Virus record (IMG/VR): IMGVR_UViG_3300050014_000823
Location: 1 to 64,000 of that record
Length of the DNA stretch: 64,000 bases
Reading direction: 5' to 3' (one strand)
Shown here: positions 1 to 64,000 of the stretch, piece after piece
How the letters are laid out: each line of letters opens with the position of its first letter
Numbering within the stretch: the first letter of the stretch is position 1
Position numbers and translations under genes: made by a program
The notes under the pieces: generated by a model
What the model was told of the DNA's origin: nothing
The model's database searches: none
Seen by the model: only the letters and a program-made list of their open reading frames with translations

Positions 1-5
1 CACGA

Positions 6-326
6 TTGAGTAAAAGTATTCGTGCTTCGATTGGTACTTGGAATTGGAAGTATTGGTTAAAGAGACTTGAAATGCAGTGTGAATTAAACCGTGTTTCGTT
101 CAGAACTGTTAGTCCTTATTATACCAGTACGACCTGTCCAGCATGTGGTCATTCCAATCGGGGGAACCGAAATGGAGAGAAGTTCTTATGTCAGAATTGT
201 GGTCACGCTGACAACGCAGATGTTAATGCAGGTAAGAACATTTTGAATCGGTTTCTCACGGGACAATACGGTGCTCGTTACAAACAGGAAAATCAAGAGA
301 ATTTAGTTGTTACTAATTTTTTGTAG
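6..326 (+). mobile_element. tnpB: 3' end of TnpB-like (IS200/IS605 or IS607) RNA-guided nuclease gene, truncated by window edge
   Basis: SPYYTSTTCPACGH..NRNGEKFLCQNCGHADNADVNAGKNIL = zinc ribbon plus RuvC-III typical of TnpB C-termini; ends in TAG. Confidence 0.85.
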
Positions 327-332
327 ATTTTT

Positions 333-566
333 ATGAACGGTCATTATGGTTTCTCTCTTGGTAATCCAATTATTCCCGAATGGTGTAAAATTATCGACAA
401 AATATTGGAACTATGTGTTGCAACTGACCCTGAGTTTCAAATATGTCAAGTAAAAATCAAATTCGGCACAGTACATTTCAATGTTCATAGTGAAATTATT
501 GAAGATTGTCACGATGTGGATAGGTTGATAATGAGCACATTATTTGACCGAGCATTAATTTATTGA
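333..566 (+). CDS. hypothetical phage protein, possibly 5'-truncated by the upstream element
   Basis: ORF with QVKIKFG motif resembling common phage QVKEKFG proteins. Confidence 0.5.
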   Translation: MNGHYGFSLGNPIIPEWCKIIDKILELCVATDPEFQICQVKIKFGTVHFNVHSEIIEDCHDVDRLIMSTLFDRALIY

Positions 567-572
567 CTTTTT

Positions 573-602
573 TGTAACATTTTTTGAGCATTTACGTATA
601 AT
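573..602 (+). promoter_or_regulatory. ECF-type promoter TGTAAC-N16-CGTATAAT
   Basis: match to motif repeated about 27 times; ATG at 608. Confidence 0.75.
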
Positions 603-607
603 CACGT

Positions 608-1340
608 ATGAAAAAGTTACCAATCATAGAAATCACCGAACTATTCCTGGTCAAATCAGGATGGGATAGGACATTCGTTGGTCAGATAATCAGAGAAACT
701 GACGAAGATGGTCTATCAACTGTCCGTGGCAACGTTGTTGTTAACGAAGGAATGATTTGGAGTGCTGCAAACACGCAGGACGAACTTGGAAATAATCTTG
801 ACGATATTTGTACAATGAAACTCGACATGAACCTTCACGATAATGTTGGTGTCAGAACTGTTGTGGCAAATACAGCATTTTTTATGAATTAAATGAAAGA
901 TTTTGAATTACTCAAGCGTACTTATCCAGTCAGTGAATTTGACCGTCCTTGTGATGGTTACGATTATATTTTAAAGAATAGTACTGAGGAAGAAAGACTG
1001 GAATGGGGAGTTAAAATGGATGAGTTGCAGAGGGTAATTAAGACAGGCGAAAAGTATATGTATCAAGTGGCAAGAGAAGGACAGTCATTCAGAACCATGT
1101 ATTTATGCTTTACAAATTATGCGATAATAAGAAAATATATATTCAAACTGGAAGATGAGTAACACTGATGAAAGATATCGACAATATGTCGATAACTGCA
1201 AGAAGCAACCCCGCAGCTTTGGAGATTGGCTGAGAGTCACAACTATGTTTATACATCATCGTGAAATCATTAGACCTATGATAATTTGGTGGCAAGATTT
1301 AAGAAAAACAGAAGGACTTCCAAATCCCAAATTAAGATGA
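608..1340 (+). other. three short hypothetical CDS (608-892, 893-1162, 1155-1340)
   Basis: abutting or overlapping ORFs downstream of the promoter. Confidence 0.65.
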
Positions 1341-1379
1341 AACCGAAAAACAACATAAAACTTTACGATACCGTAAGAT

Positions 1380-1452
1380 GCTTCCGTGACTGAATGGTTA
1401 AGGTGTCAGACTCTAAATCTGATTTGTGCAGGTTCGATTCCTGTCGGAAGTA
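1380..1452 (+). tRNA. amber suppressor tRNA, anticodon CTA (1413-1415)
   Basis: acceptor GCTTCCG/CGGAAGT, D loop with GG, anticodon stem TCAGA/TCTGA with loop CTCTAAA, T arm GCAGG-TTCGATT-CCTGT, discriminator A; no encoded CCA. Confidence 0.92.
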
Positions 1453-1473
1453 CAAAAATAATTGATAATTTGC

Positions 1474-1522
1474 TTGGAGATTAAAAATATTGTAGTAATT
1501 TTGCTCGTCATACAGTATTTAT
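1474..1522 (+). promoter_or_regulatory. tandem promoters: Bacteroidota-type TTG-N19-TAATTTTG (1474-1503) and GTATTTAT motif (1515-1522)
   Basis: both motifs recur upstream of other genes in the window. Confidence 0.55.
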
Positions 1523-1559
1523 ATATCTACGACAATTATTAACAATTAAATTTACGATT

Positions 1560-1910
1560 ATGAAGTAGGTTAAATTAGTAACAGTAACAAGAAAAGACCT
1601 GGATGCAGGTTACCAATTAGCGCAGACTATACACAGTAGTAGTCGATTTGCGTATCATTATCCCGAACTACATCGGGAATGGATTGAAAAATCCGAATAT
1701 GTTGTATCACTTTCCGTGGACAACGAAGAATCCCTCAATGACCTTTATAACAAATTAAAAAGCAATGGTGCTATTGTTGTGGCTTTTCATGAGCCAGACA
1801 TACAGGACCAGTTGACTTCTATTTGCTATTATGGTACGCCAGTAATGCGTAAGCATACGCAGAAGTTAGACTTAGCACTCAAAGAAGTTGAAGTCGCAAC
1901 TAAAAATTAA
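1560..1910 (+). CDS. peptidyl-tRNA hydrolase Pth2-like protein with in-frame TAG at codon 3 (116 aa on readthrough)
   Basis: ATG AAG TAG GTT AAA... gives MK*VKLVTVTRKDLDAGYQLAQTIHSS...WIEKSEYVVSLSV...FHEPDIQDQLTSIC; RKDL..G..AQ..H and EPD....T motifs of PTH2-like proteins; in frame with track ORF 1716-1910. Confidence 0.85.
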
Positions 1911-1932
1911 ACCCGCAATTAAATTTAAGACC

Positions 1933-1968
1933 ATGAAGCCATACTTATAGATTATCCGACCCCCATAA
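1933..1968 (+). CDS. putative leader peptide MKPYL*IIRPP with internal TAG
   Basis: ATG AAG CCA TAC TTA TAG ATT ATC CGA CCC CCA TAA, preceded by a CAATTAAATTTA initiation region like that before 1560. Confidence 0.55.
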
Positions 1969-2078
1969 TGGTGTGATTATTACCGAATTCGCAATTCGCA
2001 AATTGCGAATCAACCACAAAATCAATAAATTACACGATAAATTAACAATAATTAACAAATAAATAAATTTACACCAAT

Positions 2079-2519
2079 ATGGAAACAACAGTAAAATCAA
2101 CAAAAATGACATCACACGATAGTGCTGATTTAATTAAAGGTATTGAAACCGCCTTAGACGTAGTTCTTGAAAAGGTTACAGAAGAAGATTGGAATCTTCC
2201 ACTCATTAGTATTGACGACAAAAACTTAAATGCAAGAGTCATTCACATGACCTTAAACCAGAGAAAGAAATTAAAAAATAAACTCAATGGTTGTATATAT
2301 AAGAAGAGTCTGAGAGCAATAAACACCTTCTTACATTTCTTACACAGACATGTGCTTGAAGAAAAAACTCCTGCTCCGGAAGTCCGTATTTCTGAGAAGG
2401 AAGTTAAAATCCAAGCAACTCGTAAGAAATACGTGGAAGCACGAAACCTTGCAATAAAATTGTACAAGGAATATAAGGACGAAAAGGGCGATTTTTACAA
2501 AAAGAAAATGGCTAAATAA
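2079..2519 (+). CDS. hypothetical basic protein
   Basis: 146 aa ORF with A-rich leader, followed by terminator. Confidence 0.75.
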   Translation: METTVKSTKMTSHDSADLIKGIETALDVVLEKVTEEDWNLPLISIDDKNLNARVIHMTLNQRKKLKNKLNGCIYKKSLRAINTFLHFLHRHVLEEKTPAPEVRISEKEVKIQATRKKYVEARNLAIKLYKEYKDEKGDFYKKKMAK

Positions 2520-2523
2520 TAAT

Positions 2524-2555
2524 AAAGGGGGAAAATATTAATCCCCCTTTTTTTA
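2524..2555 (+). terminator. intrinsic terminator
   Basis: AAAGGGGGA...TCCCCCTTT plus T tract. Confidence 0.8.
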
Positions 2556-2624
2556 TTTTTCCTTGCATATTTACTACGGATTGTGTAGTTTTACGCAAAA
2601 TAATTTTATTTTAAAAACCGAATA

Positions 2625-3077
2625 ATGTCAGGTACTACAATTCAAACCGATAATGACCGTGGAGTAATTTTCACACCAAAAGAAGAAATAAGTGTAAAGT
2701 CAGTATTGACTCCCGAAGAATTACAAGCAAAGTTACCTAAAGACGTAGAACTCCTTGAGAGTGATGCCGAAGTCGAAGGTAAATTAATGGATGGTATGGA
2801 AGAACTTGCTAAAGACCTCACGGATGAGGAAAAGAAAGCCATTTACATTCAACAATTAAAAGAGTCTCACATAAGATTCAAACCAATTAAACATGGCGTT
2901 ACGAAAAGTGTTGTTGTTGGTACAGAACCTACGTTCTATGGTAGAAAACGTGTTCTGAGAAGCAAAGGAATTATAACAAATGTAACAACCAATCAGTTCG
3001 ATGCAGATTATCGTAAGAAGCGTCAACGTAAAAATAAAATGGCGAAAGCCAGCCGAAGGTTAGCACACAAAAAGTAA
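2625..3077 (+). CDS. hypothetical protein with basic C-terminus
   Basis: 150 aa ORF. Confidence 0.7.
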   Translation: MSGTTIQTDNDRGVIFTPKEEISVKSVLTPEELQAKLPKDVELLESDAEVEGKLMDGMEELAKDLTDEEKKAIYIQQLKESHIRFKPIKHGVTKSVVVGTEPTFYGRKRVLRSKGIITNVTTNQFDADYRKKRQRKNKMAKASRRLAHKK

Positions 3078-3865
3078 TGGGTGACAATACAGGATATTCC
3101 TTAGAAGGAAACGGTATGGACTTATCTAAATTAGGTCCAAACGGCAACTATTTTGCAGGTTCTGCAATAACAACCACATTCAATACAAACTACATGCAGG
3201 TCATTCCTAATAGTCACTATTATAGTGATTTAAATCAGTTGGTAACATACCTTGGCTATATACAAAGTTCGGGTAATCAATGGTATACTGCTTGGAGTGC
3301 AGAAGTCGAACAACTTATCATCGGCTTAGAAAATACAATCAAAAATGGTTATAAAATTAAAATGGTTGGTGATTCGGAACTTGATTTTAACGAAAGACCG
3401 TATCATGTTTTTATGTCAGTTGAAAGTATGATTGCTTTTATTAAGGATGTTGATATTAGTGCTGATTATAATGCCAATGAATTTTTAAAAGACTTTATCA
3501 TTGCGATTGAGAATACTAAAAAAAGTGGATATAATTTAACAAACGGATTAAAAATGGAAAGAAAAGAGATTTACAACCGTCTTGATGGCGAAAGAGATTA
3601 TCAGGACAAAAATTGGGGTTCACGCAGACAAATGGACGGAACACCTGATGAAGAAAAACCAGTTGCTGAGTGGATTAACTACATAGAATATCACTTGGCA
3701 AAAGCTAAAGAAAAAGTATATCATCTTGATACAGGTGGTGCTACTGATGAGTTACGTAAAGTTGCTGCACTTGCAGTACGTGCAATGGAAATTCACGGTT
3801 GTCCCCCAAGAGGCGGTACACCTGTTGTTGGTGGTGAGAAGCCATCGTGCGATTGCAAAAAATAA
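3077..3865 (+). CDS. protein with C-terminal MazG-like NTP pyrophosphohydrolase domain (possible internal start 3554)
   Basis: ERDYQDKNWG...EW..YIE....KA...DELRKVAALAVRAME all-alpha NTP-PPase pattern. Confidence 0.6.
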   Translation: MGDNTGYSLEGNGMDLSKLGPNGNYFAGSAITTTFNTNYMQVIPNSHYYSDLNQLVTYLGYIQSSGNQWYTAWSAEVEQLIIGLENTIKNGYKIKMVGDSELDFNERPYHVFMSVESMIAFIKDVDISADYNANEFLKDFIIAIENTKKSGYNLTNGLKMERKEIYNRLDGERDYQDKNWGSRRQMDGTPDEEKPVAEWINYIEYHLAKAKEKVYHLDTGGATDELRKVAALAVRAMEIHGCPPRGGTPVVGGEKPSCDCKK

Positions 3866-4000
3866 TATTACAATAACGGAAAAAATGACAAAATTCTGGA
3901 AAACACTTGGCGTGATATTCGAATGGATTATGAATATCATATTTGCTGCCATACTTTTTGGTGGCGGTGCATGGTGCATATGGGAAATGTTTATTAAGTA

Positions 4001-4563
4001 ATGGAACAACTTGTTGACTTAAATAATACGTTCTGGGATAGACTTCAAGAATACGTGACTGACTTACGTGTAGATGCACGATGGGTATTACGTGGACTTA
4101 CTGACAAAAAATCTTATGGTTCACTGAGAATCGTGTCACATCCGGACTTACCGCCTGGACAACTTCGTGCATTCTTCACGTATGTTATGACCATTAAACC
4201 TAAGACTAAGGAACAGAAACTCAAGGCGATTGAGGACTACCAAATGGAAATAACCGAAATGGAAGTTTACTCGATTAACGATGACATTAAGACCGAAACA
4301 CAGACTTATGTAGCACCATTTAAGGAACTTGAAGAAATGTTCGGTGTAAAAGTATTTGGAAAATGAAAAAAGAAATAGTAGAACTACTTGTCGATAACAC
4401 GGGTGTTTCAACAGAGCAAGCAACTATTATTGCAAGAAAAATAGATAGACTTTATAAGCAGAGTCATATAGACCTACTTAAAGAATTTATCGAACACCCA
4501 ACTAAGCCGGGTTATAAGCGACATGATATTCTCGATAGAATCAAAAAGTTAGAAAATAAATAA
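4001..4563 (+). other. two hypothetical CDS (4001-4366, 4363-4563)
   Basis: coupled ORFs. Confidence 0.65.
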
Positions 4564-4577
4564 TAAAACAGAATAAA

Positions 4578-5489
4578 ATGGCAAAAAAAGAGAACGATTT
4601 AGTAAAAGAAGTATTAATGGAAAATCAAGAAAAAAAGGAAAAAGAAAAGGACTACAGTGCTGTTACAGGCAAGGGTGGTGGCTTACGCTTTAACAAAGGT
4701 AAACTGAGATACGACTTGGTTGAACCACGAGCATTTGAAGACTTCGTTCAGGTGCTTACCGATGGTGCAAACAAGTACTTCGACAGAAACTGGGAACGTG
4801 GTTTATCATGGACCTCAGTTCTGGCTTCACTTAAAAGGCACTTGGCTGCCATTGAAAAAGGTGAAGACTATGATAAGGAAAGTGGTCGCTTACATATTGC
4901 TCACGCAGCTTGTAACGTACATTTTCTCAATGCATTCTACTATAGCTTTCCACAGGGTGACGACAGACCTAAAAGGTTCTTAAACATCCCTAAAATCGGT
5001 CTGGACATTGATGGAGTGCTCGCTGATTGGACAGGTGGATGGGCAAAAATTTATCCCGAAGTTTCAGCAACACCATATTCTTGGTATTTTGACAGAGTTG
5101 TTGGTAAGCGTTTCAAAGCAATGGAAGCTGCAGGAACTCTCGATGAATTCTATATGAATCTTGAACCTCTGATGCAAGCAAAAGACTTAACTTTCGAGCC
5201 ACACTGCTATATTACATCACGTCCTGTTTCACAAGAAATCTCAGAACAATGGTTGGATAAACACGGATTTCCGTCAAGACATGTTCACAGTATTCAGATG
5301 GGTGAAAGTAAAGTGGATGTAGCCAAAGCTGCAGGTGTTGAAATATTTATTGACGATTCATACGAAAATTTTGTTGCCTTAAACAACGCAGGTATATGTA
5401 CATACCTGTACACAGCATCTTGGAATACCAAACATGATGTTGGTCATCTTAGGCTTAACTCGCTGAATGACTTGCCGTTGCTGAAGTAA
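4578..5489 (+). CDS. dATP/dGTP diphosphohydrolase (DUF5664-like) fused to HAD 5'-nucleotidase (NT5C-like)
   Basis: GKLRYDLV..GANKY..RNWERG..SLKRHL...D.ESG.LHIAHAACN plus IGLDIDGVLAD..ITSRP..FIDD. Confidence 0.85.
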   Translation: MAKKENDLVKEVLMENQEKKEKEKDYSAVTGKGGGLRFNKGKLRYDLVEPRAFEDFVQVLTDGANKYFDRNWERGLSWTSVLASLKRHLAAIEKGEDYDKESGRLHIAHAACNVHFLNAFYYSFPQGDDRPKRFLNIPKIGLDIDGVLADWTGGWAKIYPEVSATPYSWYFDRVVGKRFKAMEAAGTLDEFYMNLEPLMQAKDLTFEPHCYITSRPVSQEISEQWLDKHGFPSRHVHSIQMGESKVDVAKAAGVEIFIDDSYENFVALNNAGICTYLYTASWNTKHDVGHLRLNSLNDLPLLK

Positions 5490-5577
5490 AAAATTTGCAT
5501 GTTTTTTGTAGTAATTATAGACTAACCGTCATTTGTGAGTATTTATAAATGACGGTTATTATATATAAAGCAAAATC

Positions 5578-6066
5578 ATGGGAAATATTTTTGAAGACAT
5601 AGTTCAGGACGTTGAGGTAAAGCCAAGTAAATCAAAACTTGTACTTAAATGGGTTGTTAGAATAGCGATACTGCTAATTTGTGGTGCATTTGTATTTGGT
5701 CAACTCAAAATAAAGAGTATGAACAAAGTAAATACTTTTGAAAAATCACTACAAGAAAATACTGAAGCAATTAAAGATTTAAACAAAAAGACAGAAGAGG
5801 GTTTTAAGGCGGTTAATGGTAGAATAGATAAGGCATATGATGATGGAAACAAGGTGTTTAACGATTGGACCATATTCAACAAAGACCAACTTAAAATGGT
5901 TATAGACTACGGGCAGACAAATAAAGAAATGTTGAAAAGAATGCTTGATTTAAATGTTACAGAAAAAACCAAATCTGTTGAAAATCAGGTTGAACAAGCA
6001 AAAAAGGACACAAGTACTTACAATTCAAGAATTATTGTAAAGCCAGTTATTAATCCAAAGAAATAA
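5578..6066 (+). CDS. single-TM coiled-coil membrane protein
   Basis: hydrophobic WVVRIAILLICGAFVFG segment; GTATTTAT at 5539. Confidence 0.7.
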   Translation: MGNIFEDIVQDVEVKPSKSKLVLKWVVRIAILLICGAFVFGQLKIKSMNKVNTFEKSLQENTEAIKDLNKKTEEGFKAVNGRIDKAYDDGNKVFNDWTIFNKDQLKMVIDYGQTNKEMLKRMLDLNVTEKTKSVENQVEQAKKDTSTYNSRIIVKPVINPKK

Positions 6067-6070
6067 TTTT

Positions 6071-6397
6071 ATGCCAGTTACACCGAGAGAGTATAGTAAG
6101 GAAACATTTTTAACTTTCTTACATAAGAATAATGTTTCCGATAGTATTGTGAATAAATTTATGCAGTTGCCGGAAAAGGTTACAAAAAGAGGTAAAGAAT
6201 TTAAATTGTTCATATCGTCAACATGGTACGATACTGGTAAGACATATTATAACTTCGAACTTAATTATTACTCAGAAGAACTTGTCGAGTATTTATTTAC
6301 CTATAAAGTATTTGACGATGTGGAGAGAAGTATTAATTTTTTGCTTTGTGAATTAATAAATAAACACTATATTGCAAAACCAGAACACTGTAAGTAA
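6071..6397 (+). CDS. hypothetical protein
   Basis: 108 aa ORF coupled to next gene. Confidence 0.65.
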   Translation: MPVTPREYSKETFLTFLHKNNVSDSIVNKFMQLPEKVTKRGKEFKLFISSTWYDTGKTYYNFELNYYSEELVEYLFTYKVFDDVERSINFLLCELINKHYIAKPEHCK

Positions 6398-7026
6398 TGA
6401 AAATTTGTATAATATCGGACACGCACAATAAGCACAAGCGTTTAGGTCAACTACCTATTGCTGATATGATTATTCATTGTGGTGACTTTACTTCAATAGG
6501 TCAAAGCCATGAGATTCAAAATTTCATGGGATGGTATAGTCATTTGCCGTTTAAATACAAACTTATTATTGCAGGAAATCACGATTGGTTGTTTGAAAGA
6601 AATCGTTTAATTGCAATGGAAAAAGTGCCTGAGAATGTAACATACTTAGAAGACTCAGGTATAGAAATCGAAGGTATTAAGTTCTGGGGAACTCCCGTAC
6701 AACTACCGTTTAATAATTGGGCATTTAATCGTCCGGAAGAAAAAATTAAACAGCATTGGGAAGCAATACCAGATGATACTGATGTGCTTATAACACACGG
6801 ACCACCAAACAGTATTTTTGACTGGAGCATATACGATAAAATTCACACAGGTTCACCATCGTTATATTTCGAAGTACTGAACAGAATTAAGCCTAAATTG
6901 CATTGCTTTGGTCACATCCACGGTGGCTATGGAATTAAGGTAATTGAGAATACTACCTTCATTAATGCCTCAAATCTCGATGAAGATTACATGTGTGTGA
7001 ATGCACCAGTTTTATTCGAAATATAA
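6397..7026 (+). CDS. metallophosphoesterase (MPPED/239FB-like)
   Basis: ISDTH, HCGDF, AGNHD, THGPP, FGHIH motifs. Confidence 0.92.
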   Translation: MKICIISDTHNKHKRLGQLPIADMIIHCGDFTSIGQSHEIQNFMGWYSHLPFKYKLIIAGNHDWLFERNRLIAMEKVPENVTYLEDSGIEIEGIKFWGTPVQLPFNNWAFNRPEEKIKQHWEAIPDDTDVLITHGPPNSIFDWSIYDKIHTGSPSLYFEVLNRIKPKLHCFGHIHGGYGIKVIENTTFINASNLDEDYMCVNAPVLFEI

Positions 7027-7051
7027 AAAGTCAGATGCGTCTGACTTTTTT
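7025..7051 (+). terminator. intrinsic terminator
   Basis: AAAAAGTCAGA-TGCG-TCTGACTTTTT. Confidence 0.8.
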
Positions 7052-7076
7052 GTTTTAATCCTGACTATTTATAGTT

Positions 7077-7697
7077 ATGAAATCAGTTAATCGTATTATT
7101 AAAGAGGAAGTCCGAAGATATTTAAAAGAATCTGACGAAGACATAGATTGGGATTTATACGAAAAACTCGATGATGTAAAGCGTGAGGTTCTTGATGGAT
7201 TTCTTAGAGACAGAGAAAAGGGAATAAAACAACAACCCTGGCAATTAGTGCCATTTGCAAGACTTAAGAAAATTTGGGAAGACTTTATGAACTACGGTGT
7301 TGTCAGAGATACCCGTGGCTTGGAAATGATTGAAGACATAATTCAGACCAACATTTTAAAACTTTACGTAAACACCGAATTATCGGGACATTCAGAAGCA
7401 GACCCGGCAGATGACTTTGAAGAATATGGTTATACCGACCAAGACAAAGAAGACTTTTATAGCTATATTGATAAAATCAGTGACTATGCTTTCAATGACT
7501 TTGGCGGCAGAAGATTAGGACTAACAACATTACTCGGTCAACTCAGAAAAGCACGTACACCCGAAGAAAAACTTCCAATTCTCGACCAAATATTAAACGT
7601 TGTTCACCAGACATCTGACTTAGCATCATACTTTGTAGAAGGTGGTTCATCGGCATTGAGCCAATTAAGCGGTAGTCCGTCTCAAGTACCTGCATAA
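7077..7697 (+). CDS. hypothetical protein with IIKEE N-terminus (candidate internal head protein)
   Basis: MKSVNRIIKEEVRRYLKES; CTATTTAT just upstream. Confidence 0.7.
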   Translation: MKSVNRIIKEEVRRYLKESDEDIDWDLYEKLDDVKREVLDGFLRDREKGIKQQPWQLVPFARLKKIWEDFMNYGVVRDTRGLEMIEDIIQTNILKLYVNTELSGHSEADPADDFEEYGYTDQDKEDFYSYIDKISDYAFNDFGGRRLGLTTLLGQLRKARTPEEKLPILDQILNVVHQTSDLASYFVEGGSSALSQLSGSPSQVPA

Positions 7698-7779
7698 AAA
7701 TATTAAATAAATCTTGTCTTTTCGAAAACTTCGTCCTATTTATGGTAAAAAATTACTTTTACATAAATTCACGATTTAC

Positions 7780-8103
7780 ATGAATATCAGCGAATTATTC
7801 GAAAAATTACAAGACGACATTTCCGAAGAACTTAATGGAGAATTAATATTAGAGGGTAATTGTATTATCTGGTCCTATGATTTGGACCGTGACGGTGCAA
7901 CACAAGATTTAGAGATTAGTGATGACGATGATGTTGAGTTTGACTTTGCATCAGCAACAAGTCCAGAAGAATTACTACAACAAGGATACGATGAGGATTT
8001 AATTGTAATTGAAGGTTGTATAGCACAGTTAGATGATTTTGCAGAATGGTCATATTCTGACCCAGAAATAGCAGACACCATAATTTCTTTTAAAATATTC
8101 TAA
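7780..8103 (+). CDS. very acidic hypothetical protein
   Basis: ATG 7780 more plausible than TTG 7714; D/E-rich. Confidence 0.7.
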   Translation: MNISELFEKLQDDISEELNGELILEGNCIIWSYDLDRDGATQDLEISDDDDVEFDFASATSPEELLQQGYDEDLIVIEGCIAQLDDFAEWSYSDPEIADTIISFKIF

Positions 8104-8156
8104 GTTTTCTGTAACATTCTCCTATAATTTTCGTATAATTGCGAAAAGATTTTATT

Positions 8157-9203
8157 ATGGGAGGCAAGGCACTAAACAAATATGGAGTTTTCACCGAAAG
8201 GAAAAACACAGACGAATTCCTGAGACTTGGAAAGTCAATTCAGAATACGCTTGAATATTATTTTTTGACACAGCGTGATACTGAACTTGAAACTCATGTT
8301 GTTCGTTGTTATCGTACTAAGGCAGACCACGGTGACTTGGATTTGCTTGTGAAGATAACACCAGACATGAATATCGATTACAAGAGTCTTATTCATCTTA
8401 TGTTCTTGCCAAAGGCTATTAACGCCAACGGTGGAGTATATTCATTCGATTACCAAGGATTTCAAGTTGACTTTATTCCTATTCCTGAAAGTAAGTGGGA
8501 GTCAGCTAAGATTTATTACAGCTATGACCCGCTTGGTAACATCATGGGAAAGACTTATCACAAGTTTAACCTGTCATATGGTTGGGAAGGTTTGTTCTAC
8601 AAGTACAGAAATGCTCATGGAACAAACAGTGAAAATATCCTGCTTACTAACGATGCCCGTAGAATCTTCGACTTCGGTGGATATGACTACGACAGGTACT
8701 TGAAGGGTTTCGATACACTTGAAGAAATCTTTAGGTTTGCTATTGACAGCAAGTACTTTGACTCAGAAATGTTTCAAATGGAAAACTTGAAGTCAATTGA
8801 CAAGAAAAGAAACCGTAAGAGAGGTTCATATCATTTGTTTTTGAATTACATTAAAGACAACGGTATTACAACAAGATACAGTTTCTGTGAAGATAAAGAT
8901 TGGTATCTTACTGCTATTGAAACTGCTTTTCCCGAATCTGACCTTGGTTTAAAAATAATTGGTTTGAGGCAGATAGATAAGAAAAACAAACTGATTGCAG
9001 ATAAATTCAATGGTGAACTTGTTATGGAGTGGATTCCCGGACTTAAAGGAAAAGAATTGGGTGTAATAATTGGCGATTATAAGCTATGGTGGGGAGAATA
9101 CTTTGAAGAATTTATTCTCAAGACTGCACCCAGTGACATTCGGGATAACTTCATAGGAGTTTACAATAAGATTATTTCAACAAATAAAAAACTAAATGGC
9201 TGA
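8157..9203 (+). CDS. Pol-beta-superfamily nucleotidyltransferase
   Basis: KADHGDLDLLV and FQVDFI motifs; ECF-type promoter 8110-8139. Confidence 0.7.
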   Translation: MGGKALNKYGVFTERKNTDEFLRLGKSIQNTLEYYFLTQRDTELETHVVRCYRTKADHGDLDLLVKITPDMNIDYKSLIHLMFLPKAINANGGVYSFDYQGFQVDFIPIPESKWESAKIYYSYDPLGNIMGKTYHKFNLSYGWEGLFYKYRNAHGTNSENILLTNDARRIFDFGGYDYDRYLKGFDTLEEIFRFAIDSKYFDSEMFQMENLKSIDKKRNRKRGSYHLFLNYIKDNGITTRYSFCEDKDWYLTAIETAFPESDLGLKIIGLRQIDKKNKLIADKFNGELVMEWIPGLKGKELGVIIGDYKLWWGEYFEEFILKTAPSDIRDNFIGVYNKIISTNKKLNG

Positions 9204-10086
9204 AATTAGCGCAGGTAAAGAACGTAATAACATTCTGAAAGTCGGAAGTAAGAATCTGAACTCAGAGAATTGGAAGGTTCATCACCCGTCTGGAAGACAT
9301 ATGTTCACCTGTGGCGAAAAGAAAGCTAAGTGGTATGTTGATAGAGGGTTAGCTGATATCATTGGTAAGAAGATGATTAAGCTAACCTTTATTCCAAGGG
9401 GTAATGGCTTTGAAGATAACGAAGAGTTTGGTCGTAGCATCCGGGAAGCAAAATGTGTTGTAACGGGCATAGATGAAGGTCTGCAGAGACATCATATTGT
9501 GCCGTATTGCTACCGCACGTACTTCCCGGAAATCTATAAGTCTAAGAATCATCATGACGTGGTATTAATTAATCACGAAATTCACTCTGATTATGAGCAA
9601 ATAGCAAATGATTATAAGGATGAAATTGCCAGAATCTACGGAGTGCCAACAATCGGTGAACTCAACTCACAATACACAGGAAGATTGCGGGAAGCAGGAA
9701 AAGAAAATTCTATCCTACTGAACGCAATTCACTCATTATTCAAGTGCTATGGTCGAGTAAGTGAGGAAGTTAAAGTTGAAAAACTTCACTTCATTGCGAA
9801 CCGTATTGGTCTTGATTACGAAGTTGTCTCAAACTACAACTACATGCAGCTTTACAAAATCTATCTTTACCTGCAGGTAGTACATGAGAAGGAAATTTAT
9901 GACTTCAAGGAAAAAAATCGGCAGTACTATGACCACGGATATCATGTGGTACAGAAACTTGACACTGAGGAAAAGATTGAGGAATTTGTGAAACTCTGGC
10001 GAAACCATTTTATTAACACAATGCATCCACAGTTTATGCCACAAGGATGGTCCGTGGATTTCCGAATTAAAACAAAAATTTCATAA
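9196..10086 (+). CDS. EXD2 C-terminal-like HNH-type domain protein
   Basis: TCGEKKAKWYVDRGL...CVVTG...RHHIVPYCYRTYFP..YKSKNHHDVVLI...PQGWSVD. Confidence 0.7.
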   Translation: MAEISAGKERNNILKVGSKNLNSENWKVHHPSGRHMFTCGEKKAKWYVDRGLADIIGKKMIKLTFIPRGNGFEDNEEFGRSIREAKCVVTGIDEGLQRHHIVPYCYRTYFPEIYKSKNHHDVVLINHEIHSDYEQIANDYKDEIARIYGVPTIGELNSQYTGRLREAGKENSILLNAIHSLFKCYGRVSEEVKVEKLHFIANRIGLDYEVVSNYNYMQLYKIYLYLQVVHEKEIYDFKEKNRQYYDHGYHVVQKLDTEEKIEEFVKLWRNHFINTMHPQFMPQGWSVDFRIKTKIS

Positions 10087-10143
10087 ATCTCTTGCACGTG
10101 TCAATTATTATAACTAATATTGTAATCTAAAAATAAATTCAAA

Positions 10144-10632
10144 ATGAAACTATACAAAGCGTTAAAACTGAGAAAAAAATTAGTAGGTGAAGTTGCTAAA
10201 CTGAAACAACAGATTCAAGCAAAAAACTCATTTACTGTGGGTTCGGTAGACCCAACAAAATTTAGTGTGGATAAAATCTATGCTGAACTCCAGGCAAAAA
10301 TCAACGATTTGGTCGGACTGAAATATGTCATTAACGAAGCTAATCGTCCGATTCAGGAACAGATTTACAGACTTTCAGAACTTAAAGCACTGCTTGTTTT
10401 CTGGAATGGCGTAAATGTTCAAGAAGGCGAACACATGGTTGGATATTCTGAGGCTAAGACCATTGAGTATGTTGCGCAGATTGACGAAATCAAACGCAAT
10501 CAGATGGTTGAAGACTTCCAGAAGAAAATCGATGTTATACAGGAAGAAATCGACACCTATAACTACACAACGGATGTTCCTTGGGGTGGTGTGAACGATG
10601 ACCTTCCAGAAGGACCAAACAAAGTGGAGTAA
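10144..10632 (+). CDS. DIP1984/septicolysin-like coiled-coil protein
   Basis: MKLYKALKLRKKL...LK..INEAN...IQEEIDTYNYTTDV pattern. Confidence 0.65.
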   Translation: MKLYKALKLRKKLVGEVAKLKQQIQAKNSFTVGSVDPTKFSVDKIYAELQAKINDLVGLKYVINEANRPIQEQIYRLSELKALLVFWNGVNVQEGEHMVGYSEAKTIEYVAQIDEIKRNQMVEDFQKKIDVIQEEIDTYNYTTDVPWGGVNDDLPEGPNKVE

Positions 10633-10640
10633 GAAAAACT

Positions 10641-10819
10641 GGGGTGTGTTATCGAGTAGCGAAGAAGCAGAAGTGAATATACGTTAGCCAAATGGCTTCA
10701 GAAACTGATAGTGATTTGAATGTTCAAAAGTCAGTATTCATGTTGTCAAAATTTAAGTCTCAAAACTTAAAACTCATTTAACTTTCATTTTTAACTTTTG
10801 ACCCAAAGATACACACTCC
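10641..10819 (+). ncRNA. putative structured RNA with 7-nt periodic TYA track
   Basis: ends pair (GGGGTGTGTTATC / GATACACACTCC); internal hairpins; TCA/TTA every 7 nt from 10724 to 10776. Confidence 0.6.
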
Positions 10820-10834
10820 TTTTATTTTAATTCA

Positions 10835-11899
10835 ATGGACAATATAAAATTCGACTATAACAACATACTTATTGTGCCAGAGGTAAATACAGATATAGAA
10901 AGCAGATATAAAGACATAGTTCTTCCGAACATGTTACCGCTTTTTACTGCCCCAATGGACACTGTTGTTGATTTAAGCAACATGAGATATTTTTTGGCAA
11001 ACGGTATTAATGTTACTTTACCGAGAACAATTACATATGATTCGTTTCTCGAAAACACTAAAGTAAACACATCAATATTTACCCAAAACCTATTCATTAG
11101 CTTGGGTTTACAGGATATGGAGAAGCACTATAAGACTAACTTCAAAGTATTCCATAGGGATGCACATATTCTCATAGATGTAGCCAACGGTCACATGCAA
11201 AAGATTGTGGATATTGCAAGAGAAGTACGTAGACTTAGACCAGACATAAAATTAATGGTTGGTAATATTGCTAATCCCGAAGCATATGCTTGGTACGCAA
11301 AAAACCATTGTGTTGACTTTATCCGTGTGGGTATCGGTAACGGCAATGGCTGTCTCACTACCAAACAATCGGGAGTCGGATATCCGGGAGCATCACTCAT
11401 TCAAGAAACCTATAAGGTAAAGCAAGATTTTATAAAAAATAATGTTGCTGGTAAAGTTCCTGCAATTGTTGCCGATGGTGGAATGAAAGATTATGTCGAT
11501 GTAATTAAAGCATTGGCATTGGGTGCTGATTATGTCATGATTGGCTCAATCTTCAACAAAGCATTCGAAAGTTGCGCAAAGAATTATGTGTTTTATATTC
11601 CGGTAAACGATAAGATTGCCAACTATTGTTTTGACCATAAAATACCTGTCATGAAACATTTCCGTGGCATGAGTACCAAGGAAGCACAAAAAGCTATGGG
11701 AAAGACCAGTTTTAAGACTTCTGAGGGCGTTACGAGATACAGGAAGGTAGAATATCGCCTACAAGGTTGGGTTGAAAATTTCGAGCATTACTTGCGAAAT
11801 GCAATGAGTTATGCTAATGCCCGGACATTAGAGGATTTTATTGGCAAAGCAGATGTTTGCCAAATTACAAAAGCAGCATATGATAGATTTAACAAATAG
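10835..11899 (+). CDS. guaC: GMP reductase / IMPDH-family protein
   Basis: TAPMDTV, IDVANGH, VGIGNGNGCLT, ADGG, ALGADYVMIG, FRGMST, SEG motifs. Confidence 0.85.
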   Translation: MDNIKFDYNNILIVPEVNTDIESRYKDIVLPNMLPLFTAPMDTVVDLSNMRYFLANGINVTLPRTITYDSFLENTKVNTSIFTQNLFISLGLQDMEKHYKTNFKVFHRDAHILIDVANGHMQKIVDIAREVRRLRPDIKLMVGNIANPEAYAWYAKNHCVDFIRVGIGNGNGCLTTKQSGVGYPGASLIQETYKVKQDFIKNNVAGKVPAIVADGGMKDYVDVIKALALGADYVMIGSIFNKAFESCAKNYVFYIPVNDKIANYCFDHKIPVMKHFRGMSTKEAQKAMGKTSFKTSEGVTRYRKVEYRLQGWVENFEHYLRNAMSYANARTLEDFIGKADVCQITKAAYDRFNK

Positions 11900-12242
11900 G
11901 TCAGTTGAAGATGTTAACGCACTTATACAAAAATATGCTTCTGTATTAGAACTGATTAAGCCACAACATCAGCCATCAATGGCAGTCATTCTCGAAGTCG
12001 GCATCAACCACGTTAAAGAAAATTATCCCATGTTAGAACTTGATTGGAAAGTCTGGTCAATTGTTCTACTTAAAAACAAATACTTAAGTGGTCATTTAAA
12101 GAAGGAATCCGATATTCCTAAGACAATTGCTGACTTCGTTCAGCATATTAAGGACAATTATGCTGATTACATTCAGCAACTTGGTATGTTTACAAATGAA
12201 TTTGACAGAGACTATGCATTTCTTTGCAGGTATATGAAATAA
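11880..12242 (+). CDS. hypothetical protein
   Basis: ORF overlapping the guaC stop. Confidence 0.6.
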   Translation: MIDLTNRSVEDVNALIQKYASVLELIKPQHQPSMAVILEVGINHVKENYPMLELDWKVWSIVLLKNKYLSGHLKKESDIPKTIADFVQHIKDNYADYIQQLGMFTNEFDRDYAFLCRYMK

Positions 12243-12297
12243 AAAATCGGTAGAAATCTTCCGATAATCTACCGATTTAGTTTATAATCTACCGATA

Positions 12298-12462
12298 TTA
12301 CGCCACTTGTAGTTCCTCCAATTGCGTCTCGTATTTTAACTTTAAAATTCTTAGGTTTTCTGTTTTCTTGTCGCTGATGCCATATTTTTCAAAATTGGCA
12401 ATTTTTGTTTCTAATTCTGCGATTTTATGTTCCAAAATCTCAATGTCTCTATCTTTAGCCAT
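12298..12462 (-). CDS. 54-aa coiled-coil protein (absent from ORF track)
   Basis: MAKDRDIEILEHKIAELETKIANFEK...; GTATTTAT on minus strand at 12495-12502. Confidence 0.6.
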   Translation of the reverse strand: MAKDRDIEILEHKIAELETKIANFEKYGISDKKTENLRILKLKYETQLEELQVA

Positions 12463-12559
12463 AGCTTTTAAGTTTAAGTGTATTTTATTTTCCTATAAAT
12501 ACTAAAGTGCTTGTATTTATACCCGACATTTAGTATATTTGTTGATTAAAATTTAAATT

Positions 12560-13349
12560 ATGGAAAAGTATATCAGATACAAAAGATTCGCAGAAACTCA
12601 CAATGAGAAAACATTACAAGACTTTTACGATAGGCTCGTTACAGAAGGTTGGGAAATCGTTTATTATAATGAAATCCGTCAACCAACAGGACAATTATCT
12701 GCAACTCCACAAGAAATAAACATTCATGTTATTGCTCTTTGTGGTAAAAGACAAGATAATAGTCTTAAGCCTGAAGTCTTATGAGCATTGATTCAGGTTA
12801 CTTAGTTGAAACTAAGACAGGCAAAAAGGGAAGAACCTATCATCGTGATAAGAAAGTAAATGGCAAAGTTGTCGTTTATATTGAAGGCGAAGCGGAAACA
12901 ACATTAAAAATGCTTTGTAATCCGGACAGCATAAAAATAATTGGATACGTAGATTAACTGCAATGGAAGAACTTAATTTAACACAGGGACACACATATCT
13001 TATCAGATATGGCGGTACTGAAACTCTTCATGAGATAAAAGTACTCACAATAACTGAAAAGGCATATCAAATCAGATGGCAGAGTGGTACAATTACATGG
13101 GAAATGAAAAGACGCATGGATAGTGATTATACTCTCTTAGAAGACATTAGCGATTTTCCAATATTTGTCGAAGGTACAACTATTACAACTACTGGAGAAC
13201 CACTTAAATTCGACATTAAATGGTCACAATGCCACGTATGTAAAGGATTTGGCACAGTTCCAGACCCAGGCAGCACCACAGGCAACAAACTATGCCCATT
13301 ATGTTTTGGTAGTAAAATGGTCTCAGATACGGTCCAAGTAAAGTCTTAA
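12560..13349 (+). other. three small CDS (12560-12784, 12781-12957, 12963-13349, the last with a DnaJ-type CxxCxGxG zinc finger)
   Basis: host-type promoter TTG-N20-TATATTTG at 12511-12541; CHVCKGFG and CPLCFGS. Confidence 0.65.
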
Positions 13350-13388
13350 TTAAATCTCAAACGTATTTATTGGAAATAGTGTGTCAAC

Positions 13389-14336
13389 ATGCTTTCAATA
13401 ATACAGATAATTAAGGAAGAACTACAGGATTTTTACGACTATGGCGATGAGCAGAGCATGGTCGATAGGTATTATGAAAGAAACATAAGTAACAAACCTG
13501 CAACCCAAACACCTAAAGAACAAATCAATGCTGAGTTAATTGGGTACGTCACAAAACAATGGGGTGCTAAATTAAACGAACCAATTCCTGTATACAAAAA
13601 TCCTTCACGACTAATTGGCTTTGCTGCCAATGCAAGGGGTGTTTTATTAGAAGATGGTACATTCTTTCTCGCTCCGACTCCAAGTGCAATGCATGACAAT
13701 ATACTGGACATGCTTGCTGAGAAAGGCATTGTTCCAATGGGAAGAATACACGAATATTTCAATTTTTATCCAGATGAATTTATTGCGGTACAAAGATTCG
13801 GCACAACCGATATGTTCAACCAATCAAGTGCATATGATAGGTTTCCTGAGTATTATCAACAAATCTTCGATAATGCTAACAGAAGACAACCATACGAATT
13901 TAAGGAAATTCAAGACGATAATGTAAACGAAATCGAAAGTCCATTAGACCCAAATTTTCAGATATCTAACATACCACAAGGATATGACGGTAATATACTT
14001 AACGAAATGAAAAACAAAGTAACTAAACTCATAGAAAGCGCAATTGGCGGGTTCATGGGTAATGCACAAATATCAATAACTCCCGTAGAACCTGATTTTC
14101 GCTCAGGTAAGAATCAACCATTAACATATAGTGTAATGTATGAGAAGGAAGTCAACGGAGAACTAATTGAAATCGAAGGCACTTTGACCCCACATCACAC
14201 AGGTCGAGCAGTAGAATATGGTTTTGAACCAGGATACTTTACAGATGGTAGTCCTGCATCACAATATTGGGATGAAAATTGGGAAGCAATTACCGATGAA
14301 ATTACCGACAAATTCTACGATAGCGGACTGAGATAA
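13389..14336 (+). CDS. multi-module IIKEE protein (candidate internal head protein)
   Basis: MLSIIQIIKEEL; GTATTTAT at 13363; domain shared with 28086 protein. Confidence 0.7.
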   Translation: MLSIIQIIKEELQDFYDYGDEQSMVDRYYERNISNKPATQTPKEQINAELIGYVTKQWGAKLNEPIPVYKNPSRLIGFAANARGVLLEDGTFFLAPTPSAMHDNILDMLAEKGIVPMGRIHEYFNFYPDEFIAVQRFGTTDMFNQSSAYDRFPEYYQQIFDNANRRQPYEFKEIQDDNVNEIESPLDPNFQISNIPQGYDGNILNEMKNKVTKLIESAIGGFMGNAQISITPVEPDFRSGKNQPLTYSVMYEKEVNGELIEIEGTLTPHHTGRAVEYGFEPGYFTDGSPASQYWDENWEAITDEITDKFYDSGLR

Positions 14337-14377
14337 TCCCTAAAATTTTCTTATTTTTTCTAATTTTTGGTTGGCTA

Positions 14378-14834
14378 TCAGCGAATTACATCGTGAATGC
14401 TGGATTGCCTTGGAAGTAGCTGTTGAAGCATTGTAAAGAACTCTTGGTAGCTATTTAACTTCTTTTTTGACTGTTCAGCCTGATATTCTAATGTCATAAT
14501 ATGCTTCCAAATCATTTCGTCATTTTCGTCTTTTGACTTTCTGAGTTTCTCTTTGAGTTCCTCATACTTTTCCTTGCATTTATTCTCATATGCAGCTTGT
14601 GCGTGGTCGAAATACATAGTCTTATAATTTGTCAAATTCTGGTATCCAACGTTTAGGTAGTCTTCTGAACTTCATAGTCTTAGCCTCAATTACCGCTTCA
14701 TCTTCCTCATATTCTCTCCACGGTCTAACTTCGGTTTTCTTACCTTTTCTTCTGTCCTTAATAGACACGTCAAAGATAGCAATTTCCTTTTTCCAGAAAC
14801 GCCATAGGTCACGATTTTGACCGTATTTCCACAA
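14378..14834 (-). other. two small minus-strand ORFs, the upstream one apparently lacking a proper 5' end
   Basis: 14378-14635 and 14622-14834, both TTG starts. Confidence 0.45.
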
Positions 14835-14954
14835 ACTAAAGTTGCAGTTGGTAGTGCTATTGGAACAATTATAGGAATTTGGCTTTCAATACATATTCTT
14901 GGTGCTTAATGCATCACTTTAATTAATGTGTCGTCTTTAGTATAAATATTAGAC

Positions 14955-15182
14955 ATGGCTACATTAAAGAAAACCAAAAAGAGAGTAATCGCAGGAGTCT
15001 GCGGTGGAATCGCAAAATGGATTGACCCAGACATCAATCCATTAGGAATAAGACTTTTATGGTTCTTCTTGGGATTGTTTCACCCGTTCTGTATGCTGAT
15101 AATTTATGTGTTTCTTGCAGCAACACTAAGAACTGAGTTGACAATCTTTCAAGACGAAAAACAAAGTACAAAAGGTGAGTAA
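14955..15182 (+). CDS. pspC: PspC-domain membrane protein
   Basis: KRVIAGVCGGIAKW..I.P..IRLLW. Confidence 0.85.
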   Translation: MATLKKTKKRVIAGVCGGIAKWIDPDINPLGIRLLWFFLGLFHPFCMLIIYVFLAATLRTELTIFQDEKQSTKGE

Positions 15183-15235
15183 TCACCTTTTTTCTTTTAA
15201 GGGTCTTTATAGTATTTATGTGAAACAGCACTACT

Positions 15236-15877
15236 ATGTTAACATACGAAACTCATAAATCTGAAATTAGTAAAATATTTGATTTAATAAATTCGGGTAG
15301 ATTTTATTCTCTGACCTTTATTAAAAAGGGTGACGGTCAAGTACGATACTTAAACGGCAAACGCATGCTCTATAAAGCACCTGACGGTAGTGATGCCGTG
15401 GTAAAAAATGTCGGTTACGACCCAAAGAATTACAATCTTATCAGGGTTTATGACAGAAACGCATTGAACCCCAAAACCAATCAACGTACTGGCGGTTACA
15501 GAAGTGCAGCTCTTGAAAACATAGTTTATATTAAATGTGGTAGCGAACTATTTGATTTTGTACAGGAAAACGACATACAGAAAAGATTTCCACACGTTAA
15601 TCTACAAGAAATCCAAGGAAGAATGAAAATTGGGGATATTGTTGATGACGAAGCACAAAGCATTCAAGAAGATGTGGGACAATTAATGGGCATACCAGAA
15701 GTAGCAGAAATGCTTTCCAGAGTAGACCCAAATCTGACTCCTGAAGATATGCAGGGACTTTTACAACAAGAATACCAAGAAGGCGGTGACGAAGCAGTTA
15801 GAAAAATGTTCTACGAAATGTCACAAGGTACAGACTTACAGATACTCGGCAGAGGTAAATATGCACTTAAATTTTAA
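15236..15877 (+). CDS. hypothetical protein
   Basis: 213 aa; GTATTTAT at 15212. Confidence 0.7.
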   Translation: MLTYETHKSEISKIFDLINSGRFYSLTFIKKGDGQVRYLNGKRMLYKAPDGSDAVVKNVGYDPKNYNLIRVYDRNALNPKTNQRTGGYRSAALENIVYIKCGSELFDFVQENDIQKRFPHVNLQEIQGRMKIGDIVDDEAQSIQEDVGQLMGIPEVAEMLSRVDPNLTPEDMQGLLQQEYQEGGDEAVRKMFYEMSQGTDLQILGRGKYALKF

Positions 15878-15882
15878 TACAT

Positions 15883-16788
15883 ATGGACAATTTTTATTTG
15901 GTACTTATTAAAAGTAATGGTGAAATAATTCACAACATATTTGCAACATGTCATAAAGACTTAATCGCAAAATACATTAGTCCTGTCGATACAAGAGAAA
16001 ATAACTATTTTAAGGCTACTTATAGTCCTAAAGCTGGTTATAGACTTGACGATATCTTCAACTACCATTTACTTATCAACGAAATTTATGTTCCCGAATG
16101 GTTTAAAGATGAATTCGAAGTTGAAACTATGATAAAATTACAGGAAATTATAAACTCAATGATAATTAAGAACCACAAACAACTACTTTTACATGAAGGT
16201 GCAATATTAGTTGGCAATGCAATGGCTTCAGAATTAAAGCATTCTGTGGTTTTTGCCATGTATGATAATGCAATCATTGATGTATTAGATAATAATTCAG
16301 AAGTACATCTAATTACCGACAATTGTTACATAGTTGACATGAGAGATTCTACAAGAGTAGATGAAATGACTGGTTTCGCCAGAGTAAAAGAAATGCACGA
16401 TTATTCCAAAATCATGAAAATGTGGGGACAGTCGAAAGTCGGTGCTATGTTTAATAATTCCCGTATATCAATACTTAAGGGCGATGCAAAAATTACAGAA
16501 ATGCATGGAGCTGCAGTTGCCGACAGACTAAAACATGATTCACGTGTAGTTGAAATGCACGGTCACGCAGTAATCGAAGAAATGTGGGATTGGTCAACGG
16601 TTGAAAAAATGTTTGACCAGAGCCGAATAAATTTCATGGACGAAGATGCCAGAGTTTTAGAAATGCATGGTGACTCAACCATCGAAGAAATGTACGGTAA
16701 TGCTGTGGTTGAAAGACTATTCGAGAATTCTTTAGTTCGTAAAATCAACGAAAAGGCTAAGATACTTAAAAAAGAATTGGGCGAGTAA
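15883..16788 (+). CDS. 9-residue repeat (beta-solenoid-like) protein
   Basis: many M-x-x-x-[SA]-x-[VI]-x-x repeats in the C-terminal half. Confidence 0.75.
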   Translation: MDNFYLVLIKSNGEIIHNIFATCHKDLIAKYISPVDTRENNYFKATYSPKAGYRLDDIFNYHLLINEIYVPEWFKDEFEVETMIKLQEIINSMIIKNHKQLLLHEGAILVGNAMASELKHSVVFAMYDNAIIDVLDNNSEVHLITDNCYIVDMRDSTRVDEMTGFARVKEMHDYSKIMKMWGQSKVGAMFNNSRISILKGDAKITEMHGAAVADRLKHDSRVVEMHGHAVIEEMWDWSTVEKMFDQSRINFMDEDARVLEMHGDSTIEEMYGNAVVERLFENSLVRKINEKAKILKKELGE

Positions 16789-17892
16789 TTAAGCTGCCTG
16801 TTCTTCTCCTACCAAAATATTAAACTGTTCTTCGGGCAATGCCTGTCCCGTATCTACGTATTGGTGCAACAGGTGATATCCACCTTTGTCATTTTTGAAC
16901 TGCCATAGGTAGTTAAATTGCTCATTAGAAAGTAAGTGTCCTCTACCAATATATTTGGATTGTTCTTCGAAGCTAAGATTTTTAAACCAATCTAAGTCCG
17001 TATTGCCTCTGCCTAACTTCTCAGTTTCAGCAGTTTCTGCATTGGTCTTAGGTATATTCTGAAAGAGTTTATCAACTGGAACACCCTTACCCTTTAAATA
17101 TTCTAAGTAACCGTCTTCATTGTTACCAAAGTGTGCAACATTACCTGTGGTGTTATTAGCATCAGTTAATTCAATGCCGTGCTGTGTATAATCCAAAACA
17201 ACTATATGAAGCGGGTCATTTAATTCGAAGTTTTCATCTACTATATAATAGAAGGTACTGGTTTTGGTATCCCTATACGATTGCCACATCGTATTTGCAG
17301 GTTGACCAATACAGAAACCATAATGCTTGCCAGTTAATCCACCTGTGGTATACTTAATACACTTACCAACATCATTACCGTCATAAACCCTAATCTTATT
17401 GCCTTCCCAAATTGGTGGTTCGTCTGTCTCAACGTTTATCTTACCCTTCCACTGTGCATGACCTCTTGCCATTGCCTCAAGTCCGTGAATGAATTCTGCA
17501 AATTTTAAATAGTCTGGAAATGTCTTACCGTTTACAATATAACCTGCATCACTAATCTGTGGTGCAGCGATTTTATTTGTGTTCATCATTTCAGAAATAC
17601 TTCTGAAAAGCGTTTGTAAATCTCTCATGCCGTCTTGACCAATCTCAAGAAATGCTTTAGCAATGACAGGAAGCAATACTTGGTTCTTACTACCGTCAAA
17701 CTCTTTGAATTTATTTAGTGTTATTTGATTAACATCATCAGCAACACCGTTGTTTTTTCTCAGTATAGCCAGTGCCTGCTGTTCAGTCTGCTTAGACTCA
17801 AGGATAGCGTTTACGTTTTCAACGATTTGCTTTTTGTCTTTCTTATTATCGTACTCTGTTAAATATAAGAGTCTTTTAAATCTTTCGTCCAT
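16789..17892 (-). CDS. hypothetical protein (candidate internal head protein)
   Basis: start MDERFKRLLYLTE after minus-strand GTATTTAT at 17908-17915. Confidence 0.7.
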   Translation of the reverse strand: MDERFKRLLYLTEYDNKKDKKQIVENVNAILESKQTEQQALAILRKNNGVADDVNQITLNKFKEFDGSKNQVLLPVIAKAFLEIGQDGMRDLQTLFRSISEMMNTNKIAAPQISDAGYIVNGKTFPDYLKFAEFIHGLEAMARGHAQWKGKINVETDEPPIWEGNKIRVYDGNDVGKCIKYTTGGLTGKHYGFCIGQPANTMWQSYRDTKTSTFYYIVDENFELNDPLHIVVLDYTQHGIELTDANNTTGNVAHFGNNEDGYLEYLKGKGVPVDKLFQNIPKTNAETAETEKLGRGNTDLDWFKNLSFEEQSKYIGRGHLLSNEQFNYLWQFKNDKGGYHLLHQYVDTGQALPEEQFNILVGEEQAA

Positions 17893-17917
17893 TGCTGTGA
17901 ATTTTATATAAATACGT

Positions 17918-20363
17918 TTATACTTTATCAAATTTTTTATGTAAACGGTTTTCGAGATACTTTCTCAAGCCGGGATGCTTCTTAACTATGGCTTCCATGC
18001 CATAATACTTGTCAATACTTTCAATGTCAAAATGGTCAAGTAGGTCGGGATGATGCATTATAATTGTTGACATATCGTCATAATCAAGTCTGCTAACATC
18101 AAAATATTTTATTAACGAAGGTTGTCTGACAAGTACTTCCATCGTAAGCATACTATTGAAATTCAAATCATCTATGTAATCTGTCAGTGCAGGTGCTGCT
18201 TGCGGACTTTTCATCAGTAAAGCTGCTGTTTGGGAATCATCCAAATGTAAACCCATGCCAGGAATAATCATGTTATTATTAGCCATGTAAGCAAGTTCCC
18301 ATGTTCTTAGCACATAATCATAGGACTCCCGCATCGCAATCTGACGTTTACGAAAATAAGTATCAACCAATTGTTTCTGTGACTTGTCCATTATTCAAGT
18401 GTTACGTTATCTCTCTTAATACTATCCATGTAAGGTTTTAATTCGGGCACATTCATTGCAAGCATTTTAGCTGTAACCTTGTCAATCTTATTCATAAACG
18501 GTTTGAGTTTTTCAGCTAATTCTGGCTGTTTTATAAGTACAATCGCCAAGTCCTCACTATCAAAGCGTCTGACATGCATCATCAAGTCATCAAGTGTTTC
18601 TGGATGAGCAGTGAGAATTTCTATGACATGTGGAGTCATTAAATGCATTATTTGTTCCGGAGTTAATGACTTAATAAGAGTTGGCTGTGCAAGTAATAGT
18701 TTATAAATCGAGTGTTCGTTGAGTTTTAATAAAGGACTTCGTGCATTCTGTTGCATGTACTGTATAAACTCTGGATGAACCTGTAATAATTCTTTTACTC
18801 TACTAACGTTTAATTTTTTCAAATAATACTTCAGAACCGATATTAATGACGGTTCTTTAATAAGTATTTCAGTTATGTCAGAACCATCAAGTTTATTTGG
18901 GTCAACCTTATCATACATTTCATTTTTAAGCATATAGATAGTCTCATAGAGACGATATTTGTATCTCCAGTTATCTCCTTGGCTTTGGGTAATATCCCTT
19001 TTACGCAAGTATGTATCGAGCAATTGCTTCTGTCCTTTATCCATTTCTCTTATACATATAAGGTTTCAATTTATCACGTAATTCTGGTTGGTCGTTAAGA
19101 ATCATTATCAAATCCAAATGGTCAAGTAAATCCAAGTTGAATTTATCTACGAGCGATGGTTGTTTCTCCAAAACCTTTGCAATGTCAATGTGGTCAAACC
19201 TATTCGAACCGAGTTTATCGTATAATGACGGCTGATTTGAAAGTATGTCAGCAATGTCTTTGTGGTCCAATACGCTTAAATCAAACCTATCAACCAATTG
19301 TGGTTGCTTTGAAAGAATTACAGTAATGGGTGTATCACCTAAAACATGTATTCTTTCCGGCTTAAACCTGTCAATTAATTGTGGCTGTACTGATAATAAT
19401 ACCCCAAGTTCAAAATCATTAAGAATATTTGGTCTTTCAAGTTTGTCGAACCACTGCGGAAAATTAATTAGCATACTCACAATCGTTTTACGTGGCAACT
19501 TGTTAATATCTTTAGCACCTATTTTAAGTTCATAGTTTATCTCATAGGGATGAAAATGCATACCACTTCCTTGCTCCGTAGCAATTGCCCTCTTACGAAA
19601 ATAAGTATCAACCAATTGTTTCTGCGCTTTATCCATTACGTTTGAGTTTATTTAAAATAGTTCTTAATTGTGGTCGCATCATTATCAAGTCATCAATATC
19701 CGAACCTTTTAGTTTACTAAGATTTAATTTATCTGCTAATTGTGGTTGTCCTACAAGTATTTCAATCTGCTGTCCGATGTTTAATTTATTCAAGTTAAAA
19801 GAGCCAACAGTACTTGGTTGTTTTACAATAACAGCAACAACTTCATCACCACTTAAATGTGGAAGTACTTTTACAAAGTTTTTGTTTTGTACTAAAGCTG
19901 GTTGTTTCATTAAAACCTGCATAATACTATCTCCATCAAGGTACGGTGCAACCACTTCACTAAAAAATCTTGTATCTGCATAACGTGGTTGCCTTATAAG
20001 TATACCAATTGTAAGGCTTTGAAATATCAGATTTTTTCCTTTACTGACAAAATATAACATTTGTTGTACTATTTCATCATCAGCCAATTCAGGACTTTTA
20101 ACAAAAACTCTCATTTTATCGTCAACATTCATTTTACCAAAATCTTCCCTTGTGAGTTTTGTACGTAGTTCTGGCATATCTGCAACAATTTCAGCAACAT
20201 CTTCTCCGGTAAAACCTTTACGAAGCGCATCGAATTCCACTATGCCAGTCTTTAACGCATAGACTTTCTCATAGGGTTTAAGTTTATAATCATAGCCATG
20301 TGGGGCGGCAATAATTCTCTTACGGAAATATGTATCTACCAGTTGTTTTTGTGACTTGTCCAT
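17918..20363 (-). repeat. array of four paralogous helical-repeat genes (19629-20363, 19037-19636, 18391-19044, 17918-18391)
   Basis: all start MDKxQKQL[VL]DTY[FL]RKRxI and carry I..IL..QP.L repeats. Confidence 0.9.
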
Positions 20364-20477
20364 AGCAATGAATGATAATATTTTTTATAAATACTTTTAA
20401 TCACAGCTAATTTACTTGCATATATAATTTATATGTTATACATTTGCTCAGAAATAATTTTATTTAAAATACTTAAC

Positions 20478-23400
20478 ATGTACGAAGGAACAGCAAACGG
20501 CAACTTTAACAGCAACACTAAAGCATCGGCAGGTGAAATCAAACAAACAGAATCCGAAAGAATATTATTTGCATTAGACCACAAAATCGAAATGCTTGAT
20601 AAAACAGCCTCAAGCATTGTCACTAAAGTAACTTCTTTAGGTGGCTTTGAATTAGTTAAGGGTTCAGCAGACCCAAGTAAAGCCATACAGGGTGGCAACT
20701 TTATTGGTGAATTGGACTTGAGACTCGACAAACTTCAAAGTCTTGTAGAGGCTTATAGTGCAATTTTTTATAATCTCGAAAGACTGGCATAATGCTTGAA
20801 CTACCACTCACCGAACTACAACTTAGGGAAATCACAAAGAACTACCCTGGAATTCGTTATAAGTACGACAAACAGGGTAAGTTCGTTGCCTATGCAAATG
20901 CTTGGACACTAATAATAGATGGATAAAAAGACTCTTAAATTAGAAATACTTGACCCCAAGGGAGAAGAAGTCAGAACACATGGTTTCGATTTTCATTCAT
21001 ATGAAGGAAACAGACTTCGTTTGACCATTGGTGACAATACCTATATTATGGATAAGAACGGCAAGTTAGTCATTCTTACTCAGAAAGAAATCGACCAAGA
21101 GGAACAACGCAAGAAGCCAAGAATAGGTGACATTCTCTATACCGACCCCAAGACGGGCAAAACTCAAACACTATTCGAATCACTGTTTCCAGTATTCACT
21201 GTGTGTTGCAGATACCCCGATATTGTAATTGGCGATAAGGGTTGTTCAGTCCGCATTAATGTTGCTGCCGAGAACGAAGAGAAAGCAGCTTTAACAGCAT
21301 TGGCTAACAAAGCATTTACCAAGCACATAAGAATGACAAATTTCGACATGAAATATCTCGATGTATATAAACCAAGTGGAAATTATGTCATTGGTCAGGT
21401 AAACTATTACGAAGGAGACGAAAGACTATAATGGCAAAAACAATAATTAAAATCGAAGTAGAGGACATAAAGACCTCATTCTTAGGTGAAAACATCGAGT
21501 TAAAGATTGACGACAAACTTTCAATTGTTTTCAGTCGGCAGGCACTTGACGAACTTGTTATTGATTACACAAATCTAAAAGCAGAATAATGGAAAACATT
21601 TTAACTTTAAACGGCAAACGTTACAGACTTGTACCAATCGAAGCAGAATGGGAAATTACATTAATTGGTTTAAATGGCTGTCCTTGTGGTCACAATGGTC
21701 AAGTATTAACACCAAAAAATGCGGGAATTCTTGAAGTCACTCTTGGTAAAGAAACATTCAAGGTTGGTGAAATAATACGGGAAGGCAAAATTTTGGAATT
21801 CCTTTACAACCCAATTACTCATTATGTATTGGCAAGAATAGAAGGCAGTAAGAAACTTGTAGATGTTGATTCACTTAAAAAGTACGTAATGCCAGTTGAA
21901 CTTACAGAGGACGACAAAACTAAATTAGTCAGTCTGAAACAAATATTTCCTGAAGTTTATGACTACTTAAAGGAACAGGAAACTGAAAAGCCTGGCTATC
22001 CTTCAAGAAAAAATGCCGAATTACCATGATATTATACAGAGCGAAACCCGATACATGGTTCAAGGAAGGCACTGTAGCCGAACTAATTGAAAGCATTTAC
22101 ACCAACGAAGGTAAAGAATTCGGAATATTTCGGGGAACATATATTGTCGGTGACACTGGCTATGATAAGTTTTGGCATAATAAGGGTCATAAAGTCGGTG
22201 ATGAAGTCGTGATGAACGAACTCTGTTGCTTTGACGAATTTGAAAAAGAAACGATATGAGCATGATAGAAGGAGTAACCGATAGTCTGCACAAAGAACTT
22301 GTTAAATTAGCAGACATTTTAGAAACTTGTGAGTTAGGCAGTCCGGAGTATAAACAATATTCACGGGAATACCGCAAGGTCGCCAAAACACTATACCCTG
22401 ACATGTATAGAGCCAATGGTCAGAGAAAACCCCGACAGCCATTTATCAGAACACTAAAATCCTGTACATGTGGTTGTAGAGTAATAAGACTCAGACGTGA
22501 TGACAACGGTGTACAATTCAGTTGTAAAGACTGTGATAGAAAATCCGAAGTATGTAAAACACAACCAAAAGCAAGAGATAGTTGGAATAAAACCTTTGAA
22601 GTATGACAATAAAAGAAGATATAAAATCAATGTTTTGGGAACCAGCCATTGACTATGCCAATACTGTAGAACCAATTACTTTTGAAACCGATGAAGAACT
22701 TCCTGCACAACAAGAACGTTGGGACTTAGTTCATAAAGCATATGGTAAAGGTGTTGAAGATGTCATAGACTTTGTTATGGCAAATTACAAACTTAAAGTA
22801 ATTGTCCCTGTGAAGAAAGAAACTGAGGAAGAAACACGTTTGAAACTCCGTGATAGTTTCGAATACCATGACATGTGCGCCAGAGCAACCTTGCATCCAG
22901 GAAAAAGTATTGATGATGTAAAACAAATTCATCTGAACAGAAGAATCGAAGACACATATAAGTTTGTCAACGAAATTCTTCTTAACACTACTCCAATGAA
23001 CACCCCTGAAACCCGCAGATATGTGGTTGATTTAATTCAGAAAAGAATTGAGTATAATGTTATTGTAAGGTGTAACGAAGAAAATAATCCACCTGATGTC
23101 ATTGACCAAAACTTACTTATTGCAGAACTTCTATGGAATGTTCCATATGACAGCAAAGGACCGCAAATGTTAAAATCTGTGTTGGTTTTTGGTAATAAAA
23201 TTGACGTGGAAAATTATAATTTTCAGAATTTTCTCGATAACGAAACATTTAAATTTATACAGAAAGGCATATGAGAATACTTGAAGTAGACCCTAATCTT
23301 AAAGATGCTGACATAATATATAATGCATTTGACAACATCTTTTATTTCCTGGCTGAATACCTGCCAAAGTACTTCCTGCATAGTATTGACTATAATGGCG

Positions 23401-26400
23401 AGATATTGCAGATACCCAAATACATAACTCAAAAACACTACGACAGTCTTGACACAGAAACCAAAGAATTATTCAATGAACTCTGGGACTTAGTAGAAAT
23501 CAACAAATATTGATATGGAAGCTAAAGACACCATTGAACTTAAAGGCAATATGTATCGGTTTATTACTGAACACCAAAGTCGATTTGTTCCAGAGACTTA
23601 CATCGAAGAAATACTCAGCGTCAAAATCAAAGAAGACGATGACGACCACGGACCTATGGGAAAACATTATGTTGTTAAATTAAAACAACGCATGCCAGAC
23701 TTCTCATTTACATCAGGTAACCAATATAAGTCGGTTGAAAGTACTTGTCTTGTGAATGCCCGACAATTCAATCATTTTGTGGGAAAACTTAAAGCAGTAA
23801 TATGGCTATAGAAGGAAAACAGGGTTTAGTTACAATGACAACACCCGTAGAAGTTAAATTAGTGAAAAATAAAGTCAGAATTGAACTTAAAGGACATACT
23901 TTTCACTTGCAATGGAATGCCGATTTCATTGATACCAATGAAATACAGTTGATAAGGGAATTCGTGGAACTTGTTTATAAGGCAGGTTTCAGTGACGGTG
24001 CAAGTAAAGCAATGACTCCGAGTGAACAACGCCAAGATAGAATTGCAGAGATAATTTGTGGCGCATTAAATAATAAAAAATGATAACAATTGACTTAACA
24101 AAAATCAAAAAATACTTCCGGTCATTCAGCATGTATCAACATCCAGATGACTACGAAATGCCCAAAACGACAATTAATGAGGCTGTAAAAAAAGTGTCTG
24201 AGGAAGTTAGTGTATGCTATGTCGAACCCTATCGTCCAGTATATAATGCTCAAGGATTTTCCTGTGCAATGTCAAATCAACCAACATTAACAGGTCAAGA
24301 TAATATTGCAATTGGTCATCAAACATTACACGGTACTTGTGCAGTAAGTTCAATGTCAGATGTATTTCAAGGTTGTACTTCCCTGTGTACAATACCCAAA
24401 GACCTTTTTAATAACATAAACGTACATTCATTATACGAATAATCATGACAATAGAAATTCAATTAAAGGAAAGCAGTTTACCACAAATCTATGAGAATGT
24501 GATAAATGCCTATACAAAAGGACCAGTATACTGTGTACTTTTTGTTAACACTGTGGGAAAACGTGTAACACACAAATACCCGTTAATCTCAATTTTCAGA
24601 ATAATCGAAGATTACCCAGATAGTAAAAAGTAATGTCAGACAAAGCACAAAGAAAAGCAAGTAGAAAAGCAATTCTTGCCAAAAAGCTAAAGGAACAAGA
24701 AATGCTTGAGCATCCAGAGTGGTGCTATTGCGAAGAAATACTTCATAAAGAAGCCGACATTGATATCAACGAACCAATTGGCTGTACAGAACCAATAGAT
24801 GGTTTTCCACGTTGGAATTCCAGTGGATTCACACAAAATATCTATAGGTGTAAACGCTGTGGTAAACAATACGTCATTCCTATGGCATTCGCAGCAACTG
24901 CAGAAGGCTTCGTAGAATTCGTAGAAACAGAACTGGAAATTCAAGAGCAAGCCAGAAAAGAATTAATTACAAAACTACTTGCTGCCGTAAATAATGTCGT
25001 ACATAATGGTCGTATCGGTACTGCTAATTATATCAGTATTCCAGAAAAAAATCTACAGCATATCGCTGACGGACTTGGTGTTACCTTGGAAGAAGCTGCA
25101 GAAATACTCCAGGAATATTTCAAACCTAAACTCAATTAATCATGGGAAGCAGATATACTAAAAGTATTCCGGAGTTCATATACTTCACCGACTGTGGTAA
25201 TGGTTGGTACAGTGGTCCATTCGTAAAGAATCCCTGTAAAGGCAAGAATGCCAATACTGACGGACTAATTATTTGTAAAGTAGTGGTTGTTCCAAAACTC
25301 GTTACAGAAGAAAAAAGTAATTTCTCACCAGAAACTCAACAAAGAATTACTGACTTGGAGAAAAAGGTAAATTGCTCGTAGAAGAACTTAAAAAACTCAA
25401 ATATACCGAAGCACCACAAATAACTGGTAATGTCGAAGAACTACAGAAACTCGAAGCATGGCTGAAGTCTGATGTGGGACGTGAAACAATCAGGCAATCA
25501 CAAATAGATGCAGACAAAGCAATCGAAGCATTAGGCTTGAGAGACATCGACTACGATAAATTACGTGAACCCTTTACAATTTAACTATGGAAAATCTATT
25601 AGAAAGCAAATCCGGTGACATAAATGCAGACAATGCATTTGTTGTCAGATACCAAGCAACAACACACGCATTGGGACAAATGAAAGATAAAACTCTTGAG
25701 AATGCCCAGAACTGGCTGAAAGCCAATGAAGAACGATATAATAATTTAACAAAAAATAATAAATAGCTATGGCAAAATTTTCTTTAATTAATGTCGAACA
25801 AGATTTCGATTTTCACTTCCAGGAAGGTGACCAAATCGTTTTCGAAATGCCACCCTTCTGTAGTGGCGACTATGCTGCAATCGTTAAAAAAGACCCGGAC
25901 TTCGGATTGTTTATAGAGAGCGAAGATAACTATTTTGAAGGTTGCCGGGACTTCGAAGTAATGCGTAATGGTGAAGTAATATGATAATCTTTTTAAGAAA
26001 TCAGAATAACAGGACAATCTTAGATTTAGACTGTTATGTAAAAACCGAATATACTGGTGAACCAACACCAATGAAATTCGTTGAAATCAGTGCGGATGTC
26101 TCAATACTATACTACTCGAAATTCTTACTGGAAAATCTCGACAGACAGGAAGAAATAATTCAGGACTTCTACGACATGTCAGAACTCCGTGGATGGCTGT
26201 GGGAAAGATATTTCATGGGTGGCGATAACGACCCTGAGAAATACGATGACGTAATCAGAGAATTACGGATTATGATTAAAGGCTATGCCAATAAGTATAA
26301 CTTACGTTACGTAGAAGACTGATGACTAATCCACTTAAATCCGAAGAGAGTTTCACTAAATTTGTGAATGGACTCTGCTGTAACGGTTGCAAGTTTCTCG

Positions 26401-26948
26401 TAAATGATGTCTGTACAGAGAAAGATGCAAAGCTGCATGACGTAGACAGGTCATGGCTCGTACAAGATGCAATTAACCAATCCCTGCATGCAACTAATGA
26501 TGAGGCAAAAATCTATCATAAAGAATTTGCCGATAATATCAACAACTACTATCTTTGCGAAGAATTCATAAGTAGAAAACAATAACGAAGTTACGTTGCC
26601 TTTCGATTTATAAAAAATTATAAAAACATGGAAGTAAGAAAAAAAGTAGACACAATTAAAGTAGATTTTAAGTGTCCTAAATGCAACACTGGCTTTTTAA
26701 GACCAACAGGAAGAGTCCTTACAAGCTACCCACCACAATACCCACATAGATGCAATAATCCCGAATGTGATTACAATGAAACATTCAGCGATAAGACTTA
26801 TCCACACTTAGACTATGAATTCGATAACAGTATTCAAATACGTAATGGTAATACAATCGATATAATTCACGGCAAAGGTGACTCAGAATTCTGTACCGAC
26901 AAGAAAGAACCCTTCGATAATTACGCAAGAAGACCATCGGGAAAATAA
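20478..26948 (+). other. run of about 20 short, coupled hypothetical CDS, several with CxxC zinc ribbons
   Basis: host-type promoter TTG-N20-TACATTTG at 20416-20446; stop/start overlaps. Confidence 0.7.
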
Positions 26949-26980
26949 ATCGTAGGGTATTTACTATTGTAAAGTGTCCT

Positions 26981-27838
26981 ATGATTATGAAACGACTTTT
27001 GTTGATATTTATTATCTGCCTATATGCAAATAACATACAATTCGCAGATAATAATTATCTACCACAACAGGTCCGGACAGAATACTCAAACGGCAGTCCA
27101 ACAACACTTGGCATAGACTTATATGTTAATAGCAACCACTGGCAAACAGAGTTTATACAGGAATATCAAAAATTAATACGGGATACTTTATATAACGACA
27201 TTCAGTTCCGTACCGTTAACTTTAAGAAAGAACAAGGACGGAAGTACGACAAAGGTTGGCTTGGCTATACCGTCATTACAAGTATCAGTGCAGAAGTCGT
27301 AATAAATAACATGGAGAAATACCGTGGGGTTGAATTTAGTCCTGTAGACAGCAGTAAATATACCGATGACGATTACTTCCTTAAAGCAACAGTCTACCAT
27401 GAGATAAGTCACTATTATTTCTACCAGTTACAGATTGAAATGACTAAGGTTAGGAATGTTCACGTTGACCAATATTACTTGCAGTCAATGACGATGTTCC
27501 CAAACGTTGAAATGCAATACGGTGCTAAATTCATTGAGGAAGGTTGGTGTGAATATATGATACAAAAATACCGCATATGTCCGACCTTTAAAACTATTCA
27601 CGTTCCTGTGTCAGATAGGGAATTCCAAGACAAAGAATTAATCTATGACATACAGTACAAATACGCCTCAAAGTTTATCCGGGATTTCCTTGACATGTTT
27701 CAAGAACTCGATGGCAGACCTAAAGTCGGATTAATGATTTTACTTAATAACAGACCACCCACATATAAAGAAATCCTAAAGCCTGAGTTATATTACTGCA
27801 GAATTAAGTTAGGTTTACAGCCAAACCCAGAGTATTAG
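26981..27838 (+). CDS. secreted HExxH zinc-metallopeptidase-like protein
   Basis: signal-like MKRLLLIFIICLYA; VYHEISHYY and downstream FIEEG; ends in TAG. Confidence 0.65.
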   Translation: MIMKRLLLIFIICLYANNIQFADNNYLPQQVRTEYSNGSPTTLGIDLYVNSNHWQTEFIQEYQKLIRDTLYNDIQFRTVNFKKEQGRKYDKGWLGYTVITSISAEVVINNMEKYRGVEFSPVDSSKYTDDDYFLKATVYHEISHYYFYQLQIEMTKVRNVHVDQYYLQSMTMFPNVEMQYGAKFIEEGWCEYMIQKYRICPTFKTIHVPVSDREFQDKELIYDIQYKYASKFIRDFLDMFQELDGRPKVGLMILLNNRPPTYKEILKPELYYCRIKLGLQPNPEY

Positions 27839-27862
27839 AGTATTTATGATAAAATATCAACG

Positions 27863-28012
27863 ATGAAAATTAAGTATTTTCCAATCGTATTAGCTGTGAC
27901 ATTTTTTGCCCTACAACTTATTGCCTATTTAACCCAAACACCATTAGTCATCCCTACTGCAATTGTGGCGGGACTAATTTTTTATTCTTTTGCTTTAGTG
28001 CTTCTGCAATAG
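27863..28012 (+). CDS. 49-aa two-TM membrane peptide (absent from ORF track)
   Basis: MKIKYFPIVLAVTFFALQLIAYL...IVAGLIFYSFALVLLQ; GTATTTAT at 27840. Confidence 0.55.
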   Translation: MKIKYFPIVLAVTFFALQLIAYLTQTPLVIPTAIVAGLIFYSFALVLLQ

Positions 28013-28085
28013 CTTTAGGATTTGTTATAATTGCAGTATACAATATGATAAAAGCCTGAGTATTTATAATTTTAATACAAAGACT

Positions 28086-29351
28086 ATGAACTTAGAGTTG
28101 AACAGAAGGTTGCACGAACTATACGACAAAAAGAATAAGCTATACTACCACGGCAGAGAACAGGGTAAAAGACCCTATACTGGCACATACATATTTATAA
28201 CAGATAATATGGGTTATGCTGCAGGGTACTCAGATGGCGATAAACTCTATACCTATACTGTTCCCTTTGGAGAAGATAAGATTTTCAGTATTAAGAACAA
28301 GAAAGACTTATTAGTTTTGCAACAATATGTGAATAATGAAACAATCAACGCTGTTTTACGTGACAGTGGTGCTGGACAAGAAATGGATTGGGCTGCCTTG
28401 TCATATATCAGTACCGATGATTACGAAATGCCAGAAGAATTATTTCAACACGCAGGTTACTTAGCTATAAGACTAAAAGAACGTCAGGGCATAGATAGTC
28501 TATATGTTTTTGACGAAAATGACCTGGACTTTAAAGGTGAGATTGACATCAGTACTCCCGAAAATATAAAGAAGATAGGGGACTTCTACAGGGAATTTAC
28601 AAAAGATAAGAACTTCCTGCAAGAAAGAATTATAAAGGAATTAACACTGTTGGTCGAAGGACAACATGGTACAATAGACAATGGTAACGAACAAGGCAGT
28701 ATTGATAATGGCAATGAAAATGGACATGTAGTTGCAGATGGAGTAGCTGATAAAGCTGCAGAGAAATTATTCAATATACCCGACCCAAATACCGCTATGA
28801 ATAGACAAGCAACATCTGCTATGGGTCAGCAACAAGCAAAAACTCCGAGTCCAAGCGACCCCAAAGGAACACTCGTTGGATTTATAGAAGACAGGTTTAG
28901 TTCACCAATTGGTGGCAATAAGAAAATACCCGGCACAAACATCTATCTTAACCCCAAAAGTTTAGATGAGTTTGAAGCCGATGTTAAAGCCGTCAGCAAT
29001 GACGTAGGCGATATGTTCGTCTCACAGGCAGACGCTGATATCTATCACTCAGATATAGTCAACGCAGTGGATAAACAAGATGTGTATAGGGGTTATATTG
29101 GCAATGCTTATGATGGTCAGGACACTATAACCTGGCATAGAATAAATAAGTCCGATGACTTTGGCTTTAGTGTAAGTTATTTGGACTTTAATAAGAATCC
29201 AGAGAACCACGCACAACGAGATAAACTCATGCAGATAGTCAAACAAAAGAATCCACGTTATAACTTCCTGCCTTTTTATTGGAGAGAGGAATGGAACAGG
29301 AGATACGACAGTGAGAATGACATGAACAACGACAGTTTACAAAATTACTAA
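28086..29351 (+). CDS. two-module protein: ADP-ribosyltransferase-like N-terminus plus domain shared with 13389 protein
   Basis: LYYHG...IFITDN.GYAAGY pattern; internal IIKE; GTATTTAT at 28060. Confidence 0.55.
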   Translation: MNLELNRRLHELYDKKNKLYYHGREQGKRPYTGTYIFITDNMGYAAGYSDGDKLYTYTVPFGEDKIFSIKNKKDLLVLQQYVNNETINAVLRDSGAGQEMDWAALSYISTDDYEMPEELFQHAGYLAIRLKERQGIDSLYVFDENDLDFKGEIDISTPENIKKIGDFYREFTKDKNFLQERIIKELTLLVEGQHGTIDNGNEQGSIDNGNENGHVVADGVADKAAEKLFNIPDPNTAMNRQATSAMGQQQAKTPSPSDPKGTLVGFIEDRFSSPIGGNKKIPGTNIYLNPKSLDEFEADVKAVSNDVGDMFVSQADADIYHSDIVNAVDKQDVYRGYIGNAYDGQDTITWHRINKSDDFGFSVSYLDFNKNPENHAQRDKLMQIVKQKNPRYNFLPFYWREEWNRRYDSENDMNNDSLQNY

Positions 29352-29374
29352 ACAATATTCTAATTCAGTGCTAA

Positions 29375-29818
29375 ATGAATCTCAAGGGTCTTATAAAGGA
29401 AGAAATCAGCGCATATAATAATAGCGTATTCACGGACCTGCCCTTGGAATTATTTCAGAAACTCCGTATGCGAAAGTTCAGTGATGAGGCAAACCGCAGT
29501 CATATGAAACTCTATAAGGCAAAGGATGGCAAAGACTATATTATTTCTAAAGAGATTAATCGTGATGTATTCCGAGTTAGTACTCTTGACGGTGAACAAA
29601 TAGCAGTAGCAGTGTTTGATGACGATAACGCTGGTTATTTCACTGGCTATGAAACATCCCAGAGTATTATGGTACAGCCTGAGTATAGACGTTTAGGACT
29701 TGCTACTGCACTGACGGACTTCGCTGAGACAATCTACGGTAAACCCTACAGACCAACTAAGGTTCTGAGTGAACCTATGCAGGGATTCGTAAAGAATAGG
29801 TTCAATACGACTTCATAA
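29375..29818 (+). CDS. GNAT acetyltransferase-like protein with LIKEE N-terminus
   Basis: VQPEYRRLGLATAL acetyl-CoA binding motif A. Confidence 0.7.
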   Translation: MNLKGLIKEEISAYNNSVFTDLPLELFQKLRMRKFSDEANRSHMKLYKAKDGKDYIISKEINRDVFRVSTLDGEQIAVAVFDDDNAGYFTGYETSQSIMVQPEYRRLGLATALTDFAETIYGKPYRPTKVLSEPMQGFVKNRFNTTS

Positions 29819-29963
29819 TTGTTTTTGCGGACACCTTGTTTTCAGATTTCCAAATTTTTTCTATAAAATTTTTACCCTTTTAAACATTTTGTAACTACCT
29901 GATAATCAGGAAATCCTAAAAATTTTCTGGAATTTTTTTACTATACCGAACTTTGTCGTGTAG

Positions 29964-30030
29964 CACCCCCACCCCCTAAAACGGGGGGTCCGGGGGGGGT
30001 CTGACGGGGGGGGATACGGGGGGAGGGTGG
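29964..30030 (+). repeat. C-tract/G-tract cluster with G-quadruplex potential
   Basis: C5, C5 then G6, G8, G8, G6, G3 in a long intergenic region. Confidence 0.85.
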
Positions 30031-30035
30031 TAGTG

Positions 30036-30053
30036 TAGAATGATTCTAAATAA
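30036..30053. promoter_or_regulatory. Fur-box-like palindrome TAGAATGATTCTAAATAA
   Basis: related copies at 30822, 38050, 42441. Confidence 0.5.
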
Positions 30054-30083
30054 CAGAGGGTGTGTCGTTTGGCACACCCTCTG
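30054..30083. terminator. strong hairpin downstream of the minus-strand gene 30101-30622
   Basis: CAGAGGGTGTGTC-GTTT-GGCACACCCTCTG. Confidence 0.6.
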
Positions 30084-30100
30084 ACTGACTAAGGTTGTAG

Positions 30101-30622
30101 TTAGATAACTACGTAAGTAGTTTTGCGGAATTTCAGCCTCTTAACGTTGTCGATACTTATTTCCCTGTGGTAAATTGCTGTTTCAGTACCCTGATATTTT
30201 GCGGGGTCACTTGCAGGAAAATACTGTTTAATGACTGCTGAAGGAATGAAGTTTAACGCACTGTCAAAATGTAACGCTCTGAAGGTCTGCTGTGCCTTGT
30301 AGGTAAGGTAAAACGTTCCTTTGGTTACATGTGTACTCAAGGCAGTTGAGAGGCGTTTTCCTGCACCTTTCCATAATGGCTGACTGACAAATTCACGTTC
30401 TTTATTTTCACGTTCTAACTGATTGTTAACGCTATTTTCGTAAACATATCCAACCATACCGCCAACGTTTGCAATTTTGGTAACGTTGCCAAATTTTGCT
30501 TTGCCCTCTGCTGTCAGTTTAGGTTCTGTTACATACTGTAAGCTAACAGGCTGTGCGCCAAAATTCCAATTTCTTAACATTTCGATTAATTCTGCTTTGG
30601 TGATGTTTTTCTGATTTTTCAT
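30101..30622 (-). CDS. hypothetical protein
   Basis: 173 aa; minus-strand TGAAAC-N17-CGTATAA promoter at 30671-30700. Confidence 0.75.
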   Translation of the reverse strand: MKNQKNITKAELIEMLRNWNFGAQPVSLQYVTEPKLTAEGKAKFGNVTKIANVGGMVGYVYENSVNNQLERENKEREFVSQPLWKGAGKRLSTALSTHVTKGTFYLTYKAQQTFRALHFDSALNFIPSAVIKQYFPASDPAKYQGTETAIYHREISIDNVKRLKFRKTTYVVI

Positions 30623-30928
30623 GTCTTAATTTTTTTGGTTTATACTATGTCTGTTTGTGTCGTCTGATTCTTATACGTTGAAAAGTTACAAAATGTTTCA
30701 TTTTTTTCATTTATTTTTCATTTATTTTCACTTTTATTCACAACCTGGCACCAGGTGGGCGTTTGCGGTGATGGCATTCGTACATTGTTTTCCTTATATA
30801 TATAGGTGTGCTGATAGCTTGTTTAGAATCTGTCTAAATTGAGGGTAAAGTGTAACATTTTTTTTTATATCTCGTTAAAGGTAGTATATTTGACAACTGA
30901 ATTGAATGTTTAACTAATACATAAAGCT

Positions 30929-31495
30929 ATGAATGAAGTAACCAACAGAGCAACAGAATTAGAATTTAATGCAATTTATAAAGAGTTCAAACCGGCAATA
31001 GTTGCGCATTTGCGGACAAAAATCAAAAACGAGGAAGAGCGTGATGATATTGAAATGAGAGTATGGGGCAAACTTAATGAAAACCTACATACACACAATA
31101 TTGCCAAAGGTAAACTTAACACGTGGTTATTCACAATCGTAAAAAACGAAATCATTGATTACTTTCGTAGTGACAGGTATAAGAAACACGAAGCAATGAC
31201 AACCAAAGTGTCTGCAATGGTCAACGAAGAGGGTGTTGAGGCGTTTCAGTTTATCGGTGACAATACGGCAAGTACTGAAATCGAAAACAATCAGTTATCC
31301 GATAAAATACTCAACGCATTTGAAAAAATCAAACCTACCTACAAAGATATAGCAATACAGTATTTTCTTTATGAGAAGCAATACACTGAAATTGCGGATG
31401 CAATGTCCATACCATTAGGCACTGTAAAAGTGGCAATCATGAGAGCAAGAGAAGTACTGCAAAACAATCTTAAAGTCGAGTACGCAAGTTTATAA
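30929..31495 (+). CDS. ECF (group 4) RNA polymerase sigma factor
   Basis: region 2 TWLFTIVKNEIIDYFR and region 4 YTEIADAMSIPLGTVKVAIMRAREVL. Confidence 0.92.
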   Translation: MNEVTNRATELEFNAIYKEFKPAIVAHLRTKIKNEEERDDIEMRVWGKLNENLHTHNIAKGKLNTWLFTIVKNEIIDYFRSDRYKKHEAMTTKVSAMVNEEGVEAFQFIGDNTASTEIENNQLSDKILNAFEKIKPTYKDIAIQYFLYEKQYTEIADAMSIPLGTVKVAIMRAREVLQNNLKVEYASL

Positions 31496-31599
31496 TGTAC
31501 TCAAAAGCACTTAGGGCAATGTACAAAAATATATTGTCCTAAGTGTAACAAAAACCAGGAATTTACGTATAATCAATAGTAACCAAAACATATAAAGCT

Positions 31600-31854
31600 A
31601 TGGCAAAAGAAAAAATTACCCCACGTCCGCTTCCGGAAATCACTGCTGAAATCAGAAAAGATTGGAAACCAATGTACAGACCTGCACAGGCACACTTCGA
31701 AGCATTCGAGTATGCAGATAATGTCAACCAAATGTACGGCATGGACTCTGTAAAGAGTGAGATATTGTACTTTCTTGGCAATGCTCAGACTTGGAAAGGT
31801 GACGTTGCAAGACGCATAAAACTCGAACTCAAAGCACTCGTTGGCTTAAAGTAA
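31600..31854 (+). CDS. small conserved phage protein
   Basis: RPL.EI..EIRKDW...YFLGNAQTWKG..ARRIK.ELK; own promoter and terminator. Confidence 0.75.
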   Translation: MAKEKITPRPLPEITAEIRKDWKPMYRPAQAHFEAFEYADNVNQMYGMDSVKSEILYFLGNAQTWKGDVARRIKLELKALVGLK

Positions 31855-31956
31855 AACTAATGTTCATTGTACAAAAAGAGGGAATTATTTCCCTCTTTTT
31901 TGTAACATTTTCAGCGAATGTACGTATAATATAGAGTAACCAAAACAGAATGTACC

Positions 31957-32175
31957 ATGTCACACAGAAGTGCAGAATATCAAGCCGAAAGGTTAAGACG
32001 TACAACAGTACGCAAGGAGAGGCGCAAATCTGCAAGGCAAACCAAATATTGGCGGTATGGCAGACAATCAGAGGGTACTTGCCCGGATTGTGGCGGTCAA
32101 ATGTCTTGGTGCAGTTGTTGCCAAGTATGGAGCAAAAGTTGTTGTGTTGAATATGGTACTTGTCAATGTTCATAA
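31957..32175 (+). CDS. small basic Cys-rich protein
   Basis: CPDCGGQMSWCSCCQVWSKSCCVEYGTCQCS. Confidence 0.7.
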   Translation: MSHRSAEYQAERLRRTTVRKERRKSARQTKYWRYGRQSEGTCPDCGGQMSWCSCCQVWSKSCCVEYGTCQCS

Positions 32176-32181
32176 ATAAAC

Positions 32182-32238
32182 TGGGTGTTAGCGCAGTGGT
32201 AGAGCGAAATGTCGGGGGTTCGATTCCCTCACACCCTA
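32182..32238 (+). ncRNA. tRNA-like RNA lacking the anticodon arm
   Basis: GGGTGT/ACACCC acceptor, D arm GCGC-AGTGGTA-GAGC, only GAAATGTC before T arm GGGGG-TTCGATT-CCCTC. Confidence 0.75.
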
Positions 32239-32314
32239 CAAATATATTGTACAATAAGTGAAACATTTCTGTTGATTGTACGTATAATACTATGTAACCA
32301 AAACATATAAAGCT

Positions 32315-32656
32315 ATGGCAATGAAAATTTTCACACAGGTAATTATCAATGCTTTTAAAAAGCAGGGTAAGACAGGCAACAAATCAATGAAGGATATTTT
32401 TATCATCTGCAAACTGTTTAACCCCGGCGGTGCAGGTACATGGTATTTGTACGAACAGGAAGACGAGGACACGTTTTGGGCATTCGTGAACTTAGGTGAC
32501 GTTGTAATGTCCGAGTGTGGCACTGTATCAATGTCCGAGTTAATGTCTTACAGAGGTCCGTTTGGCTTAAAGATTGAACGTGACAAGTTTTTTGAGCCGT
32601 TCTCCATGACCTTAGAGGAAGTTTACAACAAGGTAAAAGCAGGACAGCACGTCTAA
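32315..32656 (+). CDS. DUF2958-like protein
   Basis: KLFNPGGAGTWYL.E...ECGTVSMSEL..RGPFGLKIERDKFF. Confidence 0.8.
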   Translation: MAMKIFTQVIINAFKKQGKTGNKSMKDIFIICKLFNPGGAGTWYLYEQEDEDTFWAFVNLGDVVMSECGTVSMSELMSYRGPFGLKIERDKFFEPFSMTLEEVYNKVKAGQHV

Positions 32657-32738
32657 AAATAAGTTGAAAATATGTCCCTCAGAGTGTAACATTTACGGGG
32701 TTTTTCGTATAATCACCTGTAACCAAAACACACAGACT

Positions 32739-33257
32739 ATGAATACTTATTTCACAAACGAATGTTTATCAATCTCCTTAGAGAGGCATAAAGATAATAC
32801 CTTAAGTCTTGAAATCGGTTCAGACTTTGGCAACCAAAGATATCACAAACAGCAACTACATGTATGTGAAAAACGTCTTGCAAGTGCTGTTGAAGGATTT
32901 TGGAAATCAACAAAAACCAAAAAACTTCAAGGTGTTCATGTTGGCTTCGGTGAAATCGACCATTATGACGACATGACTGACATATATCATACACCAACCG
33001 CCTTCATTAAAAGAGGCAAGAGAAAAGTAGAAACAAGTTGGAGAGAACACGGCAGTATACCAAAGGATTGGAGCATTAACCTACATGCGGCAATTGCTGA
33101 CACAACCACAATTAATCCCGTGCTTGAAGTCGTTAAGAATGCCATTGGCTTTTCTAAGTTCAAAGCAATTGAGAAGGAACTCATTAAAAAATTCCGTCCT
33201 GTATTGCAGAAGAAAAAAGAATATGGTAATTATTACAGTGAAAATTATGTAGACTAA
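32739..33257 (+). CDS. hypothetical protein
   Basis: ATG after promoter 32685 and TAACCAA leader. Confidence 0.7.
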   Translation: MNTYFTNECLSISLERHKDNTLSLEIGSDFGNQRYHKQQLHVCEKRLASAVEGFWKSTKTKKLQGVHVGFGEIDHYDDMTDIYHTPTAFIKRGKRKVETSWREHGSIPKDWSINLHAAIADTTTINPVLEVVKNAIGFSKFKAIEKELIKKFRPVLQKKKEYGNYYSENYVD

Positions 33258-33311
33258 CTGAAACATTTCCTCTGCAAATACGTATAATCAACTGTAACCA
33301 AACCAAAGACA

Positions 33312-33944
33312 ATGAAAAAATTAAGGATATTATTAGCATGTGAAGAAAGCCAAGCAGTAACAATAGCTTTCAGAAAACTTGGACATGAGGCTTACAGTTG
33401 TGACTTACTTGAATGTACAGGTGGTCACCCCGAATGGCACATACAAGGTGATGTAACTGTTGTACTTAAGCAACATTGGGACTTAATAATAGCATTCCCG
33501 CCATGCACACACTTAGCAGTAAGTGGCAACGCACACCGTGCTAAGAAACAGGCAGACGGACGTGAGGCAGAAGCAATAGCATTCTTTATGATGTTTGCCA
33601 ACCACGAATGTACGCACATAGCAATTGAGAACCCCGTAGGTATAATGTCCACTAAGTGGAGAAAGCCTAATCAGATTGTACAGCCGTGGCAGTTTGGACA
33701 ACCCGAAAGTAAGAAGACATGCTTATGGTTGAAAGGGTTACCAACATTGACTCACACCAATGTACTACCAAAACCCGCATGCGGATATTGGGACAACCAA
33801 ACATCTGATGGACAGAACAAACTCTTGGTTGACGGCAAATGGATAGCTTACAATGACCCACGGACACCCGCCTTAAGGTCAAAAACATATAAGGGAATTG
33901 CACAGGCAATGGCAAAGCAGTGGTCAGACTACCTAACAAAATAA
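33312..33944 (+). CDS. short phage-type DNA cytosine methyltransferase
   Basis: LLACEES, IAFPPCTHL, IENPVG, QPWQFG..ESKKTCLWL, RSKTY.GIA.AMA.QW. Confidence 0.78.
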   Translation: MKKLRILLACEESQAVTIAFRKLGHEAYSCDLLECTGGHPEWHIQGDVTVVLKQHWDLIIAFPPCTHLAVSGNAHRAKKQADGREAEAIAFFMMFANHECTHIAIENPVGIMSTKWRKPNQIVQPWQFGQPESKKTCLWLKGLPTLTHTNVLPKPACGYWDNQTSDGQNKLLVDGKWIAYNDPRTPALRSKTYKGIAQAMAKQWSDYLTK

Positions 33945-34144
33945 TTTGTCTTGTTTTGGTTTATACTCAGAAAGATGGGTGAACCGTTTAATCAGAACGG
34001 CACCCATTTTTTATTTTATGCATATGATGCAAAAATCCTGGCATTTCTGTAACATTTTTCTCAGTTTTTCGTATAATCATTCATAAGACACACACAGACT
34101 AACAGTCTTAAACCAAACAGAGTATAAACTTAAAACCAAACAAA

Positions 34145-35002
34145 ATGAAGACAAAAACATTATCACTTAGCAGAACAGATTTTCCAGTTGTTAGTTCACT
34201 TGACAACCTTGAAGTTGGAAGAATTTACACAACATTCAAACCGGAAATTATTAAGTCCCTGGAATTTAACAGAGGCGCAAAAGACGGATTTCTTCCTGAA
34301 AGAGTTGCAGCTTTACAGGCAAAGTTTGATACAGGTTTATTTTATATGAACGTCTGTCATGTTCTTGTCAACAGTAAAGGAAAAGCAATTGACGGAAACA
34401 ACAGAAAGAAAATGCTTTCAAACAACAAACAGGGTGTCAATTTTATGATTACAGCACAGCCGGAATTTAATCTTGACAATGAATCTGAAATTCTCAACAA
34501 CGTATCTGAATACAATTCGGTGAACTCAGCATGGAACGGCAAAGATGCTTATGAATCAGCACTCGCATTCAATGAAGCTGCCGCAGTCGCAATCGACAAA
34601 CTAAAAACCTGGGTTGAAAACACCTACGGCATTAATGCAGACATTTTCACACCGAGCAGACTTATTGCAATCGTTACCAAATTCAAACAGGGACTGAACG
34701 GTAAAGTACAGCCAAGACGTGCATATTGTAACAAAGAAACTGCAAGTGTACTCGAATCACCGGAATTTAAAGAACACCTATTGTTCTTAGTGAATGTTAT
34801 ACAGTTTGTACAGTCAAACAACAATTCAATAACAGCTTTTGATGTGGTTCGTTGCTTACTTCCTATAATGTGGAAGAAAGAGTTAAGTCAGAAAGTTGTT
34901 CTCGCAAACGTTAAAAAACGTGGTTTCAAAGGTATGGACAATACCAAAATGGCAGGTGTTAAGGCAAGAGTTACCGAGATACTGAAAATAGGAAATGTCT
35001 AA
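34145..35002 (+). CDS. ParB-N-like domain protein
   Basis: EFNRG...VLVNSKGKAIDGNNR. Confidence 0.5.
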   Translation: MKTKTLSLSRTDFPVVSSLDNLEVGRIYTTFKPEIIKSLEFNRGAKDGFLPERVAALQAKFDTGLFYMNVCHVLVNSKGKAIDGNNRKKMLSNNKQGVNFMITAQPEFNLDNESEILNNVSEYNSVNSAWNGKDAYESALAFNEAAAVAIDKLKTWVENTYGINADIFTPSRLIAIVTKFKQGLNGKVQPRRAYCNKETASVLESPEFKEHLLFLVNVIQFVQSNNNSITAFDVVRCLLPIMWKKELSQKVVLANVKKRGFKGMDNTKMAGVKARVTEILKIGNV

Positions 35003-35064
35003 TGTACAGATAGTTGTGGGTGGCATTGTCCACCCACTATTTATTAACCTTAAAACCACAGACA

Positions 35065-35547
35065 ATGAATACAGAAATACTTATTGAAAGATACAGACGA
35101 AGTAATGAGCATGAGCATATAGTAATGTCCGCAACAATCAGAACATTAATGCCAACAATTTTTGACCAAAACAATACTGAAACCATTGTTCAGCAGAGAA
35201 TAAAAAGAACCAAAGGTCCAACACTTTTCCTTGATGCATCAAATGGAAATCTTACTGCAACAGGTCAGCATTATCGTAAAACTGAAATGAGAGTTGGAAA
35301 TATCTTTGTTGAAGTAAAACATCAAAACACTGTCAGCAACATACAGGAATCTGTTATGGGTGAAATTGCAAGAGCAGAAAACATTAAAGGTCAATACTGG
35401 CTTGTTCTTCTTGGTGATGCATATAGAAGACCTATAATAATTTCTGAATTTGTAAGGATGATTTTCAAATACAAATTACAAAATAAGGTGAGAATGTTTT
35501 TAAGTGTTGAGGAATATATTCTTGCATTACAGGACGAAAATTTGTAA
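35065..35547 (+). CDS. possible PD-(D/E)XK nuclease-fold protein
   Basis: IFVEVKHQNT..WLVLLGDAY. Confidence 0.4.
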   Translation: MNTEILIERYRRSNEHEHIVMSATIRTLMPTIFDQNNTETIVQQRIKRTKGPTLFLDASNGNLTATGQHYRKTEMRVGNIFVEVKHQNTVSNIQESVMGEIARAENIKGQYWLVLLGDAYRRPIIISEFVRMIFKYKLQNKVRMFLSVEEYILALQDENL

Positions 35548-35597
35548 CATTTTCCGGGCAAATACGTATAATCATCAGTAACCAACACAGACATAAA

Positions 35598-37068
35598 ATG
35601 AAATCAGAAATTACAGTACGGTCACAGGGAATAAAAGGCGGTGATGCCAAATTCGAAGATAAAGGTTCAGCTACACTCTATCTCACAGACAGAGGACAGA
35701 AAAGAACTGACTTGGTAATTGACGTTGATTCATTCCGGGGTTCCGGGACGACATATAAAAGACGGGAAAAGACTTTAATAAATATTGACTTTGAGAACAC
35801 GCCTATATTTCATGGCACGGTTGAAGAACTTGTTGCAAGGCTGAAAAAACCCGCAACTGAATTCAAACAGACAGTTGAATTCAAATCACGTGGATTAGTT
35901 CTTGGTAATCTTTTCATGGGTGGTGAAGGTGCATATAAAGCAAAGACACTGAAAGCCAATAGTAAAAAAGAACTGATTGAAAAAGCTGTTGATATGTTGC
36001 TCGATGGCAGTCTTGATGGTGGCATGGGTTTTGACGGTTTACTTGGAGCAATGCTTGAGATAACAACTGTTACTACGTTCATTGTCAATGACAAATGTTT
36101 TCGTAATGAAGAAACTGAAAGCGTATATATTGGCGACTTAACAGCCGAACAGATGCAATTTCTTGAAGAAACAGGAATGTATGTGTAACATTCTCCCGGC
36201 AAATACGTATAATCTATTGAACCAAAACGACAAAACAATGAAGACATTTTCAATACAATTCGAAGAATTAAAGGAGCAGGCAATTGATAAAATCCGGGAC
36301 TTAATAAAGTCCAAAGGTAAAGAATCGAAACACAGCAACAAAAGATGTTTGAAAGTCACAAAGGATGACCTACAATTTAATCTTGGCGGTGGAAGATATC
36401 TCACTGAGATAAATGCAGAAACCCTGGTTGACAATGATGGATATGAATACAATTTTTATGTCCTAAGTACAGAAGACTTTTTATCAGTAACCGATTATCT
36501 GATAGCACAATATAAATAATATAGTTTGGTTACTATGCTTTTGTTTGGTTACAAAAGAAAACCCCGTGAAATTTGAAACATTTCCGGGGTTTTTACGTAT
36601 AATCATTTGTAACCAATACTTATAAAGCTATGGCAAAGAAGAAACTTTATTACACAGTCGAAAAAGAGATTGACGACAATGGTGGTGATGATACCCTCAC
36701 AGGTAACAAGACCATCACAGTTTACGAAATCGTAAACAACGAACCTAAAAAACTCACAGACATTGAGTGCGGAACAGAAGAGAACAGCAAAGATAAAATC
36801 AATGAGTATCTTGAAGACAATGGTTATGGTGATGATGAATTTACACTAATACTTCTGTAATATGAGTAAAGCAACCTTTGTAAAAGAAATAACAGTTGAA
36901 GACCTTAATGGTAATCCTGTTGAAATGGAAGTCTATCAGCATGAGAACGGTGGTTTATTCGCAATAGACAGTTCATTCGTTGACCAAGTACTTGGTGATG
37001 AATTTGACAGAGTAGTAATTCCCGACCCATTTAATGAAGGCTTCATGCTGGAATTAGAAGAAAATTAA
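35598..37068 (+). other. four small early-type CDS (35598-36188, 36238-36519, 36630-36860, 36862-37068), the last two very acidic
   Basis: cassettes preceded by ECF-type promoters. Confidence 0.7.
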
Positions 37069-37146
37069 CGACTGAACCCTGTAACACAGGGTTTTTTGTT
37101 GTAAATTAGAATCATATTCACTAATTTTGTATATTAATTTAAATAT

Positions 37147-37467
37147 ATGCAAACGAAAGAGAATAAAAAACAATGGAAGATTAATAATCCTGGAAAGGTA
37201 AAATTATATAATAAGAAGTCTGGATTAAAAAGATTCTATGGTATTACTGTAGAAGAATATGATTTACTGTTTAATAAACAGGAAGGTAAATGTTTAATAT
37301 GTGATAAGCATCAAAGTGAATTTAAGCGTGCATTTGATGTTGACCATAATCATAAGACAGGAATAATCAGAGGATTATTATGTGGTGGTTGCAACCTTCT
37401 TATTGGCAATGCTAAAGAAGATGTTAATATATTGGCACAAGCAATTAATTATTTAAATAATAATTAA
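37147..37467 (+). mobile_element. endonuclease VII-like homing endonuclease
   Basis: YGIT.EEY..L..KQ.G.C.IC...VDHNH.TG.IRGLLC..CN. Confidence 0.88.
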
Positions 37468-37523
37468 GTTGTAACATTTACAGGGTTTTTTCGTATAATC
37501 ACTATAACCAATACATAAAAGAC

Positions 37524-38263
37524 ATGGCAACATTTAAAGTAGTACACGAAATCGAAGTCGAAGCTAAGAACCCATTAGAAGCTGCAAAGACAGTACAGGA
37601 ATGGTTTGATGATGCTGACACCAAGTGGCAGTTCTACGTACAGAAAGAAGGTCAGAAGAAAATAGTCAGTGTAGACCTTAATGAAGACGATAGCGCAGCA
37701 GTTCTTCCTGTTGGTGCATATGAACCTATGATTCAACCCCTAATACAACTATAAGATGAACGGAAAAAAGAGAATCAATAAGGAAGCTACAGTACGGAAT
37801 ATCCGGAAAGCTGCAGAAGGCAACATAAGAGACATGGATGCCTTTGAAAAACAAATGGAGAACGAACAGGATATCCTGGATGCCTGCATCTTATGGGAAG
37901 CCGAAGTCGTATACCTGTAAAAATAAATCGAAAATAATTGCCCGGAAGTGTAACATTTTCGGGCAGTTTTCGTATAATCATATATAAGAAAGGGGTTCGT
38001 GCCACGCCAGCACGCAGAGGGTAGACTCCAACCTACCTTATACTCTGAGTTTAGACTCATTCTAAATAAGACCAAAGTGTAACAAAAACCCAGGTTTTTC
38101 GTATAATACCTGTAACCAACAATTAAAGCTATGATTATACTCGAAGGTAAGAACCCAGATTTTTTTGCAGTATGGTCGTGTGACACACAGTGCTACACAG
38201 TCTATTACAAGAATCAAGTACTGATAAAAAAAGACAGATTTGCTGACATTAAATCTTATCTGA
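37524..38263 (+). other. small CDS 37524-37754, about 37757-37920 and 38131-38263
   Basis: ORFs following promoters 37470 and 38078. Confidence 0.55.
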
Positions 38264-38322
38264 ATTGAAACATTTTCAAGTTTTTTTCGTATAATCTATT
38301 GTAAACCAAAACACACACAGAC

Positions 38323-39147
38323 ATGATGAAATTTACAACTATTGCAGATGCACGCAAACAGACAGGATTAAGTTACCTTGGTGGTATTGCCACAAGTGCA
38401 AAGATAAGCCACAGTAAACAATACAGTCATCAGTATACATATGGTATGTATCTTGCACCCGCTAAATTAAGTGGTCACAACGTTTGTAGCCACAGTACAC
38501 CCGAATGCCGTATGGGTTGTCTCAATACTTCGGGACGTGCAGGAATTGAGGAATTTTCGGGTATCACAAAGATAGCTGATTGCCGTATTAAGAAAACACA
38601 GTTGTTTTTTGACGAAACAGCATTTTTTATGCAGTGGCTGATTGCCGAAATTAAACAGGCACAGGCAAAAGCAGTCAGAGACAACTATTTCTTCTCTGTA
38701 AGGCTGAATGCAACATCAGACATTAATTGGGCAAACGTCTTGGTTGACGGTCAGAACATTTTTCAGATATTTCCACAGGTAAGTTTTTATGACTATACCA
38801 AAAATCATTTGAAGTTTGAAAACAAACCTTTGAACTATCACCTTACCTATTCTTACACAGGTCGCAATTGGGACAAGTGCATTGAATTACTTTCACGTGG
38901 TTTCAATATTGCAATGGTATTCAATGTAAAACACGAAAGTATGTCACCTGCAATGTACAAAGGTTATGCAGTGGTCAACGGTGACCTTACCGATTACCGC
39001 ATTGATGATGCCAAAGGTATTATAATAGGTTTGAAGTGGAAACGCATTGCAAACCGTATCAATGAGAAGAAAATTCTCAACAGTTGCTTCGTTGTCAATG
39101 TACAGTCTACAGTACCTAATGTACAACAACTGCAGTTAGTTGCATAA
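38323..39147 (+). CDS. gene product 88 (GP88)-like protein
   Basis: NVC..ST..C..GCL..SGR, VRLNATSDI.W, FYDYTK, NYHLTYS, GD.TD.R..D. Confidence 0.75.
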   Translation: MMKFTTIADARKQTGLSYLGGIATSAKISHSKQYSHQYTYGMYLAPAKLSGHNVCSHSTPECRMGCLNTSGRAGIEEFSGITKIADCRIKKTQLFFDETAFFMQWLIAEIKQAQAKAVRDNYFFSVRLNATSDINWANVLVDGQNIFQIFPQVSFYDYTKNHLKFENKPLNYHLTYSYTGRNWDKCIELLSRGFNIAMVFNVKHESMSPAMYKGYAVVNGDLTDYRIDDAKGIIIGLKWKRIANRINEKKILNSCFVVNVQSTVPNVQQLQLVA

Positions 39148-39201
39148 TTAATGCATATAATGCGGGGAATAAATGTTTAATCACTTCAAATAATGCGGTG
39201 A

Positions 39202-39609
39202 TTAAACATTCAATTCTAAATAAGAAATTGCTGATTTTAATGTTTCAATATTGTCATTACAATTACCTAAAAGAATATTACAATTTGGACAGAGTAAACC
39301 TCTAACACTTCCAGTAACATGATTATGGTCAATAAATATATGTCGTTTTCTTTCAAATTGTTTATTACATATTTTACATTTACCGTTCTGAGCATTGTAC
39401 ATATTAATAAAATCATCATGAGTTATATTATACTTACCATATTTTTTATTAAGTTTTTCACCAGGATTATTAGCGTATCTTATTCTATGACCAGCATTAC
39501 CACATTTTTTACAATAGTGGTCACGACCATATTTACCATTTATTCTTTTATGAAATTCATCAAGTGGTTTAGGAACTTTACATTTCGAGCAAATTTTCAA
39601 TTCTTCCAT
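39202..39609 (-). mobile_element. endonuclease VII-like homing endonuclease
   Basis: CSKC..CKKC N-terminus, QNGKCKIC...IDHNH.TG.VRGLLCPNCN; start after GTATTTAT at 39625-39632. Confidence 0.88.
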
Positions 39610-39712
39610 AATGTACAATTTAATATAAATACAAAGATAAAATGTTTTCTCCGCATTTTGTAACATTCTCCGCATATTTACATATAATCACTATAAACCA
39701 ATACTTAAGACA

Positions 39713-41855
39713 ATGACAATCCAGGAATTTTTAGCAGACAATACAATCACAGATGAAAACATAATAATGGATGCATTATGCATACCAAAGTCAGCCAGAG
39801 GCGTATTCAAAGTACGACCATTGTACCCTATCGGTGTAGGTCAATGGAAGACAGATAAAATGCCGCCTCAGTGGTCAAACAATGACCAATTCACAATGGG
39901 AACAGTTTACCCTATCTATGACAATGAAGGTATCTTTGTAATAGGTAAAGACGGACAGGGTAAAAAGTTCAATGAGAACGACTGGAAAGAAGTAGTTTGG
40001 TTCTAAAGTAATACTTAAGATAATGACAGCTAAAAAACAGATAACCAAGAAGTTAAAGCCAACCAAATTATGGGTTGGTCACATACCTGGAATCTATGGT
40101 TACGGTGTTATGGTCGTTGAATTTTCAGAAGACCAAGCCAGGAAATCTTTGAAACGTGCATTTGCACAGGCAAAGAAATACAATGACGGTCAAATGAGTT
40201 TTGCCAATGCCTTCGACCATTGGGGTGGCAGAATATTCGAAATCGAAACAGGTAGATATTATGGTGATGATTTCAGTGAATAATTGAAACCTTATTTGAG
40301 TTTGTACGTATAATACCTATAACCAATACACACACTAAATATGAAGAAATTATTAATCACACTCATTGTACAGGACGGTGAAAACCAACACAAACACAGA
40401 ATCCTGCACACCACTAACGGAAATGATATACACTTCGCAGCTCAGAGATATGCTGCAGGATTCTACGGTGATGATGAACCTGAACACCTGTTATCATGGT
40501 GGCAATTCCAGGCAGGTAGCATAGCAGTTGAAGTTGAGAATGTACGTGAACTCTCCGACTATGAGTATCAGCTATTGTCCGACCTCTTTGGTGGCATTGT
40601 ACGCAAACCATACTTTGAGATTGTACAGGCAGGTTTCAATGAAGGTCTTCAGAGAGAAGAAGTACAGATTCATTGTGGCGAAAATGGTAACTTGATGATT
40701 GCCAAAACTCCAGAAGGCTTCGTTGTTGACATATACAATCAGGATGAGAATATTGATTCTCTGACAGTCTGGGAAGACGACCTGTCACCACTGGAGATTG
40801 AAATCGACCCTAATGTACACGGGACTAAAATAAAAGAATTTCTTGACACTCAGGGACAAAAACATTCAGCTATAACAGCAGAACTTGGCTTACACCCTGC
40901 ACACAACATGAGTGATGAGATATTGATGGATGACTATTTCTACCTTGAAGGTAAAAAAGAGTGGTATCCAAAGAACAGTTCAATGTACGGTGATACTGAA
41001 CAGGCAATTGCAAACTTCTTGCAGGAAAATCGTGACGACTACTAAAAATAAACTTGCCGGGACTGAAATAATTCCCGGCATTTTTCGTATAATCATCATT
41101 AACCAACACACACTGAAATGAAAACAAATTGGAGCACACCTAAAACAAATATATTCGCAGGAATGTCAGACCTTCGTAAATGCCTTGCAGGTGGTAATAA
41201 AGCCAGACTTATAAGAGCACGCAATGAAGACTGTGAATTTCCAATAATGATTAAGAATGTGAATTCTGATTTCAGAAGCTATACCTTTAGTATTGGCTAT
41301 GCCAGCAGTATAAATAAAGTAAAGGCAGACCCAAATTTAAGTGAATTCGAAAAGCACCTTACATTGAACTATGTCTCTGTCTTCGGCAGTCAGGAAGCAA
41401 AGGACAGATATTATGAGACAGGCATATGTACTGTAGACAACTTTAAGAACATGGGTTGTAGTCATCTGGTACATGTCGATGACATGATTAAATTCCTGGA
41501 AGACACTAATGACCCAAGGGCAGCTTTATATAAAAGACAATACCGTGCCAATGAACAGGTAAATGATGTACAACACTTCTTTGACTTCTACAGATGTGAC
41601 AAAGGCAGTCCTCACACTATTAAGAAGTTCAAGAGAAAACTCTGGGTTGTTGATATGCTGGATAAAGATATGCCAGCACCCAGAACACCAATTCTTGTGT
41701 ATATCCTAAATGTACTGGCTTATCCCCTTAAGTACATACCCAACAAGTCAGTACTACGTATGCCAGAATATAAATGCGTAACATTCAGAATTGGTGCAGT
41801 GACAAATGGCTTCGCAGTAGAGTTTCATCTCCCAAAGAAATTCAGTTTTAAATAA
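39713..41855 (+). other. four early-type hypothetical CDS (39713-40006, 40023-40283, 40341-41045 acidic, 41118-41855)
   Basis: preceded by promoters 39659, 40285, 41064. Confidence 0.7.
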
Positions 41856-41985
41856 AGATATTCTATGGCGGTTCAATCCGCACTCATTTGGTTTAGTGTT
41901 TTGGTTAACATGTCCCCGGAAGTTGTGACTCCGCTGGCTAAAAAGAGAATCCCCTGTATTTATAGAATATGGGGGATTTTTCATT

Positions 41986-42351
41986 ATGCAAACAAGAGAA
42001 CAAAGATTAGTGTATAAGAAGCGATATAGAGACAAGAATAAAGAAAAGATTCATGAATACAATCGTAAAACCAGTGAGCATAGGAAAATCCAGGATAGAA
42101 CACGTGCATTAAAAAGTTTTGGTTTAACTGCCGAAGATTACGACATTCTTTTCAATAAACAAGAAGGTAAATGTGCCATTTGTGGTAAGCATCAAAGTGA
42201 ACTAAAACCTGCACTATGTATCGACCATAACCATCAAACAAATAAAGTCCGGGGATTACTCTGTGGTAAATGTAATCGTGGACTTGGATATCTTAATGAC
42301 AGCATTGATTTACTGCAGCTTGCAATAAATTATCTTAAAATAAATAATTAA
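41986..42351 (+). mobile_element. endonuclease VII-like homing endonuclease
   Basis: KQEGKCAICGKHQ..IDHNHQTNKVRGLLCGKCN; close paralog of 37147. Confidence 0.88.
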
Positions 42352-42385
42352 ATCTTGAAACCTTTTCCCAGATTGTACGTATAAT

Positions 42386-42875
42386 CATTTGTACGACTGA
42401 GGTCTGACCGAGTAGACCTTCGAGTGCCTTTCAGTCCGAACTTAGAATCATTCTAAACAAGCATGGTCATTGTCATGGACAGATTGTCCATGAGGAATGT
42501 CCACAGCCATTGTACGGAACAAACCTCTGCCATTGTACGGAATAGACTAAGGATTGTACAACATAATAAACTACAGATTGTACGGGTACAAGTACCCCCG
42601 AATGTCCGAATTATAAAAAACTATAAAAATCGTTTTGGCAAAAAAATATATTGGCTCGAAGTCGCACGTGTGGGGCATACAAAACCCCCACAATTCCCCA
42701 CTTTACCCCCTTTAGGATTAAGGTCTTATAGTTGTCAGTGTGTAAGTGCTTGATTATCAATGATAGCATTTTGATATCAACTTAGTACAAAACCATACAA
42801 ATACTGTAATTATAGTACAGTTAAAACGGCATTAGTTATATTGTTTGTACAACAGTGAAAATAACTATGATTTTC
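42386..42875. repeat. non-coding region with direct repeats and hairpins
   Basis: GCCATTGTACGGAA x2 (42506, 42529), further ATTGTAC, CATGGACA/TGTCCATG hairpin, C tracts. Confidence 0.7.
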
Positions 42876-42951
42876 TGTAACATTTCTCCCTGTATTACGT
42901 ATAATCACACACAGACAGCGTAAGTAGTACTAACCAATACACATAAGCAAT

Positions 42952-45339
42952 ATGAAAACCAACACAGGAACATTAAACTCACAGACAGTTGAAGGAACAA
43001 TCGGAACACGTCAGATGGGCATGGATGCCAACTCACAGGCGATTGTTTTTCAGATGTTTACAAAGAATATCTACAGTAATGCAATAGGTTCGGTTGTTAG
43101 GGAGATAACTTCGAATTGTTTTGATTCACACACAGAGGCAAAGATTAATCCTCTTGAATCACCTGTTATTATACGCAAGTCATTTGACCCTATTACTAAG
43201 AGTCATTATATAAGTTTCCATGACTTTGGTATGGGTATTTCACCAGACAGGATGGATAACGTTTACGGTGTATTCTTCAAGAGTACAAAGGCAGGTGACA
43301 ATGAGCAGATTGGTGGCTTCGGAATAGGTGGTAAAACACCTTTAGCATACAAACGCAGTACTGGTTTTGGCGAAGGCGAATATGACAATTCATTCTCAAT
43401 CATCACAAACTTTGATGGCATACGTTATGAGTATATAGTTTTCGAAGGCAAGAAAGGTCCAGAATACACTGACCCGATAATGTCTGAAACGACTGAACAC
43501 AATGGCACAGAGATAAAGATTCCTGTACTTGAAAAAGACATTACAAAGTTCAAGTCAGAAATGGTAAAGCAATTGTACTACTTTGAGAATGTTATCTTTG
43601 AGGGTTTTGTTAATGACCCGGAATATCCGACAGCAACAGAGAATTTGCTTACCAATGCTTATCAGATTGTCAAAGGCAAGACTTTCTTCTACAGAGGCAA
43701 TGATTACTCACAGTACACACATGTTTGTCTTGGCAGGGTAGCTTATCCGATTAATTTTGGATTACTTGGCTTAGATGGTTCAGATTACCGTTTCCCTGTA
43801 GCAATTAAACTGGAAATCGGTGAGATTGGAGTTACAGCCAGTCGTGAGACACTTGACTATAGTGAACAAACAATCAAGGTGTTAAAGGTTAAACTTGAAG
43901 CAGTTAAAGCAGAGATAACTGCAATGTTAAGTAAGCAGTATGAAAACATTGTGACCTTAGAGGATTACTTCAAAGTCAAAAATCAGTTCGGAGTATTGTA
44001 CATGCCGAATGGTGGTAGCTTTAAGGTTGGTGAGATTATCAAACAGAAAGACGTTGACTTCTCGAATTTCAAATATGGCTTCATGAAGATGCCGAATGAC
44101 AAACAACTCTTTAACTATTTCTTCGAAACCAAATTGTATGGTAAGAAGATTAAGAAAAGTAAGAAGAACAACTATGAGTATGATGATGAGGGCAACAGGA
44201 TTGAGGAAGGCGAATTGGTTGGTGGTTATGATACGATTATCAACAAGCATAATGTACTGTATCATTTCGAAGGTGAATTTCAGCGCAAACTTGTTAAACA
44301 GGCATGGTTAAAGAATCAGTGTACGACTTTCTACACAGTTACAACCAAGAATATTGTCAACAGATTTGAGACACGCAGAATGTCAGACCTGTTCAATGTA
44401 GACGATAAAGTTGTTGAGAGAGGTCTTGACGGTCAGCCAACACTTGATGCAAACGGTCAGCAGATTCCTACAGTGTTCATGAAAGGTTTACTTGAATTAC
44501 AACAGGAGTACTTTGAAATCATCAGCAAGTATTGTACAGCCTATGATGCTGTTGTTGTCCCGGAAGACTTCAAAGAGAGTCGTAAGAATGGTGCAAGGCG
44601 TTTGTCACAGGAGTACAAGAACATGACAATACCTGTTAAGATATTCGGTGGCTACAGAGGCACATTCAGAGTTAAACTTGACAGTCTTTTCAAACTTCAC
44701 ATTCCTATCTTTTACGGAACAAAGGAGAATGATTATCAGTTGAGACAGGCAAAAGAAATGTTCGGCATATTGTTCGAAAGCAGTAGCATCATTGGCAAGT
44801 ACAACGAAAGAACACATGAGTTCAGATTTGACAATGGCAAGAAAGGCATAATGTTCTTACAGATATCACAGGGTAATGTACGTTACATGGAGTACTGTCA
44901 ACAGGCATACCATATCAACGAATTCAAAACGAAAATGCTGAAACGTAAGGAGAATGCAGTGATGGAATACTTTCAGTCACAGAATTTCGTACACAAATTT
45001 GATACTGTCAATAGCTTTTACAAATCAAAAGCATTTGGTAAGGTTGCTCCGGAATGGCAGAAGAAGACCGATAAGATTAATGCTTTCATAAAGAAACAGT
45101 ATGTTGGTTATAACAATAACTGGGACAGGTACAGGTCAGAATTAAGTCGTTACTTTGACATCAACGGCATTGAAATGACAAAGGAACAACAGAAGTTCGA
45201 AGCTATCATCGAAGAATTCTCAGAACTTGAAGAAATGAATTCAGAGACAATGAGATACTTAGATGTCCCAAGTTATGACCTTGATGATGAGAAGCACACA
45301 GCATTTTGGGCAATAGTTAAGAAAGTTTTAGTGTACTAA
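42952..45339 (+). CDS. rIIA: rIIA-like protein with GHKL/Hsp90-type ATPase N-terminus
   Basis: IYSN....VREITSNCFDSH, DFGMGIS, STK....QIGGFGIGGK, NGTEI.IP, ASRE.L.Y. Confidence 0.8.
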   Translation: MKTNTGTLNSQTVEGTIGTRQMGMDANSQAIVFQMFTKNIYSNAIGSVVREITSNCFDSHTEAKINPLESPVIIRKSFDPITKSHYISFHDFGMGISPDRMDNVYGVFFKSTKAGDNEQIGGFGIGGKTPLAYKRSTGFGEGEYDNSFSIITNFDGIRYEYIVFEGKKGPEYTDPIMSETTEHNGTEIKIPVLEKDITKFKSEMVKQLYYFENVIFEGFVNDPEYPTATENLLTNAYQIVKGKTFFYRGNDYSQYTHVCLGRVAYPINFGLLGLDGSDYRFPVAIKLEIGEIGVTASRETLDYSEQTIKVLKVKLEAVKAEITAMLSKQYENIVTLEDYFKVKNQFGVLYMPNGGSFKVGEIIKQKDVDFSNFKYGFMKMPNDKQLFNYFFETKLYGKKIKKSKKNNYEYDDEGNRIEEGELVGGYDTIINKHNVLYHFEGEFQRKLVKQAWLKNQCTTFYTVTTKNIVNRFETRRMSDLFNVDDKVVERGLDGQPTLDANGQQIPTVFMKGLLELQQEYFEIISKYCTAYDAVVVPEDFKESRKNGARRLSQEYKNMTIPVKIFGGYRGTFRVKLDSLFKLHIPIFYGTKENDYQLRQAKEMFGILFESSSIIGKYNERTHEFRFDNGKKGIMFLQISQGNVRYMEYCQQAYHINEFKTKMLKRKENAVMEYFQSQNFVHKFDTVNSFYKSKAFGKVAPEWQKKTDKINAFIKKQYVGYNNNWDRYRSELSRYFDINGIEMTKEQQKFEAIIEEFSELEEMNSETMRYLDVPSYDLDDEKHTAFWAIVKKVLVY

Positions 45340-45629
45340 ATATCAAATGTCCCCTGTAAATATTGCAGGGGACATTAAAATTTACCTACAATGAATGAGT
45401 TAAAAACATACCTTCATAAACACTTTAGGTCACTACGCCAAAATAGCTTGTGATGAAGCACTTAGGTTAGAGAGAGAAGGCAAGAAAATGTCATGGTTGA
45501 AGTACAGGAAGATGAAGGCAATAGTAAGATTATACTTGCATGTAAATATTTGGTTTTAACTGTAACATTCCTGGCAGCTTTACGTATAATCACACAGACA
45601 ATTAAATTACTAACTTAATACTAATAATA

Positions 45630-47407
45630 ATGAAAAGAGCAATAATTTTCTTAGTTGTATTTACACTATTCGTAGCATTTCTTGGTTACAGTGTTTTTGA
45701 TTCACGAAGAAAGGCAACAAATGAACTTGCTCTTAAGTACGTCAACTATAATGACATCAATGGTGATATGATATTTACTGATGATGCAGGTGGCAGAGTT
45801 GTACTTACCTTTGAAGAACAGAGGAATGTCATTGATATCTTCGATAAAGCCGATGAAATTACAGAGATTTATATAAAAGAAAAGATTGAGAATTATATTG
45901 AGCGTGAATTGTTTACTTACAATGACAAGGTTTACAAGTATTATTATGTGTTTGACAATAAGCATGTCAAATCATACATATCAATTACTACCAATCAAGT
46001 TAAGGCTAATATGGAACGTCTTGGCGTTGATACAAAGCATTCGTTATTGGCGTATGATGCGTTTGACAGAACCGTTATGGTAAGCAGAATAACTAAGTTC
46101 ACTGATTATTTCAGCAGATACAAATTAGACCATTTGAGGCGCAGAAGTAAGACAGAGATAGCAAATCAGAAAGTCGAGAAAATACTTGAAAATAAACCAG
46201 TAAAACTGTAACATTCCCGGAAACTTTTCGTATAATCACACATGGCAAGCAAAAGAAAAAGAAGTACTGATTACAGAAGGGAATTGAAAGACCTTCAAGC
46301 ACAGGAGAAAGCACTGAGGGCACGCATAATTAAACATGCGGAAGAACTTTGTCAGAAATATCCGGGTGTGCGCATCGGTGAATTCTGTGTTATTGACTAC
46401 ATAAGATTTGTTGAAGACAATAACCTTACAGAAGCATTTATGGTAATGGAAGCCATTGAGAAAGACCTGGAAGCAAAGCATCCGCATAAGCAGACAGCAT
46501 TTGAATTTCCGACAGTTGTTCCTGCACCGCCAGTAGGTGAAAGATTTATCATCAGTGATGGTGTGGCTTATACAAGAAAATCGGAAGAAGAGGCTATGAA
46601 GTGTTCTAAAAGTCCCGATGGTAAACATCAGTTCGGGTTTGATGGTTCAACCTGTAGTTATTGTGGCGCAAATGTAGCATACCTTTAAAACTAAATATAT
46701 GAGAATTAAAATAAGTGAAATAGACCTGTTGACATTCAACAATTTAAAGGGTAAAATGCTCTTGAAGTCAGACACGCATAGATTATATGTCATCGCAGAC
46801 TTCAAAACAGAGGTTGTGGAAGAAACTGTGATGGAGAAACCTTCATTGTTCAAGAAAGCAGTACCTGTTCAGAAGAAACAATTGTACTTGACAGGTGTGA
46901 ATGTACACGCATGGCATTCAACAGGTAAATTCCTCGGTGACTTGACCGATGATTCAGCAGAATGGTTACTCCGGAGAGACCTGTACAGAATTCGACAGAA
47001 TTGGATTGACTTCTGTGACCAACTCAAAGCATTCGGCTTTAAAATAGCTGAAATCAATCCAGAAGCATAATTTTTAAACCTTAAAATCATATACTATGAA
47101 AGCTACAATTAAATTTATTGCATTGTTCACAGGATTTCTTTTTTCGCTGTTCCCTACAATGGCAGCATTTATATATCTGCTTTCCGGGAAGCAAGCATTC
47201 ATAGACTTTATTACAGGAATATCCTCAGAAAGATTTTGGCTGTTTGGTATACCATTGTTCATTGTAACCATGACAGCTTCTGTTTTAACTCTTATGGAAA
47301 TGATGTACTTCAAAAGTCCAGCTAAACAGGCAAAACCATTGTCCGTTGATGACCCAGACCTTGAGAAGAAAATTAAGAGATTAAATATGTTGGAAACCCA
47401 ATACTAA
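45630..47407 (+). other. four hypothetical CDS (45630-46211 and 47096-47407 membrane; 46242-46688; 46699-47070)
   Basis: ORFs after promoters 45561 and 46207. Confidence 0.65.
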
Positions 47408-47474
47408 TATAACTAATTTATAATTTGTCATGTTTATAAGAATCTTTTTCATCTTGCTCAGTATTTATGTCAAT

Positions 47475-48263
47475 ATGGCAAATAATACTATGGGAGCAAA
47501 CGTAAAATTCACAGAAAAACAAAAACAAATTGTTGTTGATATGTACGCCAAATGTGGCAGTCCAATGTCAGAAATTATTGAAAGATGTAAATCAGATATT
47601 CCTGAAGATATTAGATTTTCAATTAGTAGAGAAACAGTTTATAAATTTTTAAAGGAAAAAAACATTCCGTTAATTAGAAAAACAGGAGTTAAACATAATT
47701 TGATTGGTAAGACATTTGGTTATCTAACGGTAACTGATATGGCACAAACAAAAAAATCGGGTAGACTACATGAATGGAGAGCAATGTGTAGATGTAATAA
47801 TTGCGGTAAAGAAAATGTCGATGTTCGTCCACAAGCATTATTAAGGGGTGCAACTACTTCTTGTGGATGCCGCAGAGACCTATATATAACTAATAGTGGT
47901 AAAAACAATAAGCACTATAAAGGATATGAAGGATTAAATGGCACATATTGGGGAAAAATAAAAAAACGTGCAGAAAATAGAGGACACACATTAATTGTCA
48001 GTATTGAATATGCGTGGAATTTATATTTGCAACAAGATTGTAAATGTGCACTTACTGGATTACCAATTGGATTTGGAGTAGCAATTGCTAATAGAAAAAG
48101 TAGTGATACCACAGCTTCTTTAGACCGAATAGATTCTTCGAAAGAATATGTCGAAGGCAATGTACAATGGGTTCATAAAAATATTAATATTATGAAAAAT
48201 GTATATGACCAAGATTATTTTATACATTTATGTGAATTAGTTACTAAAAATAAAAAGGCATGA
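47475..48263 (+). mobile_element. HNH-like homing endonuclease
   Basis: LIGKTFGYLTV..C.C..CG..TTSCGC and SLDRIDS.K.YVEGNVQWV. Confidence 0.85.
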
Positions 48264-48718
48264 CAGAAATTAAATATATTATTGGGGACGCTACTTATCC
48301 ACAAGGAGAAGGAAAGAAAATCATATGCCACATTACCAATGATTTACGCTATTGGAACAAAGGATTTGTTCTTGCCCTAAGTAAGCGTTGGTCTGAACCC
48401 GAAAAGGTTTACAGGAATATGCCAGACAGTCAATTGATGCTCGGTAAGGTAATGATTGTACCTGTGGAGAATGACATTATGGTTGCCAACATGGTTGCAC
48501 AGAAAGGTGTTGGTAATGATTCCAATGGTCAGCCACCAATCAGGTATGGTGCATTAAGAGCTGCACTTGCAGAGGTCAATGATATAGCATATCGTACAGG
48601 TGCAACACTTCACATGCCTAAAATCGGAGCAGGTCTCGCTGGTGGTGACTGGAATATCATTGAGAAAATCATCGAAGATGTTGCAAGTGTTGATGTTACA
48701 GTTTATACATTAAATTAA
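48260..48718 (+). CDS. macrodomain ADP-ribosylhydrolase (TARG1/DarG/Poa1p-like)
   Basis: GDAT.P, HITND..W.KGF, VANMVAQ, HMPKIGAGLAGGDW. Confidence 0.88.
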   Translation: MTEIKYIIGDATYPQGEGKKIICHITNDLRYWNKGFVLALSKRWSEPEKVYRNMPDSQLMLGKVMIVPVENDIMVANMVAQKGVGNDSNGQPPIRYGALRAALAEVNDIAYRTGATLHMPKIGAGLAGGDWNIIEKIIEDVASVDVTVYTLN

Positions 48719-48719
48719 T

Positions 48720-49069
48720 ATGAATATAATAACTATTTGTGGGAGAACTTACTCCGTTGAAGGCAATAAGATTGTCGTCAAGAACAGTCCAAAGAAGCGT
48801 CCCGAACTTGGCAACTATGTCATGGTTAATAATGTTGTCATTGAAAGCAACATTGTGAGAAGGATATTAAAGTAACCTTCGAAGGTGACTTAGCATCCTT
48901 AGATTGTACCACATGTACCATTAACGGCAATGTACAGGGTAATGTCGATTGCACCACGATAAAGTGTGGTGATGTTGGCGGTGACATTGATTGCACTACA
49001 ATTAATTGTGGTGATGTGAAAGGTGATATTGACGGAACAACTGTCAATTGTAAAAAAATAAAGATGTAA
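48720..49069 (+). pseudogene. frameshifted beta-solenoid repeat gene
   Basis: MNIITICG... stops at 48873; the -1 frame continues KVTFEGDL..DCTT..GNV.G.VDCTT.KCGDVGGDIDCTT to TAA 49067-49069. Confidence 0.7.
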
Positions 49070-49235
49070 ATGTAAATCGTATTATGATTTTACATATATT
49101 TGTATTCGGATTTACTAACAATTAAATCTACGCCTATGATTAAGAGATAACCATTGCCCGTCCGTTAGCATTATGATAATGTCCACAGGACCTAATCATA
49201 CAAAAATAATTATTGAACCCATATAATAAACATAC

Positions 49236-49649
49236 ATGTCCAAAGAAGAGTTTATTACAATTGACTTAAAACTTCCTAATCACTGCAACGAACTATCCAA
49301 AGCAGAGGAAGTAATCGAAAAATACAAAAAGAGATTCGAAATAATGCAGATGCAAAGAAGCATCAATGATGCAAGTCATGTAGAATTATTCGAAGAAATC
49401 GTCCGATGCCTCACATATGTAGGCAAACTATCTGAACCCGCCTTTGCAATTGAAGACCAACTTGAAAAAGAGTATGTGTTAAAATTTAAACATGCTCCTG
49501 CACTTGGTAAGCAACTCTGGCTTGAACACTATGACGAAGTTCACCACCCTTATACCATTTTAAAGAATCGTTGTTACAGACTGTTGGAACTCCTTGACCA
49601 GGAATACTTTGACAGACACGGTAAACAACCACCTAACTGGAAAATCTAA
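49236..49649 (+). CDS. hypothetical protein
   Basis: 137 aa ORF before bidirectional terminator. Confidence 0.7.
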   Translation: MSKEEFITIDLKLPNHCNELSKAEEVIEKYKKRFEIMQMQRSINDASHVELFEEIVRCLTYVGKLSEPAFAIEDQLEKEYVLKFKHAPALGKQLWLEHYDEVHHPYTILKNRCYRLLELLDQEYFDRHGKQPPNWKI

Positions 49650-49662
49650 CGATACATAAAAT

Positions 49663-49695
49663 AAAAAAAGCACTGTGATTAACAGTGCTTTTTTT
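49663..49695. terminator. bidirectional terminator at convergence point
   Basis: AAAAAAAGCACTGT...ACAGTGCTTTTTTT. Confidence 0.85.
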
Positions 49696-49713
49696 ATTTA
49701 GCTTGTCCGGTAG

Positions 49714-49747
49714 CTTCCCCACTAACTTCCCCACTAACTTCCCCACT
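49714..49747. repeat. 12-bp tandem repeat CTTCCCCACTAA x about 3
   Basis: read directly from the sequence. Confidence 0.85.
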
Positions 49748-50187
49748 TACATCTGTGAAAAATGCCTTCTCATTATTCTTTCGAAGAGCTGCAGAAGGTC
49801 AGTATCATTGCACTTTTGAAAGCTATAATTACTGATGTGAATATTATCGTTGGTAATAAAGAAATGCATCCAACGCATCGAGGACTTGTTGAAGCCTTGA
49901 TGCTCTTCCTTAAGTTCGTATATCCTGTTTAACAACAGTTTACGCATTCCAATTCCTGGCAGCTTCTGAACAACTGCAGGGATAAACAGGTCATCAAATT
50001 CAAGTCCTGTGAGATATTTCCAAGTAACAAGTTTATACTTAGCTTCCAACATGGTTTCATTATTCAACCTACCTTTAGGGAATACAATGCAATGCCTTAC
50101 ATTACCTTTTGTGAAGGCAATATAGGTTTGGAGATTTGACATAACAAATCCCTGACTTTTCAGATAATCATAGAGTTTCTTTTTCAT
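49747..50187 (-). CDS. hypothetical protein
   Basis: 146 aa ORF. Confidence 0.65.
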   Translation of the reverse strand: MKKKLYDYLKSQGFVMSNLQTYIAFTKGNVRHCIVFPKGRLNNETMLEAKYKLVTWKYLTGLEFDDLFIPAVVQKLPGIGMRKLLLNRIYELKEEHQGFNKSSMRWMHFFITNDNIHISNYSFQKCNDTDLLQLFERIMRRHFSQM

Positions 50188-50193
50188 CGTAAT

Positions 50194-51789
50194 TTATTTA
50201 AATATGTTCCAAAAACTTTTCTTTTCTTTCTGTCTTTCAACCATTCTGACTTTCAGGTTTGCTGTCATAACTTTCAAGCAATCGACATACCAACCATTGA
50301 GTTTTGCTTGGTTAAATGCTTGTATGTCATTTGCTTTCCACTCGGCAAGCAAACCATATCTCCCTGCTGATTCAACACATTTCTCTTTAGTCCAGAAGTC
50401 CGCAGGTTTCCTTGAGAGGAATTCTGCACGCACGTCTTTTATGTCAGCCATCGTGTAGGTCCTGAGTGCACCGTCTTTCTCGTATACGTCTTTAAAGAAG
50501 TCAAAGACAGGTAAATTTGAGAAGTCAATAGGTTCATAAAAACGGTTGGAGTTTCCACCAACGGTCTTTTTGGTTTTATAGTCGTATTTCTTCTGACCTT
50601 TAATAACAGGTATTTTAAGGTCATCGAAGTTTTTGCCATTAAATTTCATGAAGAATTCTTCACTGCTCATTGCCAAAACACCTGTCATAACGTACTTATA
50701 ATAGTCTTCCTTGTCTCTCGGTGCTATCTTGAAGAATAACTTTTTAATGCCATCAGGATGCTTTCTTACTACTCGTGAGAAGAGTTGATATATCCTGTCG
50801 ATGTTCTGTGAAGTTGACATATCAACGATATTTACGAGTCTTGTATAGCTAAATCCAAGTATGCCTCTGCCTACAACGATAAGTACAAGGCAATCATCAT
50901 TCGATGTGAAATATTCAATCTGTGATGAGTCTAAGTCAATATCAGAAATGCTCAATGCAGACTTAATTCCAACTGCATCGAAGTACTGTTTAATCTGCAT
51001 TGCCTGTGCCTGTGATTTACAAGCAAACATAGTCTTACGAAGTTCGGTAAGAGTCTGTTTCCAAGTTCTGATGTTTTTGTTATCTGTTATCTTTGAGATA
51101 ATCTTACCTAATAGTTCGTCAAGAGTTTTCCGGGTTTCATTATCTCTTATTTCGATTTCACCCTTTAATTCTTTCTCACTGTTGTAGTCTTTGATAATAT
51201 CGAAGTTGTAACTACTTGTTGCTATTTCAACTCTAACGTCTGCTGCCATACCTTCATCGTAAATGGTAAGTAAAGGAACAGCTATAATCGAGTAGTTCCG
51301 GAGTATGAAAGGTGAGGGTGTTCCTGTAAGCAGTAGTTGTTTACTTGGCTTAACCATCTTAATTATGTCCTGTACCATTTCAGCGAAGTAAAACTGATGT
51401 GCTTCATCAACAACTAATAAGTCGATGTGTGGTAAATTTTTACCACAAAGGGTCTGAGGTAAGCAGACGTTAACCTGTGATTTATGTTTGAATTCTGTGA
51501 ATTTTTCCACTAAATTGTAACTAAAGCCGGGATGAACTTCATTAAGAACATCATTGAACTGTGTGCGGAGAATGGTTGTACCATGTGTGAGGACTAATAC
51601 CTTTGCGAGAGGATGCTCGATAAGGTAGTCTTCAATGCTGTATATAGCCATGATAGTTTTACCTGCGGAAGGACAAGCTGCTAAGATAGTTACATCTTGT
51701 TTGCTCATACTTGTCTTGATTTTCTGCAGAACATCTGACTGATAATTCAGTGTCTTTAATCCTCTATATGTAAACCAATCTTTCATCAT
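50194..51789 (-). CDS. SF2 (DEAH/ResIII-like) helicase
   Basis: ACPSAGKT Walker A, VVDEAH, LLLTGTP, Q.FSRVVR; promoter 51795-51824. Confidence 0.85.
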   Translation of the reverse strand: MMKDWFTYRGLKTLNYQSDVLQKIKTSMSKQDVTILAACPSAGKTIMAIYSIEDYLIEHPLAKVLVLTHGTTILRTQFNDVLNEVHPGFSYNLVEKFTEFKHKSQVNVCLPQTLCGKNLPHIDLLVVDEAHQFYFAEMVQDIIKMVKPSKQLLLTGTPSPFILRNYSIIAVPLLTIYDEGMAADVRVEIATSSYNFDIIKDYNSEKELKGEIEIRDNETRKTLDELLGKIISKITDNKNIRTWKQTLTELRKTMFACKSQAQAMQIKQYFDAVGIKSALSISDIDLDSSQIEYFTSNDDCLVLIVVGRGILGFSYTRLVNIVDMSTSQNIDRIYQLFSRVVRKHPDGIKKLFFKIAPRDKEDYYKYVMTGVLAMSSEEFFMKFNGKNFDDLKIPVIKGQKKYDYKTKKTVGGNSNRFYEPIDFSNLPVFDFFKDVYEKDGALRTYTMADIKDVRAEFLSRKPADFWTKEKCVESAGRYGLLAEWKANDIQAFNQAKLNGWYVDCLKVMTANLKVRMVERQKEKKSFWNIFK

Positions 51790-51841
51790 ACAGTATTATA
51801 CGTAAAGATTGAAATAATGTTACAGTTTGGTGCATATAAAT

Positions 51842-52095
51842 GGAGAAACCCTCAAAGAACCTTACGCTTCTGGCAGTTTCCGGTTTCCCTTGCGTGTCTG
51901 TCAGTTTCCAGTTCTAAGAAGGTCTCTCTATCCGATTTCCTGTGGATGAGGAAACATCCCTCGGATAACCATTTCCGTCAGAGTGGCATGTTGTGTGAGC
52001 AGGACGCTACCTCTGCCTATGCCTTCCTCAGTGGGTTGGCATGTTCGAATCGCTCTATTACTATCACACCTTTCGTTTCTCCTGCCCGAAGGCAA
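51842..52095 (-). ncRNA. unclassified GC-rich structured RNA
   Basis: GGAGAAAC/GTTTCTCC closing stem, TGCC-TTCG-GGCA hairpin, TATCCGA/TCGGATA, nested stems; no credible ORF. Confidence 0.6.
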
Positions 52096-52115
52096 ATTAA
52101 CGGTTGGTTTTCTTG

Positions 52116-52247
52116 TGGTCGAAAAGGGAATTGAACCCCTATTATTTGCGTTGTTCCTACGCACTTGTCACACTGTTGTCCACATGTCGAGACAGGGAAC
52201 ACCCATCCGTATGGCAGTGAAGCATTCAGCCTTATGCTAATTCAACC
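52116..52247 (-). ncRNA. tRNA-like RNA with expanded, branched anticodon region
   Basis: acceptor GGTTGAA/TTCGACC-A, D-like AGCAT/ATGCT arm, T arm AGGGG-TTCAATT-CCCTT; promoter 52258-52287. Confidence 0.7.
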
Positions 52248-52371
52248 GATTATACGTATTATACGTATAAGCCAGGAAAATGTTACAAAAAATACAGAAA
52301 AAATAAAGGGTGTCGTTCTGGTTAAACAATTCACCCTTTTTCTAACCTTAAAACTAATCTATGAAAAAAAC

Positions 52372-55300
52372 CTATTTCTTTCGTATCACCATGATACTGT
52401 CGTTCTCTACAAGAATTTCTTTAACGAGAATACTACGTACTCCCTCACCATTTTGTGGATTAATAATAATGGTTGTCTGTTGAGTCTTACCCACAGGATA
52501 GGTAATAGAATTAACATTACCGCCAGGAAGTATGGCTACTTTAACACTGCCAATACCTGTTGACACTGTATAAATTTTCAGACCTTTGAGTTCATCGGGC
52601 AACCCTGCTTCATTACCATTAAGTATCTGATTTGTTTTGCCGGGATTACAACTTGCCATAATGACAAGTAATAGAATTGCGAATAGTTTAATTGCTTTCA
52701 TATAAAATTTATTTAATTAATGTGTCATAATATGCGCTTCTCCAACCCATGCCATCAGTAATTCTTTGGGCATACCAATTGAATTTTCTCCAACGGAAGA
52801 TAAACCAAAAGGTTATTACAATATAGTGTTTTGGTTCTGCATAGCTGATTGCTCCGTATGCTCGTTTGATTTTATCTGTGTCTATTGTTATCATCCCATC
52901 ATCCCCATATTTCTGAATATTGTTGACCGGAAGTTATCTGCAGCACTACTGTCACTACTACTGTAGCCACCACCAACTGAAACGTTATCATAATCAATAG
53001 GTTTCTTACCTTCCTTAACTCTTTCTTCGTTTCTTTCTTTGCGCTGTTTTTCAATCTTCTTACCAAATCTGTAAGAGTCTATGAGGATATAGGCGAAGAA
53101 ACCTAATATCAGCACACCACACAATATGTCAGTCATGTCAAACATTGAGTACGTTATCAATTTTGTCACGAATTTCTGTTTTTATTTCTTTAAGTAATGC
53201 TTTACGCTTTTTGAGTTCCTTTTCATCTTCTTCATGCCCGTAATCGGCAGACTCTGCTTGAACTCGAATATTTTTGGTGGAACTACCATCATATATACCA
53301 TCATCAATAAGATGATACATACTTTCAAGTTCGGCTAAGTTTAACTCTCGTAGTCTTGGATATTTCATTGTATATTAAATTTACTGTTCCCAAGGTTCTG
53401 GACCAAACATTCCACCACCCCAAGCAGGTTGTACCCTACGTGGTACAGGTTGTGGTTCGTAGTCACTTATTTCAATTCTGTGGTTCTGAGGAATATCGAA
53501 CTGCTGTATCTTTGCTTTGCTGATAGGATATCTGACCTGTCTCGGCTGTTGACTGCAACCATGCCAATGTTTGCGGGTTTGGTGTAAACTGCCATTTAAC
53601 AGATATTCGTCATAAATAGCTGTGCGTTTGTCGAAACCCTTGTCATAGCCTTCATCGTAAGGAAATTTCTGACGGAGTATCTGTACACCATTAAGGAAGT
53701 AAAGTAAGTAGTTTCTTTTCTTACCATCAGCACACTTCTTACTGCACTGAACTTTACATGTGAGTTTGTATTCCATATCAATCGTCATAAGATTTTTTAA
53801 GTCTAACATCATCATCGTCTTGAGTAACAACACTATCATCGTCACTGTTCAAGTGTCTTTGAGTCATCGACTTTTCTTCCTGTTCTTTCTTCTTGACAGG
53901 AGTTTCTTCTTCTTTGTCGTTTTTACCGTACCACATTATCTTAATCCTTCTTCGGTTATTACTTCTTTGATTACTGCTAAGACTTGATTCATTTCAGAGA
54001 GTTTTATGCGGTCCAAAATATCTTCACGTTCAGAAATTAACAAGTCGTTATCCCTGTACTCAACTTCGTAATTCCAGTTCTTAATCCATACAATTGCCTT
54101 ACGCAAAAGTATTGTGGTCTCGACCTTTAAATTACTTTTATGACTTCCGGACTTAACAAGTTTTCCGATAATTTTTTCCGAAATTTCCGTTTCCTTTTCT
54201 TTTAGTTGGTCATTAATTTCCGCACGGGTTCTTCGCACCTGTTCTTCACTATGAAGTGCAGACTCACCTAAAAGAATTAAATCAATTGCTTTCGGACTAT
54301 CAGTCTTTGTTGCCATGACCTTAGTATATCAGTGCTTCGTCAAGACCACGTTCAATGTTTTTCATACCATCGGGTCTGAAATTAGACACTGAATAAGTAG
54401 GACGTAGTTCATCACCCTTTTTATCACTAAAAAGTACACCTGTGTTGGAGTCAGTAAGTTCCTCAACGACTGCTTTAACGCTGTCGGGTTTAAGATAGAC
54501 GATATCACCTATCTTATACTTGTGCTTGACAGATGATTCAGTATAATCACTGCTGTTCTGTCCACGTTTGTCGATGTTTCTTGATGTGCAACTGTTAAGC
54601 AGTATTACACAAAGTAGTAGTGCTAAAAATTTCGATGTTTTCATTAGAATTTCTTTTTTACGTAGGTTAATACATAAGCGATAATTACGAGTACAAGTCC
54701 GATAGCTTGTTGAACCTTTACATCGGCACGTGCAGCTTTCTGCATTTCATGATAGCCGGGATAGTTACTGATATGAACTGCACAATAGATTAGCAGTCCA
54801 AGTCCGATTACCGTAAAGGCAATCATAAGAATGAGTTTAATGTTCTTTTTCATAGTATATGTATTTATTCGAATAAAAATTTCTTGTCTTCAGGTATCAC
54901 TCCAAAGGGACACCAAGTACCAACGCTTTTATAACCAAAGCATTCATTTGTTATTTCACAACCCGGAGAGCAACACCCCCAAGCATTACAACCTGTGTTA
55001 TATTTACACATAATACAATCAAGTACTTTAACGTGTTGTGTCCACTCTTTGCCTCTGGTTGTAATTACTTTATCTTCCATGATGCAAATATATAATCAAT
55101 AATCGAGAATTCCAAGTGCTCTACGAATTTCATCGGCTTTCATTTCCTTGCCATTCTCATATGCTTCCTCCATCTTATTGGTTATGATAGTTGTAAGAGT
55201 ATTGGGATTAACACGTTTAAGAAACAACCTGTTGAGATAGTTGAAGATTTTATACTCAACTTCTCCGTTAATCTTCACCTGTTCAAGCAGTTCTGTGAGA

Positions 55301-58300
55301 CGTTTTCCTGGCACAGTGTCCTTGAATATTTTTATACTACCGCCCAAAATAAGGTCATCAATCCAATATGAATTACTGTTTTCCTTGATATCAACCTTAG
55401 TGTCTGGACCTTCATAACACTTATATGCACTGCAAATGTGCGGTCCTTTTCCAATTATTACATCGTCCCACATAGTATATAAATTAATCAGTTAACCAAC
55501 CAAATACATTATTCATGATGTGTGTGCAACCATCACAGATTTCCTGTTCTTCTGTAGAGAACACAAATTTGAATCCTTTGTGTCTGCGAGACTTTAAGAT
55601 TTCGTCAATCTTAACAGTTTCAAGTGGAACTTTGCAGACTTCTGCATATTCTTGTCCAATTCTGTAGCCATCAAGAACGCTAACAGGACCACCACCGAAG
55701 TAACCCAATACCCAAATGTTTCTTTTCTGCTCAGTATCATAGTACTTGCGAAAGTCGGCATTCTTAAGGTCAAGATTTTTCACCTTTGGTATACGGTCTT
55801 CAACTTTGACGATGATGTTGCAATATTCGGCAACCCAATCGGTTTCACTACCACTCATTAAGCGGACAATAACTCTGTTATTATCCATAAAGCCATATTC
55901 AATGACTTCGGCATTCGGATGACAAACTTTACCATCAATACCTTTAAGGTCAACTATGTCGCCTTTGCGGAGTCCGTAGTATCTACTGCGGGTTTCGTTA
56001 TCAAATGGTTTCTTCATTACTTCTTTGAATATACTGATTTAAGCAATTCTTTGTGTTCGGCTTCTGTACCGATAAATTCCAAGTAGAGTTTCTGTCCGGG
56101 TTCAATGCGAATATTTTCATCACTGATATCGAATTCTTGCCAACCACGCATTTCAATTACCATTAGTAAACCTTTGCGGAGTTCTGCAATCTTAATACGT
56201 TGCTGATGAAACTTAATGGCATTTTTACTATCCTCAATGATATAATCCCAAATATGCTCATTGTCATATCTTGCAACGACTTGTTTATTATCCATTTCCA
56301 TGTAAGAGACTTCCCTCAAGTCATGTGCAATGAGTTGACGGATTTCCCATTGTGGAAAACTTCTGTGCATTTCTGTTTCTTTCATTATAGTACTGTTTTA
56401 ATTAAGTCTATTGCATCGGCAATGAATATTTGCTCATTGCTTTTCATTGCTTCTTCCTGCATATATTTTACTGCTCCCATGCGAAGATTTTCTCCGGGTT
56501 TATTATCATTCCATAATTCTTTTACAACTCCCTGTACTAAAGGTGTAAACCAATTGGGATATACTAATGGTTTCTTACCGTCACCCAACTTACCACTCAA
56601 CACAAGATAATTTAAATAATTAAGTGTTCTCATATATAGTGAGTGTGTCATGTTTCTGGTTGCAAGTGCACCCAAAACAACTTCAACAGTAACAATGCTT
56701 GCTTTCATACTTTGATAATATGTCATACCATCGTTCATTCTGTGCGACTCGATTATACGAGCTGCGTTTTCCATTGCATCTAATTTGTGTTTCATTTTAT
56801 TCAGTCATTACACAATAACTACTACCCTCATAATAATATCCACCTTCTCCATAGGCAATACACCTTATGAAGCATTGTGTGAATATAAGTCCGTTTACCT
56901 CAAAGTCATAGTACCCATCCTCAAATTCCTGTTCATCATGAAAGAACAGTTGTGGCGCATAACCTTTTATTGGTGTATATTCAACATACGGACGTTTCCT
57001 GTCGTTGATAAACTCAAGTACTTCATCAGTGTTGATGTCGAGAAATTTGCTTTCTAAAATTTTCATATCATTTGTACTTCTTTATAAAAGTGCATATCTG
57101 TCATTAATCTCAAGAAAATTTCAGTATGAACCTCATTTTCATAGGGGTCGAAACCACTAAACATCTGATTCTTTTTAATGAATTCATAGGTTTCGTCTTC
57201 ACAGAGTAATCCCCAAACAAAATCAGTGTTCCAATTGATTTTTAGCCTGGCATCAGTGAATCTTGTGGCAGACCTTAAGTCGTCTTTGTTAATACCAAAA
57301 AGGACGTGATTAGGTCTTGTTCGCCCTTCTTGGCTTTTTTCTGTAATTGCAAATACTTCTTTCATGTTACTTCAAGTTTTCAACTTTGGTTCTGAATACG
57401 TTGTTAGTACTGTCAGATAAAAATCCATACTCGAATTTAATCTTTGGGAGTTTCAATGCCCTGTTGTAGATGTTATTCGGGAACGTATCAAGCATAGTGT
57501 TATTCTGATTTGCAATAAGCTGGCAGACCTTTTCAATGCTGAAATATCCTTCACGCTGTTTGGTGATGTAGTTTGAGAGGTCAGCATAGAATGCTGTGAA
57601 CTGATTATAGTCGATATCCGGATATTTGCTTATCCATTTCCATGAAAGGTTTTCACCATCGGCAACATTTGCCATAATGATTTTGGTAACTTCAATGAAC
57701 ACGTCTTTATTCATGTTGGCTATCTGTGCCTTAGTCTGATAGGTTTTCCAGAGTTTATCGTAGAAGCCAAGTTTCTCTTCGACTTTCTGCTGATAGGTAT
57801 TCTGATATTTCTTTGAAGTATTATACATAAACACCGATTGCTTGTAGATGGTTTTACCAAATTTAGTAATGTTTACAACGACTATAAGTGCAATTGCAAG
57901 CCATATCCAACGTTTCCAACGGATAGGTTTCTTTGTAGCAGGTTCTTTTTCGTCTTCATCCCTGTGAGTACTTCTGTACTGATAGTTATCCCTGTCATAA
58001 AGAAATTTAAATGGTGGACTGTCGTTACTGAATTCCCAAATGGCATAGATAAGATAAACTATGTCAAATATGACCAAGAGTGCATTGAGTGCCATGTGAA
58101 TCCAACCATAACTTACGTATGAATGATATGAATCTTTAACAAAAGTATCGTTAAAGATTTGAGTTTCACTGAACATCCAAAAGTTTAGAAAAGTAAGTGC
58201 AATGCCTAAGAGTATTAAGACAATGACAACCATCGGACGGGTAATTTTAAAATTTTTCATAATTTATTTAAATTTATTGGTTATTTTTTTGCGTATTGTT

Positions 58301-60653
58301 TAACAACTTCTTCTGCAGTCATTTTGTTTCTTGAAAGCCAACTCAGACTGAAATAGTACTTGCTTCGTTCAGCCAATATAACTTCTAATGCTTTAATGGT
58401 ATCTGGATGTTGTGGTACTAATCCTGTTTGTCTGCATGCCTTTTTAATCAGTGCTTGATATGCTTTGGTATTATCTGACCTTTTGGCTTTCTGACCTGCC
58501 TTCTGTGCTTCTGAGAGCAACACATTATAATGTCTATCTGAGCGTACTTCGTCTTCATTGAGTCCTGTTTCTGACATTATCTTGCGTAATAGTGCAGCTT
58601 CATTCTTGTTAGGATAATGCTTAGTAGGGTCATTGGCAATCTTCTTTGCCTTACGTTCAGTCGTGTATGTTCTGCTTTCTTGGCAGTCATCATCATAGTC
58701 ATAATAATAACTCATTGTCTTAAATTTTTTCTTTGTTTTCCATATACCACATCATAAACTCTGCTACCGCAATCCACGCTAATTCAATTGGCTTATACTC
58801 CATAGACTCATCATTGACGTAAGTGTTGATATTCATAGAATCTGAGATAAGTCTTTCACCCTTATATTCTTCTCCAGCACAATTGCCTTGATTGATTGCT
58901 ATATGTACACCACCGCCACCACAAATGGTAACGTTGATAGGAAATCCACTAAAATTTCCTTTTACTTTTATTCTGATTTCAGTTATTTTAACAATAACAG
59001 GCATCAGTGCATCCCAAGACTCGTGAAATTTAAGACTATAGTGATATCTTATAGATTTATCGGATTGATAGTTGTAGGTGTATTTACCGTCAATAAGGTC
59101 TTCGCCTTCGGTCCAGACATCTTCAAACTCCGACACATCATCGCCACAGAAATCAACGTAAGAAACTGACGTAGCCTTATCGAAATGTCGCCATCCAAGG
59201 AACTTTGCAATTTCGGTATTATATAATGCTAATTTTTCTTTATAAAATTTTTCCATAATTATTCAATATGATATTCCCAATCGTTCCACATGCAGAGCAC
59301 ATAATACTTATCAATGTAACGTGCCCAATAACCTTTATGTTTAATCCATACACGGTAGACTACGAGTTTGTGTTCATCGTAATATGGGTCATCCTTATAC
59401 TGTGTCAAGGTAGGGTCATCAAGTATATAATCAATATGAACCTTACGAACTCTCTTAATGCTGTCCGTATGTGGAGTTTTTATATTATATGATTTACCTG
59501 CCTGGATTTCCATAGTGCAAATATAAGTAAATTTTCTACTTTATATGCATTATACGATAATAATGTGAAAATGTTACAGCTTCCCCCCATTTTTTTCATA
59601 GCTTCCCTTAAAAAAAATCTAAGTGTGTGATAATGATAGGATTAAAATTTGGCAGCTCCCCCCCGTTTTCACGGCAGCTCCCCTCCTTTTTTAATTTGTC
59701 ATGCCAGTAATCTGGAATGTAATGACAAGAAGTGCGAAGTCTCTTTTGGATAAACCAAGTTTTTTTCTAAGTTTATTTGAGGTAGTTCTTTCGAAGATAA
59801 ATGAGATAAGTGTGAAGCCACCGAAGCCAAAGATAAGAAAGAATGCCAATGCTTTATCAACTGTCCACATCCAATCGTTGTGACCGAAAGCATTTGCATT
59901 ATAGATGATGCCAAGTACAGCAATTAAAAGTATAAGTGGAAGTATTGCAAATCTTGCAAATGGTACACCATAGAGTTTATGCATACGAGTTATCCAAGGA
60001 AGTCTATAAGCATGTAATTCTTTCTCAATTAGGTCAAGTTGTTCTGTAGTAAAATCGAGTTCTGTTCCCGATATATGTACTGTTGCTCTACTGCTTTCCA
60101 TTGTTATCATATGATAGTTGTTTGCTATAAATACTTATGTTTGCAAACCAAACCAAATACCCTTTGGTTTTAACGTAGGTCTGATAGCTTCCAAAATTTT
60201 AACTTCAAACCTATTATCACCCGAATTTGGTGTCTCGGTAATTTCGTCAAAAGACCAACCGCAGCAATCTGTTGGCTTTGAAAGACATACATAGGTATTA
60301 CCATCAAATGTGAATTTCCTTACAGTGTCTCGGAGTAGTCCAATGGGATAGTTAGCTTTTCTCCAATCCTGAAAGTCTTTCGTACTACTGGCAACGACAC
60401 CAACTATCTTACCCTTTGGCTTTCTGTCATCCATGAGTTCTGTAATGACCAAATTGACAGCATTGAGACAATCAACATTCCAAATGGTGCTGTGATTCGG
60501 ATAAAAGCAATACTGTCGCCATCCCGGATACCATTTGATTTCACCAATAACTTCGTCATGATGAATATTTATAATGAAAATTGTCTTGGTTTTACCTGTG
60601 TCTTTGACCACATCAAACCTCAAATACTTTGTTGTTTTTAATGTTGTTGCCAT
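52372..60653 (-). other. run of about 25 short hypothetical CDS, including two lipoprotein-like (52372-52701, 54321-54644) and membrane proteins
   Basis: coupled ORFs; lipobox-like MASC and LNSC; promoter 59549-59578. Confidence 0.7.
57367..58260 (-). CDS. membrane protein with LemA-like C-terminal domain
   Basis: three TM segments, then YQQKV...WK..Q...R..YF.......NN.ML.TFPNNI. Confidence 0.5.
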   Translation of the reverse strand: MKNFKITRPMVVIVLILLGIALTFLNFWMFSETQIFNDTFVKDSYHSYVSYGWIHMALNALLVIFDIVYLIYAIWEFSNDSPPFKFLYDRDNYQYRSTHRDEDEKEPATKKPIRWKRWIWLAIALIVVVNITKFGKTIYKQSVFMYNTSKKYQNTYQQKVEEKLGFYDKLWKTYQTKAQIANMNKDVFIEVTKIIMANVADGENLSWKWISKYPDIDYNQFTAFYADLSNYITKQREGYFSIEKVCQLIANQNNTMLDTFPNNIYNRALKLPKIKFEYGFLSDSTNNVFRTKVENLK

Positions 60654-61234
60654 TTTAATCTTCTGTTAATTTCATAAGTAAGATATGCAGTTCCACTTCC
60701 GATTAATGCTCCTGCGAGTACATCTGTAGGATAATGCACACCTAAGTCCATTCGGGAATATGCAACAGTACCTGCGTAGAAATAAGCTGGTGCAATGACA
60801 TACCATTTAGGATATTGTAAACTCAATGATGTTGCTAACATAAAGGAAGTTGAAGTGTGTCCCGAAGGAAAAGACGGGTCATTACACAGACTTCCAGATT
60901 TGTTTACAATGATGCCGGGATATGTGGTAAATGGACGTTTGCGCTTAACTAAGTATTTTAATCCTGCAGTAATACCTAAGTTAATAATTGTTCCTGTTGC
61001 CAATACACCTGCATTCCGTAATAGTTTATCATCATGATTTGCAAGTCCGAAAATTGCCATACCAACTGGTACACCTGTAATCACATACATATCAGAGTTA
61101 GACATAAACCTGTAAAACCCATCAGAAGGTTGTACTTGTGGTGAGTTGATTGAATGAAGTATACGAAAGTCTATATTCTGACTAAATAATGAAATTGGTA
61201 GAAAAAGTAATAATAGTAGAATAAGATTTTTCAC
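60638..61234 (-). CDS. PAP2-family phosphatase
   Basis: K.LVKRKRP, SFPSGH, SRMDLGVHYPTDV. Confidence 0.92.
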   Translation of the reverse strand: MKNLILLLLLFLPISLFSQNIDFRILHSINSPQVQPSDGFYRFMSNSDMYVITGVPVGMAIFGLANHDDKLLRNAGVLATGTIINLGITAGLKYLVKRKRPFTTYPGIIVNKSGSLCNDPSFPSGHTSTSFMLATSLSLQYPKWYVIAPAYFYAGTVAYSRMDLGVHYPTDVLAGALIGSGTAYLTYEINRRLKWQQH

Positions 61235-63063
61235 AACATATCTATTTTGTTAATTGTTTCGAATATTACTTGTGCGACTTGCGGGACGATTGCGTTTCCA
61301 AGTGCGGTATTTCTACCAGCGTCCAATTTTCGGGATATCCCATTAAATACTCCGTGAATTCGGGATATTGCTTCATACCAATGAAGTCCAAAAGGGTCTC
61401 CAGATAGCTGAGTGCTATGTTGTGTCCCTTCCTCTTGGCTCTTGTCGGGTACTTCTCCCAACTGCCTTCCCGTGGTGTCGGAATTAAGTTCCACTTTGGC
61501 ACGTCCGATAATCCAAACCCTCTCTCGAATGTGGTATGCTCCGACTGCACAAGCCGGCAAACCAATCGTGAGTGTTTCGTAACCTTCAGTTTCCAATTGA
61601 AGCATAATCTGTTCGTAGGCATTACCATCGTCTGTTGTAAGGAGTCCAGAAACATTCTCTGCCACAAACCATCGGGGTTTGCATTCCCGTATAACTCTGA
61701 TATAATCGTCCCAGAGATATCTTTTGTCTTCTTTGCCGAGCATTTTTCCTGCTTTACTGAAAGGTTGGCAGTTGTGGACTGCAAGTCCGTTTGCTGTATA
61801 GGTGTTGTCATCTTCAATCTCTAAATTATATACCGTCTCATTTTTTGAGACTACTGTTATTTTTTTAAACAGACACCACACATAACCATTTTCATAAAAT
61901 CCATAACGTTTAGAATTTTTATGTAGTCTAAGATGATACTGTCTTCTTTCATTTACTGTTCGACCTTCAATTATGCAAATTCTTTTTGGTTTTGCTGTTC
62001 CAAGACTAACAGGTACTTTATATACGTTTCGTGCAACCCTTGTCATATCTAATGCAAGTTGTCTGCTTACTGTTGTTACTGATGTTAATCCGTCCTTTTC
62101 ATAACCATCAGCATCCTGCCAACCATCAAAAACGGCTTTTTGTTTTTCATTTGACAATTCAAACACTAATTGGGTTAAATGCTTTCCATGCGCATACATA
62201 CCAAACTGTATCATAAACTCATATAATTCTTGATTAGTGATATGAAATTTAGTACATGTTCTTTCGACTACCTTTGCCGAACTATAACCAGCATTTACTA
62301 TATATTTTTCAAGGTTATCTGCATCATCATTTGATGTGCAAATTATTACTCGATGATTATACGAATTCTTTCTACTATTTGGTTTATTTTTATCGGGTTT
62401 TCTTTTAGAATTATTAGTCCAACCATCACCAAGATATCGTCCAACCATGTACCAAAACTCAATAGAATGGCTATCGTTGTCGTTTGGTGTGTCGAGAACA
62501 TATCCGACATAATCACCCCTTTTTAAATTTTTTGCTTCGACAAAATATGGGTCAGTAAAAAATCTGTCATAACTTCTTCTTTCACGATTAAATTTATGAT
62601 ATTGACTTCTTACATAAAATGGATGCTCTGCAGTGGTTTCTAATGCATCTGGTAATCCTTGTGCTCTGACACTATAAATTTCATTGGCTTCCCGTTTCAT
62701 TAACGACAAGACTTTCTTATAGTTACCAGTATGTGTTAAAACTGAATCTTCTAATGACACTTCATTTATTTTAACATATCCTCTTTTAGTGGCAACCAAA
62801 GTATTTTCAGTAAAACAGGGGACACCGCCTGTGATGATATCAATTCTGTTTTTCCACTGAGAAAAATCGGTTGTTGTAATGTCTTCATAAGTAATACTGT
62901 TTGGGAAGTGCGCTTTCAGCACCTGTAGGCAGAATGGTTTTATCTCACAATGAAATTCGTTGGACCAACCAACTCTTTCAGCAGCCAAATCAAAGCCGCC
63001 AATACCGCTAAAAAGAGAGCCATGTTTTAACCTATTCTTTAAGTCCAAGTTGTTGTGGGTCAT
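61231..63063 (-). CDS. dcm: C5 DNA cytosine methyltransferase containing an intein
   Basis: SLFSGIGG, GGVP|CQPFS, ENV, RERVWI, LGNAIVPQVA. Confidence 0.92.
   Translation of the reverse strand: MTHNNLDLKNRLKHGSLFSGIGGFDLAAERVGWSNEFHCEIKPFCLQVLKAHFPNSITYEDITTTDFSQWKNRIDIITGGVPCFTENTLVATKRGYVKINEVSLEDSVLTHTGNYKKVLSLMKREANEIYSVRAQGLPDALETTAEHPFYVRSQYHKFNRERRSYDRFFTDPYFVEAKNLKRGDYVGYVLDTPNDNDSHSIEFWYMVGRYLGDGWTNNSKRKPDKNKPNSRKNSYNHRVIICTSNDDADNLEKYIVNAGYSSAKVVERTCTKFHITNQELYEFMIQFGMYAHGKHLTQLVFELSNEKQKAVFDGWQDADGYEKDGLTSVTTVSRQLALDMTRVARNVYKVPVSLGTAKPKRICIIEGRTVNERRQYHLRLHKNSKRYGFYENGYVWCLFKKITVVSKNETVYNLEIEDDNTYTANGLAVHNCQPFSKAGKMLGKEDKRYLWDDYIRVIRECKPRWFVAENVSGLLTTDDGNAYEQIMLQLETEGYETLTIGLPACAVGAYHIRERVWIIGRAKVELNSDTTGRQLGEVPDKSQEEGTQHSTQLSGDPFGLHWYEAISRIHGVFNGISRKLDAGRNTALGNAIVPQVAQVIFETINKIDML
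61266..61817 (-). CDS. alternative-frame ORF nested in dcm, carrying a motif IX-like segment
   Basis: 183 codons open; LIPTP...YPEFTEYLMGYPENWT. Confidence 0.6.
   Translation of the reverse strand: MKMTTPIQQTDLQSTTANLSVKQEKCSAKKTKDISGTIISELYGNANPDGLWQRMFLDSLQQTMVMPTNRLCFNWKLKVTKHSRLVCRLVQSEHTTFERGFGLSDVPKWNLIPTPREGSWEKYPTRAKRKGHNIALSYLETLLDFIGMKQYPEFTEYLMGYPENWTLVEIPHLETQSSRKSHK
61771..62817 (-). mobile_element. intein with LAGLIDADG endonuclease (349 aa)
   Basis: CFTENT...TAEHPF...VGRYLGDG...GWQDADG...VYNLEI..NTYTANGLAVHN|C. Confidence 0.93.
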
Positions 63064-63577
63064 AACCTTTTCTGTCTATTAACATGTGACACGTGGGGCA
63101 AAGAATCCATATTTTTTCTGGTGTAGTATTCGCCACAGTTCTCCACGCACCTTTTCTTTTATACTTGGGTTTGTGTGCTATATCTAATACTCTATCTTCT
63201 CCACACGACTCACATTTTTTTGGTAAGTCAGGATATCTTTTATATAATCTTTTTAAATTTCCGTCACTACCGTTTTTATTTTTACTTGTGCTATAATATT
63301 TATCGTATATGTTAGGGTTTTGTTTTAAAAACTTTGCCCTTGATTGTCTCGCACTTTTAATTGCACATTCTTCACCACAGTGTAATGTACCTGCTTTATT
63401 TGGAATAAAATGTGTTCCGCACTGTTTACAAAATCTTCCAATGTCTCGAATTAAACCATCATTCTTCCTTCGTTGTTTTTCTTTACATGCAGGTGAACAA
63501 AATTTTCGTCTTGCTGTTTTCGCAGTATATTCTTTACCACAACAGATACAATATTTAACAACGGTGTTTATGTTCAA
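63032..63577 (-). mobile_element. zinc-finger HNH homing endonuclease-like gene
   Basis: CICCG..FCSPAC, CKQCG, CESCG...DIAH...LCPTCH. Confidence 0.75.
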
Positions 63578-63627
63578 TTATTTTCACAAAAATAATAAAT
63601 CCTTGCCGATTAAGCAAGGATTATTAT

Positions 63628-63840
63628 TTAAAATTCAAGAGGATTCCAACAAGCTATGCTGTAGTCAAGTTGAAGTTCTTTCCTGACTCTTTTTTTCTTC
63701 TTACGTGGATAGTTTTTAGTCTTTCTCCACTCAGCAAGAATCTGTTCTTTACGTTCTTCCTGTTGGGTTTTCATGTCATTCAACATTGACATGCCCATCA
63801 TAAGATATGCACCAAGTACCGGACTTATTTGTGAGTTCAT
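63628..63840 (-). CDS. small basic hypothetical protein
   Basis: 70 aa ORF followed by hairpin 63591-63629. Confidence 0.65.
   Translation of the reverse strand: MNSQISPVLGAYLMMGMSMLNDMKTQQEERKEQILAEWRKTKNYPRKKKKRVRKELQLDYSIACWNPLEF

Positions 63841-64000: not shown

What the first reader, a model, noticed from the sequence alone, without database searches (positions are those of the whole stretch)
1380..2555. Amber-gated translation module: suppressor tRNA(CUA), TAG-interrupted Pth2, TAG-containing RPP leader, downstream gene
Seen: a complete cloverleaf with anticodon CTA. About 110 bp downstream is a full-length Pth2-like gene whose third codon is TAG. Next comes a 12-codon ORF with internal TAG ending RPP-stop, a perfect 10-bp hairpin, a 146-aa gene and one terminator. 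Long ORFs elsewhere read in the standard code with only a few terminal TAGs, so this is not genome-wide recoding. Known: Pth2 enzymes recycle dropped-off peptidyl-tRNA. Inference: the module is a local switch. Pth2, and perhaps the 2079 gene, would be made only when charged suppressor tRNA outcompetes RF1, giving a sensor or timer of termination state or a counter to a translation-targeting defence. I do not know a described system with this layout.
Basis: partly seen in the sequence, partly recalled or inferred. Interest (0 to 1): 0.92.

Follow-up and report, generated by a model that had tools for sequence, protein, structure and literature searches.

The report
Suppressor-tRNA switch in giant phages
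A giant phage carries its own tRNA that reads the stop codon UAG, placed next to its only two apparent clients, an enzyme gene and a tiny leader ORF that each contain one UAG; dozens of independent phage assemblies share this layout, so it looks like a natural, undescribed genetic switch.

Summary
They are a tRNA(CUA), a Pth2-like gene with TAG as codon 3, a 12-codon ORF with an internal TAG ending R-P-P-TAA, a 10-bp hairpin, a 146-aa gene and a terminator.

None of it is chance or an assembly error. The early TAG occurs in 23 distinct phage loci and in all 65 database clusters that keep the N-terminus. A tRNA(CUA) lies within 2.6 kb wherever enough flank exists in 12 loci. A TAG-containing mini-ORF ending Pro-Pro-TAA sits beside the gene in 15 loci.

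The genomes are otherwise standard code. The first 112 kb of the source contig and a complete 462-kb relative have no other in-frame TAG gene.

In the window clade, the Pro-stop end of the mini-ORF pairs with the start region of the next gene. This 12-bp helix is kept in 10 loci with compensatory changes. In another clade the same end forms the 5' arm of a terminator-like hairpin upstream of the Pth2-like gene.

Best reading: a dedicated amber-suppression switch, direct for the Pth2-like gene and leader-mediated for its neighbour. What the switch is for is unproven. I found no prior description.

The parts
1380..1453 (+). tRNA with anticodon CUA (amber suppressor). It is the only tRNA gene in the first 112 kb of the contig.
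   Evidence: ARAGORN; Rfam 62.9 bits; the only tRNA in 111,961 bp. It has no long variable arm, a G1.U72 pair and A73, and its amino-acid identity is unresolved.
1543..1553 (+). 11-mer CAATTAAATTT, 17 nt upstream of the Pth2-like ATG. Possibly a promoter or initiation-region element.
   Evidence: An exact copy lies at the same distance from the mini-ORF ATG. The function is inferred only.
1560..1910 (+). Pth2-like ORF: M-K-TAG followed by 113 sense codons. It needs UAG read-through to be made with its first beta strand.
   Evidence: Profile search against the PDB hits Pth2 2zv3 at E = 3e-10. The AF2 model has pLDDT 94, and Foldseek gives TM 0.75-0.78 to archaeal Pth2 and human Bit1.
1566..1568 (+). 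Gating TAG, immediately before the first conserved residues V-K-L-V.
   Evidence: Conserved in 23 distinct loci and consistent with 65 of 65 database clusters. No read variant.
1916..1926 (+). Second copy of CAATTAAATTT, 17 nt upstream of the mini-ORF ATG.
   Evidence: The block upstream of the mini-ORF is conserved in relatives.
1933..1968 (+). Leader mini-ORF M-K-P-Y-L-TAG-I-I-R-P-P-TAA. The TAG is at 1948-1950 and the Pro-Pro-stop at 1960-1968.
   Evidence: TAG...R-P-P-TAA mini-ORFs occur in 10 window-clade loci and in L003. Forms ending Pro-Pro-TAA without the Arg (and E-R-P-P in L012) occur in L002, L004, L012 and L015. Only one unrelated example turned up in 1.52 Mb of strand sequence.
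1963..1976 (+). 5' arm of the long-range helix: the last Pro codon, the TAA and 8-10 nt beyond.
   Evidence: Duplex energy -17.8 kcal/mol, the best of 117 start regions in the window. In register, 93% of cells pair in 10 loci, against 24-56% in shifted registers, and three positions show changes on both sides. The helix is part of the MFE fold, z = -3.5.
1987..2010 (+). Inner 10-bp hairpin (ATTCGCAATT / AATTGCGAAT), enclosed by the long-range helix.
   Evidence: Two positions stay paired through U.G and G.U wobble in L007 and L033, which favours an RNA-level role.
2069..2082 (+). 3' arm of the long-range helix. It contains the ATG (2079-2081) of the next gene.
2079..2519 (+). 146-aa 'M-E-T-x-V-K' protein of unknown function, the putative regulated gene.
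   Evidence: ORF. Homologs of 146 or 112 aa follow the mini-ORF in L032, L033, L007, L010, L043, L044, L046, L047 and L003. No Pfam, PHROG or Atlas lead.
2527..2554 (+). Terminator-like stem (GGGGG / CCCCC) followed by a T-run, closing the unit.
   Evidence: Sequence. The scan reports the same stem on the opposite strand.

Best explanation
The locus is a self-contained amber-suppression switch.

Step 1. The phage makes a tRNA(CUA). Shown: the gene exists and is conserved next to the module.

Step 2. The Pth2-like mRNA starts M-K-UAG. Host release factor 1 would end translation after two residues. Only when the charged suppressor wins at the UAG is the 116-residue enzyme made. Shown: the UAG is conserved and no alternative start exists. 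Inferred: decoding by this tRNA.

Step 3. A second short ORF, M-K-P-Y-L-UAG-I-I-R-P-P-UAA, is the leader of the next gene.
- Its last Pro codon, its UAA and the next 8-10 nt pair with the start codon region of the 146-aa gene, so that gene is closed by default. Shown: the helix and its covariation.
- A ribosome released at the UAG stops about 15 nt short of the helix.
- A ribosome that reads through reaches Pro-Pro-stop. From general knowledge, this is a slow-termination context. The paused ribosome sits on the 5' arm and frees the downstream AUG. This part is inferred.

In a sister clade the same kind of leader ends in the 5' arm of a terminator-like hairpin just upstream of the Pth2-like gene. 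There the leader would control Pth2 transcription, on top of the gene's own UAG.

Net effect: output follows the balance of suppressor activity against RF1.

Most likely purpose (low confidence): to supply peptidyl-tRNA recycling capacity, plus an unknown partner protein, only when UAG read-through is actually happening in the infected cell.
For: Conservation of the early TAG:
- MK*V in the window, L007, L010, L030, L046 and L047.
- MKK*V in L008, MKKFW*V in L032, MKDK*V in L033.
- Leaders of 6 to 14 codons ahead of the TAG in L031, L043, L044 and L045.
- MT*I, MNN*I, MKN*I, MK*I, MS*I, MNN*K and MKNNH*V in the distant huge-phage clades.
- MK*I in the cultured Tenacibaculum phage pT24.
- Sources.

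Database clusters: 63 of the 65 that keep the N-terminus show a 'Q' exactly at that place, and the other two start at the codon right after it. For every cluster whose DNA I fetched (six 'Q'-type or caller-start entries, plus one of the two that start just after it) that place is a TAG.

Codon after the TAG: GTT, GTA, ATT, GTC or AAA in 16 of the 17 loci tallied when I made this count, so re-initiation is unlikely.

tRNA(CUA) linkage: within 0.02-2.6 kb in the window, L003 (two copies), LR756500, L008, L015, L018, L044-L048 and pT24.

Standard code elsewhere:
- Complete 462-kb LR756500 has 4 TAG sites with coding both sides, against 18 for TGA and 47 for TAA, which is the level expected from chance adjacency of genes. 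It has exactly one early-TAG gene, the Pth2-like one.
- The source contig, positions 1-111,961, has none apart from 1566.

Mini-ORF: 15 loci, with synonymous variation in the Arg and Pro codons, against a background of one in 1.52 Mb.

Leader-to-start helix.

Sister-clade hairpins: they begin at the Pro-Pro codons, fold with z = -4.8 to -7.5, and are followed by a U-rich tract.

Pth2 fold.
Against: - There is no expression, proteomic or ribosome-profiling evidence. The one RNA run holds only short contigs of relatives and could contain DNA.
- The suppressor's amino-acid identity is unknown and differs between clades.
- Three 630-640-kb genomes with a TAG-Pth2 have no tRNA(CUA) within 20 kb either side. 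Their whole genomes were not scanned.
- Four clades with a TAG-Pth2 lack a recognisable Pro-Pro-stop mini-ORF.
- The catalytic Lys of canonical Pth2 is not conserved, so hydrolase activity is unproven.
- In L031, L043, L044 and the mycobacteriophages a GTG follows the TAG and could serve as an independent start.
- About 187 kb of the source contig was not examined.
- TAG-terminated genes show no excess of backup stops.
Confidence: 0.6

Rival explanations
1. This is ordinary code-15 recoding. The phage reassigns TAG in its late genes, and the two TAG ORFs here are just the edge of a recoded genome.
For: Phage TAG recoding with suppressor tRNAs is well known (Borges preprint; Al-Shayeb 2020). 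The window holds only early-type genes. L003 and L018 have a second TAG inside their Pth2-like gene. About 187 kb of the source contig is unseen.
Against: The complete 462-kb LR756500 has no recoded genes beyond the Pth2-like gene. The 112 kb of the source contig has none. Dispersed recoding does not predict a TAG fixed just before the domain across clades at about 30% identity.
Confidence: 0.1
2. The TAGs are true stops. ATG-X-TAG is a two- or three-codon minigene or uORF, and the Pth2-like protein is made by termination-reinitiation at the next codon. The tRNA(CUA) would serve something else.
For: ATT follows the TAG in seven loci and GTG in a few. From general knowledge, lambda bar minigenes link very short ORFs to peptidyl-tRNA drop-off and to Pth. 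The mycobacteriophage genes have a Shine-Dalgarno sequence at good spacing for the GTG after the TAG.
Against: In the window clade the next codon is GTT or GTA, and elsewhere GTC or AAA. None of these is a start codon. The pre-TAG peptide is conserved in one sub-clade (D-T-G-S-G-S-P), which suggests it is part of a product. The mini-ORF shows peptide-level conservation downstream of its TAG. The tight tRNA(CUA) linkage would be left unexplained.
Confidence: 0.12
3. The TAG reflects a pseudogene, a sequencing error or strain polymorphism.
For: Taken alone, a nonsense codon at codon 3 looks like damage.
Against: There is no variant in two DNA runs. The same feature appears in more than 20 independent assemblies, three cultured phage genomes and 65 protein clusters. 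The rest of the ORF is intact and under clear purifying selection.
Confidence: 0.01
4. The region between the mini-ORF and the 2079 gene is a protein-bound DNA operator (the repeated ATTCGCA / TGCGAAT half-sites). On this view the long-range RNA helix is incidental and the control is transcriptional.
For: Repeated inverted half-sites, varying in number and spacing, lie between the leader and the gene in all window-clade loci.
Against: The two substitutions in the inner stem keep pairing only as U.G and G.U, which matters for RNA and not for duplex DNA. The outer helix has A-U to G-C and G-C to A-U double changes and always contains the stop codon and the start codon. The two readings are not exclusive.
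Confidence: 0.15

Closest known systems
Stop-codon-recoded (code 15) phages and their 'code change module' of suppressor tRNA, aaRS and release factor (Borges et al., bioRxiv 10.1101/2021.08.26.457843; Yutin et al. 2021, PMC7886860)
   Same: A phage-encoded suppressor tRNA is proposed to license translation of genes that carry in-frame stop codons in a standard-code host.
   Different: There, tens to hundreds of late genes are recoded and standard-code coding density drops. Here the genome is standard code with only two tiny clients beside the tRNA. One client is a regulatory leader ORF, and the gating codon sits at a fixed place ahead of the domain. No Pth or leader peptide is mentioned in that paper.
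Leader-peptide attenuators and arrest peptides such as TnaC, which ends R-P-stop (own knowledge)
   Same: A short upstream ORF whose ribosome, paused at a Pro-stop end, remodels an mRNA structure that controls the downstream gene.
   Different: The input here would be read-through of a stop codon by a dedicated tRNA, not a small molecule or a hungry sense codon. Stalling has not been shown.
prfB (RF2) autoregulation by an early in-frame UGA (own knowledge)
   Same: An early in-frame stop codon makes output depend on how efficiently termination works at that codon.
   Different: No frameshift is needed here. The competitor is a suppressor tRNA. The product is not the release factor that reads the codon.
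Synthetic amber-codon leader peptides for attenuation control by orthogonal suppressor tRNAs (own knowledge; reviewed in PMC6412442, which was listed but not read)
   Same: UAG codons placed in a leader peptide make downstream expression depend on a charged amber suppressor.
   Different: Those are engineered devices. This would be a natural counterpart.
Orphan tRNA(CUA) genes in standard-code jumbo phages, for example XacN1 (PMC5852040)
   Same: A standard-code jumbo phage that carries CUA suppressor tRNAs and a peptidyl-tRNA hydrolase. The authors could find no target for the suppressors.
   Different: XacN1's enzyme is a canonical PTH2 (116 bits) with a normal start and no TAG. The present module offers targets of a kind that their search of terminal stop codons would have missed.
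Phage PTH2 genes in jumbo phages (Iyer et al. 2021, PMC7824862)
   Same: PTH2-family genes are known in jumbo phages and are proposed to recycle peptidyl-tRNA during ribosome rescue.
   Different: That paper mentions neither an early TAG nor a tRNA(CUA) linkage. The gated genes form a divergent subfamily scoring only 18-36 bits on Pfam.

Membership tests
PTH2 peptidyl-tRNA hydrolase (PF01981) | Sequence match above the Pfam gathering score | tested here: met
   25.9 bits against a cut-off of 23 for residues 2-75 of the post-TAG piece. Profile search against the PDB hits 2zv3 at E = 2.9e-10.
PTH2 peptidyl-tRNA hydrolase (PF01981) | Pth2 alpha/beta fold | tested here: met
   AF2 model with pLDDT 94.1. 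Foldseek gives TM 0.75-0.78 and rmsd 2.3-2.6 A to 2zv3, 3erj and 1q7s.
PTH2 peptidyl-tRNA hydrolase (PF01981) | Conserved catalytic residues (Lys of the G-K-G-K loop, His, Asp) | tested here: inconclusive
   The His is kept (H22 is invariant). An invariant Glu (E75) aligns with the Asp. The Lys position is Y, Q, T, V or L.
PTH2 peptidyl-tRNA hydrolase (PF01981) | Hydrolysis of peptidyl-tRNA | not testable with these tools
   This needs an enzyme assay.
Code-15 (TAG-recoded) phage | Phage-encoded tRNA(CUA) | tested here: met
Code-15 (TAG-recoded) phage | Many genes with in-frame TAG, and low coding density under the standard code | tested here: not met
   Standard-code ORFs cover 88% of the window. 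No in-frame-like TAG in 112 kb of the source contig. The complete relative LR756500 is at background level. The remaining 187 kb or so of the contig was not tested.
Ribosome-dependent leader-peptide regulator (attenuator / arrest-peptide class) | A short conserved ORF directly upstream of the regulated gene | tested here: met
   Mini-ORF found in 15 loci, lying 97-150 nt upstream of the ME-type gene in ten of them (63 nt upstream of an inserted HNH endonuclease gene in L008) or about 100 nt upstream of the Pth2-like gene in the sister clade.
Ribosome-dependent leader-peptide regulator (attenuator / arrest-peptide class) | An mRNA structure that overlaps the leader's end and occludes the downstream start site or forms a terminator | tested here: met
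   A 12-bp helix between the leader's stop region and the start region, with covariation. Terminator-like hairpins with z = -4.8 to -7.5 in the sister clade.
Ribosome-dependent leader-peptide regulator (attenuator / arrest-peptide class) | Demonstrated ribosome pausing and a regulatory effect | not testable with these tools
   This needs toeprinting, Ribo-seq or reporter assays.
prfB-type autoregulatory in-frame stop | A frameshift is required past the stop, and the product is the factor that reads that stop | tested here: not met
   The domain is in the zero frame with the ATG and the TAG, and the product has a Pth2 fold, not a release-factor fold.
Lambda bar-type minigene | A free-standing two- or three-codon ORF with no in-frame continuation | tested here: not met
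   A conserved 113-codon domain continues in frame directly after the TAG.

The most novel reading that the evidence does not exclude
Huge and jumbo phages with standard-code genomes carry a natural three-part translational circuit:
- a dedicated amber-suppressor tRNA;
- a UAG-gated Pth2-like enzyme;
- a UAG-containing leader peptide ending Pro-Pro-stop, which opens an mRNA helix or terminator only after read-through.

The circuit would measure the balance of suppressor against RF1 inside the infected cell. It would be the first natural leader peptide that senses stop-codon read-through. It would also explain why 'orphan' suppressor tRNAs persist in phages that do not recode their genes, possibly as the seed from which full TAG recoding evolves.
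Probability: 0.5. Interest if true: 0.88.

Novelty: new variant of a known kind. Interest (0 to 1): 0.85.

Why it matters
Suppressor tRNAs in phages with standard-code genomes have had no known targets. The XacN1 authors say so explicitly. This module supplies targets, and gene callers and annotators systematically miss or truncate them. The pT24 CDS starts internally. JGI and NCBI calls start after the TAG or at internal Met codons. Other callers read the TAG as 'Q'.

If the model holds, four things follow.
- It is a natural example of gene control by stop-codon read-through through a leader peptide, a design so far known, to my knowledge, only from synthetic biology.
- It ties peptidyl-tRNA recycling to suppression.
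- It gives a plausible stepping stone between standard-code and TAG-recoded phages.
- It provides compact, portable parts (tRNA, gate, leader and helix) that can be tested in cultured systems such as Tenacibaculum phage pT24.

Tried and rejected
- Megablast of 6 kb against GenBank phages found nothing.
- The alignment-based scan of the viral collection failed for lack of a conserved block, so I used single-protein scans instead.
- Rfam at permissive thresholds found only the tRNA in 1300-2100. There is no ribozyme or known cis-element next to it.
- Comparing the tRNA(CUA) with 70 phage tRNAs did not reveal a parent isoacceptor.
- The XacN1 peptidyl-tRNA hydrolase is canonical and has no gate, so not every phage with a CUA tRNA uses this module.
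- Backup-stop statistics after TAG-terminated genes were uninformative.
- The 146-aa and 112-aa proteins have no family, PHROG or Atlas lead.
- Frameshifting or hopping past the TAG is rejected because the domain is in the zero frame.
- The Borges preprint could be searched, but the published Nature Microbiology version was not held.
- The sigma-70 promoter scan found no enrichment.
Full report
**Source and observation**

The window is the first 64 kb of a 299,144-bp viral contig from a peat metagenome. The contig is IMGVR_UViG_3300050014_000823, which is JGI 3300050014 Ga0494704_000008.

- The tRNA with anticodon CTA is at 1380-1453 (ARAGORN; Rfam 62.9 bits).
- 106 nt downstream an ORF begins ATG-AAG-TAG at 1560-1568 and then runs 113 sense codons to TAA 1908-1910.
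- The post-TAG piece passes Pfam PTH2 from profile position 2, so the domain starts right at the TAG.
- No ATG, GTG or TTG lies before GTG 1716, which is 49 codons into the domain.
- The mini-ORF at 1933-1968 reads M-K-P-Y-L-TAG-I-I-R-P-P-TAA.
- It is followed by a perfect 10-bp hairpin (1987-2010), the 146-aa ORF (2079-2519) and a GC stem with a T-run (2527-2554).

**Error or local recoding?**

Two DNA runs hold the stretch without a variant at either TAG.

The window is 88% covered by standard-code ORFs. Their stop codons are 89 TAA, 21 TGA and 7 TAG.

A codon-usage test found no TAG with coding potential on both sides. I walked the source contig out to position 111,961 and got the same result. 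The only early-TAG ORF is the one at 1566, and the CUA tRNA is the only tRNA gene in those 112 kb.

The window's genes are of the early and nucleotide-metabolism type: RIIA, a helicase, a DNA polymerase fragment and an intein-containing methyltransferase. A recoded late region further along the contig therefore cannot be excluded for this genome.

**The Pth2-like gene in relatives**

tblastn against GenBank phages put the closest relatives in the 462-735-kb uncultured phages LR756500-LR756504 and LR745206. Next came cluster C mycobacteriophages and Tenacibaculum phage pT24.

In all five huge phages the homolog starts ATG, one or two codons, TAG, and then the domain. The same holds for:
- every relative fetched from IMG/VR;
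- ENA, Logan, JGI and NCBI assemblies;
- three contigs binned into 'MAGs';
- pT24, where the deposited CDS starts at an internal codon.

That makes 23 distinct loci.

A search of the 5.8-billion-protein collection returned 115 clusters of the window's clade. Of the 65 that keep the first beta strand, 63 carry a 'Q' immediately before V/I-K-L-V, and two begin at that V. For every cluster whose DNA I fetched, that place is a TAG. The 'Q' is therefore what a code-15 gene caller writes for it.

The peptide before the TAG varies from 1 to about 26 residues. The codon before the TAG varies too. The codon after it is GTT, GTA, ATT, GTC or AAA in 16 of the 17 loci tallied when I made this count.

Two exceptions or ambiguities:
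- L016 (27% identity) has no early stop, and the tRNA next to it reads UGA instead.
- In mycobacteriophages IkeLoa and Myrna a TAG sits directly before the annotated GTG start, inside the Shine-Dalgarno spacer. Gating is therefore ambiguous there, yet a tRNA(CUA) lies 130-250 nt downstream.

**Linkage to the tRNA**

A tRNA(CUA) lies within 0.02-2.6 kb of the gated gene in the window, L003 (two copies), LR756500, L008, L015, L018, L044, L045, L046, L047, L048 and pT24. Most other loci are contigs too short to tell.

Three 630-640-kb genomes have none within 20 kb either side, and their whole genomes were not scanned.

The suppressor tRNAs differ in acceptor stem and discriminator base, and none resembles a particular isoacceptor. 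Both TAGs lie outside folded or conserved segments. This fits a gate in which the inserted residue does not matter.

**A complete genome as control**

I fetched all 462,018 bp of LR756500.
- TAG sites with coding potential on both sides number 4, against 18 for TGA and 47 for TAA. That is what chance same-frame adjacency of genes gives.
- A genome-wide search for ATG, up to 8 codons, a stop, then a long start-less coding frame returns exactly one TAG case, the Pth2-like gene.
- The genome has 26 tRNAs, one of them CUA, lying 780 nt downstream of that gene.

A standard-code giant phage therefore keeps an amber suppressor whose only evident protein client is this gene.

**The enzyme**

A profile of the family hits archaeal Pth2 structures, 2zv3 at E = 2.9e-10. 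An AlphaFold2 model (pLDDT 94) superposes on Pth2 and Bit1 at TM 0.75-0.78.

The family is a divergent branch, scoring only 18-36 bits on Pfam, whereas XacN1's canonical PTH2 scores 116 bits. Residues Q19, H22, W38, E75 and T83 are invariant. The Lys of the canonical G-K-G-K loop is not kept. The fold is established, but the activity is not.

**The mini-ORF**

It is conserved. These loci have M, 2-4 codons, TAG, 3 codons, R-P-P-TAA:

| Locus | Peptide |
|---|---|
| Window | MKPYL*IIRPP* |
| L032 | MKHFL*IIRPP* |
| L033, L046 | MRHL* / MKHL*MTTRPP* |
| L007 | MKDK*IQIRPP* |
| L010 | MKDT*FTARPP* |
| L008, L043 | MKDT*IDIRPP* |
| L044 | MKHL*IDIRPP* |
| L047 | MKDK*INIRPP* |
| L003 (the 735-kb phage) | MS*SRPP* |

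The Arg and Pro codons vary synonymously.

In another clade the mini-ORF lies about 100 nt upstream of the Pth2-like gene. It reads MM*INTYYNFVVVPP* in L002, MN*IKTYKNLVVKPP* in L004 and MM*ILTYNNLERPP* in L012. L015 has MKKIKEQL*VFDILNVPP*.

All of them end Pro-Pro-TAA. In 1.52 Mb of strand sequence from these phages only one unrelated TAG-containing mini-ORF ends Pro-Pro-stop.

**What the mini-ORF touches**

RNAalifold proposed a pairing between the leader's end and the start region of the next gene. Anchoring the leader at its TAA and the gene at its ATG gives a 12-bp helix at leader positions -3 to +8.
- 93% of cells pair across 10 loci, against 24-56% in shifted registers.
- Three positions change on both sides: A-U to G-C at two positions in the window, and G-C to A-U in L010 and L043.
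- In the window the duplex energy is -17.8 kcal/mol. It is the best of 117 start regions, and only 0.2% of all 24-mers do as well.
- It is part of the minimum-energy fold (z = -3.5), where it encloses the 10-bp hairpin.

The helix contains the last Pro codon, the leader's stop codon and the downstream AUG. The UAG lies 5-6 codons upstream of the stop (4 in L003). A ribosome released at the UAG would therefore not reach the helix, whereas one paused at Pro-Pro-stop would cover its 5' arm. This is an inference from typical ribosome footprints.

In L008 an HNH endonuclease gene is inserted after the leader, and the pairing there is weak.

In the L002, L004 and L012 clade the C-C-U-C-C-U-U-A-A end of the leader is the 5' arm of a long hairpin. 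It folds at -26 to -30 kcal/mol, z = -4.8 to -7.5, with a U-rich tract after it, about 35 nt ahead of the Pth2-like ATG. This looks like a leader-controlled terminator.

**Interpretation**

The simplest account of all this is a dedicated amber-suppression switch. The tRNA(CUA) competes with host RF1 at two UAGs. One gates the Pth2-like protein directly. The other decides whether a ribosome reaches a slow Pro-Pro-stop end and opens a structure that closes the neighbouring gene, or, in the sister clade, terminates transcription ahead of the Pth2-like gene.

Slow termination after Pro-Pro and drop-off of short peptidyl-tRNA(Pro) are established for E. coli (own knowledge). This offers a rationale for pairing such a leader with a peptidyl-tRNA hydrolase, but that link is speculative.

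Purposes that remain open:
- matching recycling capacity to read-through load;
- timing, through maturation of the tRNA;
- sensing RF1 activity;
- a lock that keeps these genes silent outside the infected cell.

**Prior knowledge**

- PTH2 genes in jumbo phages are known (PMC7824862).
- TAG recoding and 'code change modules' are known.
- XacN1's authors reported CUA suppressors with no identifiable target.
- Searches combining suppressor tRNA, peptidyl-tRNA hydrolase, leader peptide, phage and amber found no description of this layout. The held library does not include most subscription journals.

I rate the finding a new variant of known kinds (read-through gating plus leader-peptide control) with high interest.

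**Limits**

- There are no expression data.
- About 187 kb of the source contig is unseen.
- The suppressor's identity is unknown.
- The module is incomplete in some clades.

Noticed in passing
window 32182-32238 (+): A tRNA-like element (Rfam tRNA 36.9 bits) with acceptor, D and T arms, but with the anticodon arm replaced by 2 nt. ARAGORN does not call it.
   Followed up: no
window 6-326 (+): A C-terminal TnpB / Cas12f-like TNB zinc-ribbon fragment at the very start of the contig (Pfam PF07282, 66 bits). Logan contigs also break near here.
   Followed up: no
window 61231-63063 (-): A DNA methyltransferase gene interrupted by an intein. The precomputed Pfam hits are DNA_methylase, Intein_splicing/Hint, DNA_methylase.
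   Followed up: no
window 1543-1553, 1916-1926 and 47106-47116 (+): The exact 11-mer CAATTAAATTT lies 17 nt upstream of both UAG-ORF start codons, with a third copy at 47106. This may be a shared promoter or initiation element, although the motif count over the whole window is not significant.
   Followed up: partly
L031, L043, L044; proteins P0001, P0002, P0018, P0019, P0031, P0037: A sub-clade has a 12-16-residue conserved peptide ahead of the TAG (M-K-x-x-F/L-A/M-D-T/G-G-x-G-S-P/D-x-TAG). The pre-TAG leader is therefore under peptide-level selection there.
   Followed up: partly
L015 (1712-4390) and L016 (4421-4493): L015 carries a tRNA(UUA) and a tRNA with an 8-nt anticodon loop as well as the tRNA(CUA). 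L016 has a Pth2-like gene without a TAG, and a tRNA(UCA) follows directly after it.
   Followed up: no
L035 (IkeLoa) and L037 (Myrna): In cluster C mycobacteriophages the peptidyl-tRNA hydrolase gene has a TAG directly before its annotated GTG start and a tRNA(CUA) 130-250 nt downstream. Myrna's tRNA is annotated as tRNA-Ser.
   Followed up: partly
L036 / L042 (Tenacibaculum phage pT24, BPT24_235): The deposited CDS starts about 43 codons inside the Pth2-like domain, because the true N-terminus is MK-TAG. The ORF also continues into a C-terminal extension of about 200 residues. A tRNA-Sup gene lies 2.5 kb upstream.
   Followed up: partly
L046-L048: Contigs filed as Paceibacterota, Patescibacteria and archaeon MAGs carry the phage module. 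The 362-kb one is probably a mis-binned huge phage.
   Followed up: no
L008 5422-6195: An HNH homing-endonuclease gene is inserted between the mini-ORF and the ME-type gene.
   Followed up: no
source contig 64-112 kb (L049, L051-L053): This stretch holds many RNA-repair and translation-related genes: two RNA ligases, Thg1, peptide deformylase and NADAR, plus several GIY-YIG, LAGLIDADG and NUMOD homing-endonuclease genes.
   Followed up: no

What the first reader, a model, noticed from the sequence alone, without database searches (positions are those of the whole stretch)
1541..1910. Pth2-like gene begins as a two-codon minigene ATG-AAG-TAG
Seen: a strong A-rich initiation region (AACAATTAAATTTACGATT) precedes ATG 1560. 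The conserved N-terminal motifs (RKDL, AQ..H) lie between the TAG and the next in-frame start codon (GTG 1716), so the track ORF cannot be an active enzyme. Known: two-codon minigenes (lambda bar type) provoke peptidyl-tRNA drop-off and are toxic when Pth is limiting. Inference: the same mRNA yields a Pth substrate (fMet-Lys-tRNA) when unsuppressed and the hydrolase when suppressed, a possible self-contained feedback or toxin/antidote switch.
Basis: partly seen in the sequence, partly recalled or inferred. Interest (0 to 1): 0.8.

Follow-up and report, generated by a model that had tools for sequence, protein, structure and literature searches.

The report
Suppressor tRNA gates a phage hydrolase
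A giant phage's peptidyl-tRNA-hydrolase-like gene has a stop codon as its third codon and sits beside a tRNA that reads that stop. This pairing, with stop and anticodon changing together, recurs in over a hundred phages, so the protein can be made only when the phage's own suppressor tRNA works.

Summary
ATG 1560, AAG and TAG 1566 are followed in frame by 113 codons of a PTH2-fold protein. No start codon occurs before GTG 1716, which lies past the first strand and two helices. An amber-suppressor tRNA(CUA) ends 106 nt upstream.

The stop is a conserved design, not damage. Of 101 distinct related loci, 95 carry TAG and 5 carry TAA in the short N-terminal leader. tRNA(CUA) lies beside 71 TAG genes. 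tRNA(UUA) lies beside all 5 TAA genes, with no mismatched pair. The codon after the stop drifts among Val/Ile synonyms, so it is read by elongation, not initiation. Diverse relatives (26-66% GC), cultured Tenacibaculum phage pT24 and Cluster C mycobacteriophages show the same layout. Three members without a leader stop had no suppressor tRNA in the sequence examined.

The genome otherwise uses the standard code.

Best reading: synthesis of this hydrolase-like protein depends on the neighbouring suppressor tRNA. Its two-codon minigene toxin/antidote idea is not, because leaders range from 1 to about 16 codons.

Enzyme activity is unproven, since the canonical Pth2 lysine is missing. I found no prior description.

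The parts
1380..1453 (+). Amber-suppressor tRNA gene, anticodon CUA. No CCA is encoded and the first acceptor pair is G1-U72. It is the only tRNA in the 299-kb contig.
   Evidence: ARAGORN. Rfam RF00005 gives 62.9 bits over the full length. Homologous and non-homologous CUA tRNAs sit beside the gene in relatives.
1541..1559 (+). A-rich, Shine-Dalgarno-less initiation region in front of ATG 1560.
   Evidence: Sequence read. Genome-wide, only 4% of ORFs have SD-like motifs and positions -14 to -10 are A-rich. The CAATTAAA-type stretch recurs upstream in relatives.
1560..1568 (+). Leader: ATG AAG TAG, that is start, one Lys codon and an in-frame amber stop.
   Evidence: The leader stop is conserved in 100 of 101 distinct related loci and in 7 of 8 diverse family representatives.
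1569..1910 (+). PTH2-fold domain ORF of 113 codons plus TAA, in frame with the leader. The readthrough product is 116 residues.
   Evidence: Pfam PTH2 and phrog_1866. AF2 model with pLDDT 85. Foldseek's top 14 PDB hits are all Pth2 structures, TM 0.5-0.7. Profile against 2zv3_A gives E 2.6e-7.
1716..1910 (+). Standard-code ORF (GTG start, 64 aa). This is what gene callers report. It lacks strand 1 and helices 1-2.
   Evidence: It appears in the database as P0082.

Best explanation
**What it is.** This is a two-part translational gate. Ribosomes start at ATG 1560 and meet UAG as the third codon. They go on into the PTH2-fold reading frame only if the tRNA(CUA) encoded 106 nt upstream inserts an amino acid. 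Otherwise release factor ends translation after fMet-Lys.

**What it does.** Synthesis of the 116-residue PTH2-like protein is therefore conditional on, and scaled to, the activity of the phage's own suppressor tRNA relative to termination.

**What is shown:**
- The anatomy of the leader, the stop and the downstream frame.
- The PTH2 fold.
- Conservation of a leader stop across a large phage family.
- Co-variation of the stop codon with the neighbouring tRNA's anticodon.

**What is inferred:**
- That readthrough really happens.
- The purpose. My preferred purpose, at roughly 40%, is that the phage ties the supply of a peptidyl-tRNA (or N-acyl-aminoacyl-tRNA) hydrolase to the working state of its imported tRNA set. 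The gene sits at the edge of phage tRNA arrays in complete relatives and in mycobacteriophages. The suppressor would then serve as the reporter tRNA, and the stop is placed in the leader so that the off-state product is only a harmless di- to 16-mer.
For: 1. **No start before the conserved core.** There is no canonical start between the stop and strand 1 in the window or in 98 of 101 distinct loci. That stretch carries residues invariant in the family: R8, D10, G14, Q19 and H22.
2. **The codon after the stop is decoded as sense.** It is GTA in 40 loci, GTT in 32, ATT in 23, ATA in 3 and GTG in 2. Synonymous drift among Val/Ile codons means it is read by elongation.
3. **Codon and anticodon co-vary.** Among loci with a suppressor tRNA in the fetched flank, 71 pair TAG with CUA, 5 pair TAA with UUA, and none is mismatched. 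By my own arithmetic the chance assignment is 1 in C(76,5), about 5e-8. On the protein tree the TAA loci fall in at least two well-supported separate places.
4. **Only the anticodon is kept in the tRNAs.** The tRNA bodies are very diverse: 83 unique sequences in 27 clusters at 80% identity.
5. **Long leaders are conserved as peptides** (MKN..DGGYGS..), so translation comes from upstream.
6. **Wide spread.** Seven of 8 diverse cluster representatives (26-66% GC) have the leader TAG, and a CUA tRNA lies nearby wherever the flank allows. Tenacibaculum phage pT24 and the huge phages show the same. Four Cluster C mycobacteriophages have [A/G]TG TAG GTG plus a tRNA(CUA) 130-250 nt away.
7. **Natural controls.**
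   - L137 has a normal start, and none of the 25 tRNAs called in its 207-kb contig is a suppressor.
   - L254 has a normal start and no suppressor tRNA within the 3 kb fetched on each side.
   - XacN1's canonical PTH2 has no leader stop.
8. **The genomes are otherwise standard-code.**
   - In the window's contig, 410 ORFs cover 94% of the sequence and TAG ends 40 genes.
   - In the complete relative G002 there are 462 ORFs, 55 tRNAs and one suppressor, and this gene is again the top TAG-interrupted ORF.
9. **No recoding RNA structure.** No conserved structure surrounds the stop.
Against: - There is no direct evidence of readthrough: no proteomics and no ribosome profiling.
- The amino acid inserted is unknown, and the tRNA isotype is unresolved.
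- In a minority of loci a canonical start directly follows the stop, so those could initiate independently. These are L012, L013, L251, L252, L255 and the mycobacteriophages.
- The tRNA and the gene are neighbours on the same strand and probably share transcription, so a purely temporal gate seems redundant.
- The protein lacks the canonical Pth2 'GK' lysine. The aligned position is Tyr15, which varies within the family. Hydrolase activity, and hence the proposed purpose, is therefore unproven.
- Three huge-phage genomes with the gated gene show only atypical candidate CUA tRNAs.
- Twenty-four TAG loci had no suppressor in the fetched flank, mostly because the flanks were short.
Confidence: 0.8

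Rival explanations
1. The leader acts as a lambda bar-type two-codon minigene. Unsuppressed, it sheds fMet-Lys-tRNA(Lys), a Pth substrate that is toxic when Pth is limiting. Suppressed, the same mRNA yields the hydrolase. The result would be a self-contained feedback or toxin/antidote switch.
For: - ATG plus one codon plus stop is the commonest layout, in 65-67 of 100 gated loci.
- The last sense codon is AAG (51 loci) or AAA (17 loci).
- AAG/AAA is the second codon in only 19% of this genome's ORFs.
- All leaders are short, and short nascent chains are the drop-off-prone class (general knowledge of minigenes and Pth, from memory).
Against: - Leader length is not conserved. It runs from ATG-stop up to 15-16 codons, and the long leaders are conserved as peptides.
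- The last sense codon varies: ACA, TCG, AAT, CAC, CTA, ATG and others.
- Minigene toxicity needs high expression and Pth limitation, and neither is shown.
- Co-variation with the tRNA is explained by gating alone.
- The protein lacks the canonical Pth2 lysine.
Confidence: 0.1
2. The mini-ORF is an ordinary upstream ORF. The main ORF is translated by re-initiation or by non-canonical initiation at the codon just after the stop, and the nearby suppressor tRNA is incidental.
For: - In some members ATG or GTG follows the stop directly (L012, L013, L251, L252, L255).
- In mycobacteriophages a GGAGG/GAAGG lies 7 nt before that GTG.
- ATT is a known weak start codon (own knowledge).
Against: - In the window the codon after the stop is GTT. 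Family-wide it is GTA, GTT, ATT or ATA in 98 of 101 loci, drifting among synonyms.
- This model cannot explain the TAG/CUA and TAA/UUA co-variation.
- It also cannot explain the peptide-level conservation of long leaders.
Confidence: 0.05
3. The phage simply uses a TAG-reassigned code (code 15) and this is one recoded gene among many.
For: - Relatives among the huge phages may be recoded. L003 has a second TAG inside the gene.
- Gene callers render the TAG as Q.
- A holin-like ORF ends in TAG in frame with the endolysin.
Against: - Standard-code ORFs cover 94% of the contig.
- Forty genes end in TAG, with no extra tandem stops behind them.
- Reading TAG through gains little coding sequence.
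- No other ORF has a long coding stretch behind an in-frame TAG.
- The same holds in the complete relative G002.
Confidence: 0.03
4. The gene is a pseudogene (nonsense mutation) or the TAG is a sequencing or assembly error.
For: A stop at codon 3 of an otherwise intact gene is what a fresh nonsense mutation looks like.
Against: - The stop is conserved in 100 of 101 distinct loci from many samples, while the downstream protein stays under constraint.
- No variant letter appears at 1566-1568 in contigs from four runs.
Confidence: 0.01
5. The tRNA(CUA) is an initiator-like tRNA and UAG is the start codon of the gene.
For: Initiation at UAG by an initiator tRNA carrying a CUA anticodon is possible in E. 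coli (own knowledge). The stop directly abuts the conserved domain in most close relatives.
Against: - The tRNAs lack initiator hallmarks. There are no three G-C pairs in the anticodon stem, and the 1-72 pair is G-U, G-C or C-G depending on type.
- In L001 and L006 the stop lies 10-15 codons before the domain and right after ATG-x.
- Long leaders are conserved as peptides.
Confidence: 0.01

Closest known systems
Stop-codon recoding in phages with their own suppressor tRNAs (crAss-like, Lak and other gut phages; bioRxiv 10.1101/2021.08.26.457843, PMC9523058)
   Same: A phage-encoded tRNA(CUA) reads in-frame TAG in phage genes while the host uses the standard code. The recoded stop is proposed as a way to regulate translation.
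   Different: In those phages 26-71% of genes, chiefly late and lysis genes, carry in-frame stops. Here the genome is standard-code and one gene is the clear client. The stop has a fixed place in the N-terminal leader. The client is a translation-related gene next to the tRNA. Stop and anticodon co-vary (TAG/CUA, TAA/UUA). That preprint does not mention peptidyl-tRNA hydrolase.
Rare-codon gating by a dedicated tRNA: Streptomyces bldA tRNA-Leu(UAA) and TTA codons in regulators such as adpA (own knowledge)
   Same: Expression of particular genes depends on one tRNA that decodes a codon otherwise unreadable or nearly so.
   Different: bldA reads a sense codon and is a host developmental regulator. 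Here the gated codon is a stop, the tRNA is a suppressor, and gene and tRNA travel together in phages.
Autoregulatory recoding sensors in translation-factor genes: the in-frame UGA in prfB (RF2) and the AUU start of infC (own knowledge)
   Same: An early recoding site in the mRNA of a translation-related protein makes its synthesis report on the state of the translation apparatus (termination efficiency).
   Different: prfB uses a +1 frameshift, and its product acts on the very event that is sensed. Here the event is tRNA suppression, and whether the PTH2-like product feeds back on suppression is unknown.
Lambda bar minigenes and Pth (own knowledge)
   Same: In the window and in about two thirds of relatives there is a start, one sense codon and a stop, in a context linked to peptidyl-tRNA hydrolase.
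   Different: Bar minigenes are free-standing and are not in frame with a conserved ORF. Here leader length varies from 1 to about 16 codons, and the conserved property is a stop matched to a neighbouring suppressor tRNA.
Canonical Pth2 (archaeal and eukaryotic; also in jumbo phages, PMC7824862; XacN1 ORF295)
   Same: Same fold (TM 0.5-0.7 to 2zv3, 3erj, 1wn2, 1q7s and 1xty). Shared R-x-D-L and Q..H motifs. Located in or beside phage tRNA arrays (PMC5966550).
   Different: The gated subfamily lacks the 'GK' lysine, and the D-x-G-x-T motif is replaced by E-P-D. XacN1's canonical PTH2 scores 116 bits and has no leader stop.
Synthetic amber-suppressor AND gates (supD tRNA plus amber codons in T7 RNA polymerase; own knowledge)
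   Same: The output protein is made only when both its mRNA and a suppressor tRNA are present.
   Different: That system is engineered. This one is natural, conserved and linked in cis.

Membership tests
PTH2 (Pfam PF01981) peptidyl-tRNA hydrolase | Sequence match to the family profile above the curated cut-off | tested here: met
   25.9 bits against a cut-off of 23, E 1.2e-5, residues 2-75. The family profile against PDB Pth2 2zv3_A gives E 2.6e-7. The margin is weak.
PTH2 (Pfam PF01981) peptidyl-tRNA hydrolase | Pth2 alpha/beta fold | tested here: met
   AF2 model with pLDDT 85.1 and pTM 0.78. Foldseek's top 14 PDB hits are all Pth2 structures, probability 1.00; TM 0.62-0.69 for the first 13.
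PTH2 (Pfam PF01981) peptidyl-tRNA hydrolase | Conserved lysine of the G-K motif. From memory of Fromant et al. 2005 it is catalytic, as K18 of the S. solfataricus enzyme. I could not verify this in the held papers. | tested here: not met
   The lysine aligns to Tyr15, which is Y, Q, A, V, T, D or L across the family. hhalign to the canonical XacN1 PTH2 pairs R-G-K with A-G-Y.
PTH2 (Pfam PF01981) peptidyl-tRNA hydrolase | Acidic residue of the D-x-G-x-T motif | tested here: inconclusive
   The invariant E75-P76-D77 aligns with K-D-A-G of 24bt_A, pairing E75 with that Asp. The hhalign alignment stops just before this motif.
PTH2 (Pfam PF01981) peptidyl-tRNA hydrolase | Hydrolysis of peptidyl- or N-acyl-aminoacyl-tRNA | not testable with these tools
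   Needs an enzyme assay or pth(Ts) complementation.
Amber/ochre suppressor tRNA | Cloverleaf tRNA with an anticodon complementary to a stop codon | tested here: met
   ARAGORN finds CUA at position 34. Rfam tRNA gives 62.9 bits over the full length.
Amber/ochre suppressor tRNA | Is aminoacylated and decodes the stop in vivo | not testable with these tools
   Supported only indirectly, by codon-anticodon co-variation. The isotype is unresolved.
Lambda bar-type minigene | Start codon, one sense codon, stop | tested here: met
   ATG AAG TAG at 1560-1568.
Lambda bar-type minigene | The two-codon length and the last codon are the functional, conserved property | tested here: not met
   Leaders run from 1 to about 16 codons, and the last sense codon varies.
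Lambda bar-type minigene | Causes peptidyl-tRNA drop-off and toxicity when Pth is limiting | not testable with these tools
   Needs a pth(Ts) host and northern blots of peptidyl-tRNA.
Stop-codon-recoded (code 15) phage genome | Many genes with in-frame TAG and poor coding density under the standard code | tested here: not met
   ORFs cover 94% of the contig under the standard code. Forty ORFs end in TAG. There is one clear TAG-interrupted gene. The complete relative G002 gives the same picture.
Stop-codon-recoded (code 15) phage genome | Phage-encoded suppressor tRNA | tested here: met

The most novel reading that the evidence does not exclude
The suppressor tRNA and the stop-gated PTH2-like gene may form an autonomous, mobile feedback module that senses and sets the readthrough state of the infected cell. 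The product could recycle or hydrolyse tRNA esters and so raise or cap suppressor activity. If so, the module gives standard-code phages a standing reason to keep a suppressor tRNA. It would then be the anchor from which wider stop-codon reassignment in phages evolves.
Probability: 0.25. Interest if true: 0.9.

Novelty: new variant of a known kind. Interest (0 to 1): 0.8.

Why it matters
**An identified client for phage suppressor tRNAs.** Why standard-code phages carry suppressor tRNAs is openly unresolved. The XacN1 authors, for example, could find no target for theirs (PMC5852040). Here one conserved, neighbouring gene evidently needs the suppressor, and the evidence is codon-anticodon co-variation.

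**A natural single-gene tRNA gate.** It is built from a stop codon, sits in a translation-related gene, and is spread across phages of very different hosts (26-66% GC).

**Directly testable.** Cultured systems carry the layout: Tenacibaculum phage pT24 and Cluster C mycobacteriophages in M. smegmatis.

**A link to how alternative genetic codes arise in phages.** A selected in-frame stop would keep the suppressor in place.

**Annotation needs correcting.** The family has 1,864 cluster representatives. Gene callers systematically truncate it or give it the wrong start: 59 of the best 150 begin inside the domain.

**A divergent Pth2 subfamily.** It lacks the canonical lysine, so its substrate is worth determining.

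Tried and rejected
- **Whole-genome TAG reassignment.** Rejected.
- **Other early-TAG genes in the contig.** Candidates at + 182479, + 217486 and - 278563 came from a pattern that is common by chance. They were not followed further.
- **TAG-terminated ORFs followed by in-frame coding sequence**.
  - One pair is a holin-like ORF followed by a GH25 endolysin. It may be a second client or mere adjacency.
  - Two others are TnpB genes followed by other ORFs.
- **A recoding RNA element around the stop.** The window alone folds into a weak A/U hairpin (z -2.5). RNAalifold on 59 distinct relatives gives no consensus structure.
- **A genome-wide promoter or RBS motif CAATTAAA.** It is only about twice the control count and not tied to starts.
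- **Amino-acid identity of the tRNA.** Comparison with the 55 tRNAs of relative G002 gives at most 72% identity, to Glu. This is not decisive.
- **Host.** The genome search draws no relatives for a virus record. The genome-contig hits are phage contigs binned into Patescibacteria or archaeal MAGs and say nothing about host.
- **XacN1.** Its Pth is canonical and ungated, so it does not explain XacN1's suppressors.
- **Stenotrophomonas phage RAS14.** The domain is fused at the C-terminus of a 261-aa protein, with no gate.
- **Literature.** Eight searches and several papers gave no description of the leader stop or its pairing with a suppressor. The paper on Pth2 active-site residues is not held.
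- **First alignment for a collection scan.** It was too diverse. A closer alignment, A2, worked.
Full report
**1. The observation**

The window is the first 64 kb of a single 299,144-bp virus contig. The contig comes from peat metagenomes.

- ATG 1560, AAG and TAG 1566 follow. The same frame then stays open for 113 codons to TAA 1908-1910.
- The first canonical in-frame start after the TAG is GTG 1716. It gives the 64-aa ORF that gene callers report (database entry P0082).
- A tRNA with anticodon CUA lies at 1380-1453 on the same strand and ends 106 nt before the ATG. Rfam scores it as a full-length tRNA at 62.9 bits.
- Contigs from four public runs, relatives included, show no alternative letter at the TAG.

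**2. What the protein is**

- The post-TAG piece matches Pfam PTH2 weakly (25.9 bits, cut-off 23) and phrog_1866 better, at E 1.4e-13.
- An AlphaFold model built on 21 relatives is confident (pLDDT 85). Its 14 best PDB matches are all Pth2 structures. TM is 0.62-0.69 for the first 13.
- A family profile finds M. jannaschii Pth2 at E 2.6e-7.
- Residues 1-49 lie between the TAG and GTG 1716. They form strand 1 and helices 1-2 and hold the family-invariant R8, D10, G14, Q19 and H22. The 64-aa ORF therefore cannot be a whole domain.
- The lysine of the canonical Pth2 G-K motif aligns to Tyr15, a variable position. A profile alignment to the canonical PTH2 of phage XacN1 pairs R-G-K with A-G-Y.
- The invariant E75-P-D77 sits where canonical enzymes have D-x-G.

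The fold is Pth2. The chemistry may differ.

**3. The stop is a conserved design**

tblastn first found the gene in five huge uncultured phages and in Tenacibaculum phage pT24, at 30-46% identity. All six begin ATG, one or two codons, TAG, then ATT or ATA.

Scans of IMG/VR, JGI metagenomes and GTDB genomes, together with contig look-ups, gave 101 distinct loci.

| Property across the 101 distinct loci | Result |
|---|---|
| TAG in the leader | 95 |
| TAA in the leader | 5 |
| Normal ATG start, no leader stop | 1 (L137) |
| No canonical start between stop and first strand | 98 |
| Codon after the stop | GTA 40, GTT 32, ATT 23, ATA 3, GTG 2, CAT 1 (L137, ungated) |

The codon after the stop drifts among synonymous Val/Ile codons. 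That is the behaviour of a codon read by elongation, not of a start codon.

Database proteins that read M-K-Q-V-K-L-V are code-15 renderings of this TAG.

Leaders are mostly ATG plus one codon (about two thirds, AAG or AAA). They range from ATG-stop to 15-16 codons. The long ones (MKN..DGGYGS..) are conserved as peptides, so translation must come from upstream. A long-leader variant coexists with the window's phage in the same peat samples.

**4. The tRNA decodes the stop**

- ARAGORN finds a tRNA(CUA) within the fetched flank of 71 of the 95 TAG loci. It is usually 0.1-1.3 kb upstream on the same strand.
- Most of the remaining 24 TAG loci have short flanks, and several others are huge-phage genomes.
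- All five TAA loci (L024, L044, L075, L112, L128) instead have a tRNA(UUA).
- No TAG locus has UUA and no TAA locus has CUA. Random assignment would give this once in C(76,5), about 1.8e7 trials (my arithmetic).
- Allowing for kinship, the TAA loci sit in at least two well-supported separate places on the protein tree. The best tree needs five changes. A single clade of all five is not rejected (AU p = 0.09).
- The five UUA tRNAs differ from one another in their anticodon stems.
- The suppressor tRNAs as a whole are strikingly diverse: 83 unique sequences in 27 clusters at 80% identity. Selection keeps 'a tRNA that reads the stop', not a particular tRNA or amino acid.
- No conserved RNA structure surrounds the stop.

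**5. Breadth and controls**

The family is large: 1,864 cluster representatives at E <= 1e-3 and 616 at E <= 1e-10. The best 150 representatives split as follows:

| N-terminus of the database protein | Count |
|---|---|
| Begins inside the domain, as expected if a stop blocks the caller | 59 |
| Leader with Q followed by I or V | 35 |
| Leader with another Q | 13 |
| Leader without Q | 24 |
| Starts at the first strand | 19 |

I checked eight diverse representatives at DNA level. Seven have the leader TAG:

- These include two that looked ungated: L252 (ATG ACG TAG | ATG) and L253 (ATG ACG TAG ATT ...).
- They also include a 66% GC actinophage-like contig, L251 (GTG ACC TAC TAG | ATG).
- A tRNA(CUA) lies nearby wherever the contig allows.

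Four Cluster C mycobacteriophages (Myrna, Phabba, IkeLoa, HyRo) read [G/A]TG TAG GTG at the annotated start. Each has a tRNA(CUA) 130-250 nt downstream. A conserved TTGACA...TACAGT/TACCGT promoter-like element would place the transcript start at about that upstream ATG/GTG. Because GTG follows the stop there, independent initiation cannot be excluded.

Members without a gate:

- **L137.** Normal start. None of the 25 tRNAs called in its 207-kb contig is a suppressor.
- **L254.** Normal start, and no suppressor tRNA within the 3 kb fetched on each side.
- **XacN1 ORF295.** A canonical PTH2 (116 bits) with no leader stop. The paper on that phage reports two tRNA(CUA) genes whose targets could not be found.

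Huge-phage and pT24 genomes:

- pT24 has a tRNA(CUA) 2.5 kb upstream of the gene.
- LR756501 has two, 2 kb downstream.
- LR756504 has a tRNA with an 8-nt loop containing UCUA.
- LR745206 and LR756502 have an odd tRNA-like gene with a CUUCUAAC loop that ARAGORN does not call.

**6. The rest of the genome uses the standard code**

- Standard-code ORFs cover 94% of the contig. TAG ends 40 of 410 ORFs, with no excess of back-up stops behind them.
- Reading TAG through adds little coding sequence.
- The PTH2-like gene is the only ORF with a long coding stretch behind an in-frame TAG.
- The complete 327-kb relative G002 gives the same picture. It has 462 ORFs, 24 TAG stops and 55 tRNAs with a single suppressor, and this gene is again the top TAG-interrupted ORF.
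- Only 4% of ORFs have SD-like motifs, and positions -14 to -10 are A-rich. This fits the A-rich region before ATG 1560 being a real initiation site.

One caveat. Complete relatives (327-363 kb) carry 36-65 tRNA matches, in arrays next to this gene. The window's contig has one tRNA, and the module lies 1.4 kb from the contig start. The contig probably lacks the tRNA-array part, so 'the only tRNA' should not be over-read.

**7. How it most likely works**

*Shown:* the anatomy, the fold, the conservation and the co-variation.

*Inferred with high confidence:* the protein is made only by suppressor-tRNA readthrough of the leader stop. This makes a tRNA-gated translational switch whose off-product is a di- to 16-mer.

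*Purpose (inferred, about 40%):* the gene accompanies phage tRNA arrays (PMC5966550, PMC7824862). Gating by one tRNA of that set would tie the supply of a tRNA-ester hydrolase to the activity of the imported tRNAs and to the level of readthrough.

*Feedback on suppression itself:* positive or negative feedback is possible. It cannot depend on recognising the tRNA body, because the bodies vary.

It is not what is conserved.

**8. Comparison with known systems and novelty**

- It works like phage stop-codon recoding, but reduced to a single client in a fixed position.
- It works like tRNA-gated codons such as bldA/TTA.
- It resembles the early recoding sensors of prfB and infC.
- It is a member of the Pth2 fold family but fails the canonical-lysine test.
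- It is not a recoded genome, and it is not a bar-type minigene in the defining sense.

PTH2 in jumbo phages and in Cluster C tRNA arrays is published. I found nothing on the leader stop or its pairing with suppressor tRNAs. I rate it a new variant of a known kind, with interest 0.8.

Noticed in passing
window 6-326 (+); also G000:C1:281022-282359 (+), seen as L145:523-1857: There are two TnpB/IS605 OrfB-type genes. The one in the window is a C-terminal piece cut by the contig start (Cas12f1-like TNB domain). Both end in TAG and run on in frame into further coding sequence. The full copy is followed by a fragment matching a MazG-like pyrophosphatase, as if the element sits inside that gene.
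   Followed up: partly
G000:C1:130576-131724 (-), seen as L144:2077-3225 (outside the window): A 123-aa ORF with two predicted membrane helices (holin-like) ends in TAG. After 34 stop-free codons it lies in frame with a GH25 endolysin. Readthrough by the suppressor would fuse them, so this may be a second client of the tRNA, or it may be chance adjacency.
   Followed up: partly
window 1913-2010: Just after the gene, the motif CAATTAAATTTA recurs before a second mini-ORF, ATG AAG CCA TAC TTA TAG (1934-1951). A short hairpin (ATTCGCA/TGCGAAT) follows around 1985-2003. Part of this stretch is shared with relative L010.
   Followed up: no
whole contig G000:C1 compared with relatives G002-G006: The 299-kb contig has a single tRNA. 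Complete relatives of 327-363 kb have 36-65 tRNA matches, in arrays adjoining the PTH2-like gene. The module lies 1.4 kb from the contig start, so the contig probably lacks the array region.
   Followed up: partly
L157:1462-1541 (LR745206) and the like place in LR756502 (609697-609723, -): An unusual tRNA-like gene has a perfect 7-bp acceptor stem, an extended D region and an anticodon loop CUUCUAAC that contains CUA. ARAGORN does not call it, and Rfam scores it only as a weak tRNA-Sec match (28.5 bits). It may be the amber suppressor of these huge phages.
   Followed up: partly
L016/L230 and L017/L229 (Cluster C mycobacteriophages): The tRNA next to the 'peptidyl tRNA hydrolase' gene is annotated inconsistently. 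It is Ser in Myrna, Arg(tct) in Phabba, absent in HyRo and Pyl(cta) in IkeLoa. ARAGORN reads CUA in all four.
   Followed up: partly
window 4578-5489 (+): One 303-aa ORF joins a dATP/dGTP diphosphohydrolase N-terminal domain to a 5'-nucleotidase (NT5C) domain. The same neighbour gene appears near the module in relative L012.
   Followed up: no
L006 (Tenacibaculum phage pT24) 1447-2397: In pT24 the gated PTH2-like domain continues into about 190 further residues, for 314 codons after the TAG. The record annotates only a CDS that starts inside the domain.
   Followed up: no

What the first reader, a model, noticed from the sequence alone, without database searches (positions are those of the whole stretch)
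1915..2010. Leader peptide MKPYL*IIRPP followed by a perfect hairpin
Seen: ORF 1933-1968 with TAG at codon 6 and ending CGA CCC CCA TAA, then ATTCGCAATT-CGCA-AATTGCGAAT (1987-2010). Known: Arg-Pro or Pro-Pro before a stop is typical of ribosome arrest peptides (TnaC RP-stop, RAPP/RAGP types). Inference: only ribosomes that read through the amber reach the stall motif, coupling suppression to attenuation of the 2079 gene or creating stalled peptidyl-tRNA for the Pth2.
Basis: partly seen in the sequence, partly recalled or inferred. Interest (0 to 1): 0.7.

Follow-up and report, generated by a model that had tools for sequence, protein, structure and literature searches.

The report
Amber-gated arrest leader in jumbo phages
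An 11-codon leader ORF that can only be read to its end by the phage's own amber-suppressor tRNA, and that ends in a ribosome-arrest motif lying on the RNA strand that masks the next gene's start codon, is conserved in dozens of huge phages; it gives "orphan" phage suppressor tRNAs a concrete target.

Summary
ORF 1933-1968 reads MKPYL-TAG-IIRPP-TAA, and a perfect 10-bp hairpin lies at 1987-2010. It is not chance. Thirty-five distinct versions of the mini-ORF, M-x(1-5)-STOP-[IVFM]-x-x-R-[P/S/G/A]-P-stop, occur in related huge phages. Changes in the Arg and Pro codons are synonymous.

Each version lies beside a Pth2 gene that carries the same stop codon 1-9 codons after its ATG, and usually near a suppressor tRNA. 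The internal stop follows the tRNA anticodon: TAG with tRNA-CUA, and TAA with tRNA-UUA in both ochre loci.

The mini-ORF always sits 58-147 nt upstream of a small gene X (here 2079-2519). Its last Pro codon, stop codon and next 6-13 nt pair with X's AUG region. In the window this helix is 1963-1981 with 2062-2082.

Best model: only ribosomes that read through the amber codon reach R-x-P-stop and stall there. The stalled ribosome occupies the masking strand and frees X's start codon.

The genome uses the standard code, and the suppressor is its only tRNA. Arrest and activation of X are inferred, not shown. I found no published description.

The parts
1380..1453 (+). Amber-suppressor tRNA (anticodon CUA). 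It is the only tRNA gene in the 299-kb genome and the proposed trans-acting input.
   Evidence: ARAGORN; Rfam tRNA 62.9 bits. Related loci carry tRNA-CUA, or tRNA-UUA where the gated stops are TAA.
1560..1910 (+). Pth2-like peptidyl-tRNA hydrolase gene that starts ATG AAG TAG (TAG at 1566-1568). It is gated directly by the same stop codon.
   Evidence: Pfam PTH2; profile match to solved Pth2 structures. No alternative start codon before 1716. An early in-frame TAG or TAA is present in 61 of 63 distinct homologues and is followed by a purine in 60 of 61.
1933..1968 (+). Leader mini-ORF MKPYL-TAG-IIRPP-TAA. Internal amber 1948-1950; arrest-type motif R-P-P 1957-1965; stop 1966-1968.
   Evidence: There are 35 distinct versions. 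Arg is encoded by AGA, CGA, AGG or CGC. The penultimate residue is Pro (all four codons), Ser, Gly or Ala. The last residue is Pro (all four codons). The ORF has 11 codons in 24 of 35.
1963..1981 (+). 5' strand of helix P1, the strand that masks X's start: last Pro codon, stop codon and the next 13 nt. A ribosome stalled at the stop codon would occupy it.
   Evidence: MFE fold -26 kcal/mol, z -4.65. RNAalifold consensus of 14 loci. Fixed-register covariation in 29 loci. P1 forms in 26 of 29 single-sequence folds.
1987..2010 (+). It can also be read as two direct copies of ATTCGCA followed by an inverted copy. It lies in the loop enclosed by P1; its role is unknown (scaffold or protein-binding site).
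   Evidence: Strong hairpins of differing sequence occur downstream of most mini-ORFs: mean z -2.6, and z below -2 in 69% of 36.
2062..2082 (+). 3' strand of P1: the 17 nt upstream of gene X's start codon, its AUG (2079-2081) and the following G.
   Evidence: The start context ATT ATG GAA ACA is conserved across two unrelated X families.
2079..2519 (+). Gene X (146 aa, all-helical, function unknown), the gene regulated by the leader.
   Evidence: Homologues, or an unrelated 112-aa family, follow the mini-ORF in all 29 loci examined for this. No Pfam, PHROG, PDB or AFDB assignment.
2527..2554 (+). Canonical intrinsic terminator (GGGGG...CCCCC followed by a T-run) that ends the unit.
   Evidence: Sequence; inverted repeat I1; the same layout follows X in L002 and L005. 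It shows that real terminators at this locus carry a U-tract, unlike the hairpin at 1987-2010.

Best explanation
The element is a translational attenuator whose input is nonsense suppression.

How it is proposed to work:
- The phage's single tRNA (anticodon CUA) decodes two programmed TAG codons next to it. One is codon 3 of a Pth2 peptidyl-tRNA hydrolase gene. The other is codon 6 of an 11-codon leader ORF in front of a small gene X.
- In the free mRNA, the end of the leader ORF (last Pro codon, stop codon and the next 13 nt; 1963-1981) pairs with X's translation start region (2062-2082). This hides X's AUG.
- Without suppression, release factor ends the leader at TAG. The ribosome's leading edge reaches only about 1959, so the helix stays closed and X stays off.
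- With suppression, the ribosome continues to R-P-P-TAA. This motif resembles RAPP-type arrest motifs and Pro-stop termination stalls.
- A ribosome held there covers about 1963-1978, the masking strand, so X's AUG is exposed for repeated initiation.

Shown here by sequence and comparison: the ORF, its conservation at the amino-acid level, the match between stop codon and anticodon, the linkage to X, and the helix with compensatory changes.

Inferred: that the tRNA is charged and suppresses, that R-x-P-stop arrests the host ribosome, that the arrest turns X on, and why the phage does this.
For: 1. Conservation as a coding sequence. There are 35 distinct mini-ORFs. Arg is AGA 26, CGA 6, AGG 2, CGC 1. 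The penultimate codon is CCN 27 (all four), Ser 5, Gly 2, Ala 1. The last Pro is CCA 23, CCT 7, CCG 4, CCC 1. The final stop is TAA 34 and TGA 1. Twenty-four of 35 have 11 codons, and 27 of 35 have 6 codons from the internal stop to the final stop.
2. Stop codon and anticodon go together. Among 63 distinct Pth2 loci, chosen without reference to the mini-ORF, 59 have an early TAG and 2 an early TAA. All 42 TAG loci with a suppressor tRNA in the flank have CUA, and both TAA loci have UUA. The mini-ORF's internal stop equals the early stop of Pth2 in 33 of 33.
3. TAG is a minority stop codon here, ending 17 of 226 long ORFs against 175 for TAA. The uniform use of TAG in the leaders is therefore not a compositional effect.
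4. The mini-ORF lies 58-147 nt before X in 29 loci, in front of two unrelated X families (hhalign probability 0.3). Both families share the start ATT ATG GAA ACA.
5. Helix P1. The window's MFE fold is -26 kcal/mol, z -4.65, with 0 of 200 shuffles as good. It is the only helix that RNAalifold predicts on 14 loci. In a fixed register, 348 of 464 positions pair, against 162-232 in slid registers and a maximum of 341 in 2000 permutations of partners. Several positions show GC, AU, UA and GU pairs, and the one UGA stop pairs with AUC-AUGG. P1 appears in 26 of 29 single folds.
6. Geometry. Blocking the footprint of a ribosome at the final stop raises the window's fold energy from -25.3 to -12.0 kcal/mol. 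A ribosome placed at the internal stop leaves the AUG paired in most loci.
7. Precedent. Minimal RxPP is sufficient for arrest (PMC10951233). RAP*, NSP-stop and NAP-stop stall with the stop codon in the A site, and RAPG leaders occur in Bacteroidales (PMC10987492).
Against: - There is no experimental evidence. No ribosome profiling or transcript data exist for this phage. The one RNA run holds only fragments of relatives' Pth2 genes.
- Most proteins containing RAPP-like motifs do not stall, and the upstream residues matter (PMC10987492). An 11-residue chain is very short for an arrest peptide that needs no cofactor.
- Conservation of CCA-TAA is partly explained by P1 pairing itself. Only the Arg codon and the first Pro codon lie outside the helix.
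- P1 is weak or absent in the expected register in 3 of 29 loci (L042, L117, L082).
- In the thermodynamic model the window's AUG can re-pair weakly with a second CCAUA at 1939-1943.
- About half of the Pth2 loci have no mini-ORF.
- X's function is unknown, so the biological logic is open.
- A promoter for X inside the AT-rich loop cannot be excluded.
Confidence: 0.62

Rival explanations
1. The input is the same (readthrough, then a stall at R-P-P-stop), but the output is transcriptional. As with TnaC, the stalled ribosome blocks Rho loading on the G-poor spacer, or it interferes with the hairpin at 1987-2010 acting as a terminator. RNA polymerase then reads on into X.
For: The spacer between the hairpin and X's start (2011-2078) has a single G and many C and A residues. 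TnaC also stalls at a Pro-stop. Engineered switches with UAG placed in the tna leader work this way (PMC6412442). Hairpins follow most mini-ORFs.
Against: The hairpin has no U-tract, whereas the true terminator 500 nt downstream has one. The hairpin starts 18 nt after the stop codon, beyond a stalled ribosome's footprint. Across 29 loci the spacers are simply AT-rich, with C 370 against G 320. The covarying feature is a helix that buries X's AUG, which this model does not need.
Confidence: 0.15
2. The mini-ORF is a source of peptidyl-tRNA, like the bar minigenes of phage lambda. Short or stalled translation products drop off the ribosome as peptidyl-tRNA and are substrates for, or a sensor of, the neighbouring Pth2.
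For: The mini-ORF lies next to Pth2, with only 4-25 nt between Pth2's stop and the mini-ORF's ATG in many loci. Short nascent chains are prone to drop-off (established knowledge of the lambda bar-pth interaction). Both ORFs share the M-K-x-x-stop-[I/V] start.
Against: Where mobile genes are inserted, the mini-ORF stays with X and moves up to 850 nt away from Pth2. Tenacibaculum phage pT24 has the gated Pth2 but neither X nor the mini-ORF. The model gives no reason for the P1 covariation or for the fixed spacing of 6 codons.
Confidence: 0.07
3. The mini-ORF is not read through. It is a 4-5 codon upstream ORF that ends at TAG, or is not translated at all. Everything downstream of the TAG is conserved only as RNA structure or as a protein-binding DNA motif.
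For: CCA-TAA and the following bases are constrained by P1. The palindromes look like operator half-sites. A motif resembling AGACCACCAT also occurs upstream of tRNAs in some relatives, outside any evident mini-ORF.
Against: The Arg codon and the first Pro codon lie outside P1, yet they vary only among codons for R and for P, S, G or A. The frame and length are maintained even where the TAG shifts by one codon (window against L002). The internal stop is TAG in 31 of 31 CUA-type loci and TAA in 2 of 2 UUA-type loci, although TAA is the common stop. A plain terminator codon would not follow the tRNA.
Confidence: 0.06

Closest known systems
RAPP-like (RQH family) arrest peptides: ApdA, ApdP, ApcA, SecM, and termination-stall leaders such as RAP*, NSP-stop and NAP-stop (PMC10987492, PMC10951233, PMC7897499)
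   Same: The C-terminal motif has Arg two residues before a P-site Pro, followed by the arrest position. The stop codon sits in the A site, as in RAP*, NSP-stop and NAP-stop. The peptide is encoded by a small ORF directly upstream of the gene it controls.
   Different: The peptide has only 7-13 residues and has no signal peptide or membrane anchor. It is not associated with sec or yidC genes. The middle residue is mostly Pro or Ser rather than Ala, Gly or Asp. The ORF contains an in-frame stop codon that must be suppressed. It is phage-encoded.
Translational attenuation by leader-peptide stalling (ermCL/ermBL, cat and cmlA leaders, secM-secA)
   Same: A ribosome stalled at the end of a short leader ORF occupies one strand of a helix that sequesters the start region of the downstream gene.
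   Different: The trigger is not an antibiotic or a secretion defect. It is whether a suppressor tRNA carries the ribosome past an internal stop codon. The helix is long-range, closing a loop of 60-140 nt that contains further hairpins.
Classical attenuation leaders (trpL, hisL, pheL)
   Same: A leader ORF reports the availability of one particular charged tRNA through regulatory codons.
   Different: The regulatory codon is a stop codon and the tRNA is a phage suppressor. A shortage causes termination and release of the ribosome, not a pause. There is no terminator/antiterminator pair with a U-tract.
TnaC
   Same: Arrest occurs at a stop codon with peptidyl-tRNA(Pro) in the P site and an Arg close by.
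   Different: TnaC is 24 residues long, needs free tryptophan and the conserved W12/D16/P24 spacing, and acts through Rho.
Engineered switch with UAG placed in a leader peptide (the unnatural-amino-acid transcriptional switch reviewed in PMC6412442)
   Same: [quoted passage not shown]
   Different: That switch is synthetic, is built on the tna leader and has a transcriptional output. This element is natural, widespread and apparently translational.
AMD1 C-tail (PMC13025110)
   Same: Stop-codon readthrough is followed by ribosome arrest at the next in-frame stop codon.
   Different: It is eukaryotic, follows a full-length coding sequence, acts through ribosome queuing to limit output, and involves no dedicated suppressor tRNA.
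Stop-codon-recoded phages (code 15 or code 4; Borges et al., 10.1101/2021.08.26.457843)
   Same: The phage encodes a suppressor tRNA, has low G+C and uses TAG rarely as a stop. Those authors proposed that suppression regulates gene expression.
   Different: This genome is not recoded. TAG ends 17 of 226 long ORFs, and only two neighbouring ORFs carry a programmed TAG.

Membership tests
RAPP-like / RQH arrest peptides | C-terminal (R/Q/H)-(A/G/D)-(P/G/S)-(P/G) motif, with the third residue in the P site at arrest | tested here: inconclusive
   The mini-ORFs end R-[P 27, S 5, G 2, A 1]-P-stop. R and the P-site Pro fit the motif. The middle residue fits in only 3 of 35. The fourth position is a stop codon, which matches only the RAP* variant listed in PMC10987492.
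RAPP-like / RQH arrest peptides | Encoded upstream of secA, secDF or yidC, with an N-terminal export or membrane signal (a monitoring substrate) | tested here: not met
   The downstream gene is an unknown 146-aa or 112-aa protein. The peptide has 7-13 residues and no signal sequence.
RAPP-like / RQH arrest peptides | Demonstrated ribosome arrest (toeprint, accumulation of peptidyl-tRNA) | not testable with these tools
   No ribosome profiling or in vitro data. The RNA run holds only fragments of relatives.
Leader-peptide translational attenuators (erm / cat / secM type) | Short ORF immediately upstream of the regulated gene, on the same strand | tested here: met
   The gap to X is 58-147 nt in 29 loci. 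No terminator lies between them in the window.
Leader-peptide translational attenuators (erm / cat / secM type) | An mRNA helix sequesters the downstream start region, and one strand overlaps the stall site | tested here: met
   P1 pairs 1963-1981 with 2062-2082. Supported by the RNAalifold consensus, covariation and controls, 26 of 29 single folds and folds with the ribosome footprint blocked. All of this is computational.
Transcription attenuators (trp type) | Alternative terminator and antiterminator hairpins, with a U-tract after the terminator | tested here: not met
   No T-run follows 2010. The terminator scan finds nothing between 1968 and 2079.
TnaC-type arrest | Leader of about 24 residues with conserved W12/D16/P24 spacing and a Rho-dependent output | tested here: not met
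   The peptide has 11 residues and no conserved Trp or Asp. Involvement of Rho was not tested.
Stop-codon-recoded (code 15) phage genome | In-frame TAG in many genes, and higher coding density when TAG is read as a sense codon | tested here: not met
   In most ORFs that contain a TAG, it lies at the ORF boundary. Only Pth2 has an ATG, a few codons, a TAG and then a long ORF with no start codon close after the TAG. TAG ends 17 of 226 long ORFs.
Pth2 peptidyl-tRNA hydrolase (for the neighbouring gene) | Sequence match to PF01981 and to solved Pth2 structures | tested here: met
   Pfam 25.9 bits against a cut-off of 23. The family profile matches 2zv3 (E 8.6e-10), 1q7s and 1wn2. Catalytic activity was not tested.
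Lambda bar-type minigenes | ORF of 2-6 codons whose expression sequesters tRNA as peptidyl-tRNA and is toxic when Pth is limiting | not testable with these tools
   Only the unsuppressed product (4-5 residues) would fit by length. There are no functional data.

The most novel reading that the evidence does not exclude
In standard-code jumbo phages the "orphan" suppressor tRNA is not a decoding aid. It is a dedicated trans-acting switch. It licenses a small local regulon in two ways: directly, through a stop codon placed 1-9 codons into the Pth2 gene, and indirectly, through a stop-codon-gated arrest leader that unmasks the start of gene X. Expression of these genes would then report that the phage's own tRNA has been made, processed and charged in the host.
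Probability: 0.5. Interest if true: 0.9.

Novelty: new variant of a known kind. Interest (0 to 1): 0.85.

Why it matters
Many large phages that use the standard code carry suppressor tRNAs with no known targets. The XacN1 genome paper, for example, says it could not identify any target genes (PMC5852040). This module supplies concrete, conserved targets. It also supplies a mechanism, in which a tRNA acts as a gene-specific translational activator.

It would be the first natural leader peptide known to sense nonsense suppression, a design that synthetic biologists built independently (PMC6412442). It would extend RAPP-like arrest modules to very short, phage-encoded peptides that stall at a stop codon.

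It may also represent a step between a standard-code phage and a recoded one. It gives annotators a rule: Pth2 genes in these phages start upstream of an in-frame stop codon. The gene in Tenacibaculum phage pT24 appears to be annotated too short for this reason.

Tried and rejected
- Searching IMG/VR with gene X as a single protein found no relatives. Relatives came through Pth2 instead.
- Rfam matched nothing in 1-6000 except the tRNA.
- The sigma-70 promoter and terminator scans gave nothing specific between 1910 and 2079. The organism lacks Shine-Dalgarno sequences, so ribosome-binding-site evidence is unavailable.
- I considered the hairpin as a repeated genomic element or operator. The core CGCAAATTGCG occurs only once more in 299 kb, at 104716, so I did not pursue this.
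- I tested global TAG recoding and rejected it.
- Two sequencing-run searches found the DNA in peat metagenomes. The one metatranscriptome holds only fragments of relatives' Pth2 genes, so there is no information on transcript ends or occupancy for the leader.
- Structure prediction and fold searches for both X families found no informative match. X_win had pLDDT 80 and X038 had pLDDT 92.
- The two X families are not detectably related.
- No cultured phage has X. Tenacibaculum phage pT24 has only the gated Pth2.
- I did not run the count of structure pairs, to avoid typing a long dot-bracket string. The equivalent counts and controls come from my own script.
- The amino acid carried by the tRNA could not be inferred. 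The suppressor tRNAs of different clades are not all alike.

Full report
**1. The observation**

At 1987-2010 lies a perfect 10-bp inverted repeat with a 4-nt loop. The repeat is unique in the window and in the genome.

Upstream are a tRNA with anticodon CUA (1380-1453) and a Pth2-type peptidyl-tRNA hydrolase gene (1560-1910). That gene begins ATG AAG TAG and has no other start codon before 1716.

**2. Genetic code**

The genome is not recoded.
- In most ORFs that contain a TAG, it lies at the ORF boundary.
- TAG ends 17 of 226 long ORFs, against 175 for TAA and 34 for TGA.
- Only Pth2 has the layout of an ATG, a few codons, a TAG and then a long ORF with no start codon close after the TAG. 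A search for further gated ORFs in the TAG-[A/G]T[A/T] context shows no excess over TAA and TGA controls.
- The suppressor is the only tRNA gene in the 299 kb.

I therefore treat the two TAGs as local, programmed suppression sites. I do not assign a residue to them.

**3. Conservation of the mini-ORF**

Four relatives found through Pth2 all carry an 11-codon ORF of the form ATG AAR .. .. TAG .. .. .. (C/A)GA CCN CCA TAA.

A degenerate pattern scan of IMG/VR returned 28 stretches. Twenty-four are in-frame ORFs of 36 or 39 nt, and a Pth2 homologue is found in each of those loci. Nearly all have a tRNA-CUA within a few kb. The four out-of-frame matches have neither.

The same pattern in 596 Gb of prokaryotic genomes gave 41 matches spread evenly over lengths of 33-39 nt. 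Only two of them, both on short MAG contigs, carry Pth2 and tRNA-CUA. This serves as an empirical null for the pattern.

**4. A sample unbiased with respect to the mini-ORF**

A Pth2 profile (A1) retrieved 80 further loci, giving 63 distinct Pth2 proteins with the window included.

| Feature | Count |
|---|---|
| Pth2 with in-frame TAG 1-9 codons after ATG | 59 |
| Pth2 with in-frame TAA at that position | 2 |
| Pth2 with no early stop | 2 |
| Early-TAG loci with a suppressor tRNA in the flank, all CUA | 42 of 42 |
| Early-TAA loci with a suppressor tRNA, both UUA | 2 of 2 |
| Loci with a leader ORF of this type | 33 |
| Leader's internal stop equal to Pth2's early stop | 33 of 33 (31 TAG, 2 TAA) |

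The two ochre loci are L046 and L063. This covariation is the strongest evidence that the neighbouring tRNA decodes these stop codons.

The codon after the early stop of Pth2 begins with a purine in 60 of 61 distinct starts. It is ATT, GTA, GTT or ATA in 55 of 61, and the mini-ORFs show a similar preference.

**5. What is conserved in the peptide**

Across 35 distinct mini-ORFs:

| Position | Codons seen |
|---|---|
| Arg | AGA 26, CGA 6, AGG 2, CGC 1 |
| Next residue | Pro 27 (all four codons), Ser 5, Gly 2, Ala 1 |
| Last residue (Pro) | CCA 23, CCT 7, CCG 4, CCC 1 |
| Final stop | TAA 34, TGA 1 |

Length is 11 codons in 24 of 35. The distance from the internal stop to the final stop is 6 codons in 27 of 35.

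The generalised form is M-x(1-5)-STOP-[IVFM]-x(0-4)-R-[P/S/G/A]-P-stop. It also occurs in a 735-kb huge-phage genome (LR756501), as MS*SRPP*.

Arg two residues before a P-site Pro, with the arrest position in the A site, is the layout of RAPP-type arrest modules. Termination-stall variants of that layout (RAP*, NSP-stop, NAP-stop) and the sufficiency of minimal RxPP have been published (PMC10987492 and PMC10951233).

**6. What the leader controls**

The mini-ORF is always 58-147 nt upstream of a small gene, called X here. In the window X is 2079-2519. In most relatives it is an unrelated 112-residue family.

Where homing-endonuclease or other genes are inserted, the mini-ORF stays with X and moves away from Pth2. 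Tenacibaculum phage pT24 has the gated Pth2 but neither X nor the mini-ORF.

Both X families begin ATT ATG GAA ACA. So X's start region belongs to the regulatory module rather than to the gene body.

**7. The helix**

The last Pro codon, the stop codon and the next 6-13 nt are complementary to positions -10 to +4 of X's AUG.

- In the window, 1963-1981 pairs with 2062-2082. This is the dominant feature of the MFE fold (-26 kcal/mol; z -4.65; 0 of 200 shuffles as good).
- RNAalifold on 14 loci predicts this helix and nothing else.
- In a fixed register across 29 loci, 348 of 464 positions pair. Slid registers give 162-232. Permuting partners between loci gives a mean of 316 and a maximum of 341 in 2000 trials.
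- Positions 4, 5 and 7 show GC, AU, UA and GU pairs. In the one locus whose leader ends in UGA, the G pairs with a C at -1 of X's AUG.
- Single-sequence folds recover the helix in 26 of 29 loci. L042, L117 and L082 are the exceptions.

**8. Geometry**

This part is inference from the established ribosome footprint of about 15 nt downstream of the first P-site nucleotide.

- A ribosome waiting at the internal TAG (P site at 1945) reaches about 1959 and leaves the helix intact.
- A ribosome at the final stop (P site at 1963) covers about 1963-1978, the masking strand.
- Folding with those positions blocked raises the window's energy from -25.3 to -12.0 kcal/mol. Only a marginal 5-bp alternative remains for the AUG.
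- The probability that X's AUG is unpaired rises by at least 0.1 in 21 of 29 loci. With the ribosome placed at the internal stop it stays close to the free-RNA value in most loci (L042 is an exception).

**9. Interpretation**

The element is a leader-peptide translational attenuator of the erm/secM type. Its stall can only be reached by nonsense suppression. This makes X, and through its own early stop codon Pth2, dependent on the phage's suppressor tRNA.

A stalled ribosome would keep the start site open for many initiations, so a weak suppression signal would be amplified.

The rivals are less well supported (see Rival explanations):
- a transcriptional output like that of TnaC and Rho;
- a bar-like role as a generator of peptidyl-tRNA;
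- a purely structural element that is not read through.

**10. The hairpin**

Strong hairpins follow most mini-ORFs (mean z -2.6), but their sequences differ between clades. Many have two direct copies of the 5' arm followed by one inverted copy. None has a U-tract, whereas the terminator after X does (2527-2554).

Their role is unresolved. They may shorten the loop so that P1 closes, or they may bind a protein.

**11. Novelty and limits**

Six full-text searches found no description of this module. Papers on jumbo phages state that the targets of their suppressor tRNAs are unknown.

The closest designs are an engineered switch with UAG in a leader peptide and the eukaryotic AMD1 arrest that follows readthrough.

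All the evidence here is comparative or thermodynamic. Charging of the tRNA, the arrest itself, the effect on X and the function of X remain to be tested. The host is probably a member of the Bacteroidota, because start codons lack Shine-Dalgarno sequences and the nearest cultured relative infects Tenacibaculum. That assignment is an inference.

Noticed in passing
window 6-326 (+): C-terminal TNB/zinc-finger domain of a TnpB/Cas12f-like protein (Pfam PF07282, E 2.8e-18). It is cut by the start of the record and ends at a TAG.
   Followed up: no
whole genome (G000), tRNA at window 1380-1453: This 299-kb phage has exactly one tRNA gene, the CUA suppressor. Many relatives carry arrays of 8-25 tRNAs around the same module.
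   Followed up: partly
window 1514-1523; L002, L003, L005, L008, L018, L029, L033 upstream of Pth2: The motif AGTATTTATA lies about 40 nt before the Pth2 start codon in the window and recurs upstream of Pth2 in these relatives. It may be a phage or Bacteroidota-type promoter element. The same motif precedes the gene that follows the mini-ORF in L003 and L029.
   Followed up: no
window 1543-1565 and 1916-1938: CAATTAAATTTA, 5 nt and then ATGAAG occur before both gated ORFs (Pth2 and the mini-ORF). The motif is specific to this genome and is not seen in relatives. It may be a local duplication or a shared initiation context.
   Followed up: partly
window 1987-2010; L063, L067, L088, L089, L098, L114 downstream of their mini-ORFs: The hairpins in the leader loop repeatedly have two direct copies of the 5' arm followed by one inverted copy, in clades whose arm sequences are unrelated. 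The layout suggests alternative pairings or three protein-binding half-sites.
   Followed up: partly
L043 about 4650-4727; L048 about 4610-4685; L036 3826-4766: In L043 and L048 an upstream ORF, whose C-terminus resembles that of the endonuclease-like gene in L036, runs in frame into the mini-ORF and ends at its TAG. In L036 that inserted gene sits between the mini-ORF and X and has taken over the ATTATTATG start region.
   Followed up: no
L071 3842 onward; L081 3818 onward: A second gene directly after Pth2 also starts ATG AAR TAG ATT. Some clades therefore have more than one directly gated gene.
   Followed up: no
L071 4440-4554; L075 4290-4375; L081 about 4470-4550; L092; L100: A conserved element of about 110 nt contains TAGACCA and GGTG(A/T)TAGACCACCAT just upstream of tRNA genes. 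It resembles the 3' end of the mini-ORF but has no evident ORF.
   Followed up: no
L115 (Tenacibaculum phage pT24, LC168164.1) 3448-4400: The annotated CDS BPT24_235 starts at an internal ATG. Pth2 homology begins upstream, directly after ATG AAA TAG, and a tRNA-Sup gene lies 2.5 kb upstream. The gene is probably annotated too short. pT24 is a cultured system in which the gating of Pth2 could be tested.
   Followed up: partly
L042 3853-3900; L117 5352-5451; L082 3335-3404: In these loci the P1 helix is weak or absent in the usual register. L042 instead has a local hairpin (TCATGG/CCATGA) that mimics X's start sequence, which may mean a different or inverted logic.
   Followed up: partly
window 4578-5489 (+): A fusion of a dATP/dGTP diphosphohydrolase N-terminal domain (PF18909) with an NT5C-type 5'-nucleotidase. 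It is probably a nucleotide-pool or DNA-modification function.
   Followed up: no
genome position 104716: The only other copy in the genome of the palindrome core CGCAAATTGCG.
   Followed up: no
window 1560-1694, RNA run X12: A peat metatranscriptome holds contigs, 90-97% alike, that cover the 5' part of relatives' Pth2 genes, including the ATGAAGTAG start. This is a weak hint that the gated gene is transcribed. DNA carry-over is not excluded.
   Followed up: partly

Follow-up and report, generated by a model that had tools for sequence, protein, structure and literature searches.

Directly downstream of a gene for a small protein with a predicted helical fold, this giant phage encodes a folded RNA of roughly 180 nt that carries a strict 7-nt repeat, is represented in RNA libraries, and accompanies the same gene family in phages, plasmids and bacteria. 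No Rfam family matches it and no paper in the literature library we searched mentions it. The analysis started from a 64,000-nt window (positions 1 to 64,000 of IMG/VR record IMGVR_UViG_3300050014_000823), and the element occupies window positions 10641-10829 on the + strand. An obligate gene-RNA pair is well supported, whereas binding of the protein to the repeat track is inferred. The region comprises the following features:

10144-10632 (+), gene for a 162-aa DIP1984/DUF6847-like protein, predicted to be a three-helix bundle with a beta hairpin, a basic N-terminal helix and an acidic disordered tail
10633-10640 (+), short spacer between the stop codon and the closing helix, ending in the conserved ACU
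10641-10653 (+), 5' strand of the closing helix: P1 (10641-10649), bulged U10650, and P1b (10651-10653)
10654-10658 (+), near-invariant GAGUA box directly after the closing helix
10654-10802 (no strand information), stretch recovered as isolated short contigs from RNA libraries
10663-10677 (+), 5' strand of helix P2, pairing with 10784-10799
10686-10697 (+), hairpin P3 (AGCC/GGCU), in a stretch whose length and sequence vary between relatives
10707-10714 (+), invariant GAUAGNGA box
10718-10740 (+), conserved hairpin P4, in which GAAU (10718-10721) pairs with AUUC (10736-10739) and the loop begins GUUCAAAA, resembling a tRNA T loop
10746-10780 (+), heptad track of five phase-locked units: UCAAAAU, UUAAGUC, UCAAAAC, UUAAAAC, UCAUUUA
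10784-10799 (+), 3' strand of helix P2
10808-10819 (+), 3' strand of closing helix P1b/P1
10820-10829 (+), U tract (UUUUAUUUUA) directly after the closing helix, the likely intrinsic termination site and 3' end
10835-11899 (+), next gene (IMPDH/GMP-reductase-like; Pfam IMPDH, E 1e-35), with its ATG 15 nt after the closing helix

The initial annotation had described a stem-closed RNA with two small internal hairpins and TCA/TTA triplets at near-regular 7-nt spacing, and this observation is confirmed by the sequence. GGGGTGTGTTATC (10641-10653) pairs with GATACACACTCC (10808-10819) through 12 pairs, including one G-U, with U10650 bulged, and TTTTATTTTA follows the stem. The triplets are at 10724, 10731, 10738, 10746, 10753, 10760, 10767 and 10774. 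A few details required correction. The stem starts 8 nt, rather than 9 nt, after the TAA that ends at 10632. Only the last five triplets (10746-10780) form the conserved track; the first three lie in the conserved GAAUGUUCAA...AUUCA hairpin region. Of the two small hairpins, AGCC/GGCU is in the variable stretch, where other members, read by eye, have hairpins of other sequence or a short stretch without one, and TCAG/CTGA is not conserved in relatives.

Folding energy alone would not establish the structure: RNAfold retains the closing stem in both the minimum-energy and centroid structures, but the z-score for the whole region is only -1.8. Stronger support comes from comparison with homologs, the check that had been proposed for the observation. 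The stem and track are conserved in 78 distinct homologous sequences, with compensatory changes in the stems and no indel within the track. In a first set of 12 sequences, 10 of 12 pairs of the closing helix show compensatory changes. In the 78 sequences P1 is 96% canonical and 7 of 8 pairs show double changes, and G-U occurs 56 times against 3 for A-C, which places the RNA on the + strand. For P2, the column pair at 10664/10798 is A-U in 32 sequences and G-C in 29, and P2a and P2b exceed all 300 shuffles for canonical fraction and double changes. P4 is 94-97% canonical but hardly varies, so covariation could not be assessed. In the GAUAGNGA box G, A, U, G and A are invariant in the 78 sequences, and the UUCUUUU-type tail is conserved in 90% or more of sequences. 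Pairs were counted with anchor-based scripts. Consensus folding with RNAalifold found only 6 pairs in the 78 sequences and none in 11 bacterial sequences, for which MAFFT misplaced the anchors.

The family consensus of the track is U-H-A-A-R-a-n four times, followed by UCAUUU. U is present in 76-78 of 78 sequences and AA in 70-78 of 78, at exact 7-nt spacing and with no indels in the four core heptads. Positions 1, 3, 4 and 5 of each heptad are fixed and positions 2, 6 and 7 are free, a pattern that suggests recognition by a protein. Lag-7 autocorrelation is 0.45, the maximum. The run of four U[CUA]AAR heptads is unique in the 299-kb genome, which has one copy of the element, and a five-unit U-N-A run at period 7 was reached by 2 of 500 dinucleotide shuffles. 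The track behaves as single-stranded: the only plausible internal pairing (UUAAG/CUUAA) forms six pairs in the window, but across the 78 sequences it is 52% canonical, equal to the shuffle mean.

Several other identities were considered, and a known RNA family, a tRNA or tmRNA and a coding sequence were rejected. Rfam 15 covariance models gave no match in the window at the gathering score apart from two tRNAs, only chance-level hits (E above 4) in 10560-10900 at permissive thresholds, and none in six bacterial or bacterial-like loci. ARAGORN calls no tRNA or tmRNA at the element. A tRNA-like reading, with the closing helix as acceptor stem and a T-loop-like GUUCAA, is countered by the lack of a conserved G-U at the third pair and by a U tract rather than CCA after the helix. 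There is no + strand ORF of 40 aa or more in 10633-10834, and a 7-nt period cannot keep a reading frame. A sigma-70 promoter scan found nothing at the element. A consensus terminator scan also found none, because the 12-bp helix, although followed by a U tract, encloses 155 nt.

All 111 phage or metagenome loci with a homologous gene and at least 230 nt of 3' flank carry the element on the same strand, with a median of 7 nt after the stop codon. Among 78 distinct loci the spacer between stop codon and P1 is mostly 4-11 nt (median 7), and the distance from the end of P1 to the next ATG has a median of 16 nt. However, most of the 111 loci belong to one syntenic phage clade, so that their count overstates independence; independent support comes from about 17 distant or bacterial loci, several of them read by eye. 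A DNA-pattern search that ignored the protein gave 108 matches, of which only 13 were true elements, and in the six loci not already found through the protein search the gene lies just upstream. The pair survives where neighbors differ: the IMPDH-like, HNH-like or nucleotidyltransferase genes are lost or displaced, and insertions fall after the RNA, not between gene and RNA. In the GenBank phage set only one phage, uncultured and of 595 kb, has the gene. Five hits in genome bins are to bins of very different phyla and are probably mis-binned phage contigs.

Most relatives with proteins only 30-41% identical, in unrelated gene contexts, keep a closing helix of different sequence plus the period-7 track (loci L208, L209, L210, L219, L222, and L228, which is LR756511). 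Two further loci depart from this pattern: L221, in a bacterial-like context, has the closing helix but no significant period-7 run, and L223, a distant homolog, has no 3' gap at all. A plasmid search with a phage-type protein found nothing, and bacterial members were instead reached through the literature. All 11 of 11 bona fide bacterial DIP1984 ("septicolysin") loci examined, from five phyla, have the design, each with a different P1. They share a 5-bp P2 that is canonical in all, with compensatory changes at every position, and a conserved (G/A)GC+G / GA junction. A related G-N-G-Y-R-Y element occupies the place of the GAGUA box in the bacterial relatives, and some GC-rich ones have a tRNA T-arm-like hairpin (GGGUUCGAYYCCC) in their interior, noted by eye. 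Lag 7 is the autocorrelation maximum in both the bacterial and the phage sets.

Four metatranscriptomes contain contigs of 153-161 nt (one identical, three about 91% identical) that cover only the 10654-10802 stretch, with zero depth over 9800-10615 and 10820-11300. Apparent adaptor sequence flanks one contig. The contigs carry no strand information and no exact ends, and DNA carry-over in metatranscriptomes cannot be formally excluded. The absence of flanking coding sequence bears on a fourth and very unlikely alternative, that the element is an elaborate 3' untranslated region or terminator that only stabilizes the mRNA, or a DNA-level signal (promoter, origin, recombination site), with no protein partner. 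The closing helix with its U tract and the A/T-rich composition are compatible with this, and Acinetobacter plasmid modules are noted for recombination sites. However, the invariant boxes and the invariant U/AA register in an unpaired stretch are not needed for a terminator, the G-U excess shows selection on one RNA strand, and the period is 7 rather than the 10-11 expected for DNA-face signals.

The protein is a distant branch of the DIP1984 family rather than a scored member. NCBIfam NF038048 matches positions 1-148 of 149 (E 5e-8), but at 33.2 bits against a cut-off of 70, and Pfam DUF6847 (PF20935) scores 19.2 bits against 27 (E 1e-3); 45 of 88 relatives match PF20935 at E 1e-3 or better. 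The AF2 model is confident (pLDDT 92.9) and elongated, with a lysine-rich first helix, and the family has invariant polar residues (N28, K60, E79, Q133, N140). Foldseek ranks 3kdq_A and 3kdq_C first (TM 0.64-0.79, probability 1.00), with TM 0.75-0.79 for the only convincing match, the DIP1984-type crystal structure 3KDQ of unknown function, which has three long helices with a beta hairpin; all other hits have TM below 0.4. A profile of relatives hits 3kdq over its full length at E 1e-3. No known RNA-binding domain was detected, the fold has no functional annotation, and PHROGs and PADLOC gave no hit for the protein.

Overall, the interpretation in the initial annotation is partly supported. 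It had proposed an undescribed protein-ncRNA pair, with a DIP1984-like protein forming an oligomeric ring or filament that binds the single-stranded track cooperatively in a TRAP-like or type III toxin-antitoxin-like manner. The DIP1984-like assignment, the pairing at the level of genes and the single-stranded track hold, but membership of the TRAP or type III toxin-antitoxin families is not supported. We suggest, with about even confidence, that the RNA is the dedicated partner of the gene just upstream. It is probably transcribed with that gene, since no promoter-like site lies before it, and in this view would end at its own closing helix plus U tract and accumulate as a discrete RNA. Two stacked helices (P1/P1b and P2), with a GAGUA-containing internal loop between them, and a T-loop-like hairpin would hold out the single-stranded array of five U-N-A-A-R-n-n units. 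Most likely, several copies of the elongated protein would bind side by side, one per heptad, nucleated by the structured part, giving a ribonucleoprotein. Given that in the giant-phage clade the stop codon lies 7 nt before P1 and the next start codon about 16 nt after it, the same fold or complex may also set how much transcription or translation passes into the next gene. The analysis itself demonstrates the RNA, its helices, its periodic track, its presence in RNA libraries and its obligate linkage to the gene family; that the protein is the ligand, that it forms an oligomer with one copy per heptad, that transcription terminates at the U tract, and any regulatory output or toxicity are inferences.

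A more far-reaching and still tentative possibility, which we consider somewhat less likely than not, is that DIP1984/DUF6847 proteins are a widespread, unrecognized class of RNA-binding proteins, each encoded with its own structured heptad-repeat RNA, forming a self-contained module that moves among giant phages, plasmids and chromosomes. This would be a new kind of ribonucleoprotein system (with an addiction, defense, counter-defense or RNA-metabolism function), unrelated to TRAP, HutP, CsrA-type sponges or type III toxin-antitoxins. It would give a first functional handle on a family of more than 1,200 sequence clusters that has a solved structure but no known role and is listed as "septicolysin" on clinical Acinetobacter plasmids. 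The element also adds to giant phages and bacteria a structured RNA family, seen in RNA libraries, that is absent from Rfam. A strict 7-nt register in an unpaired strand is a rare signature of multi-copy protein recognition of RNA, and as the design appears on small plasmids of cultivable bacteria, the hypothesis is testable without culturing the giant phage; plasmid homologs of the protein occur in Acinetobacter and Picosynechococcus. If the closing helix couples the complex to read-through or re-initiation, it would be a new way for phages to wire gene expression.

Among known systems, the C. diphtheriae (Corynebacterium diphtheriae) DIP1984-type protein of PDB 3KDQ has the same fold as the model, and it and the plasmid-borne septicolysin of Acinetobacter belong to the same family by profile, although the sequence is only distantly related. 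The Acinetobacter gene also has a closed 3' element; the papers found list septicolysin as an annotated plasmid gene and none describes an RNA.

Type III toxin-antitoxin systems (ToxIN, CptIN, TenpIN) likewise combine a protein gene with a dedicated repeat-bearing RNA on mobile elements. An addiction or defense module of this type, in which the RNA holds a harmful protein inactive, is therefore a possible but improbable alternative. The sporadic distribution of the pair, rich in mobile elements, is compatible with it: phages, small Acinetobacter plasmids that also carry BrnT/A and RelE/ParE systems, and only 2 of 401 Bacteroidota genomes. However, type III repeats are tandem units of about 34-36 nt cut by the toxin, the RNA gene comes first with a terminator between it and the toxin gene, and the toxin is an endoribonuclease of a beta-rich fold. 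Here the repeats are 7 nt and degenerate, the RNA follows the gene, and the predicted helical bundle has no nuclease motif or fold match and no PADLOC hit.

TRAP and the trp leader share repeated short motifs at fixed spacing, read by an oligomer, in an RNA that decides terminator formation (PMC2425495). TRAP is an 11-mer beta-sheet ring activated by tryptophan that reads eleven (G/U)AG triplets separated by 2-3 nt. The track described here has five U-N-A-A-R units at period 7, the protein model is a helical bundle, and no TRAP hit appears in fold searches of the PDB and Swiss-Prot.

The closest design analogs are the phage T4 gene 32 operator and HutP with its terminator RNA. In the former, a folded nucleation element sits next to an unstructured A/U-rich stretch with several UUAAA/UAAA repeats that is bound cooperatively (PMC535899). 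Gp32 covers about 7 nt per monomer. This resemblance, together with the apparent abundance of the RNA relative to its neighbors, raises the doubtful possibility that the RNA is a decoy or sponge for a different single-strand-binding protein, such as the phage's own gp32-type SSB or a host RNA-binding or defense protein, and is merely co-inherited with the DIP1984-like gene. This does not explain why the RNA remains with this one gene in chromosomes, plasmids and phages that share no other genes. Track composition also changes with lineage, A/U-rich in phages and C/A-rich in actinobacteria, which better fits a co-evolving dedicated partner than one universal host factor. The gp32 operator lies in the 5' leader and covers the gene's own ribosome-binding site, whereas here the track lies 55 nt or more upstream of the next ATG, within an RNA that is closed by a helix, ends in a U tract and is 3' of the linked gene. 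Gp32 is an SSB, with an OB fold, rather than a DIP1984-type protein.

In the hut terminator RNA of Bacillus subtilis, recognition triplets recur every 7 nt (cleavages at U498, U505 and U512) and are read by an oligomer, one motif per subunit (PMC2425495). HutP is a regulator of about 150 aa, and its gene lies directly upstream of the structured terminator RNA. The present element similarly has motifs at 7-nt spacing in an RNA directly 3' of the gene that ends in a helix plus U tract. A purely cis-acting attenuator of this type is accordingly an alternative, although an unlikely one: the upstream protein, or a terminating ribosome 7 nt from P1, would prevent or promote formation of the P1 and U-tract terminator and so control read-through, and the abundant RNA would be only the terminated by-product. 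The U tract directly after the closing helix and the tight spacing to the stop codon and next ATG are consistent with this. However, the downstream gene is not conserved, and in loci L221, L225, L227, L235 and L240 the next annotated gene is convergent or far away, leaving nothing to read through into. Most bacterial copies show no clear U tract after the 3' strand of P1 in the tails inspected, and terminated leader fragments are not usually the only part of an operon recovered in metatranscriptomes. HutP is an alpha/beta hexamer that reads NAG motifs in two groups of three, whereas the protein described here is a predicted helical bundle with no Pfam or NCBIfam hit to HutP, and its putative target is a single run of five U-N-A-A-R units inside a large closed multi-helix RNA that appears to accumulate.

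The window lies within a 299-kb virus record that is about 91% complete and whose DNA resembles the Prevotella Lak megaphages only weakly. The initial annotation described a closing helix, a T tract and regularly spaced TCA/TTA triplets after a DIP1984-like gene. That observation held, and every detail listed is present in the 202-nt gap that follows the gene. The features are:

10144-10632 (+), ORF encoding the DIP1984-like protein, ending in TAA
10641-10653 (+), GGGGUGUGUUAUC, 5' strand of the closing helix, with U10650 bulged
10724, 10731, 10738, 10746, 10753, 10760, 10767 and 10774 (+), TCA/TTA triplets
10808-10819 (+), GAUACACACUCC, 3' strand of the closing helix, giving 12 pairs of which one is G-U
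directly after the helix (+), UUUUAUUUUA
10835 (+), start of the next ORF, IMPDH/GMP-reductase-like

RNAfold keeps the closing helix, but the overall energy is only 1.8 SD below shuffles on the + strand and 1.3 SD on the - strand, so a single-sequence fold proves little. The run of four U[CUA]AAR heptads is unique in the genome, and a five-unit U-N-A run at period 7 was reached by 2 of 500 dinucleotide shuffles.

To evaluate conservation, we used protein-guided searches, which recovered 18 viral and 80 metagenome loci that are 47-81% identical. An nhmmer profile of the 3' flank found the element in all 111 loci that have the gene and at least 230 nt of flank, always on the same strand and directly after the gene. 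The two loci without it end within 3 nt of the gene. Conversely, a DNA pattern derived from the RNA alone gave 108 matches in the viral collection, of which 13 were true elements, and in the six that were new loci the gene lies just upstream. The phage's own genome has one copy.

Most of these loci share a syntenic block, so the large count is not independent evidence. In the window this conserved block of the giant-phage clade spans 6397-14336 (+) and encodes a metallophosphatase, two ORFs, a 354-aa pol-beta-type nucleotidyltransferase (HGDLDLLV motif; PHROG "DNA polymerase"), a 296-aa ORF with HNH-like histidines and no family hit, the DIP1984-like gene with its RNA, the IMPDH/GMP-reductase-like gene, and further ORFs. 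The mix hints at nucleotide or RNA metabolism. Within the block, however, the neighbors come and go and insertions fall after the RNA; the gene-RNA junction is never broken. Contigs carrying this phage-type pair, namely a 362,763-bp contig in a "Paceibacterota" bin (locus L214, JBAZIW010000001.1) and loci L215-L218, are filed in genome bins of five unrelated phyla. These are probably giant-phage contigs that were misbinned as bacteria.

The window also encodes a tRNA with anticodon CUA at 1380-1453 (+), which would read the amber codon UAG (labeled tRNA-Pyl by ARAGORN; Rfam tRNA, 62.9 bits). This may mean that UAG is read as a residue at some stage of the phage cycle. Of 78 homologous DIP1984-like genes, 73 end in TAA, 3 in TGA and 2 in TAG. 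A short (57 nt) tRNA-like match at 32182-32238 (+) scored 36.9 bits against the Rfam tRNA model but was not called by ARAGORN.

The structure of the element was evaluated using an alignment of 78 distinct sequences (A4). The closing helix P1 is 96% canonical, and 7 of its 8 pairs show double (compensatory) changes. G-U occurs 56 times versus 3 times for A-C, which fixes the + strand as the RNA. Helices P1b, P2a and P2b exceed all 300 column shuffles in both canonical fraction and double changes. The hairpin P4 (GAAU/AUUC) is conserved but too invariant to test. Other invariant boxes are GAGUA after P1b, GAUAGNGA, and GAAUGUUCAA. No Rfam family matches.

Between P4 and the 3' strand of P2 lie four heptads. 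Position 1 is U (76-78 of 78), position 2 is A, C or U, positions 3-4 are AA (70-78 of 78), position 5 is a purine and position 6 is mostly A. UCAUUU follows, and no insertion or deletion occurs inside the four core heptads. The only plausible pairing inside the track is at shuffle level. Fixed letters at fixed phase with free letters between is the pattern expected for repeated protein contacts, and is not the pattern of base-pairing with a target RNA.

More distantly related loci were found by tracing cluster representatives that are 30-41% identical to the protein to their contigs, along with one published 595-kb uncultured phage (LR756511.1, locus L228). Six of these loci (L208, L209, L210, L219, L222 and L228) lie in unrelated gene neighborhoods, for example with tRNA genes on both sides (L208), with DNA methylases and a tRNA synthetase (L219), or with sigma factors downstream (L222). 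In L208, tRNA-Gln (840-912) directly precedes and tRNA-Glu (1571-1644) directly follows the gene-RNA pair. In each of the six, a noncoding stretch follows the gene. In five it is closed by a helix of different sequence (for example AGAACUCUA/UAGAGUUCU followed by U8), mostly followed by a U tract; the closing helix of L219 is weak. Inside is a U-N-A run at period 7 that usually ends UCAAAAC UCAU. The run is significant against shuffles in L208, L209, L219 and L222 and borderline in L210, whereas L228 was read by eye. The covariance model built from A4 detects L210 (protein 30% identical) at an E value of 3e-4. In L228, a 28-codon lysine-rich ORF (MAKGKTPKKEPKK..., about 1640-1725) sits between the DIP1984-like gene, which here ends in TAG, and the RNA element. 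This is the only locus seen with something inserted between gene and RNA. Another locus, L221, in a bacterial-like context, has the closing helix but no significant period-7 run, and one homologue (L223) has no gap at all, so the pair is general but not universal.

For bacterial family members, the literature led us to "septicolysin" genes on Acinetobacter baumannii plasmids, which score 165 bits on the DIP1984 model. In the papers found, the name appears as an annotation label in plasmid gene lists. In one such plasmid (CP035673, locus L225, 4770-9838) the gene and its 3' element lie among BrnT/BrnA and RelE/ParE toxin-antitoxin genes, and the same 153-aa protein is 99% or more identical in 325 plasmid records. 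We examined eleven loci, from plasmids of Acinetobacter, Psychrobacter, Paracoccus, Enterococcus and Picosynechococcus, two Mycobacteriaceae plasmids, two Streptomycetaceae plasmids and two Bacteroidota genomes. The family is sporadic, as only 2 of 401 sampled Bacteroidota genomes score above the cut-off.

All eleven have an element of 140-194 nt that begins 11-37 nt after the stop, where measured. P1 is different in every case, with 6-11 contiguous pairs in nine and an interruption by a bulge or mismatch in two. It is followed by (G/A)GC + G, a 5-bp P2 that is canonical in all eleven and shows compensatory changes at all five positions, the interior, the P2 3' strand, GA (GG in one), and P1'. 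The Acinetobacter element folds 2.9 SD better than shuffles. In the presumed track region, lag 7 is the autocorrelation maximum in the bacterial set (0.36 versus about 0.25), as in the phage set (0.45), and lag 14 is also elevated in both. Several of these bacterial elements were read partly by eye, and alignment with MAFFT followed by RNAalifold failed on them, so this extension is best considered provisional. Rfam has nothing for these elements either, in the six bacterial or bacterial-like loci scanned.

In seven bacterial loci (L233, L227 and L235-L239) a G-run box (GAGGGYGGG, 3-4 nt, GGGG) follows the 3' strand of the closing helix within about 10 nt. This box could be part of the RNA, for example a G-quadruplex-like element, but it was not seen in the Acinetobacter, Psychrobacter, Enterococcus or L234 copies, nor in the phage copies viewed. 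GC-rich bacterial copies (L233 at 2040-2060, and the corresponding stretch of L227 and L235-L237) contain a hairpin that matches the tRNA T arm almost exactly (GGGUUCGAYYCCC). The phage P4 loop GUUCAAR resembles a T loop. This may be a shared tertiary or recognition module. In L233, tRNA-Gly and tRNA-Val (1211-1422) lie just before the gene-RNA pair.

Evidence regarding expression comes from metatranscriptomes. A peat metatranscriptome holds 63% of the sampled words of the 211-nt element but only 8% of those of a 1.5-kb stretch around it. Comparison of four RNA runs with positions 9800-11300 gave one contig per run, 153-161 nt long in total. One is identical to the window and three are about 91% identical. 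They cover 10654/10671 to 10791/10802, with zero depth on both flanking genes. One contig is flanked by what appear to be sequencing-adaptor letters, and another runs on into the P1 3' strand. The contigs have no strand, their ends are blurred by library construction, and DNA carry-over cannot be formally excluded, but the pattern fits a discrete RNA that is much more abundant than the neighboring mRNAs.

The predicted structure of the protein (AF2, pLDDT 92.9) has helices at 3-28, 42-88 and 115-142, a beta hairpin at 95-109 and a disordered acidic tail. The only real structural match is 3KDQ, a protein of unknown function; prefoldin-beta-like coiled coils appear at low scores. The family has 1,255 clusters at an E value of 1e-3 or better, and its invariant residues are polar (N28, K60, E79, Q133 and N140). 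No enzyme, nuclease, defense or RNA-binding domain was detected in the domain and family searches.

The initial annotation proposed an undescribed protein-ncRNA pair in which an oligomeric ring or filament of the upstream protein binds the periodic track cooperatively, in the manner of TRAP or a type III toxin-antitoxin system. This interpretation is partly supported. The analysis establishes an RNA with covarying helices and a phase-locked unpaired heptad array that is tied to this gene family across very different replicons. That the protein is its ligand is an inference, as is the arrangement we envisage, in which several elongated monomers would lie side by side on successive heptads, nucleated by the structured core. 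There are precedents for such a design. HutP reads triplets 7 nt apart in a terminator RNA (PMC2425495). This RNA follows the hutP gene. T4 gp32 reads UUAAA/UAAA repeats beside a pseudoknot (PMC535899).

In the giant-phage clade the stop codon lies a median of 7 nt before P1 and the next ATG about 16 nt after it. A terminating ribosome would overlap the foot of P1, and the helix would bring the two ORFs close together, making an effect on read-through or re-initiation plausible there. This effect cannot be the general role, because several bacterial loci have a convergent or distant next gene. Alternatively, the RNA could be a pure attenuator, a decoy for another protein, part of a type III-like addiction module, or a plain terminator or DNA signal.

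We found no paper linking DIP1984, DUF6847 or septicolysin to an RNA. Membership of the element in the TRAP, HutP, gp32-operator or type III systems is not supported, as the defining features tested were not found, apart from the 7-nt spacing and the gene-then-RNA order that it shares with HutP. In its inferred mode of action, it is most like systems in which an oligomer reads periodic motifs. If the protein-RNA complex has a function of its own, however, it would be a new kind of module.
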